From a virus (Duplodnaviria; Caudoviricetes), in the IMG/VR virus record IMGVR_UViG_3300044709_000096, positions 1 through 27,531 of that record: DNA of 27,531 bases; one strand, written 5' to 3'. A program made the position numbers and the translations under genes. A model generated the notes under the pieces. It worked only from the letters and a program-made list of their open reading frames with translations. It was not told the origin of the DNA and made no database searches. Positions 1 to 27,531 of the stretch are shown here, one piece after another (position 1 is the first letter of the stretch; every line of letters starts with the position of its first letter).

Positions 1-8
1 CTCAGCGG
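1..8 (+). repeat. 8-bp terminal direct repeat CTCAGCGG (left copy)
   Basis: Bases 1-8 are identical to 27524-27531. Merging them restores the HNH reading frame. Confidence 0.85.
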
Positions 9-29
9 GAATGGCAGCGATTTCCCGCC

Positions 30-1445
30 GTGACGCCGTACTCCCTGGCTGATTTCACCCGGTTCTGCCGCCAGCTGAGGACCGAGGCCGGCAAGACCCT
101 GGTCCTTCAGGCGTTCCAGCGCCGGCTCCTGGCTCCCTATTTCCGGGGGACCCGGGAGACGGTGATCGTGCTGCCGACCGGCAACGGCAAGACGACCCTG
201 CTCGCGGCGCTCGCGGTCTATCACATGCTCCGCGTGCCGAACGCCCAGGTGCTGATCGTGGCCTCGGCGGCCGACCAGGCGGCGACGCTGTTCAAGCAGT
301 GCCGGATCCTCATCCAGGACTCGCCGCTCGAGGTGCTCCTGGACGTGAAGAACGGCATCCGGGCGATCTACCACAAGGGGGAGGGGCCGAACCGCCGCCG
401 GGCCGGGGAGATCCGGGTCATCGCCTCGGAGGTCGGCAAGCAAGAGGGGGCCATCCCGACCCTGGTCCTGGTGGACGAGCTCCATGCCCATCACGACCTG
501 GCGATGTACGAGATGCTCCGGGACAAGCTGTGGAAGCGCGCCTCAGAACGAGGCTGCGGGCGGATGATCGCCATCTCCACCGCCGGTTTCACGTTCAACA
601 GCCCGCTCTACAAGCTCCGCGAGACGGTCATCGAGCTCCCGACCTACAAGCGCCGAGGTCCGATGTGCTCGGCGACGGGTCCGGGGTTCTCCTGGCACGA
701 ATACGCGCTCGACCCCGACCAGGACCGGGACGATCTCAGTCTTGTGGTGAAGGTCAACCCCGCGCCGTGGGTGACCAGGAAGGCTCTCCAGGCACGGAAA
801 TCCTCCCCGACGATGAGTCCGGGGGAGTGGGCACGGAGCGCCTGCAACGTCTGGACCGCCGGCGCCGAGCAGCCCATCAAACCTGAGGAGTGGGACCGGC
901 TCCGGGTGGACATCGGAGCGATCGAGGACGGCGAGCAGGTCATCCTGGTCCCTTCGGTCGGGCACAACGCCGCCATCGGCATCGCCGCCGAACGCTCGGA
1001 CGGCCGGGTGGCGGTGCGCGCCGAGATCCTTCCGGCCGAGGAGACCGGCTCGACTTTGATCCGAACCGAGGACCGGATCCTCGAGCTCTGCAAGCGCTAC
1101 GACGTGCTCGGGGTCCATCACCCATTGGGGGCGTTCATCCGTTCGGCCGATCTTCTCTCGGGCGAGGGCGTGCCGATGGTGGAAGCCCCGCACTCGGTGA
1201 CCAGGCTCTCGGCGGCGTCGGGGACGTTCAACCGGATGCTCCGCTCGGGACTGTTGATGCACGACGGCGACCCTGAACTGCGCGCCCATGTGCTCTCGGC
1301 GACGCTCAAGACGAACGAGGCCGGCGAGCGCTATGAGATCTCGGACAGGGCGCGGGCGCTGATCGCGCTGGTGATGGCGGTCCACGCCGCGACCGTGTTC
1401 GAGCCTGAGCCCTACATCGGGCTCCCTTCGGAGGGGATCGGATGA
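30..1445 (+). CDS. terL: Terminase large subunit (ATPase motifs present, nuclease acidic residues apparently absent)
   Basis: Walker A LPTGNGKT, Walker B VLVDE, coupling motif ISTAG, C-terminal 'HDGDPEL..HV' and 'ALVMA' patterns of HK97-like TerL; directly upstream of portal. Confidence 0.93.
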   Translation: MTPYSLADFTRFCRQLRTEAGKTLVLQAFQRRLLAPYFRGTRETVIVLPTGNGKTTLLAALAVYHMLRVPNAQVLIVASAADQAATLFKQCRILIQDSPLEVLLDVKNGIRAIYHKGEGPNRRRAGEIRVIASEVGKQEGAIPTLVLVDELHAHHDLAMYEMLRDKLWKRASERGCGRMIAISTAGFTFNSPLYKLRETVIELPTYKRRGPMCSATGPGFSWHEYALDPDQDRDDLSLVVKVNPAPWVTRKALQARKSSPTMSPGEWARSACNVWTAGAEQPIKPEEWDRLRVDIGAIEDGEQVILVPSVGHNAAIGIAAERSDGRVAVRAEILPAEETGSTLIRTEDRILELCKRYDVLGVHHPLGAFIRSADLLSGEGVPMVEAPHSVTRLSAASGTFNRMLRSGLLMHDGDPELRAHVLSATLKTNEAGERYEISDRARALIALVMAVHAATVFEPEPYIGLPSEGIG

Positions 1446-2626
1446 GCTTCAAGGACTGGTTCGCCTCCAAGCCCGACATGGAGTTCGAGATCACCGTCCC
1501 CCCGGAGATGCGCGAGGGGATGACCTTCGGCGGCACGATCGCCCCGAGGATCTCGCGGACCGAGGCTCTGCAGGTCCCGGCGGTCCTTCGCTCCCGCAAC
1601 CTCATCGCGGGGACCCTTGCCCGCCTGCCGATCCATATCCGCGACAAGGATCGCAATATCGCGTCACCCACGACCTTGCTCGACCAGATCGACCCGGACA
1701 TCCCCAACGTCGTCACGGTCGCCAACACGTACGAGGACTTGCTGTTCGAGGGCATCTCTTGGTGGCGGGTGCTGGAGTTCGGCTGGCACGACTACCCGAC
1801 CTTCGCCGAGCACATCAGTCCCAACCGTGTCCACGTCCAGGGGTGGATCCCTCCGGTGAACGGCTCGAGCCCGTCGAACGCGGTAGGACCGGCTCGCGTC
1901 TACATCGACGGTTATCCGGTCAACGACAACCAGGTCATCCGGTTCGACTCGCCCAACCCGCCGCTCCTGGTCCACGCCGCGCGCGCGATCCGAACCTGCC
2001 TCACGCTGGATAGGACCGCGGCCGGGTACTCGGACCAGCCCATCCCTCTCGGGTACTTCACGCCGAAGGATGGGTTGCGCCCGAAAGAAGACGACGCCTC
2101 CGTGGGGACGCTGCTGGACCGGTGGGAAGCCGCTCGGTCCCGCAGGGTCTACGGCTACGTCGGGGCGGCGTGGGAACTCAAGACCCTGCAGTTCAACGCC
2201 GAACAGATCCAGCTCGCCGAGCAGCGCCAACACGCGGTCCTGGAGATCGCCCGAGCCGCAGGGATCGACCCCGAAGACCTAGGGGTCTCCACGACTTCTC
2301 GGACGTATCAGAACGCCGAGCAGCGGCGGTTGGACCTGGTCGACTTCACGTTCGCGCCGTACATGAGCGCCATCGAGCAACGCCTGTCGATGCGCGACGT
2401 CCTGCCCAGGGGCTACACGGCCAAGGTCAACCTGGACGGGTTCCTGCGCGGCGACACGAAGACGCGGATGCAGACCTACGAGATCGGCAAAGGCGTCGGC
2501 GCCTACACCGAGGACGAGATCCGCGAGCTCGAGGACCGGCCGAACCTCACGCCGGCCCAACGTGCGAGGAACGCCCCACCGGCCGCGATGCCGGCGCAGC
2601 AACCGCAGACCCAGGAGGCCACATGA
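1442..2626 (+). CDS. Portal protein (HK97 family)
   Basis: ALQVPAV..SRNLIAGTLARLP, EIARAAGIDP, YQNAE, IEQRLS, DEIRELED motifs; ATGA overlap with terL. Confidence 0.95.
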   Translation: MSFKDWFASKPDMEFEITVPPEMREGMTFGGTIAPRISRTEALQVPAVLRSRNLIAGTLARLPIHIRDKDRNIASPTTLLDQIDPDIPNVVTVANTYEDLLFEGISWWRVLEFGWHDYPTFAEHISPNRVHVQGWIPPVNGSSPSNAVGPARVYIDGYPVNDNQVIRFDSPNPPLLVHAARAIRTCLTLDRTAAGYSDQPIPLGYFTPKDGLRPKEDDASVGTLLDRWEAARSRRVYGYVGAAWELKTLQFNAEQIQLAEQRQHAVLEIARAAGIDPEDLGVSTTSRTYQNAEQRRLDLVDFTFAPYMSAIEQRLSMRDVLPRGYTAKVNLDGFLRGDTKTRMQTYEIGKGVGAYTEDEIRELEDRPNLTPAQRARNAPPAAMPAQQPQTQEAT

Positions 2627-4419
2627 CCGACGAGACGAGGATCACCTTCGCCGAGGACGAGACGGTCTCGGCGTCGTTCAGCGCGGATGTGGAACGCCGG
2701 ATCATCGGCGGCATCGTCGTCCCTTGGGGCAAGGTGGCCCGGTCGGGCTTCGCCAAGTGGCGCTTCGCTAAGGGCTCACTGCGCTGGGCCGACACCCGGC
2801 GCGTCAAGCTCAACATGAACCACGACCACACGCAGCCCATCGCGTATGCGTCGCGCCTGCACAACACGGTGGATGGGCTGGAAGCGACGTTCAAGGTGGC
2901 TCGCGGGGAGGAGGGTGATAAGGCGCTGGCATTGGCCGAGGACGGTGTCCTCGATGGCTTCTCCATCGAAGTGGACTTCGATGACGGAGATGGCTGGCAG
3001 CCCGATCCCGACGACGAGGATGTCCGACTGGTAACGCAGGGCCGACTGGCGGGCGTCGCGCTCACCGGCTTCCCGGCGTTCGACGACGCTCGAGCGGACC
3101 GCGTTGCGGCGGCTCGGCAAGGAGGAATGATGACAGAGGACTTGAAGAACCCGCAGGGGGTGGACGAGGAGCCGATCGACTTCGAGGCGCACCTGTCCGC
3201 TCTCGCCGACCGGGTTGCGAAGAACCAGGAGGAGTTCCTGGCGCAGTTCGGCAAGGGCGTCACCGAGACGCTGGACGCCAGCATCCGCACCACGCTGGAG
3301 AACATCGGCTCACCGGAGCAGGGGCCGGCGACGGTCAGGGCGGCGCGGTACTCCACGCTCAAGGAGCCGTCGGTCTACACCTTCGACGGCCGCGGCGATT
3401 CGCTCGTCCGGGATGCATGGGCGGCGGCTCGCGACCACGACGAGGACGCGATCCATCGGCTCCGCAAGTTCCGCGCACAGTCCGAGGACATGGCCGAGGT
3501 GGTCCACCACGCGGTGAACTTCGCGCCGCAGACCACCACCACGGCCGCGTCGATCATCCCTCCCGGCTACCGGCCCGACCTATATGTGTCGGACCTGTTC
3601 CGCCAGCGGCCGCTGGTCAGCCTGGCGTCGCAGGGGACGATCGCCAACGCCACGCCGTTCACCGTGCCGAAGTTCAGCTCGGTCACGACCGGCTCGGCGA
3701 CCCACGTGGAGGGCACGAACCCCTCCGACGGTGCGCTGGCGTTCACGCCGCAGGTCGTGACGCCGCAGGCCATCTCAGGGCGCATCGTGCTCACCCGTGA
3801 GATCGTGGACTCCTCGAACCCGGCGATCGACCAGATCGCGTTCGCCGAGATGCGGGAGTCCTACGAGCGGCAGACCGAGACGATCGTCTACACGCTGCTG
3901 AACGGCGCGAACGGCGCCGGCGGCACGATCACCTCAGGGTTCGTTCCCTCCGGTGCACAGGCGGTCACCACGGCCGGCGGTACGGACAACCAGACGCTCG
4001 TTAAGGCGATCCGCAAGGCCGTGGCGGACTACTGGTTTGCGCGGTTCGCCCCTCCGACCGGCGCTGCGATGGGCCAGGGTGCAACGGCAAGGCTCGCCCA
4101 GGCGTTTGACACCACACAGCGTCCGCTGTTCCCCTGGACGGGTGGCATGAACGCAGCCGGCGTGGCGAACCCGCCAGCGGCCGGCTACCAGGTCGATTCG
4201 CTCACGTTCCAGCCGGCCTGGGCGATGACCGGGGTTGCGGCAGGTGACTCGCAGATGTTCCTGATCAAGGCATCGGACCTGTGGGTCTGGGAGTCGCCGC
4301 TGCTCACGTTCCGGTTCGAGGAGAAGCAAGGCCCGGCCAACATCGAGCTGAACATCTTCGCCTACTTCGGTACGGCGCTGATCCGGCCGGTGGGTCTGTC
4401 CGGGATCCGCATCACGTAG
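2623..4419 (+). CDS. Fused prohead protease - scaffold - major capsid protein (598 aa)
   Basis: ATG 2623 after AGGAGG overlaps the portal stop. N-terminal HK97-type protease motifs (NHDH, DGVLDGFSIE, PAF) are followed in frame by a capsid-like region (EG...P...L.F, SRE-like TREIVDSSNP). Confidence 0.9.
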   Translation: MTDETRITFAEDETVSASFSADVERRIIGGIVVPWGKVARSGFAKWRFAKGSLRWADTRRVKLNMNHDHTQPIAYASRLHNTVDGLEATFKVARGEEGDKALALAEDGVLDGFSIEVDFDDGDGWQPDPDDEDVRLVTQGRLAGVALTGFPAFDDARADRVAAARQGGMMTEDLKNPQGVDEEPIDFEAHLSALADRVAKNQEEFLAQFGKGVTETLDASIRTTLENIGSPEQGPATVRAARYSTLKEPSVYTFDGRGDSLVRDAWAAARDHDEDAIHRLRKFRAQSEDMAEVVHHAVNFAPQTTTTAASIIPPGYRPDLYVSDLFRQRPLVSLASQGTIANATPFTVPKFSSVTTGSATHVEGTNPSDGALAFTPQVVTPQAISGRIVLTREIVDSSNPAIDQIAFAEMRESYERQTETIVYTLLNGANGAGGTITSGFVPSGAQAVTTAGGTDNQTLVKAIRKAVADYWFARFAPPTGAAMGQGATARLAQAFDTTQRPLFPWTGGMNAAGVANPPAAGYQVDSLTFQPAWAMTGVAAGDSQMFLIKASDLWVWESPLLTFRFEEKQGPANIELNIFAYFGTALIRPVGLSGIRIT

Positions 4420-4433
4420 CAAGAACGGGTTCA

Positions 4434-4459
4434 GGGGGGAGGGCTCCGGCTCTCCCCCT
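4434..4459 (+). terminator. GC-rich hairpin after capsid gene
   Basis: GGGGGAGGGC-TCCG-GCTCTCCCCC stem-loop. It has no U-tract, so it may be a partial terminator or stability element. Confidence 0.5.
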
Positions 4460-4482
4460 CCGCTCTCGAGCAAGGAGGAACG

Positions 4483-4782
4483 ATGGCAGCGATTACAGTT
4501 GTGGCGAAAGGTGCCGCGATGACCATGGCAGCGGCATCCGGTGGTGGAGATACCGTCGCGGGGACCGGCACGAACGCCGGTGGATGGCAGTCCGCGGGCA
4601 CCCCGGTGCTCGTCGCCACCGTAGGCGCCAACTCCACGGTCATCACGATCGACGGGGTGGCGCAGCCTGCGTTCATCTCGGGGACCGCGGTGTACCCGCT
4701 GCCCACGGGCGTCTATCCGCGCTCGCTCGCGGTCACCTACAGCCAGGTGACCGGTCTGACCGTCGGTGCGGCGGTGCTCTGA
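4483..4782 (+). CDS. Small virion protein (possible capsid decoration)
   Basis: AAGGAGG RBS; Ala/Gly/Thr/Val-rich beta-type composition; directly after the capsid gene. Confidence 0.65.
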   Translation: MAAITVVAKGAAMTMAAASGGGDTVAGTGTNAGGWQSAGTPVLVATVGANSTVITIDGVAQPAFISGTAVYPLPTGVYPRSLAVTYSQVTGLTVGAAVL

Positions 4783-4946
4783 TGGACGAGGAACGGGTCC
4801 AGGAGACCGACGAGGGCTACTACGTCCAGAGCGGCGACGTCCTGGAGTGGAAGTGGAAGTCGGGTCCAACGACCCACGCGACCCCATCGCCCAAGCCAGA
4901 GCCTGAGAAGCCGACGCGGCGGGCGAAGAAGGCCGCGAAGAAGTGA
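4782..4946 (+). CDS. Hypothetical 54-aa protein with Lys/Pro-rich tail
   Basis: ATG in a TGATG overlap; MDEERVQETDEGYY...KKAAKK; stop overlaps the next GTG. Confidence 0.65.
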   Translation: MDEERVQETDEGYYVQSGDVLEWKWKSGPTTHATPSPKPEPEKPTRRAKKAAKK

Positions 4947-5524
4947 GCGATCCCTTCGTCTCCGCCGGGGAGTTCTGCGACTGGACCGGGTTGCCGGTTC
5001 CCACGGACCTGACCCGTATCCAGTCGATCCTGGCGGCGGCGTCATCGGTCATCCGCGGCTACACGGGGCAGGTGCTCTCGCAGGTCACGGGGGACGTGAT
5101 CGTGGTTCGGTCCGAGTACGACTCGGTCACCGGATGGCGTAACCCACCACCGCGCGCGCTCGGGGGGGTCATCTACCTCCCCGAGCGTCCGGTGACGGCC
5201 TGCACGATCACCGTGTCAGCCGTGTCCTTCACCGCGTTCGAGTTCACCGCCGAGGGGGTGGTGCAGCGCACCGACGGTCTCCCGTGGGACCAGGACGCCA
5301 CCATCACCTACACCCACGGCTACACGGAGAACTCCGAGGAGATGCGGCAGCTCAAGAGCATCTGCATCGACGCCGCGGCCAGGGCCTACACGCTGAACGA
5401 GCGCGGTGCCGGAGAGGCGTACGGCATGGAGCTCATGGAGTCCAGAGGATGGGCGCCGGCGGTCTTCCTGCTCCCGAACGAAAGCATGCGTCTGTCGGCC
5501 TTCGGGGCGATCCCCGTTGGGTAG
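4943..5524 (+). CDS. Head-tail adaptor protein
   Basis: 'L.AAS.VIRGYTGQ', 'LPERPV', 'ITYTHGY' patterns typical of actinophage adaptors; position after capsid. Confidence 0.8.
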   Translation: MSDPFVSAGEFCDWTGLPVPTDLTRIQSILAAASSVIRGYTGQVLSQVTGDVIVVRSEYDSVTGWRNPPPRALGGVIYLPERPVTACTITVSAVSFTAFEFTAEGVVQRTDGLPWDQDATITYTHGYTENSEEMRQLKSICIDAAARAYTLNERGAGEAYGMELMESRGWAPAVFLLPNESMRLSAFGAIPVG

Positions 5525-5873
5525 CCTCCTTCACGGCGTCGCCGAGACCCGTGCCGCGCTCGAGCGGGTGCGCTTCGAGATCGAGGCCGCTTCCGGTCCC
5601 GCCGTCGGTGCAGCCGGAACCGTGGTGGCTCGGGAGATGGCATCGCGCGCTCCCCGAGATACCGGACGCCTGGCGGCGTCGATCGACGTGGACGTGCAGA
5701 CGGTTGGGGAGGGAGCCACGGCCAAGGTCGGGGCGCAGGTCCCCTACGACCGCTTCGTGCAGTTCGGAACGGTCTACATGATGGCGCAGCCCTACGGACG
5801 GGACGCGAGCGAGGACTCGACCTCCGGCGTGGTGGCGGCGATGGCGTCGGTCTACAAGGCCGCGATCGAGTAA
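5517..5873 (+). CDS. HK97 gp10-like neck/tail completion protein
   Basis: 'APRDTGRLAASI', 'Y..FVQFGT..M.AQPY' motifs; probable TTG start at 5517. Confidence 0.85.
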   Translation: MGSLLHGVAETRAALERVRFEIEAASGPAVGAAGTVVAREMASRAPRDTGRLAASIDVDVQTVGEGATAKVGAQVPYDRFVQFGTVYMMAQPYGRDASEDSTSGVVAAMASVYKAAIE

Positions 5874-5883
5874 GGAGGAAGGG

Positions 5884-6210
5884 ATGGCAACACTGACCGT
5901 GCAGAACTGCGCGATCACCGGACTGGCCCCGACGTACACCGCCGTGTCGGCGAGCGACGTGTTCACCAACGACGGCCGAACGGTGATCTACATCAAGAAC
6001 GCCGGCGGTTCCCCCGACACCGTGGGGATCGACTCCGTCGTGGCGTGCAACCAGGGCTTCGATCACGACGGTGGTGGCTCGGTCACCAACGGCACCGAGA
6101 AGGTCTTCGGACCCTTCGACCAGACCCGGTTCAACAACTCGAACGGTCAGGTGACCGTGACGAACTCGTTCCTCACCTCGGTCACCTGCGCCGTCATCAA
6201 GCTTCCATAG
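5884..6210 (+). CDS. Small beta-rich virion protein preceding the tail tube gene
   Basis: AAGGAGG RBS; 'NDGRTVIYIKN', 'FGPF' pattern; Thr/Gly/Asn-rich. Confidence 0.65.
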   Translation: MATLTVQNCAITGLAPTYTAVSASDVFTNDGRTVIYIKNAGGSPDTVGIDSVVACNQGFDHDGGGSVTNGTEKVFGPFDQTRFNNSNGQVTVTNSFLTSVTCAVIKLP

Positions 6211-6222
6211 GGGGGAGGTGAC

Positions 6223-6648
6223 ATGACCAAGGTTGCTGGCTACAACGGGATCCTCAAGCGCAACACCACCGGCTCGGTCTACGCGACCGTCGGGCAGATC
6301 ATGTCCATCGGCCCGGTCGGTTCCGATCGGGCGCTGATCGACGTCTCGGCTCACGGGGATCAGTGGTCCGACTTCGTCATCGGGCGTCAGGAGGGCAACG
6401 AGGTCGAGCTCACCATCGCGTATGACCCCGCCGACGCGCAGCACGTCGCTCTGAAGACGGACTACGACGCCTCCACGCCGGTCGCGAAGAACTACCAGCT
6501 GCAGCATCCGGCGTTCGCGACGCACGCGCTGCAGTTCCCGGCCTACACGACGCACTACGAGGAGGAAGCCACGGATGACGGCGCCTACGAGGCGCACATC
6601 ACGTTCAAGATCGTCAACCCCGGCGTCTCGGTGGTGACCCCGTCGTGA
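6223..6648 (+). CDS. Major tail (tube) protein
   Basis: GGAGG RBS; 'IDVSAH...W..F..G....E..LTI.YDP' tail-tube pattern; upstream of the chaperone and tape measure. Confidence 0.85.
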   Translation: MTKVAGYNGILKRNTTGSVYATVGQIMSIGPVGSDRALIDVSAHGDQWSDFVIGRQEGNEVELTIAYDPADAQHVALKTDYDASTPVAKNYQLQHPAFATHALQFPAYTTHYEEEATDDGAYEAHITFKIVNPGVSVVTPS

Positions 6649-7070
6649 GGCTTCGGGACAAGATCGCCGCAGCGCAGGCGAGTCCCGATCGCAAGCCGCT
6701 GGCCGTGGAGGTCCCCGAGTGGGACACCACGGTCTACCTCCGCAAGCTCACCGTCGAAGACCAGATCGAGATGTCCGAGGGTGTGGAAGCCAAGGACATG
6801 CCGGTCCAGGTGCTCCTTCACTGCCTGGTCGATGAGAACGGCGAGCCGGAGCTGACCGCCGAGGACGCTGCGCTGCTCGCCAAGGAGGAGTTCCCGACCA
6901 TCCTTCGTCTGTTCACCGAGGCCGCGAAGCTGAACGGTCTGACGACGAAGGAACTGGACGAGGCGATGGCGTCTTTCGACGGAACCCGGCCAAGCTCCGG
7001 GTCTTCCGACTGGCCCTCGCCCTCGGCAAACGGGTCGACGAGCTCGCAGACCTATCCAGTGCCGAGCTGA
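6645..7070 (+). CDS. Tail assembly chaperone (gpG-like)
   Basis: 'VEVPEW..TVYLRKLT', 'CLVDENGE' motifs; position between tail tube and TMP. Confidence 0.88.
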   Translation: MRLRDKIAAAQASPDRKPLAVEVPEWDTTVYLRKLTVEDQIEMSEGVEAKDMPVQVLLHCLVDENGEPELTAEDAALLAKEEFPTILRLFTEAAKLNGLTTKELDEAMASFDGTRPSSGSSDWPSPSANGSTSSQTYPVPS

Positions 7071-7321
7071 CCGACTGGGCGGCCTACGAGCAACTGCACG
7101 GCCCGCTTCTCGTCCATGAGCGCGTCGACTACGGCTTCGCGGTGCTCTGCACCCTGCTCGCGAACCTGAACCAGAAGCGGCGCTTCAAGCTCACGGACTT
7201 CCTCCCCTCCTGGTACGAGGTCCCCCTCCCCGACCCAGAGGAGGGGTTCCGACGCCTGCTCGAGATGGCGCAGAACGGAGGCTTCCCATCCCAACGATCA
7301 GCACCCTCACCGTCGACGTAG
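6974..7321 (+). CDS. gpT-like extension reached by -1 frameshift (G-T fusion)
   Basis: The -1 frame reads FRRNPAKLRVFRLALALGKRVDELADLSSAELTDWAAYEQLHGP...DFLP, a gpT-like sequence without its own start; stop TAG 7319-7321. Confidence 0.8.
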   Translation, partial: FRRNPAKLRVFRLALALGKRVDELADLSSAELTDWAAYEQLHGPLLVHERVDYGFAVLCTLLANLNQKRRFKLTDFLPSWYEVPLPDPEEGFRRLLEMAQNGGFPSQRSAPSPST

Positions 7322-8790
7322 AGTCGCGGACCTCCGGCTTCACCAAGGGACTCAAGATCGCCGCGGCCGGCTTGGCTGCGCTCGCCGCCGGGGCGGTCTA
7401 TGCCTTCTCGAAGTTCGAGGAAGCCGAGAACGTCATGCAGCAGACCGACGCCGTGCTGAAGTCCACCGGCGGTGCGGCGAAGGTCACCTCGGGCCATGTG
7501 GCGGAGCTGGCGGATTCCATCTCAAAGGTCGCCGGCGTCGATGACGAGGTGATCCAGTCCGGCGAGAACATGCTGTTGACGTTCAAGAACATCCGCAACG
7601 AGGTCGGCGCGGGGAACAACATCTTCGACCAGGCCGTCCAGGTCACCACGGACCTCGCGGCGGGGATGGCCGCAGCCTCCGGCGGCGCTATCAACATGAA
7701 GGCCTCGAGCATCCAGCTCGGCAAGGCGCTGAACGATCCGATCTTGGGGATGACCTCGCTCACCAGGGTGGGTGTGCAGTTCACCGAGGAGCAGCAGAAA
7801 CAGATCGAGCAACTGGTCAAGCACAACAACCTCCTCGGCGCCCAGAAGATCATCCTGGCCGAGGTCTCTTCCCAGTTCGCCGGGTCCGCCGAAGCCCAAG
7901 CCACCGCGTCGGGCAAACTCAGCGTGGCGTTCGAGAACCTGGCCGAGTCGGTGGGCGGCGCGCTGGCCCCGGTGATGACGCAGCTCGCGAACATCGTCGT
8001 CAAGGTGATCGGGTTCCTGCAGCACGAACTCCCACGGGCGCTCCAGGCGACGTCGGACTGGTTCCAGCGCTTGTGGCAGCGGGTCGGCCCGGTGGTCACC
8101 GTGATCGGGCGGGAGCTCTGGGAAGCGATCACGCAGGTCTGGCACGTCCTGCAGGATCAACTCGGCCCGGCGCTCGGGCGCATCTGGGAGGCGCTCAAGA
8201 AGCTGTGGGACGCCGTGGGGCCGGTCATCAACGTGTGGCTCCACATCCAGGCCATCTGGGTCAAGATCGCGCTCGAGGTGCTCCCAATCGTCGTCGCGGC
8301 GATCGGGTTCGTGATCGACATCTTGTCCCGGCTCCTGGACGCTTTCATGTCCGTGGTGGACTGGGTCCGTTCCCACCTCGCCGAGCCGATCGTCGGCGCG
8401 ATTGAGCGCATCATCGCCTGGATCGGCCGCGCGATCGACTGGGTCCGGGACCGGTTCAAGAGCGCCTGGCAGGCCATCCAAGGGCCGGTGCTCGCGGTCA
8501 TCCACGCGATCATCTCTGCGGTCCAGACCCTCATCGGTTGGATCAAGGACGCCATCAACTTCCTGTCTCAACTCGGCAAGGGTGTCGGACAGAACCTCGG
8601 AGGTCAGGTCGGCGGTCTGCTGCCGCCGGGGTTCGGGGGCCAACTGACGCCGGCGGCAGGGATCACCGGCTCAGGTTCGGTCGAGGTCACGGTCAACGGA
8701 TGGGTGGGGTCGGACCAGGACATCGCACGTCGGGTCCGTGATGAGCTCGTTCGGCTTGGGGAGCGCAACGTCACCTCCGGCATCACATGA
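7288..8790 (+). CDS. Tape measure protein (~500 aa; probable ATC start at 7288)
   Basis: 'QLGKALNDP..G..SL.RVG' TMP motif; periodic Trp/amphipathic repeats. GGAGG lies 6 nt before ATC-CCA-ACG-ATC (xPTISTLTVDV). Confidence 0.9.
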   Translation: MPTISTLTVDVESRTSGFTKGLKIAAAGLAALAAGAVYAFSKFEEAENVMQQTDAVLKSTGGAAKVTSGHVAELADSISKVAGVDDEVIQSGENMLLTFKNIRNEVGAGNNIFDQAVQVTTDLAAGMAAASGGAINMKASSIQLGKALNDPILGMTSLTRVGVQFTEEQQKQIEQLVKHNNLLGAQKIILAEVSSQFAGSAEAQATASGKLSVAFENLAESVGGALAPVMTQLANIVVKVIGFLQHELPRALQATSDWFQRLWQRVGPVVTVIGRELWEAITQVWHVLQDQLGPALGRIWEALKKLWDAVGPVINVWLHIQAIWVKIALEVLPIVVAAIGFVIDILSRLLDAFMSVVDWVRSHLAEPIVGAIERIIAWIGRAIDWVRDRFKSAWQAIQGPVLAVIHAIISAVQTLIGWIKDAINFLSQLGKGVGQNLGGQVGGLLPPGFGGQLTPAAGITGSGSVEVTVNGWVGSDQDIARRVRDELVRLGERNVTSGIT

Positions 8791-9959
8791 GCATCCCCAC
8801 GCTCTCGGTCCAGATGGACCTGGGGGACCCCTCGGGAACGCCGACGTGGAGCGCGGACCTCACCCCCTACGTCCGCTTCTGGTCGACCCGCAGAGGCTCG
8901 AACCGGGAGCTCAACCGCGTGGAGGCCGGCACCGCGATCATGCGGCTCAACAACCGCAGCGGGCGGTTCACCCCCGAAGACCCGTCCTCCATCTTCTACC
9001 CGAACCTGTTGCCTATGCGGCGTGTTCGGATCCGGGCGACGTGGAACAGCGTCACCTACCCCATCTTCGCCGGCTTCGTGGAGTCCTGGCCGGTCGGCTT
9101 CCCCGACGTGGTGGACCAGACCATCGACGTCTCTCTGGTGGACGGGTTCAAGGTGCTGGCGCTCGCGAGCATCTCCGGGTCGTTCTCCCAGCAACTCAGC
9201 GGCGCCAGGGTCACGGCGATCCTTGACGCCGCTGGCTGGCCTGCCGCCGATCGGAACATCAACACCGGCCTATCGACGATCGCCGCGGCGACGCTGGACA
9301 ATGAGTCGGCGCTCACGCACCTGCAGGCCGTGGAGCACGCCGAGGGCGGCAGGCTCTACATCGCCCGCGACGGCACGCTGACGTTCCTTGACCGCTACGC
9401 CGTTCTGACCGGCGGCTCGGGCTACAACTTCTACGGCAAGACGTGGTCCGACGACGGGACCGCGATGACGTACCGCGACATCGTCCTGACCTTCGACGAC
9501 ACCCTGCTCATCAACGACGTGCGTCTGACCCGCACCGGGGGGGTCGAGCAGGTCGCGACGGACTCGGCGTCGATCACCAAGTTCTTCCGTCGCAGCTTCA
9601 CCGAGACCGGCGTGGTGCTCGCGACCGACAACGAGGTCAGCGACTTCGCTTCATGGATGGTCGGGCTCTACGGCACGCCGGAGATCCGCGCCGAGCGCAT
9701 CGAGGACAACGCGATGGGCCACGACCGCTGGGACTTCCTGCTGTCCCTGGACATCCGCGACCGGGTCCTGGTCACGAAGACGCCGGTGGGCGCCGGGACG
9801 ATCTCGCAGGACTCGTTCCTCGAGGGCATCTCGCACGACTCCAACGGGCAGGAGTGGCGGACCTCGGTGAACGTCTCGCCGGCCTCGAACGCGACCGGCT
9901 GGCTGGTCCTGAACGACGCGGTGTGGGGACAACTCAACTCCGGCAAGCTGGGGAGGTAG
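8787..9959 (+). CDS. Minor tail / baseplate hub protein
   Basis: First gene after TMP; 'AGTA...LNNRSGRF.P', 'SGARV..ILD..GWP', 'G.LYI.RDG.L.F' patterns. Confidence 0.8.
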   Translation: MSIPTLSVQMDLGDPSGTPTWSADLTPYVRFWSTRRGSNRELNRVEAGTAIMRLNNRSGRFTPEDPSSIFYPNLLPMRRVRIRATWNSVTYPIFAGFVESWPVGFPDVVDQTIDVSLVDGFKVLALASISGSFSQQLSGARVTAILDAAGWPAADRNINTGLSTIAAATLDNESALTHLQAVEHAEGGRLYIARDGTLTFLDRYAVLTGGSGYNFYGKTWSDDGTAMTYRDIVLTFDDTLLINDVRLTRTGGVEQVATDSASITKFFRRSFTETGVVLATDNEVSDFASWMVGLYGTPEIRAERIEDNAMGHDRWDFLLSLDIRDRVLVTKTPVGAGTISQDSFLEGISHDSNGQEWRTSVNVSPASNATGWLVLNDAVWGQLNSGKLGR

Positions 9960-9962
9960 CGC

Positions 9963-10496
9963 GTGGCCTGGACACTCCCGAAGACGTGGTCGGTCGCGGA
10001 GGTCGTCACCGCCGCGAACATGAACACGCACCTGCGCGACAACCTGAACGCCGTCGAGCACCTGATCGCCCGCAAGACCGCCGATGAGACCGTCACCTCC
10101 TCCACCGTGCTCCAAGATGACAACCACCTCCTGATGTCCATCGGCGCGAACGAGGTCTGGAGCTTCACGTTCCGCTTGATCTACGCCGCGCTCGGGACCG
10201 GGGACCTCAAGGTGGCGTTCACCTTCCCCGCGGCGGGCGACATCACCGCCTATGCGGTGGCACAGAACGCCGGGGGAACGCTGACCCAAGCCCGGTGGGC
10301 CGGCGCCACCCCCACGGCCGCGATCGACTTCGCCGGGATCGGCGCGACGTCCAAGATCGTGGTCCCGATCTTCGGCGTGCTGGTCAACGGCGCCACGCCG
10401 GGGACGTTCACGATGCAGTGGGCGCAGAACACCAGCGACGGCACGGCGACGACGATGTATACGAACTCGGCGCTGTGGGGCTGCCAGCTGGCCTAG
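9963..10496 (+). CDS. Minor tail / tail-tip protein
   Basis: 'MAWT.P.TW...EVVTAA.MN...RDNL' N-terminus; 'LQDD.HL', 'QWAQNTS' motifs. Confidence 0.8.
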   Translation: MAWTLPKTWSVAEVVTAANMNTHLRDNLNAVEHLIARKTADETVTSSTVLQDDNHLLMSIGANEVWSFTFRLIYAALGTGDLKVAFTFPAAGDITAYAVAQNAGGTLTQARWAGATPTAAIDFAGIGATSKIVVPIFGVLVNGATPGTFTMQWAQNTSDGTATTMYTNSALWGCQLA

Positions 10497-10651
10497 GTCG
10501 GAGGCTGTCGGCGTTCGATCTCGCGCAGGATCTTGCGCTCGGACGCCTTGCGACCATGCCGGATCGAGCGCCAGATGCCGAGTGGCAGGAACACGATCCA
10601 GAGCAGGATCCGACCGAGCCACCGGAACGGCGCGGTGATGAAGCGGAGCAT
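10493..10651 (-). CDS. 52-aa membrane protein, probably leaderless
   Basis: MLRFITAPFRWLGRILLWIVFLPLGIWRSIRHGRK...PPT*; TAGGAT -10-like box 6 nt upstream of ATG; not in the ORF track. Confidence 0.65.
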   Translation of the reverse strand: MLRFITAPFRWLGRILLWIVFLPLGIWRSIRHGRKASERKILREIERRQPPT

Positions 10652-10674
10652 CCCGGCATCCTACCCCATGAGCG

Positions 10675-10696
10675 AAGGCCCCCCGAAGGGGGCCTT
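10675..10696 (-). terminator. Hairpin with C(UUCG)G loop on the minus strand
   Basis: Perfect 9-bp stem AAGGCCCCC/GGGGGCCTT downstream of the RTX-repeat gene. Confidence 0.6.
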
Positions 10697-10731
10697 GCCC
10701 TGCAGGGACGCGAGGGGGTTCCTCCCCATCC

Positions 10732-11022
10732 CTACACCTGGATGACGACCTCGCAGCTCTGAGCCTTGTCGGTCGAGGTGACGTAGCAGACATCGCGCCC
10801 CGATCCTCCGCGGAGCAGGTCCGAGCCAGGCCCGCCGTAGATCGTGTCGTTGCCGGCGTGGCCGAGCAGCACGTCATCCCCGTAGCCGCCGTGGATCTCG
10901 TTCGATCCCTGGGTGCCGATGATGACGTCGTCTCCACCGCCGCCTGAGATGCCGAGCGCCGGCGAAGCCACAGCGACGCTCAGAGCGAGTGTCGCTGCGA
11001 TGGCGAGCAGGTGTCGCCTCAC
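10732..11022 (-). CDS. Secreted RTX/hemolysin-type calcium-binding repeat protein (96 aa)
   Basis: GTG after AAAGGAG; signal peptide MRRHLLAIAATLALSVAVASPALG; GGxGxDxL/I nonapeptide repeats; C-terminal C..D..SCE. Confidence 0.85.
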   Translation of the reverse strand: MRRHLLAIAATLALSVAVASPALGISGGGGDDVIIGTQGSNEIHGGYGDDVLLGHAGNDTIYGGPGSDLLRGGSGRDVCYVTSTDKAQSCEVVIQV

Positions 11023-11053
11023 GATGGGTCTCCTTTCCCCTTCAGCCACGCCC

Positions 11054-11083
11054 ATCGTGGACCTGCGGCGTCCCGAGTGTCAA
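11054..11083 (-). promoter_or_regulatory. Sigma70-type promoter for the RTX gene
   Basis: TTGACA-18 nt-CACGAT on the minus strand. Confidence 0.6.
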
Positions 11084-11160
11084 GTGCGCCCCACCCCAGG
11101 GAGACCCTTGGCTGAAGGGACCTGAGGCAGGGCGCGATCCAATCCTAGACCGGAGGCTCG

Positions 11161-11832
11161 ATGGCCGAGACAGCCTTTGTGACGGCGCGCTTCCCCGACG
11201 CCGAGATGCCGAAGACCCAGACCCTCGAGCAGGCCGTGGACCGCATGAAGCGCTTCCTCCCACGGACCTCGGAGGCGAGGTACCGCGAGGCCGGGGGGGA
11301 CTACGGTCCCTGGCGCAAGCGCTTGGACATCGTGGACCGGGTGGAAGGCCGCATGAAGCGGATGGGCGTCGGCCCCAAGCTCATCGTCCAGCGCTTCTCG
11401 GACCGGGAGCAGCTCGGCATCCGCGAGATCGAGGCGGCGCCGTCCATCCCGGACCTCGGATGCGCGCCGCAGATCGAGGTCATCCACGCCGCGGTCTGGG
11501 CCGAGTTCGACGTTCGCTCCGGGGGACTGTGGCTCTGCCGCTACATCGACGGCACCAAGACGGTCTCCAAGCACGGCTACCTGGACGACACCGGCCCGGT
11601 CCAGTGGCGCGGCGCCGCAGAGGACATCTTCGTCATCGATGGCGGGATGGAAGACCTCAAGCTGGTCGCCGAGTTCATCGTCAGCGGTACGAAGAACGGC
11701 GCACTCGAGGCGGCGACCGTCATCGTGGATCAGACCATCTGGACCCCGGCGGCGGGGTGGCACCTCTACACCGGTGACCGTCATTTCCATACCCACGTCG
11801 ACGTGGTGGGAGGCCACGCCTGCACACCATGA
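11161..11832 (+). CDS. Putative endolysin, M15-like Zn peptidase
   Basis: GGAGG RBS; R...SKH...GAAED...HTHV zinc-ligand pattern; followed by membrane genes. Confidence 0.65.
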   Translation: MAETAFVTARFPDAEMPKTQTLEQAVDRMKRFLPRTSEARYREAGGDYGPWRKRLDIVDRVEGRMKRMGVGPKLIVQRFSDREQLGIREIEAAPSIPDLGCAPQIEVIHAAVWAEFDVRSGGLWLCRYIDGTKTVSKHGYLDDTGPVQWRGAAEDIFVIDGGMEDLKLVAEFIVSGTKNGALEAATVIVDQTIWTPAAGWHLYTGDRHFHTHVDVVGGHACTP

Positions 11833-12197
11833 ACGAACACACCCCAGTCGATCTGCAAGACGGGAACCACGTCACGCTCAAGGAGTTCATCCTGGCGATC
11901 TCCGCCGAGAAGGACCGAGCGTTGCAGGCGGCGTTCAAGGCGCAGCAGGACGCATTGAACCTTGCGACCCGAAACCTTGAACTTCGGCTGGAGAAATTGA
12001 ACGAACTCCGCCAAGAGGTGACGCAGGACCGCGCCAACTACATCACGCGGGACCGCGCCGAGGCCGAGAGTGACGCGTTCTCGGCGCGCCTGGGTCAGCT
12101 CGAGGCGTTCCGCGGCAAGGCTCTGGGTTTCGGTGCGCTGGTGGCGTTGCTCTCCGGCGCGGTCGGGGCGGTGATCGCAAGGCTGGTCGGCGGATGA
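11829..12197 (+). CDS. Coiled-coil protein with C-terminal transmembrane helix (lysis cassette)
   Basis: Heptad-like segment 'RLEKLNELR' plus hydrophobic C-terminus; ATGA overlaps. Confidence 0.7.
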   Translation: MNEHTPVDLQDGNHVTLKEFILAISAEKDRALQAAFKAQQDALNLATRNLELRLEKLNELRQEVTQDRANYITRDRAEAESDAFSARLGQLEAFRGKALGFGALVALLSGAVGAVIARLVGG

Positions 12198-12289
12198 ACC
12201 GCACCATCATCACCGTCACGCTCACGGTGAGCGGCGCCGTCATCCTGGCGGGGGTGGCTCTGTGGCTCAAGTCGCGGAGGAAGAAGTGA
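12194..12289 (+). CDS. 31-aa single-pass membrane peptide
   Basis: MNRTIITVTLTVSGAVILAGVALWLKSRRKK*; ATGA and GTGA overlaps on both sides. Confidence 0.6.
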   Translation: MNRTIITVTLTVSGAVILAGVALWLKSRRKK

Positions 12290-12474
12290 GCGACCAGGAC
12301 GAGCCTGCCCCTGACGTTCCGTACGTCCTGACCATCTCATGGTCGATCGGCGACAGCCTCGTCCTGGAATATCCCGACCTCCTGCCGTGGGAAGCCCGCG
12401 CCGTGTTGGAGGAAGCCATCGAACAGATACGGGCCGACATGCAATCGGACTCCGAAAGTGAGGAGGCGACATGA
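12286..12474 (+). CDS. Hypothetical acidic protein
   Basis: GTG after GGAGG; overlaps neighbours by 4 nt. Confidence 0.65.
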   Translation: MSDQDEPAPDVPYVLTISWSIGDSLVLEYPDLLPWEARAVLEEAIEQIRADMQSDSESEEAT

Positions 12475-12632
12475 GCATCACCGCACTACTCGCAGCGCTC
12501 GCCATCCTGATCGGCATCTGCCTGGCGGTGTTCGAGGGGACGTTCCTGTTCCCGCCGCTGGTGTGGTTCATCCTGGCGATCGCGCTCAACACGCTCGAGC
12601 TCACGGTCCACATAGGGAAGCACCGTGAGTAG
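12471..12632 (+). CDS. 53-aa two-TM membrane protein
   Basis: AGGAGG RBS; MSITALLAALAILIGICLAVFEG...VWFILAIALN; not in the ORF track. Confidence 0.65.
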   Translation: MSITALLAALAILIGICLAVFEGTFLFPPLVWFILAIALNTLELTVHIGKHRE

Positions 12633-12855
12633 GCCGAGCGAGGCCCTGACCGCCACGGTCGGCACCTTGGTCGCCGCGATCTTGGTCCTGGTCAAGGCGT
12701 ACACCGACATCGACGTCCCCGAGGGCGTCAGCGCCGCTCTTATCCTGATCGTGTCCTACATCGCCGCTGCCGTGACCTGGTACGTGGCCCGTAAGCAACG
12801 TGACCCCGGTTCCCCGGTGACCTCAGGTCCCGACGGCACCGTCGAAGGAGGATAG
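12625..12855 (+). CDS. Putative holin (2 TM)
   Basis: Two hydrophobic helices with a short loop and charged C-terminus; in the lysis cassette. Confidence 0.65.
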   Translation: MSRPSEALTATVGTLVAAILVLVKAYTDIDVPEGVSAALILIVSYIAAAVTWYVARKQRDPGSPVTSGPDGTVEGG

Positions 12856-12857
12856 AG

Positions 12858-13268
12858 ATGAGCGAAGCCGCACGGTTCGCGATGGACGCACCACCTCTGG
12901 CAAGGAAGTACCCCGACACGGCGTTCAGCGACGCCGACCAGAAGGACATCTTCGAGTTCGCGATCTCCGTCGGCGACCTCTCCCCGGAGAAGGAAGCCCA
13001 CTGGCGCGAGCTGTTCGCCTCCGGCGACAAGGTCTACGTCGACACGCGCAAGGTCGACGATGCCCTGGTGAAGGACGGCCGGGTCATCGGCCTCAAGGAC
13101 GTAGCCGGCCTGGTGGACAAAGTCCCGGATGGACGTCACATCCAGACCGACGTCGGCGAGGGTCACCAGGCCCTGGCCTTCTTCCCTGGATCGGGCTGGT
13201 TCGTCGCCGGCGGCGCCGACGTGGTGGAGCGCATCCGCCTGCTGGACTCCAAGCGCGACGACGACTAG
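12858..13268 (+). CDS. Hypothetical protein
   Basis: AAGGAGG RBS; GC3-rich codon usage; followed by a terminator. Confidence 0.75.
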   Translation: MSEAARFAMDAPPLARKYPDTAFSDADQKDIFEFAISVGDLSPEKEAHWRELFASGDKVYVDTRKVDDALVKDGRVIGLKDVAGLVDKVPDGRHIQTDVGEGHQALAFFPGSGWFVAGGADVVERIRLLDSKRDDD

Positions 13269-13288
13269 ACCTCCCCGCGCGGCCCCAT

Positions 13289-13337
13289 AGCCCCCCTTCG
13301 ACCGTGTGCCCCTCGCCGCGGTTCGGAGGGGGGCTTT
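13289..13337 (+). terminator. Rho-independent terminator ending the late/lysis operon
   Basis: AGCCCCCCTTCGACCG...CGGTTCGGAGGGGGGCT stem followed by T residues. Confidence 0.7.
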
Positions 13338-13485
13338 CGCGTGTCGTGACCTGCGGCGCTCGTCACATCTGACGAACCCGCCACGATGCCGATTCCGGCC
13401 GCTGTAAGCCTCCCTAACGGCCGCGGAGGCTAGGTCTGGTGTTCGGCGACGCCGGCATCTAGGCTAGGCACGCGGGGGAGGGGTC

Positions 13486-13932
13486 GTGGAGCGGCTGTGC
13501 TTTCGGTCGGTGGCGGGCACGCAGTGGCACCTCAAGGACGAGGACGGCTTCTCTTGGTGTGGCCTGCCCGAGGGCTCTCTGGGACCCGAACCACGTCCGT
13601 GGCTCCAGACGGCGGATCCTGATCGCTGCCAGAAGTGCCTTCGCTACGATCCCTCCCCGTTGCCCCTGTATCGGGTTCGGGATGGCAGTGCCGAGCTAGT
13701 TCGGGAGGGAGTTCACCGAGCGCCGCTACGAGGGCGACGAGGTGGACGTAGGAGGGCATGGCAGTACCCTGAGCCCAGTTCTGCAACGTACTGGGGGAGC
13801 GTAGCCCCATCGACCACGCGAGCTGGGCCTGGGTCAGACCACGCCGCCTGGCAGCCTCCCGAAGCCATGCGACGAAGGCTCGCTCAGACGGGTGACGATC
13901 GACTTTCTCCCGGCGCACGGCGAGAATCGTAA
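13486..13932 (+). CDS. Zn-finger protein (WH..CG..CxxC in first ~55 aa), antisense to the repressor
   Basis: GGGGAGG RBS; QWHL...SWCG...RCQKC matches two other small ORFs in this genome. Confidence 0.45.
   Translation: MERLCFRSVAGTQWHLKDEDGFSWCGLPEGSLGPEPRPWLQTADPDRCQKCLRYDPSPLPLYRVRDGSAELVREGVHRAPLRGRRGGRRRAWQYPEPSSATYWGSVAPSTTRAGPGSDHAAWQPPEAMRRRLAQTGDDRLSPGARRES
13532..13918 (-). CDS. XRE-family HTH repressor, probably leaderless
   Basis: LREAARRRGLTQAQLA..MG..SPSTLQNW.QG...P HTH; GTG 13918 is 7 nt downstream of TACGAT; divergent from the early genes. Confidence 0.8.
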   Translation of the reverse strand: MRREKVDRHPSERAFVAWLREAARRRGLTQAQLAWSMGLRSPSTLQNWAQGTAMPSYVHLVALVAALGELPPELARHCHPEPDTGATGRDRSEGTSGSDQDPPSGATDVVRVPESPRAGHTKRSRPRP

Positions 13933-13953
13933 ACCGAGGTCGCCGCGCTGCAA
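13926..13953 (-). promoter_or_regulatory. Repressor promoter
   Basis: TTGCAG-16 nt-TACGAT on the minus strand. Confidence 0.55.
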
Positions 13954-14094
13954 GTCCTTCCAGCACAACCCCTCGAATCCTCACGTTGGGATTCCCCGCA
14001 GTTGCAACGCCACGCAGATAGCACCTCGTTGCGATTGAATCGGGCTCGGCGTGCGTGCGCGTTCCCCTGACCAGCAACTCTGCTTACCACATGA

Positions 14095-14103
14095 TGTGGA
14101 TAA
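14095..14103 (-). promoter_or_regulatory. Perfect DnaA box (TTATCCACA)
   Basis: TGTGGATAA on the + strand within the AT-richer control region; function unknown. Confidence 0.4.
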
Positions 14104-14109
14104 GTTTCT

Positions 14110-14149
14110 TGACGACCTGCTTGTATTCGTCAGACCCAGGTAGCAAGAT
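14110..14149 (+). promoter_or_regulatory. Early rightward promoter with overlapping inverted repeat (candidate operator)
   Basis: TTGTAT-17 nt-CAAGAT; TGACGA(14110)-N11-TCGTCA(14127) covers the -35. The same half-sites occur at 13360-13375. Confidence 0.45.
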
Positions 14150-14280
14150 GTGGCGATGTTCGCCGGGAATGTACGTTACGGGGCTCCGAGAGTTGAAACT
14201 ACGACCATCGGGTTCGCCCCACACACCCTGACTTCAAGCCGTGAGGCGGGGGTGCGAGGCGAAAACGCTTCCCGGCGTAC

Positions 14281-14478
14281 ATGCCCGCCCCCGCCCACGA
14301 TCTTCGGTGGTGCGTCGTGACCACCTATGTCGTCTGGAGTGCCCTGTGGCATGAAATCCGTGGAGATGCACGCTTCCTAACCCTCTGCGGCCGCAAGGCT
14401 CCGCCCTCGGCGCGGTGGTCCGAGGTTCGTCCGTCCGAGGTCTTCATGTGCCGACGCTGCGCGGAGGGTTCGGCGTGA
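14281..14478 (+). CDS. Small Zn-finger protein
   Basis: WH...TLCG...CRRC; start uncertain (14281 or 14317). Confidence 0.65.
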   Translation: MPAPAHDLRWCVVTTYVVWSALWHEIRGDARFLTLCGRKAPPSARWSEVRPSEVFMCRRCAEGSA

Positions 14479-14702
14479 GACCGCCTTCGGTCAACCGTGA
14501 GCACTTGGTCGCCGCGACCTTCCTGGTCCTGGCGGTCGCCTTCGCCGCTGCGTTAGGTCTCGTGGTCCTCGTTGCGGGTCTGCTGTCGTTGTACGAGGCG
14601 GTCGGCGCTGGTTTCACGATGCTCATCCTGCTCGGGATCGCTGTGGTCATCCTCGCCGCCGTCCGGTTCGCGCTCTTCCTCATCGACAAGGACGTGCTGT
14701 GA
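14475..14702 (+). CDS. Membrane protein (2 TM)
   Basis: GTG after GGAGG; two long hydrophobic segments. Confidence 0.7.
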   Translation: MRPPSVNREHLVAATFLVLAVAFAAALGLVVLVAGLLSLYEAVGAGFTMLILLGIAVVILAAVRFALFLIDKDVL

Positions 14703-14884
14703 TGCATTCCGCCGACCACGACCCGACCGTGGACCACGCCGAGTGCTTCACCTGCAACGGCATCCTCGCCCGAGCGTTCAACGAGATGGCCGACCTGGAC
14801 CTCGGCCCGAACGGCGTGGACACGTTGATGCAGAGCATCCGCCGGCTGGTCGCAGAAGCGATGGCGCAGGGGCCGGCGGCATGA
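14702..14884 (+). CDS. Hypothetical protein (H..CxxC)
   Basis: TGATG overlap; coupled to the next gene. Confidence 0.6.
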   Translation: MHSADHDPTVDHAECFTCNGILARAFNEMADLDLGPNGVDTLMQSIRRLVAEAMAQGPAA

Positions 14885-15084
14885 GCATCGTCGTCGGCGT
14901 CGGCATCCTCGTCATCGCGGCGCTGCTGATCGCCGGTTGGGCATGGATGCGCGCCGCCTCGATGGCCGACCTGCACGCGATGCGTACCCAAGCCGCTCGC
15001 TCCAAGAAGGCGACCGACGAATGGGAAGAGCCGCGCATCGTTGCGACGTACGGCGGGATCTACGACCAGGAGGACGAGCCGTGA
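14881..15084 (+). CDS. Membrane-anchored hypothetical protein
   Basis: MSIVVGVGILVIAALLIAGWAW...; ATGA overlap. Confidence 0.65.
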   Translation: MSIVVGVGILVIAALLIAGWAWMRAASMADLHAMRTQAARSKKATDEWEEPRIVATYGGIYDQEDEP

Positions 15085-15263
15085 CCGAGATCAAAGCCGA
15101 CCTGTTGCAGAACCTCCTACGCCGCGACTACCTCGAGGACGCCCGCTGGGTCATCTCCGAAGCCTGCGTGTTGGCAGGTCACCCAAGCAAAGTCGATAAG
15201 CCCTACGAACTCAAAAGCGAATGGCAGAGGGGCTGCGTGTGCGGAAGGAACCCATACGCATGA
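15081..15263 (+). CDS. Hypothetical protein
   Basis: GTG after AGGAGG; MTEIKADLL...CVCG. Confidence 0.6.
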   Translation: MTEIKADLLQNLLRRDYLEDARWVISEACVLAGHPSKVDKPYELKSEWQRGCVCGRNPYA

Positions 15264-15529
15264 GCGAACACACACCGGGACCGTGGACGTTCTCGGCGGA
15301 TTACGACGAACGGTCGCACGACTACAACTGGGATGTCGTGTCGCAAGACCACGCCCACTACGTCTGTGAGGTCTACAGCAACCTTGGCGACGCCCGCCTC
15401 ATCGCCGCGGCGCCAGACCTACTAGCGGCGTTGGAGCAGATCGCGGACCTTCGCGCCAGCATCATCGCCGCTCGGACCATCGCCACCATCGCCATCGCCA
15501 AGGCCAAGGGAACCGAGGTCCCAGCCTGA
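15260..15529 (+). CDS. Conserved phage protein (HTPGPW...ARLIAAAPDLL family)
   Basis: Both hallmark motifs are present. Confidence 0.8.
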   Translation: MSEHTPGPWTFSADYDERSHDYNWDVVSQDHAHYVCEVYSNLGDARLIAAAPDLLAALEQIADLRASIIAARTIATIAIAKAKGTEVPA

Positions 15530-15774
15530 TGCCGGGCCGCATCGAAGGCACGCCACGCTGGCCGAAGTGCTCGCTCTGCGGCGGCGTGGACCTGGGGAAC
15601 TTCGGCGTGATCCAGCACAAGCGCGATTGCCCGAGTTACCCATGTGTGTTCTGTCACCTCGAGGTCATGCCGGGGGAGAAGCGCACGCTCTACGAAGGTG
15701 CCACGGCGCACTACGACTGCGCGGCGGACTTCGAGCTCGACCGGATCGAGGACCAGGAGGCGCGGCGTGCCTGA
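15529..15774 (+). CDS. Cys/His-rich Zn-binding protein
   Basis: CxxC...H..C...CxxC...HxxC; TGATG overlap. Confidence 0.65.
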   Translation: MPGRIEGTPRWPKCSLCGGVDLGNFGVIQHKRDCPSYPCVFCHLEVMPGEKRTLYEGATAHYDCAADFELDRIEDQEARRA

Positions 15775-16621
15775 GGACGTGTTCGCGCCGACCACGGGCA
15801 TCTTCGCCACCGACAAGATGGTGCGCGACTGGCTCCGCAAGCCGTTCAAGCCGGAGCAGATAGGACGCATCCCGGCGAGCAAGGGACGGCCGGCGTTGGA
15901 CTTCGTCGGCCACGCCGCCGTCACCGACCGCCTGAACCGCATCGCACCGGACTGGACCTACACCGTGGACAACATGAGCAGCATCGGCGACCAGGTCTGG
16001 ATCCGCGGCACCATGACCATCGGCGGCATCTCCCGTCCCGAGTTCGGTGACGGCGCCGACCCGAAGGAAGCCATCGGCAACTTCATCCGCCGCGGCGCGA
16101 TGCGCTTCGGCGTGGCAATCGACCTATGGAGTCGTGAGGAACTTGAAGCGTCCCCGGCCGCCGGACCAGCGCAGGCCGTCACTCCTAGCGCAGGCGTAGC
16201 GACCAAAGGTGAGGCTGCTCTTGCGAGTACCGGCCCCTCACCTGCCGGGGAGACCGTACCGCCGACCGGTACAACCGAGCGGTTAGGGGAAGGTCGCTCG
16301 GACCCGGTCGGCGGTGCATCGTCGGCGCCCCTTGCGGGAGACAGCGCCGATACCGCGAGCGCCGGGACGGAGGATGTTTCCTCCCTGAAACCTCCACACC
16401 CCGTCCCGGCGACTCGCACCTTCCCCGTCGATCCGGCGGCGTGCGATCACAAGACTCAGGCCGGCCGATGGGTCAAGTGGGTCCGGTGGGAGAACGTCAG
16501 CTCCGACGGCACGGAAATCGTCCCCAACGGGACACCGGGCAGTCGCGAGGTCTGTCCCAAATGCGGCACGCCGAAGCTGATCGCGATGGAGTCGACGAAC
16601 GCGGATCTGGGGGCGGCTTAG
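15767..16621 (+). CDS. Rad52/Sak-like single-strand annealing protein
   Basis: LRKPF..EQIG, LDFVGHAAVTDRL...PDW, KEAIG..IRR.AMRFGVA.DLW; GTG after AGGAGG; low-complexity linker and C-terminal Zn ribbon. Confidence 0.85.
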   Translation: MPEDVFAPTTGIFATDKMVRDWLRKPFKPEQIGRIPASKGRPALDFVGHAAVTDRLNRIAPDWTYTVDNMSSIGDQVWIRGTMTIGGISRPEFGDGADPKEAIGNFIRRGAMRFGVAIDLWSREELEASPAAGPAQAVTPSAGVATKGEAALASTGPSPAGETVPPTGTTERLGEGRSDPVGGASSAPLAGDSADTASAGTEDVSSLKPPHPVPATRTFPVDPAACDHKTQAGRWVKWVRWENVSSDGTEIVPNGTPGSREVCPKCGTPKLIAMESTNADLGAA

Positions 16622-16819
16622 ATGTTCACCTACATGCCTCCGCGGTTCTACGGCGGCGCCAACGTGACGCTCGTCACCGGTGAAATCGAGGTCATCACCA
16701 AGGGCTGCACCCTCCTCATCGAAGGGCTGCTGGTCGACGCCGATGACTTCGGCCCTGAGGCCGAGCGCGAGCGCTTCATCCCCTGGGTCCACATCCGCCA
16801 GGTGGTGAAGCGACCGTGA
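16622..16819 (+). CDS. Hypothetical protein
   Basis: Abuts the previous stop; GTGA overlap with the next gene. Confidence 0.6.
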   Translation: MFTYMPPRFYGGANVTLVTGEIEVITKGCTLLIEGLLVDADDFGPEAERERFIPWVHIRQVVKRP

Positions 16820-17019
16820 AAGGACTCTGCGAACACACCGACCACATCGGCGACAGGTTAGTAGACCGCCGAGACCTCACCGAACGCCGCCTCGAGTTCC
16901 GCGACCTCACCTCGCAGAATCGGTATCGAACGAAGGTCCTGGACAGGACGTGCAAAGCCTGTGTCCGGCGTGAGCTCGCCGAGCCGGCCGATCCACGTCA
17001 GGCGGCGCTGTCGCTGTGA
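16816..17019 (+). CDS. Hypothetical protein (C..H...CxxC)
   Basis: GTGA overlaps on both sides. Confidence 0.6.
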   Translation: MKGLCEHTDHIGDRLVDRRDLTERRLEFRDLTSQNRYRTKVLDRTCKACVRRELAEPADPRQAALSL

Positions 17020-17399
17020 GCCTCTCCTGTCCTCACTGCGGAGGCGAGGTACACGTCTCGCTGAGCCCGGCGCCTACGACCGACAACGAGATCGCACGGC
17101 GGTTGCTCGAGAAGCAGCGACCCTGGTCCGTCGTCGGAGCCGATGATAGGGCAGGGCAGTTGGCATATCGGCGGAAGCCGGTGGTCTACGCGCTGCTTGG
17201 CGACCGCGACGAACTGCTCTACATCGGAAAGTCCCAGGAACCGACCTGGCGGTGGCAGCAGCATCGACGGCTGCGCCCATGGTGGGACGCCGTGCAGCAG
17301 ATCGCCGTGCTGGTGATGAGCGACAGCCGCTCGGCGTATGTCACCGAGCAGCGTCTGATCCGGCAGCTCCAACCTCAACACAACATCCAGGGGCGCTGA
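17016..17399 (+). CDS. GIY-YIG nuclease family protein
   Basis: VVYAL...LLYIGKS...RWQQH...E..LI....P.HN. Confidence 0.85.
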   Translation: MSLSCPHCGGEVHVSLSPAPTTDNEIARRLLEKQRPWSVVGADDRAGQLAYRRKPVVYALLGDRDELLYIGKSQEPTWRWQQHRRLRPWWDAVQQIAVLVMSDSRSAYVTEQRLIRQLQPQHNIQGR

Positions 17400-18061
17400 T
17401 GGGCTGGGTCAAGCTCGACGACGGCTTCCCGACCCATCCGAAGGTGGTCGGCCTATCCCTCGAGGCTCGCTGGGCGTACATCGAGAGCCTCTGCTACGCC
17501 GCGAAGTACGAGACCGATGGAGTGATCCCGGACGTTGTAGCGCCGAACGGATTGGTTCGCGAGGCTCTCCTCGCTGCTGGTCTGTGGGAGAGCGGAAGCG
17601 CGGCAGTCCAGGTCCATGACTTTCTGGTCTACAACCCTTCCAAATCCGAGAAGGAACGGAAACGAAACGTTTCTCGCACGGTTCGAGCATCCCGTGAAGG
17701 GGAGGGGATTGGGGAGGTTGCAGGGGGTGGGGGTCTGGGGGAGGGGGAGTCTGCCTTCGCCGCGTTCTGGGCTGCCTATCCACGCAAGGTCGGCAAGCCG
17801 CGTGCTCGAGTCGCGTTCCTGAACGCGATCCGCCGCGTCTCGGCTGAGGCCATCATCGCCGGCGCGAAGCGGTACGCCGAGGACCCCAACCGCTCGGACG
17901 AGTTCACGGCGCACCCGACGACGTGGATCCACCGCGACGGCTGGGAGGACCCACCGGAGCCTCCCCGATCGCAGCGCGGCGCTCGGCGCCCGCCCGACCC
18001 GCCGCGTCCCTACGACCCCGCGCTCGCCGAGATCGAGATCGAGAGGGCACGCCGTGGCTGA
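17399..18061 (+). CDS. Replication initiator protein
   Basis: MGWVKLDDGFPTHPK N-terminus, 'HDFL.YNPS', and C-terminal 'F..FW.AYPRKVGK...HPTTW....WED' domain. Confidence 0.85.
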   Translation: MGWVKLDDGFPTHPKVVGLSLEARWAYIESLCYAAKYETDGVIPDVVAPNGLVREALLAAGLWESGSAAVQVHDFLVYNPSKSEKERKRNVSRTVRASREGEGIGEVAGGGGLGEGESAFAAFWAAYPRKVGKPRARVAFLNAIRRVSAEAIIAGAKRYAEDPNRSDEFTAHPTTWIHRDGWEDPPEPPRSQRGARRPPDPPRPYDPALAEIEIERARRG

Positions 18062-18302
18062 GCTCACCTTCGCCGAACGGGTCGACGACGCCATCCTGGT
18101 CGGCGCGTTCCGCCTGGCCCGTCTCCGCGGACTACCGCTCCGCGCCGGCCTCAAGGACTTCCGCGAGACCTGCGTCGAGAACGTCTCCCTCGAGGACGAC
18201 ACGATCTGGGGCCTCCGAGTGGACCGCTGCAACGCGCTCCTGTTCCGCGAGGACGACGAGCTCCGGCACATGGCGATGGTCGCGTTGGAGCGTGAGAAGT
18301 GA
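18054..18302 (+). CDS. Hypothetical protein
   Basis: Coupled to neighbours; typical codon usage. Confidence 0.65.
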   Translation: MAELTFAERVDDAILVGAFRLARLRGLPLRAGLKDFRETCVENVSLEDDTIWGLRVDRCNALLFREDDELRHMAMVALEREK

Positions 18303-18484
18303 GCGCGCTGGTCGAGATCGACCCCAACCATCCCTGCGACCGCTGTGGGCATCGCTCGAACCAACACGCGCTCCCGGTCGCCGGTTCGGCCTGCGCCGTG
18401 GTCGAACGCTATGCGCCGGGGACCAACCGAGCCATCCGGTGTTTCTGTGATGGCTACTTCCCGATCCAGACGAGGTCGGCGTGA
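18299..18484 (+). CDS. Small Zn-binding protein
   Basis: CDRCGH...H...C...CFC; GTGA overlaps. Confidence 0.65.
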   Translation: MSALVEIDPNHPCDRCGHRSNQHALPVAGSACAVVERYAPGTNRAIRCFCDGYFPIQTRSA

Positions 18485-19119
18485 GGGTACTCGATCTGTT
18501 CGCCGGTCTCGGAGGCTGGTCGGCGCCGTTCGCCGAACGCGGTCACGAGGTCGTGACGGTGGATGTGGAACCGACGTTCGGCGCGACGCTGACAGCAGAT
18601 GTGCTTTCGGTGGGTCCTCACTTCGGACGGTTCGATGTCGTGCTCGCATCACCGCCCTGCGAGTCGTTCTCGGTCGCGAGCATCGGGACGCACTGGATGG
18701 GAGGACTCAGGGCCTACGAGCCTCGCACGGCCCAGGCGCATACGGCGATAGCTCTGGTTCACTGGACCCTCGCGGCGATCGAGTGTATGCGCCCGTCGGT
18801 CGCGATCATCGAGAACCCGCGCGGGATGCTGCGCCGTCTCGGCATCCTGGATCGCTACGAGCGGGTGACGGTCACCTACTGCCAGTACGGCGACACGTCG
18901 ATGAAGCCGACCGACCTATGGGGTCTGCCCTTCCCTGCGTCGTGGCAGCCACGAGCGATGTGCCGCAACGGTGCGTCGTGCCATGAGTCGGCTCCGCGTG
19001 GTGCGAAGACCGGAACCCAAGGCAAGGTCGGCGCCGCGGAGCGAGCAGTCATCCCGTACGAGCTCGCGCTGTCCGTGTGTCTCGCTGCCGAACGTGACGC
19101 GACGAGGGCGATCGCGTGA
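18481..19119 (+). CDS. DNA cytosine-C5 methyltransferase (short, orphan)
   Basis: Motif I LDLFAGLGG, motif IV SPPC, motif VI IENP, 'YCQYG...KPT'. Confidence 0.88.
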   Translation: MRVLDLFAGLGGWSAPFAERGHEVVTVDVEPTFGATLTADVLSVGPHFGRFDVVLASPPCESFSVASIGTHWMGGLRAYEPRTAQAHTAIALVHWTLAAIECMRPSVAIIENPRGMLRRLGILDRYERVTVTYCQYGDTSMKPTDLWGLPFPASWQPRAMCRNGASCHESAPRGAKTGTQGKVGAAERAVIPYELALSVCLAAERDATRAIA

Positions 19120-19424
19120 AGCGCTCAGCCGCCGACATCAGGTTCTCGCGCCAGATCCGCGAACGCGACCACTGGACCTGCCAGCGTTGCAAGCAACGTC
19201 ACGCCGAGAACTCCCGAGGGCTGCATTGCGCGCATATGTTCACCCGAAGGACCGGCGCGACCAGGTTCGACCCGGACAATGCCTGTGCTCTTGACTACGG
19301 ATGCCACCAATACCTGGATTCGCACCCGGCCGAGAAGCTCGCGTTCTTCAGGGCGCTGTTGGGTGACGAACGCTTCGACGCTCTGGCGGCGAGGTCACAC
19401 GCGAAGCGGGATCGAGTCGCATGA
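19116..19424 (+). CDS. NinG/Rap-like HNH nuclease
   Basis: FS..IRERD..TCQRC...LHCAH...R...TRFD.DN..AL...CH. Confidence 0.8.
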   Translation: MKRSAADIRFSRQIRERDHWTCQRCKQRHAENSRGLHCAHMFTRRTGATRFDPDNACALDYGCHQYLDSHPAEKLAFFRALLGDERFDALAARSHAKRDRVA

Positions 19425-19657
19425 CCCTTCTCGCCAACCCTCCGTTGCCTCGTCCGCGTCTCCCTCGAGCCCTACGTTCCCCCTACGCCACCATGCACGC
19501 CGTCCGCGAAGGAGCCTTCAGGTACGGCTTCCGAGTGACGGTCTGCGGCCAGATCGCCGAACGAGTGAGCGGTTGGGACCAACGCATCCGCTACGCCGAG
19601 ATCGACTGCGGCACGTGTCTGCGTGTCCTGAGCCTGCGAGGTGATGCCGTTCGTTGA
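19421..19657 (+). CDS. Small Zn-finger protein
   Basis: MH...TVCG...CGTC; ATGA overlap. Confidence 0.6.
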   Translation: MTLLANPPLPRPRLPRALRSPYATMHAVREGAFRYGFRVTVCGQIAERVSGWDQRIRYAEIDCGTCLRVLSLRGDAVR

Positions 19658-19720
19658 CGCCCGGATAGGCGCGCCGTTCCGAAGGACGGCCAACACCAAC
19701 GAAGGGAAGAAGGAACCGTC

Positions 19721-20167
19721 ATGGTCAAGACACTGATGCTCGGAACGCTGCTCGTTCTGGCGGCGTTCTTCTCAAAGACATGGATCACCCAAGCCCAAGC
19801 CGAACCGTCTCACCAACAGGAGATGAGACAGAAACAATGCCGATACCAGTGGATGGATCCGGGAACGTGGACGGCGCGGGAGGAACGGCTGACGACGACG
19901 TGCGTTCTGGCGCGGTGGCCGGTGGACCGTGGGACCTTCGACCGCATCATCAACTGCGAGTCTGGGTGGAACCGTCTGGCCTACAACGCGGCTGGTCCGT
20001 ACGTCGGATTGGGTCAACACGCCCTCTCGTCGTGGAGTGCTCGGGTACGTTCGTACTCACCACCCCTATGGGGCCTTCCTTCCTCGTGGAGGAACAGTAG
20101 GACGATGATCACGGTCACGGCGCGGATGATGCATAGCGTTGGCCTGAGTCCCTGGAGTTGCGCCTGA
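19721..20167 (+). CDS. Secreted lysozyme-fold / lytic transglycosylase-like protein
   Basis: Signal peptide; IINCESG.N..A.N, GLGQ, terminal PWSC. Confidence 0.75.
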   Translation: MVKTLMLGTLLVLAAFFSKTWITQAQAEPSHQQEMRQKQCRYQWMDPGTWTAREERLTTTCVLARWPVDRGTFDRIINCESGWNRLAYNAAGPYVGLGQHALSSWSARVRSYSPPLWGLPSSWRNSRTMITVTARMMHSVGLSPWSCA

Positions 20168-20198
20168 TGGCCCTCAAACACACCAAGGGAGAAGCCTG

Positions 20199-20348
20199 AT
20201 GACCACCGACGAAGGGGGGTTCCAGCAGGACTCCAAGGAGTCTCATCCAGTCCGTCGGCCCGTCCATTCAGCGTATTGCCGTTGCCGCGTCTGTGTGAAA
20301 TACGCCGTCGCTACGATCCAGGCGTATCGACCGAACTGGGGCCGCTGA
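20199..20348 (+). CDS. 49-aa hypothetical protein (H..CxCxxC)
   Basis: ATG after AAGGGAG; fills the gap; not in the ORF track. Confidence 0.5.
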   Translation: MTTDEGGFQQDSKESHPVRRPVHSAYCRCRVCVKYAVATIQAYRPNWGR

Positions 20349-20349
20349 G

Positions 20350-20604
20350 ATGGGAGAGAGGGCGAGCAAGCAGGTATTCCGAGAGGGGGTCCGCGTGCGT
20401 TATCTCTACGGAGACTTGGGTGAAGGCACCATCCTGAGACTCTACAACGGCTATCCCCCGCGTCAGTGGCTTGTCGATTGGGACAACACCGACGAACCAC
20501 TGCCCGCCTTCGAGGAGAACATGGAGCGGTTACCCAGCCAGTCGTTGCCGTTATTGCGCGATGTGGTGGAGCACCGCCGCGCAGGTGCTCGGGGAGAAGC
20601 CTGA
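20350..20604 (+). CDS. Hypothetical protein (possible SH3-like fold)
   Basis: F..G.RV...G.GTI...WLVDWD pattern. Confidence 0.6.
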   Translation: MGERASKQVFREGVRVRYLYGDLGEGTILRLYNGYPPRQWLVDWDNTDEPLPAFEENMERLPSQSLPLLRDVVEHRRAGARGEA

Positions 20605-21215
20605 TGAGTGAGAAGAAGCAGCCAGCGAAGCGCGGGGGCTACCCCGGTTCAGCACCAGCCCAACTCCAGCGGCCTTCCAGTGCTGGCGCAACTTCACATG
20701 GGCTGATGAGTGAGAAGGACATCGAGACGGTGGAGCAGATGCTCGAAGTCGGACGGCTAGAACTCGGCACGGTCGGAGAGCCCGTCTGGTCGCAGGCCAT
20801 CTTCTCGTTCGCTCAGGTCAAGGCAACGATGGCGGCGGACCAGGAGCACATCTTCGAGTTGCAGGAGACCATTTCCCGCCTCGAATCAGCACTCAAGGAG
20901 GCGAGGGAGGAACGAGACGATCTCGCACGACCTCGCTGTGATGCGACCGAGGACCATGTATCGGCCGAGCGCCTACGGGCGGAAATCGAGTTCAAGCGTG
21001 GCCTGCGGTCCGAGATAGCCCGCCTACAAGCACAGGTTCAGGCCGCAATCAGCGTGGACAACATCAAGAACGACGAACTCGCCCGCCTACGTCGTATCGA
21101 GGAAGCGGCGAAGAACTACCTCAATACCTACCCGTACCAGGACACACCGTGGGAGTCAGCCGCAATCGACCTCCGCAACGCCCTCACCGACGCCGAGACC
21201 AAGGGGCCGGCGTGA
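20604..21215 (+). CDS. Coiled-coil hypothetical protein
   Basis: TGATG overlap; alternative start at 20706; heptad-rich. Confidence 0.65.
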   Translation: MSEKKQPAKRGGYPGSAPAQLQRPSSAGATSHGLMSEKDIETVEQMLEVGRLELGTVGEPVWSQAIFSFAQVKATMAADQEHIFELQETISRLESALKEAREERDDLARPRCDATEDHVSAERLRAEIEFKRGLRSEIARLQAQVQAAISVDNIKNDELARLRRIEEAAKNYLNTYPYQDTPWESAAIDLRNALTDAETKGPA

Positions 21216-21628
21216 GCCGCAAGGCCGATCCGTTCCCGCAATCGGTCACGCCGGTCATCCACGCCCTGTGCCGAGACGCCCTCGCCATCGCGCCCATGTA
21301 CATAAGGTTGCACTCCCTCGGATTAGAACCGCCGCGGGGAGAATCCGTCCACGTCTCTGGGGGAGGGGAGAACAACACGCCGGCGAGCCTGGCCGTGGAC
21401 TCTGACCGAGCAAGGTCTCGCAGGGAGTACGCCCGCTGGGTCGCCTCCGAGCTCGCCCGAGCCGCCAAGATCGTAGCCCGCGTGGAGCAGGGCCTGGAGC
21501 GCAACGTCGGCCCCGGTCCCGGATACCGCCAAAGCGTTAGTGTTGGATTCGATGCCATCGTGAGCGTGACCGAGCTGTCGTTCTCCATCGAGCGGCAGGC
21601 CGATCGACTGAAAGCGGGGAACGAGTGA
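21212..21628 (+). CDS. Hypothetical protein, possible late transcription regulator
   Basis: GTGA overlaps; 'VSGGG...TPASLA' linker motif; position at the end of the early operon. Confidence 0.6.
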   Translation: MSRKADPFPQSVTPVIHALCRDALAIAPMYIRLHSLGLEPPRGESVHVSGGGENNTPASLAVDSDRARSRREYARWVASELARAAKIVARVEQGLERNVGPGPGYRQSVSVGFDAIVSVTELSFSIERQADRLKAGNE

Positions 21629-21783
21629 CCTGCCCCGTCTGCGGCAAGCCCCAGATACGCCGACACCGCCACGGCCAGGGAGCCCCCATCCGCTACGGCC
21701 GCTTCGTCGCCGAGCAGGAACGAGCCTGGATCCGTGACCTCCTGAGGCAGGCCAGGCGTCTGAGTGTCGGAGGCTCGGGATAG
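21625..21783 (+). CDS. 52-aa Zn-ribbon protein
   Basis: MTCPVCGKP...; GTGA overlap; not in the ORF track. Confidence 0.5.
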   Translation: MTCPVCGKPQIRRHRHGQGAPIRYGRFVAEQERAWIRDLLRQARRLSVGGSG

Positions 21784-21858
21784 ACTAGGTTCAAGAAATG
21801 CCCCGGCGCTGTTTGCGCAGCCCGGGGCGTGGCCGACAGCCTGTCAGGACTGCCGACA
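21781..21858 (+). promoter_or_regulatory. -10 box and structured leader of the EndoVII gene
   Basis: TAGACT, then hairpin GCCCCGG..GCTG/CAGC..CCGGGGC (21800-21828); GCCGACA occurs twice. Confidence 0.45.
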
Positions 21859-22311
21859 ATGGAGCAACCTAGCATCCCGGGCCTTCCGGCCGAAGCACGC
21901 CGCGTCTGCCCTGGTTGTGCCCGGACCCTGAACGCATCGGACTTCCACCGGGCCAGTCCCTACTGCCGATTCTGTATGAGGTTCCAGTTCGCCTTGCGAC
22001 GCGCGATCAGCTACAAGGGCTGGCTGGCGAAGCAGGACGGCGTTTGCGCTCTGTGCGGTCGTGAACCGTTGCTGGGCAAGCGTCTCGACATCGACCACGT
22101 TCATGTCGCGCCGGACGAGCGGGATGGGTTCGTGGACATCCGAGGGCTGCTGTGCTCGCGCTGCAATCTGCTGGTCGGCGCTCTCGAGTTGCAACCCGAA
22201 CTACTGGATCGGGCTCGGGCCTACCTCGCCGCCCAGCCCACGCGGGTCTATCTCCCGGTCGTGCGGACGAACAGACGGCATCCGGCGGGCTCGCATCGGC
22301 GTAACCGGTGA
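21859..22311 (+). CDS. Endonuclease VII family protein
   Basis: Q.G.CALC...L.IDH.H...IRGLLC..CN...G...L.RA.AYL; N-terminal CxxC..CxxC. Confidence 0.9.
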   Translation: MEQPSIPGLPAEARRVCPGCARTLNASDFHRASPYCRFCMRFQFALRRAISYKGWLAKQDGVCALCGREPLLGKRLDIDHVHVAPDERDGFVDIRGLLCSRCNLLVGALELQPELLDRARAYLAAQPTRVYLPVVRTNRRHPAGSHRRNR

Positions 22312-22336
22312 AACCCCGATAGGGCGTACGACATGC

Positions 22337-22366
22337 TTGATATTCATGCCTGGCCTGTGCTCTAAT
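22337..22366 (+). promoter_or_regulatory. Candidate late promoter
   Basis: TTGATA-18 nt-TCTAAT with extended TG, upstream of the structural cassette. Confidence 0.35.
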
Positions 22367-22442
22367 CACCGTGGATTCGTGTCCCCGGAAGGCATCCAAG
22401 GCGGTCGCTGCGGGTGCCTTCTCTCATTCCGGGGAGGACGCC

Positions 22443-22640
22443 GTGCCCCGACCCATCTCACAACGCGCCAACGCCGCCATGCACGGCTACGAACGCGGCA
22501 GCGTCTTCCAGGGCCTGACCAAGGAACGTCAGCGCGAGTTCCGAGCCTGGCTCGCCGCGTTCAACCGAGACGCCGGCGTGTACGAAGCCCAGCTCGCCGA
22601 TCGAAGGTTCGTTCGCCCACGTCGACCCGCGGAGGTGTGA
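22443..22640 (+). CDS. Hypothetical 65-aa basic protein
   Basis: GTG after GGGGAGG. Confidence 0.65.
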   Translation: MPRPISQRANAAMHGYERGSVFQGLTKERQREFRAWLAAFNRDAGVYEAQLADRRFVRPRRPAEV

Positions 22641-22641
22641 C

Positions 22642-23001
22642 ATCGCCGACGACGTTGCTGTAACCGCCGGGTCAGGGACCGCGATCGCGACCCAGGACCG
22701 CAGCTCCCGCCACTTCCAGCAGATCATCCCAGCTGGCGGGGACACCATCGCATCGGGCCGCGTGAGCGTTACCACCACAGCGGCCGAGGCTATCGCTGCG
22801 AGGTCGAATCGGGTCGGCGTGCATCTGCTCGCGCTGTCGGCGAACACGGACCTGATCGATGTCGGTGATACCAGCACCGCCTCGGGTTCGGACTTCCAGC
22901 TCGCTCCCGGCGCGTACATCTACCTCGCGACTGAGGACGCGATCTGGGCCGACTCGGCGTCGGGGACACAAACGCTCGCGTACGTGGAAATCTTCGATTA
23001 G
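22642..23001 (+). CDS. Virion/fibre-cassette protein (probable ATC start)
   Basis: GGAGG-6 nt-ATC GCC GAC GAC (xADDVAVTAGSGTAIAT..HFQ); beta-rich C-terminus (VG...G..L.PG). Confidence 0.7.
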   Translation: MADDVAVTAGSGTAIATQDRSSRHFQQIIPAGGDTIASGRVSVTTTAAEAIAARSNRVGVHLLALSANTDLIDVGDTSTASGSDFQLAPGAYIYLATEDAIWADSASGTQTLAYVEIFD

Positions 23002-23009
23002 GAGGCTGG

Positions 23010-23255
23010 ATGCCGCTCAACGCCTCGGAACGCAACCAACTGGTCGATGCCTTCTTCAAGTGTTTCGGCGAGGACGCCGGCGTCTCGGCTCGCGCGCTCC
23101 GCTTCATGTCTGACTTCACCGTCGGCACCGTGAATCTGCTCGCCACCGTGCAGACCAGAGCGTTCTTGTGGCAGCCGTTCATCACCTCGGGTCTGTCGAT
23201 CCAGGCGTGGGTTGATGACTTCACCAGGGTCTACAACCTGACGCAGACGACCTGA
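23010..23255 (+). CDS. Hypothetical protein in structural cassette
   Basis: AGGAGG RBS; TGATG overlap with the next gene. Confidence 0.7.
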   Translation: MPLNASERNQLVDAFFKCFGEDAGVSARALRFMSDFTVGTVNLLATVQTRAFLWQPFITSGLSIQAWVDDFTRVYNLTQTT

Positions 23256-23782
23256 TGTATGCGCCACCCCGCGTCGACGGGCTGACGACGATCTCGACCA
23301 TCCACGCACTCGACGTCTCCGGCGAGGTGTTCCAATACACGGCCACGCCGGGCTCGAATGCCTATCCGCTCGCGAACCTCGCGCTCTATATCCCCTTCTC
23401 GGTCTCCGAAGCGGTGACGGCGTTCGAGGGTTGGGTGGTGACGGGTACGGTAGCCGGAGGCAACTTCGATATCGGCGTCTACAGCGCCGCAGGGAGCCGC
23501 CTCACGTCATCGGGCTCGACGGCGCGGACGGCGAGCGCGGTCAACAACACGACAGCGATGACGAACCTGGTGCTCCAACCCGGGACGCGCTACTACATGG
23601 CGTTCTCTGCCGATGCGACGAGCAACTACTTCGCCGCGACCGAGGCTGCAGGGTTGCGGGAGTGCCAAGGCGTGCTGGAGTCCACGACGAGTTTCGTCCT
23701 GCCATCGTCGCCGACGTTGTCCCGGACGACGCGGGCGTACATCCCGCTGTTCGGCCTGAACCTCTACAGCGTGGCGCTGTAG
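23255..23782 (+). CDS. Beta-sandwich virion protein, paralog A
   Basis: YIPF...NFDIGVY...L.PG.RYYMA...YIPLFGL. Confidence 0.7.
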   Translation: MYAPPRVDGLTTISTIHALDVSGEVFQYTATPGSNAYPLANLALYIPFSVSEAVTAFEGWVVTGTVAGGNFDIGVYSAAGSRLTSSGSTARTASAVNNTTAMTNLVLQPGTRYYMAFSADATSNYFAATEAAGLRECQGVLESTTSFVLPSSPTLSRTTRAYIPLFGLNLYSVAL

Positions 23783-24316
23783 ATGTACGCGATTGCAGGC
23801 CGCGGTGAGCTCCCGCCGGTGTTCCTATCCTCGATCCACGCTCTGGCGTGGCGTGGTGCGAACCGCGTGGGTCCGGCTTCCGCGACGTGGAACGCGACGA
23901 ACCAGATCATCTACGTGCCGTTCGGATTGCACATCGGCGTCACGGTCTACCGCTACTTCTGGCTGAACGGCGCGACCGTCGGAACGAACAACTTCCAGGT
24001 CGGTATCTACCGGCCGGACTTCACGCGTGTCAACGCCGGCACATCGACGCTGTCGGCGGGAACCGCCAACCTATGCCAGTTCGACAACATCACCGACTAC
24101 TACCTCTCGCCAGGCCGCTACTACATGGCGATGTGGGGCAGCGGCACCACGGCCACGGTGTTCCGGGTCAGCGGCGACGCCCGTCAGACACAAGGGATCT
24201 ACTACGAAACGAACGCCGGTGGCCTGCCTTCCACAGGCACTCCGACCGACCCAGCCGTCGCGGTCTCGGCGTACCTACCCGTGTTCGGCCTGGCACTCCG
24301 CGCCACCGACCCGTAG
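23783..24316 (+). CDS. Beta-sandwich virion protein, paralog B
   Basis: YVPF...NFQVGIY...L.PGRYYMA...YLPVFGL. Confidence 0.7.
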   Translation: MYAIAGRGELPPVFLSSIHALAWRGANRVGPASATWNATNQIIYVPFGLHIGVTVYRYFWLNGATVGTNNFQVGIYRPDFTRVNAGTSTLSAGTANLCQFDNITDYYLSPGRYYMAMWGSGTTATVFRVSGDARQTQGIYYETNAGGLPSTGTPTDPAVAVSAYLPVFGLALRATDP

Positions 24317-24351
24317 ACCTCCCGCTCTAGCCCCTAAGGGAAGGAAGGTGC

Positions 24352-24786
24352 GTGCGAATCTGCACCGAGGACGGATGCGATAGGAAGCATTACGGACATG
24401 GTCTGTGCCGGCTTCACTACGGCCGGGAACGGGCAAAAACGCATCCTGATAAGAGAATACCCACCGCTGCTGCCCGCTCGGCCTCGAACCGTCGCTACCG
24501 CCTAAGTGGGAAGAAGGCGGCTGCGCTAGCACGCCAGCTGGCGCGAGGTGTGCAGATCCAGTCCTGGTCCGACCATCACAACGCGATGGCGGTTCTCAAG
24601 GGTTCGCGCCCTGAAGGGATGACCTTGTCACTTGTGAACCCGGATAGCCCCTCGGCTTACACCGGGTACGGGTACTACAACGGTCGCCGTTGTCCGTATC
24701 GGCTATCGACCGACCCCGACGACTATGTCTGGGAATCCCAACTCGACAACATGCATCGGGGGCAGCCGATGCGCGCGGCAGTTTAG
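24352..24786 (+). CDS. Divergent HNH-like homing endonuclease
   Basis: N-terminal C-x4-C...GLC..HY finger; C-terminal 'PEGMTL...STDPDDY..ES..DN..RG'; lower GC3 than neighbours. Confidence 0.6.
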   Translation: MRICTEDGCDRKHYGHGLCRLHYGRERAKTHPDKRIPTAAARSASNRRYRLSGKKAAALARQLARGVQIQSWSDHHNAMAVLKGSRPEGMTLSLVNPDSPSAYTGYGYYNGRRCPYRLSTDPDDYVWESQLDNMHRGQPMRAAV

Positions 24787-24795
24787 GAGAATCGG

Positions 24796-24933
24796 ATGGC
24801 CTCGACCGCGACCGCCGGCACGATCTGGTTCTGGACCGAGAGCGCCGCAGCGCCGGCCGAGATCCCCATCGTGGTCGCCGAACGCAAGCTCATCCGCCGC
24901 ATCACCCGCAAGTCGTCTCGCTCTCCGAGCTAG
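24796..24933 (+). CDS. 45-aa protein with basic C-terminus
   Basis: AGGAG RBS; MASTATAGTIWFW...RKLIRRITRKSSRSPS*. Confidence 0.55.
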   Translation: MASTATAGTIWFWTESAAAPAEIPIVVAERKLIRRITRKSSRSPS

Positions 24934-24943
24934 GAGGCACCAT

Positions 24944-25384
24944 ATGGCAAGGGCAAGCGCATCGTTCCGGATGACCAACGCGCCGACGAACCTCCTACCG
25001 GGAGCCTCGCTCTACTCGGTGGCGAACATCCGGTTGCATCTTCGTGAAGTGCAGGTCTACAACACCACCACCACCGCTTGCGGCATCGCCCTGATCCGGT
25101 TGACCACCGCCGGCACCCAGGGCGCCGCGATCACCGAGGCGAAGTACGACGCCGACCAGCCCACGATCCAGGGGACGGCGTTCAACTCCCACACCTCGAC
25201 CGGCCCGACCATCACCGACGAGCTCGTCCGGGGAGACCTCGGCGCGGCGATCGGTTCGGGGGTGATCTGGACGTTCGATGTGGATGCTGTCCGTATCCCT
25301 CCAGGCACGGCCAACGGAGTGGGACTCATCACGCCGACCGGCACCGGTCAGGTCTGCGACGTGGTCTTCGTCTGGGAGGAATAG
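24944..25384 (+). CDS. Beta-rich virion protein
   Basis: ATG after AGGAGG; Thr/Gly-rich; ends ...VVFVWEE. Confidence 0.75.
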   Translation: MARASASFRMTNAPTNLLPGASLYSVANIRLHLREVQVYNTTTTACGIALIRLTTAGTQGAAITEAKYDADQPTIQGTAFNSHTSTGPTITDELVRGDLGAAIGSGVIWTFDVDAVRIPPGTANGVGLITPTGTGQVCDVVFVWEE

Positions 25385-25867
25385 GTGAGTACCTTCCAAC
25401 TCTACGGAAAGGTCGGGGCGAACTTCCTCGGCGGCGAAGCCTCCGGCGACGTCGGCATGACCGACTACCTGACGAACTCGCTCCGTTTCACGCTTCACAC
25501 CACGACCTACACGCCGAACATCGACACCGACGAAGCCTTCGCCGATGCCACGAACGAGCTCGGCACGGCCAACGGCTACACGGCCAACGGCATCGCCATC
25601 GCTGGCAAGACCGTGGTCTACAACGCCACCGGCAACATCACCACGTTCGACATGGACGACACGACGGTGGTGTGGACGGCTTCGGGGGCCGGCTTGGTGT
25701 TCCGCTACTGCGTGCTCCATGACGACACCGTGGTGACAGGTCCGCCGGCCAAGCCGCTCATCGGCTACATCGACGTCACCGGCTCGGGGAACACCACCGT
25801 CACGGCAGGTAACACCTTCACGATCACGACTGGAGCGAGTGGGCTCTTTCAAGCAACAGTGACGTAG
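25385..25867 (+). CDS. Fibre subunit-like virion protein
   Basis: 'NEL....GYT.NG', 'VWTA', 'PLIGYID', 'V..G.TFTIT...G.F' pattern of a widespread phage fibre-subunit family. Confidence 0.75.
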   Translation: MSTFQLYGKVGANFLGGEASGDVGMTDYLTNSLRFTLHTTTYTPNIDTDEAFADATNELGTANGYTANGIAIAGKTVVYNATGNITTFDMDDTTVVWTASGAGLVFRYCVLHDDTVVTGPPAKPLIGYIDVTGSGNTTVTAGNTFTITTGASGLFQATVT

Positions 25868-25870
25868 CCC

Positions 25871-26833
25871 ATGGCGCGGCGGGAATACTTCCGCGTCCCC
25901 AAGCGAAGCCGGATCATCTGGTTCGCCTCGGCCAACGTCGTCACGACCGTCGATGTTGCGGGAAGCATCACTTGGACCGGTGCGACCGACGTCGTCCTGG
26001 TCGCGACCACCAGCATCCCCAAGGTAAACCGGCGTCGGCGGCGCAAGCCCAAGCGCATCGTCCGCGGCTCACGCATCGCCCGATTCACGCCGCTCGCCAA
26101 CGTCATCAGCAACGTCGACGTCCAGGGGCAACTCCTGTGGACGGGCCAGTCCGTAGCGCTGGTTCTCAACGTCGCCCCAACGGCAGGGGCGATCACCTGG
26201 CAGGGCTCGAGCATCACCCTTGCCTTCGGTGTCACCCCGACTCCAGGCCAGATCACCTGGAACGGCGCCACCGACATCCTGCTGGTTGCCACGACCAGCA
26301 TCCCGCGCTTCAACCGCAGGCGGCGCCGCAAGCCGAAGAAGATCGTCCGCGGCTCCAGGATCCAACGCTTCACGGCAGTAGTCCCGGGCGTCACGAACGT
26401 CGACGTCGCAGGGCAGATCACTTGGACCGGCCAAGACCTACCGCTCAGGTTCACCATCCCCATCACGGCGGGGCAGGTCACCTGGTCGGGGCAATCGGTC
26501 GCGCTGGTCCTCGGGACCACCCCGACGGCCGGAAGCATCACCTGGGCAGGCCAAGCCCTCCCACTGAGCACGAAGATCGGTGTCACCGCAGGGGCGATCC
26601 TGTGGGCCGGCGCAACGGACATCGTGCTCATCGCCACCGGCGGACCTCCTCCAGGCACGCCGGTGGAGTGCCCAGACGCCGACCTCATCGGCGCAGAGGC
26701 CGAAGCACTTCTGTCTCAGGTCTTCGGCGCCGCTCTGCTCTCTGGCACAGAGGGAAACAGCGTCCTGACCAGCACGAATGGAGACGCCGTCCTGGTAGGT
26801 ACCGAAGGACAGGCCACGACGAGGGAGTGCTGA
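25871..26833 (+). CDS. Repeat-rich fibre scaffold-like protein
   Basis: 8 x G-x-[ILV]-[TL]-W-x-G repeats, two RRRRRKPK inserts, C-terminal 9-aa repeats. Confidence 0.75.
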   Translation: MARREYFRVPKRSRIIWFASANVVTTVDVAGSITWTGATDVVLVATTSIPKVNRRRRRKPKRIVRGSRIARFTPLANVISNVDVQGQLLWTGQSVALVLNVAPTAGAITWQGSSITLAFGVTPTPGQITWNGATDILLVATTSIPRFNRRRRRKPKKIVRGSRIQRFTAVVPGVTNVDVAGQITWTGQDLPLRFTIPITAGQVTWSGQSVALVLGTTPTAGSITWAGQALPLSTKIGVTAGAILWAGATDIVLIATGGPPPGTPVECPDADLIGAEAEALLSQVFGAALLSGTEGNSVLTSTNGDAVLVGTEGQATTREC

Positions 26834-27132
26834 TGAACCTCAAGCAGGGCGACCTCGCACCCAAGCTGACGATCGACCTGAACGCCGACGTCACCGGCGC
26901 CACGTCCAAGGTCATCAAGATGCGGCGTATCCACGACACCACCATCGTGACCAAGACCCTGACCGTGGTGGATGCCCCGACCGGCGTGCTCGAGTACCAG
27001 TGGGTCGCCCCAGACACCGATACCCCAGGCACGTACCTGATCGAGGCTGTCATCACCTTCGCGAGCGGGGCCATCGAACGCTTCCCCCAGCGCTCCTACC
27101 TCGAGCTGGTCATCAAGCCCAAGGTCGGCTGA
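26833..27132 (+). CDS. BppU-N-like adaptor protein
   Basis: M.LKQGD..P.L...DVTGA...G.LEYQW...DTD.PG.Y..E...TF..G..E.FP; TGATG overlap. Confidence 0.75.
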   Translation: MNLKQGDLAPKLTIDLNADVTGATSKVIKMRRIHDTTIVTKTLTVVDAPTGVLEYQWVAPDTDTPGTYLIEAVITFASGAIERFPQRSYLELVIKPKVG

Positions 27133-27151
27133 AAAAGGGGTGGGGGGGGTC

Positions 27152-27531
27152 ATGCAGAAACAAGGGGTGGGGGGTCGAAGGGCCTGCATCTGCGGCTCCA
27201 TGAACTGCAGGCACAAACGGCGTAGGGGGGGTACCTCCTACGGAGCAGACCACCAGGCACGGCGTAGCACCATGCTGGTCTCTACCCCCGAGGTGTGTGC
27301 TCGGTGCGGTCAAGGACCCAGGCCCGATGACCCTTGGGAAGCAGGGCACACCCACCCCCGTGCGCTGGGTGGAGGCCCTGAGGTACGCCGAGAACATCGA
27401 AGTTGCAACCGGAGGGCGGGTGCCGTGCTAGGCCAGATGATGCGACAGGCTCGGCGTGGTGATGGTGATCGGGAACTCGGCGAACTCGAACGGCGTTTTT
27501 TCCCACGCAACACCAAGAGACCTCTCAGCGG
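27152..27531 (+). CDS. HNH endonuclease; continues across the end junction to stop at 31-33
   Basis: CICG..C.H, YGADHQARR, CARCG...WEAGH..P...GG....EH.SCNRRAG. The frame is open to the window end and closes at TGA 31-33 after merging the 8-bp overlap (134 aa). Confidence 0.88.
   Translation, partial: MQKQGVGGRRACICGSMNCRHKRRRGGTSYGADHQARRSTMLVSTPEVCARCGQGPRPDDPWEAGHTHPRALGGGPEVRREHRSCNRRAGAVLGQMMRQARRGDGDRELGELERRFFPRNTKRPLS
27524..27531 (+). repeat. 8-bp terminal direct repeat CTCAGCGG (right copy)
   Basis: Identical to bases 1-8. Confidence 0.85.

Follow-up and report, generated by a model that had tools for sequence, protein, structure and literature searches.

The large terminase subunit (TerL) of a soil phage was found, by sequence comparison and structural modeling, to have retained its motor domain and the overall nuclease-domain fold, while the canonical two-metal nuclease site is gone. 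It is probable (about 0.6, judging from the sequence analysis) that the cuts at the cohesive-end (cos) site are made by a small HNH endonuclease and that TerL is the motor only. In the textbook account of tailed-phage packaging, a single enzyme, TerL, both cuts and pumps the DNA, and our literature search found no description of a TerL of this nuclease-less kind. The window, by which we mean the whole stretch of 27,531 nt that was analysed, is an IMG/VR record of a complete linear genome (CheckV completeness 98%) with a full head-tail module. Its genes lie in the order HNH, genome ends, terL, portal and protease-capsid, and the relatives are arranged likewise.

The features of terL and of the gene that follows it are:

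30..1445 (stop included), + strand: terL, large terminase, 471 amino acids from a GTG start
30..890, + strand: ATPase (motor) domain of terL, residues 1-287
174-197, + strand: Walker A motif PTGNGKTT of terL, residues 49-56
462-485, + strand: Walker B motif LVLVDELH of terL, residues 145-152
573-587, + strand: coupling motif ISTAG of terL
897..1409, + strand: nuclease-like (RNase H-like fold) domain without the catalytic carboxylates, residues 290-460
939..974, + strand: former metal site 1 on strand β1, VILVPSVGHNAA, residues 304-315, with S309 and N313 in place of two Asp
1113..1127, + strand: former metal site 2, where strand β4 ends, VHHPL, residues 362-366, with H364/P365 at the Asp position
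1344..1367, + strand: former metal site 3, D439-R-A-R442-ALIA, where a 3-4-residue deletion takes out the 'PID' Asp at the N terminus of the last helix
1442..2626, + strand: portal gene, in a 4-nt overlap with the terL stop (Pfam Phage_portal, E 3e-33; PHROG 12, E 1.9e-36)

The N-terminal ASCE ATPase domain of TerL matched the Pfam family TerL_ATPase (PF03354) at E 2e-12, and the Walker A, Walker B and coupling motifs are all present and are equally conserved across all of the TerL groups compared. The C-terminal domain scored 15.2 bits against Pfam TerL_nuclease (PF20441), which is below the cut-off of 24, and the match was confined to the last 74 residues; most TerLs of the clade described below also matched PF03354 alone and not PF20441. 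In the AF2 model (pLDDT 93.3, pTM 0.82) the RNase H-like fold of the C-terminal domain was retained, and the closest match to the window TerL, both by sequence and by structure, was the HK97 TerL (PDB 6z6d). An earlier note on this DNA, made from the letters alone, had described a full-length reading frame with intact Walker B and coupling motifs, a retained nuclease scaffold (HDGDPEL, here placed at residues 411-417) and replaced acidic motifs. All of this was borne out, and its residue numbers, including those of RARALIA (440-446), were exact.

The catalytic residues of HK97 TerL are reported to be D302, D388, D471 and K463 (PMC9410871). It was found that the equivalents of the three Asp residues are absent from the window TerL and that no acidic residue occupies any of the catalytic positions, with agreement among three independent alignments: a MAFFT alignment of 104 homologues, a HMMER alignment to HK97 TerL 6z6d, and a profile made from 90 canonical C-terminal domains. 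At site 1, D fills the S309 column in 100% of the 90 canonical relatives, versus S in 100% of 77 clade members; for N313 the figures are D in 93% versus N in 94%. At site 2, P365 aligns with HK97 D388 in the HMMER comparison; this alignment is uncertain by one residue (H364 or P365), and both residues are non-acidic. At site 3, the 'PID' before A443 is deleted, and the HK97 'RID' that carries D471 appears in the HMMER alignment as an insertion relative to the degenerate clade. DSSP assignments on the model give a strand at 303-310 (site 1), another at 358-364 (site 2), and a helix at 442-456 (site 3).

The loss of these residues is shared by many relatives. In an alignment of 208 unique relatives built with MAFFT --auto, 90 had all three of the scored Asp residues, 81 had none, and 32 had only the one at the middle position (the N313 position was tallied apart from these three); two or three of the three were lacking in 113 of the 208. 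From 1.84 billion proteins scanned without an index, the best 150 representatives at 50% identity were taken; 124 of these span the four acidic columns, with all four acidic in 83, at least one missing in 41, and all four missing in 15. The scanned relatives displayed graded patterns, which may be written DxDx, xxDx and xxxx. All 43 of the sampled degenerate C-terminal domains fell into one clade (SH-aLRT 96; 81 rows, with the trait columns removed). Domain-wise trees were adopted because the two TerL domains differ in history; a whole-length tree, in which a canonical group was nested within the degenerate clade and the PSxG forms were split, was discarded for this reason. The window TerL and the TerL of contig L092 have 40% identity in the ATPase domain and 71% in the C-terminal domain.

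The dN/dS values of the dead C-terminal domain were 0.13-0.43, compared to 0.06-0.22 for the ATPase domain, and sequence and models together show that the nuclease-dead domain is under purifying selection across a large clade. Because the loss is clade-wide, the window TerL is not a defective copy, as had been argued from the intact reading frame, and the clade-wide conservation together with dN/dS values below 0.45 excludes a relic TerL.

Purifying selection on this domain would also be expected if TerL still cuts DNA by means of a remodelled site, in which metal is bound by E433, D439 and E430, possibly joined by H411, H420 or H452, instead of by the lost Asp residues, and the HNH protein is no more than a helper as in HK97. 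The presence of conserved E433, D439 and R442 near the old site makes such an active site possible: E433 and R442 are found in 100% of the 77 clade members, E430 in 91% and D439 (a residue about which the earlier note had been cautious) in 90%, whereas these positions are variable in the 90 canonical relatives. The four residues are located in a β-hairpin (426-435) and in the loop preceding the last helix, which adjoin the old site. Nevertheless, we regard a remodelled site as unlikely. At β1, an Asp that never varies among the 90 canonical relatives has become Ser in the window TerL, and the second Asp has become Asn, a textbook inactivating substitution; the graded decay from DxDx through xxDx to xxxx fits loss after catalysis had ended and not the construction of a new site; and the conserved Glu, Asp and Arg residues may simply occupy the vacated pocket through salt bridges.

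The sequence and models establish a linear genome whose ends are defined and fall within the 3′ part of the HNH gene. The features at this junction are:

27152..27531, + strand: main part of the HNH endonuclease gene, coding for residues 1-127 of 134; the reading frame runs off the 3′ end
1..33, + strand: 3′ end of the HNH gene after joining of the ends; its stop TGA (31-33) overlaps the terL GTG at 30 (GTGA)
27515..27531, no strand assigned: right genome end and predicted cos region, about AGAGACCTCTCAGCGG; its final 8 nt, CTCAGCGG, recur at 1-8

The HNH reading frame was completed by merging the two ends on the 8 nt that they share (bases 1-8 are the same as 27524-27531, a terminal direct repeat), and the distance from the terL start to the genome end is 29 nt. 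The same 4-nt overlap between the HNH stop and the terL start was found in the natural contigs L002 (TTGA), L007 (ATGA), L092 (GTGA) and L093 (ATGA). On these sequences and models, the HNH and terL genes are translationally coupled. Coupling of terL to an upstream HNH gene had been proposed in the earlier note, and the overlap itself stands, but in this record the arrangement exists only across the joined ends.

That the ends are cohesive is suggested indirectly by the 8-nt repeat and by a clustering of contig ends, in that 10 of 25 contigs of the degenerate clade terminate 21-63 nt upstream of terL, several of them at a homologous motif. In one sequencing run (X1), the Logan contigs end at 27519 and begin at 2, and none bridges the two; this run is probably the window's own source, and so its ends are not independent of those of the window, and contigs cannot reveal the ends of molecules. 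A second run, X2, yielded no contig that could be placed on the window. A palindrome (GAGAnnTCTC) noticed by eye at the cut site is short and is not conserved in contigs L092 or L007, and it was dropped.

Six natural contigs (L002, L007, L018, L090, L092 and L093) span the end-to-end junction, which indicates that joined forms of the genome exist. These contigs bear on the explanation that no site-specific cutting is needed, either because unit-length linear genomes are replicated as in phi29 or because TerL is a defective relic, a version that the selection data above exclude. The phi29 packaging ATPase gp16 resembles the window TerL in having a catalytically dead nuclease remnant. According to PMC13595956, this vestigial domain is inactive because unit-length genomes are produced, and it still binds DNA. 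The lack of any integrase seen in the window by PHROGs or Pfam would also fit packaging without cutting. However, a phi29-like mode differs from what was found here in that contigs span the junction and in that roughly 50 ORFs gave no PHROGs or Pfam match to a protein-primed polymerase or terminal protein; furthermore, 8 nt are common to both ends, and the genome is near completeness with its head-tail module in full. We consider it very improbable that cutting is dispensed with.

The HNH protein contains a zinc knuckle (C12/C14/C19/H21), a CxxC pair (C49/C52), the catalytic H66, H82/C85 and N86, as numbered by a hand count on the translation; conservation extends to the general-base His, the two zinc-binding pairs and the final metal ligand (H or N). 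The window protein matched PHROG 1808 (HNH) at E 1.9e-4. Neither it nor the L007 HNH protein alone matched Pfam HNH (PF01844) at E 0.01, and a database search with the single L007 sequence gave no match. A profile (A3) of 13 family sequences, canonical members included, in which the catalytic His is invariant, matched the HNH domains of solved structures at E 5e-8 to 8.5e-5, and 101 of its 107 database matches carry PF01844, the other 6 being without a Pfam domain (table read by eye). A Foldseek search with the HNH model, the mean pLDDT of which was 66, was uninformative: it gave nothing below E 0.3, and the Gme HNH nickase 4h9d ranked only 9th (E 1.1). Prediction of a complex between the L007 TerL and its HNH (alignments A4 and A3) gave a score of 0.00 in a run without controls, which speaks neither way on binding.

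A 3-residue deletion (GGGPEV---RREH) takes out the middle Asn of the H-N-H motif in the window HNH. This deletion was found in 7 of 7 HNHs beside PSxG-type (fully degenerate) TerLs, compared to 0 of 36 other HNHs, which retain the 10-residue spacing and, in 35 of the 36, the Asn. The HNH that is paired with fully degenerate TerLs is an atypical variant, which could itself be impaired.

Ten degenerate loci offered 600 nt or more of sequence ahead of terL; in 9 of them the nearest recognisable upstream gene was HNH, and no small terminase subunit (TerS) was found. The remaining locus, L088, has TerS and a methylase upstream of its degenerate terL and no HNH within 1.67 kb. A TerS was located at the terL start in 27 of 51 canonical loci, and HNH abuts terL in 3 of the 51 (L037, L044 and L107). 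The suggestion that loss of the Asp residues is clade-wide and linked to HNH-terL coupling held in its first part, whereas these 3 canonical loci and L088 show that the link is not strict. For TerS in the window, there was no PHROGs match at E up to 0.5 among 19 unassigned ORFs or at E 0.001 among about 50 ORFs, and no match by Pfam or by a purpose-built TerS profile in six frames. TerS proteins are difficult to detect, and so its absence from the genome is not proven. A search of six frames of the window for a second TerL with a canonical C-terminal domain profile matched only terL.

Three other genes of the window encode potential nucleases:

21829-22311: Endonuclease VII (Pfam, E 1.6e-12)
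19116-19424: NinG/HNH-like gene
17016-17399: GIY-YIG gene

It may be supposed that one of these, or a host enzyme, cuts the ends and that the HNH beside terL is a homing nuclease or serves in nick relief. Such a division of labour would accommodate the lack of the family's Asn from the terL-linked HNH and the degenerate terL of L088 with no HNH nearby, and Endonuclease VII genes lie between cos and terL in L006 and L094. The placement of Endonuclease VII at the junction is limited to these 2 loci, however, and in the window all three genes are in the early region, distant from cos, and their families are associated with junction resolution or homing. Synteny and translational coupling with terL hold across the clade for the HNH alone. 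We therefore think it unlikely that another nuclease makes the cuts.

Comparison with known packaging systems places the window closest to HK97 (TerL gp2, TerS gp1, HNH gp74), which provides the best TerL match and the type of portal, prohead protease and capsid found here; in both, an HNH gene directly precedes cos and the terminase genes, and both genomes have defined ends. The differences are that HK97 TerL holds D302, D388 and D471, as given in PMC9410871, and the window TerL none of them; that gp74 merely stimulates cleavage; that in HK97 TerS lies between cos and terL, whereas in the window no TerS was found and HNH overlaps the terL start; and that the window cos is inside the HNH coding sequence.

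The staphylococcal cos phages phi12 and phiSLT and the lactococcal Skunavirus sk1 (HrdP) likewise have an HNH beside the terminase genes, which is required for packaging according to PMC12967558 (citing Kala 2014 and Quiles-Puchalt 2014). In the current model described there, one nick is made by HNH and the other by TerL. These phages differ from ours in having TerS and a TerL nuclease that is reportedly active (PMC12967558), whereas the window TerL could not provide the second nick via a canonical site. Xu and Gupta (PMC3592412) describe the phage HNHs beside cos and terminase genes as nicking enzymes with site specificity, which often carry a zinc ribbon at the N terminus. The N.phiGamma group among them resembles the window HNH in being small, located by cos and the terminase genes, and equipped with an extra N-terminal zinc site and a CxxC...CxxC/H core (PMC3592412), but it has the full H-N-H triad, in contrast to the putative nuclease of the window type with its Asn-removing deletion.

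Under the reading in which cutting at cos falls to HNH and TerL acts only as the motor, packaging might proceed as follows. The genome ends would join in a circle or concatemer, which would make the HNH gene whole again, to be read along with terL. The HNH protein would bind TerL, as has been reported for HK97 gp74, would recognise cos by its N-terminal zinc knuckle and basic tail, and would nick both strands in a staggered manner, either with two copies acting or in two steps, one after the other. The pseudo-nuclease domain of TerL would be left with DNA holding and portal docking alone, and the ATPase would translocate the DNA from the terL end to the HNH end. A fuller version, which we put forward tentatively as less than an even chance, is a two-protein, TerS-less machine in which the Asn-less zinc-knuckle HNH recognises cos and makes both staggered nicks, with the TerL pseudo-nuclease as DNA clamp and docking platform. 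This machine might have begun with a small deletion of the third TerL Asp, followed by decay of the other catalytic residues and then by shuffling of the dead domain onto at least two ATPase lineages.

The degenerate clade is a diverse one, with dozens of clusters at 50% identity, and none of its members has been cultured, which amounts to an annotation gap, as these proteins are now labelled plainly as 'terminase large subunit'. Related prophages were located in MAGs of Solirubrobacterales, Acidimicrobiia and Gaiellaceae. Why certain cos phages require an HNH nuclease in addition is still obscure, as stated in a 2026 paper (PMC12967558), and the degenerate clade is a natural experiment on this requirement. 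Given that there would be no canonical TerL nick and that the genome ends are defined, either the two cuts are both the work of HNH alone or a new chemistry has arisen in the RNase H-like domain. Either outcome would show how the nuclease and motor functions separate in viral packaging machines.

The TerL ORF of 471 aa runs from the GTG at position 30, a start that reproduced exactly the residue numbering of the earlier note. The TerL_ATPase domain was found by Pfam (E 2e-12, above its cut-off), and PHROG 9 (terminase large subunit) covered residues 9-460 (E 3.6e-53). The alignment to TerL nuclease HMMs proposed in the earlier note gave a match to Pfam TerL_nuclease of 15.2 bits, below the cut-off of 24, confined to the last 74 residues. 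Walker A, Walker B, and the coupling motif were equally conserved in degenerate TerLs (catalytic Asp lost) and canonical TerLs (all three scored Asp kept), in agreement with the earlier description of intact Walker B and coupling motifs.

The catalytic positions were located by three independent alignments. In the MAFFT alignment (104 full-length sequences among the 120 listed of 158 matches, 16 shorter rows being dropped), the distant members read GvDiG...D.tA, YDPW.F, and PIDALIA, and the window and most other rows read VPSVGH-NA, HHPL, and R---ALIA. In the HMMER alignment to the solved HK97 TerL (6z6d, the chain numbering of which is, by our count, offset by 10 from the published D388, D471, and K463), the 'HPLG' of the window aligned to HK97 'FDRW', and HK97 'RID' was an insertion relative to the window's clade; the HK97 catalytic residues are given as D302, D388, and D471 in PMC9410871. 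A profile of 90 canonical C-domains matched the window TerL with an E value of 1.8e-27, with 'GvD' and 'rkiD' falling on gaps and the Asp of 'fDpw' on P365. For the middle site, the alignments allow either H364 or P365, a one-residue ambiguity, and neither residue is acidic. The S309 column was D in 100% of the 90 canonical sequences and S in 100% of 77 members of the PSxG clade (the fully degenerate form), and the N313 column was D in 93% and N in 94%, respectively. Therefore, the by-eye alignment in which the Asp motifs had been read as replaced was right, and a fourth acidic ligand, at N313, is gone in addition to the three motifs recognized at that time.

An AlphaFold2 model built from the 104-row alignment had a mean pLDDT of 93.3 and a pTM of 0.82, and its top PDB match in Foldseek was HK97 TerL (E 4e-19). 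In the DSSP assignment for the model, S309 and H364 lay at the ends of strands 303-310 and 358-364, respectively, and R442 opened the last helix (442-456). On the basis of alignment plus secondary structure, S309, H364, and R442 would correspond to the three Asp sites of RNase H-like terminase nucleases. A TerL active site remodelled through the clade-specific residues E433, D439, and E430 is quite unlikely.

The earlier note had reasoned that this copy would simply be defective if its close homologs all retained the Asp residues, and had asked whether the loss is clade-wide. In a pool of 208 unique sequences (the 104 homologues plus full-length TerLs from fetched loci of relatives), 90 had all three Asp and 81 had none; 32 had an acidic residue near the middle site only, in some cases a Glu one or two places off, the third Asp alone was missing in 4, and 1 was odd. 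The loss is indeed clade-wide: in a quick FastTree of the short C-domain alignment, all 113 degenerate sequences grouped together (clade support 0.81; 0.999 for the parent node), and L098, L135, and L140 (three fetched relatives) formed a separate small lineage of independent partial loss. An IQ-TREE 'quick' run on a short alignment (81 sampled rows, 139 columns, three trait segments excluded) comprised 22 PSxG sequences, 20 other degenerate sequences, the single sequence P0108, the L098 group, and 35 canonical sequences, the other 127 being left out. It recovered 43/43 sampled degenerate rows in one clade (SH-aLRT 96), the nearest neighbours of which were eight canonical sequences, and the L098 group apart (99).

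An index-free HMMER scan with the C-domain alone against 1.84 billion 50%-identity representatives gave 399 matches at E <=1e-3 and 68 at 1e-10. Among the best 150 of the 399 matches, 124 span all four acidic columns: 83 kept all four and 41 lacked at least one, including 15 in the state xxxx, 8 xxDx, and 4 DxDx. The loss of the third Asp is common to these graded states, which would fit decay of the remaining ligands once catalysis had ceased. For unsaturated pairs, dN/dS was 0.13-0.43 in the dead domain compared to 0.06-0.22 in the ATPase domain, and so selection on the dead C-domain is relaxed yet clearly present. Taken together, these results show that the canonical TerL nuclease site has been lost, that the fold and motor are kept, and that selection is clade-wide.

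The two TerL domains have different histories, and therefore a whole-length TerL tree was set aside as misleading. The window and the relative L092 were 40% identical in the ATPase domain and 71% identical in the C-domain, and the corresponding values for L088 and L092 were 44% and 81%; this contrast points to recombination at the TerL domain boundary. In the ATPase tree, the degenerate C-domains lay on at least 2 ATPase lineages, and therefore the dead domain seems to have been shuffled.

The window comprises an entire IMG/VR record, classed as linear (27,531 bases, CheckV completeness 98%, about 66% G+C), and the single run containing its sequence is a soil metagenome. In comparison to the GenBank phage collection, TerL was at most 26% identical to every cultured phage (best, phiC31, 25.5%); more distant canonical relatives are prophages in MAGs of Solirubrobacterales, Acidimicrobiia, Gaiellaceae, and other Actinomycetota.

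Gene order of the window
30-1445 (+), terL
1442-2626 (+), portal
2623-4419 (+), prohead-protease/capsid fusion, a 598-aa single ORF (Peptidase_S78, residues 27-160; HK97-type Phage_capsid, residues 322-532)
3' of capsid, head-tail connectors, major tail protein, chaperone, tape measure, further tail genes, holin-like gene
After the holin-like gene, HTH repressor-like gene, leftward
Early genes, single-strand annealing protein, GIY-YIG, replication initiator, C5 methylase, NinG/HNH-like, Endonuclease VII
After the early genes, several unknown genes, repeat protein, small Ig-like protein
Last (+), HNH-like ORF running off the record end

Within the tail-gene block, the ORF at 10732-11055 (-) matches the RTX type of calcium-binding nonapeptide repeat (Pfam HemolysinCabind, E 7e-19) and may be either a genuine leftward gene or a Gly-rich repeat read in reverse. 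The GIY-YIG domain ORF at 17016-17399 (+) extends into the 5' part of the replication-initiator ORF (17252-18061), and the ORF at 24352-24786 (+) matches HNH PHROG 5351 in its first 35 residues only; both may be remnants of homing endonucleases. At 25871-27132 (+), there is a repeat protein (units like 'AITWAGQ') and an Ig-like protein of about 100 aa ending '...FASGAIERFPQRSYLE..'. These two genes are always directly 5' of the HNH gene, at the far right genome end (window; L007:3-2259; L090:2-2044), with a beta-helix-like 413-aa ORF between them in L007, and they may be tail-fibre-like, oddly distant from the tail block.

No TerS was found in the window, either among about 50 ORFs (PHROGs, E 0.001), among the 19 unassigned ORFs (PHROGs, E up to 0.5), by Pfam, or in six frames with our own profile from 12 upstream genes of relatives. 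A canonical C-domain profile found no second TerL-type nuclease in the six window frames, and the window ORFs other than terL are too short to be a second TerL. Cutting by another nuclease, of the phage or of the host, is unlikely.

Genes upstream of terL in loci with at least 600 nt upstream (terL starts of L007 and L156 set by hand; other TerS families, e.g., Pfam Terminase_4 in L033, not counted)
Degenerate TerL, 10 loci: HNH within 150 nt, no TerS, 7
Degenerate TerL, 10 loci: HNH 151-1500 nt upstream, no TerS, 2 (at 421 and 596 nt, separated from terL by small ORFs or Endonuclease VII)
Degenerate TerL, 10 loci: TerS-profile match at terL start, 1 (L088); other, 0
Canonical TerL, 51 loci: HNH within 150 nt, no TerS, 3 (L037, L044, L107)
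Canonical TerL, 51 loci: HNH 151-1500 nt upstream, no TerS, 5
Canonical TerL, 51 loci: TerS-profile match at terL start, 27 (of which 13 have the HK97 order, with an HNH 151-1500 nt upstream as well)
Canonical TerL, 51 loci: neither match, 16

The link between Asp loss and HNH-terL abutment raised in the earlier note holds for 7/10 degenerate loci, but abutment is also found in 3/51 canonical loci, and these counts describe a pattern and are not an independence test because related sequences share states by descent. The exception to the pairing of degenerate TerL with HNH is L088:1-1701. Immediately 5' of its degenerate TerL (52% identical to that of the window) are a TerS-like gene and a large methylase-like ORF, and an HNH is absent within 1.67 kb. 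Because L107 belongs to the canonical sister group, an HNH abutting terL without TerS seems to predate the Asp loss.

The identical 8 bases CTCAGCGG are present at the start and end of the record; we estimate the chance of an end-to-end match of at least 8 as on the order of 1e-5 to 1e-4. Of 25 distinct degenerate-TerL contigs, counting the window and treating L086 and L003 as one contig, 10 terminate 21-63 nt upstream of the terL start. In the closest relatives, the contig ends are within about 10 nt of a homologous motif: the window and L004 end at CTCAGC, whereas L003 ends 5 nt before that point and L005 and L006 end 8-9 nt before it. This clustering points to physical DNA ends. The contigs of L002, L007, L018, L090, L092, and L093 read through the junction, and therefore joined forms exist. 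These spanning contigs, as well as the selection on TerL, speak against the reading that cutting is not needed or that the terL gene is defective, which is highly unlikely.

The HNH ORF of the window begins at ATG 27152, and with the ends merged on the 8-nt overlap it encodes 134 aa, its stop TGA (31-33) overlapping the terL GTG at 30. The same 4-nt overlap is present in natural contigs (L002 TTGA, L007 ATGA, L092 GTGA, L093 ATGA), and no Shine-Dalgarno-like purine run was visible on direct reading of the 20 nt before terL. Because of the merged ORF, the overlaps, and the lack of such a run, the cos site is placed within the 3' end of the HNH gene, which is intact on joined DNA only, and terL is most likely translated in a coupled manner with the HNH. 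The translational coupling proposed previously is supported by the overlap, but in the window it applies only with the ends joined. The defined ends are shown to lie inside the HNH gene.

Conserved DNA elements flank the ends (window 27480-27531 and 1-33; L002, L007, L018, L090, L092): a T-run ('GTTTTTTCCC') some 40 nt ahead of the right end and, directly 5' of the terL start, 'AGCGATTTCCCGCC' or alternatively an A-run ('GGGAAAAAAAG'). Their conservation persists where the HNH tail encoded there is different, and they may be terminase/HNH recognition or bending sites. In two relatives, L006 (62-547, Pfam E 4e-21) and L094 (509-1120), an Endonuclease VII gene is inserted between terL and either the genome end (the contig end in L006) or the HNH gene; these resemble homing-type insertions where cos meets terL.

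The window HNH alone did not reach Pfam HNH at E 0.01, and its match to PHROG 1808 (HNH endonuclease) had an E value of only 1.9e-4. A 13-sequence alignment of terL-linked proteins, used as a profile, matched solved HNH domains (group II intron maturase 5e-8, Cas9 1e-7, Gme HNH nickase 4h9d 4e-6, GVE2 HNH 5h0m 8.5e-5) and 107 database proteins, of which almost all are assigned to PF01844. Across the 13 sequences, the catalytic His is invariant and an N-terminal Cys/His knuckle is common; the CxxC pair, the (H/C)xxC pair, and the final N/H metal ligand are found repeatedly among the 43 core motifs compiled. An AlphaFold2 model of the L007 HNH was only moderate (mean pLDDT 66; core residues 50-120 at 71-92), and its strand-strand-helix order is consistent with a beta-beta-alpha-Me fold; Foldseek with this model was uninformative. 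A 3-residue deletion removing the middle Asn was found in 7/7 pattern-captured HNHs beside PSxG-type TerLs (window, L002, L007, L018, L090, L092, L094), compared to a 10-residue spacing in 36/36 and the Asn in 35/36 of the other HNHs in fetched loci; the L110 HNH, outside the pattern-captured set, has the short spacing. The HNH partner has changed along with TerL.

Phage HNHs encoded beside cos and terminase genes have been shown to be site-specific nicking enzymes that often carry an extra zinc ribbon (Xu and Gupta, PMC3592412). The closest known systems are the HK97 gp1/gp2/gp74 module and the HNH-dependent cos phages of staphylococci and lactococci, for which the model stated in PMC12967558 is that the HNH makes one nick and TerL the other, the need for a second nuclease being called obscure there. 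The window differs from these in its dead TerL site, the TerS not found, the location of cos within the HNH gene, and an HNH that lacks the Asn; the likeness to phi29, as described in PMC13595956, is a vestigial nuclease domain only. In full-text searches outside subscription journals, no description of nuclease-deficient TerLs paired with an HNH was found. We infer, with a probability of about 0.6, that in this clade the HNH would make the cos cuts and TerL would serve as the motor plus a platform for DNA and portal.
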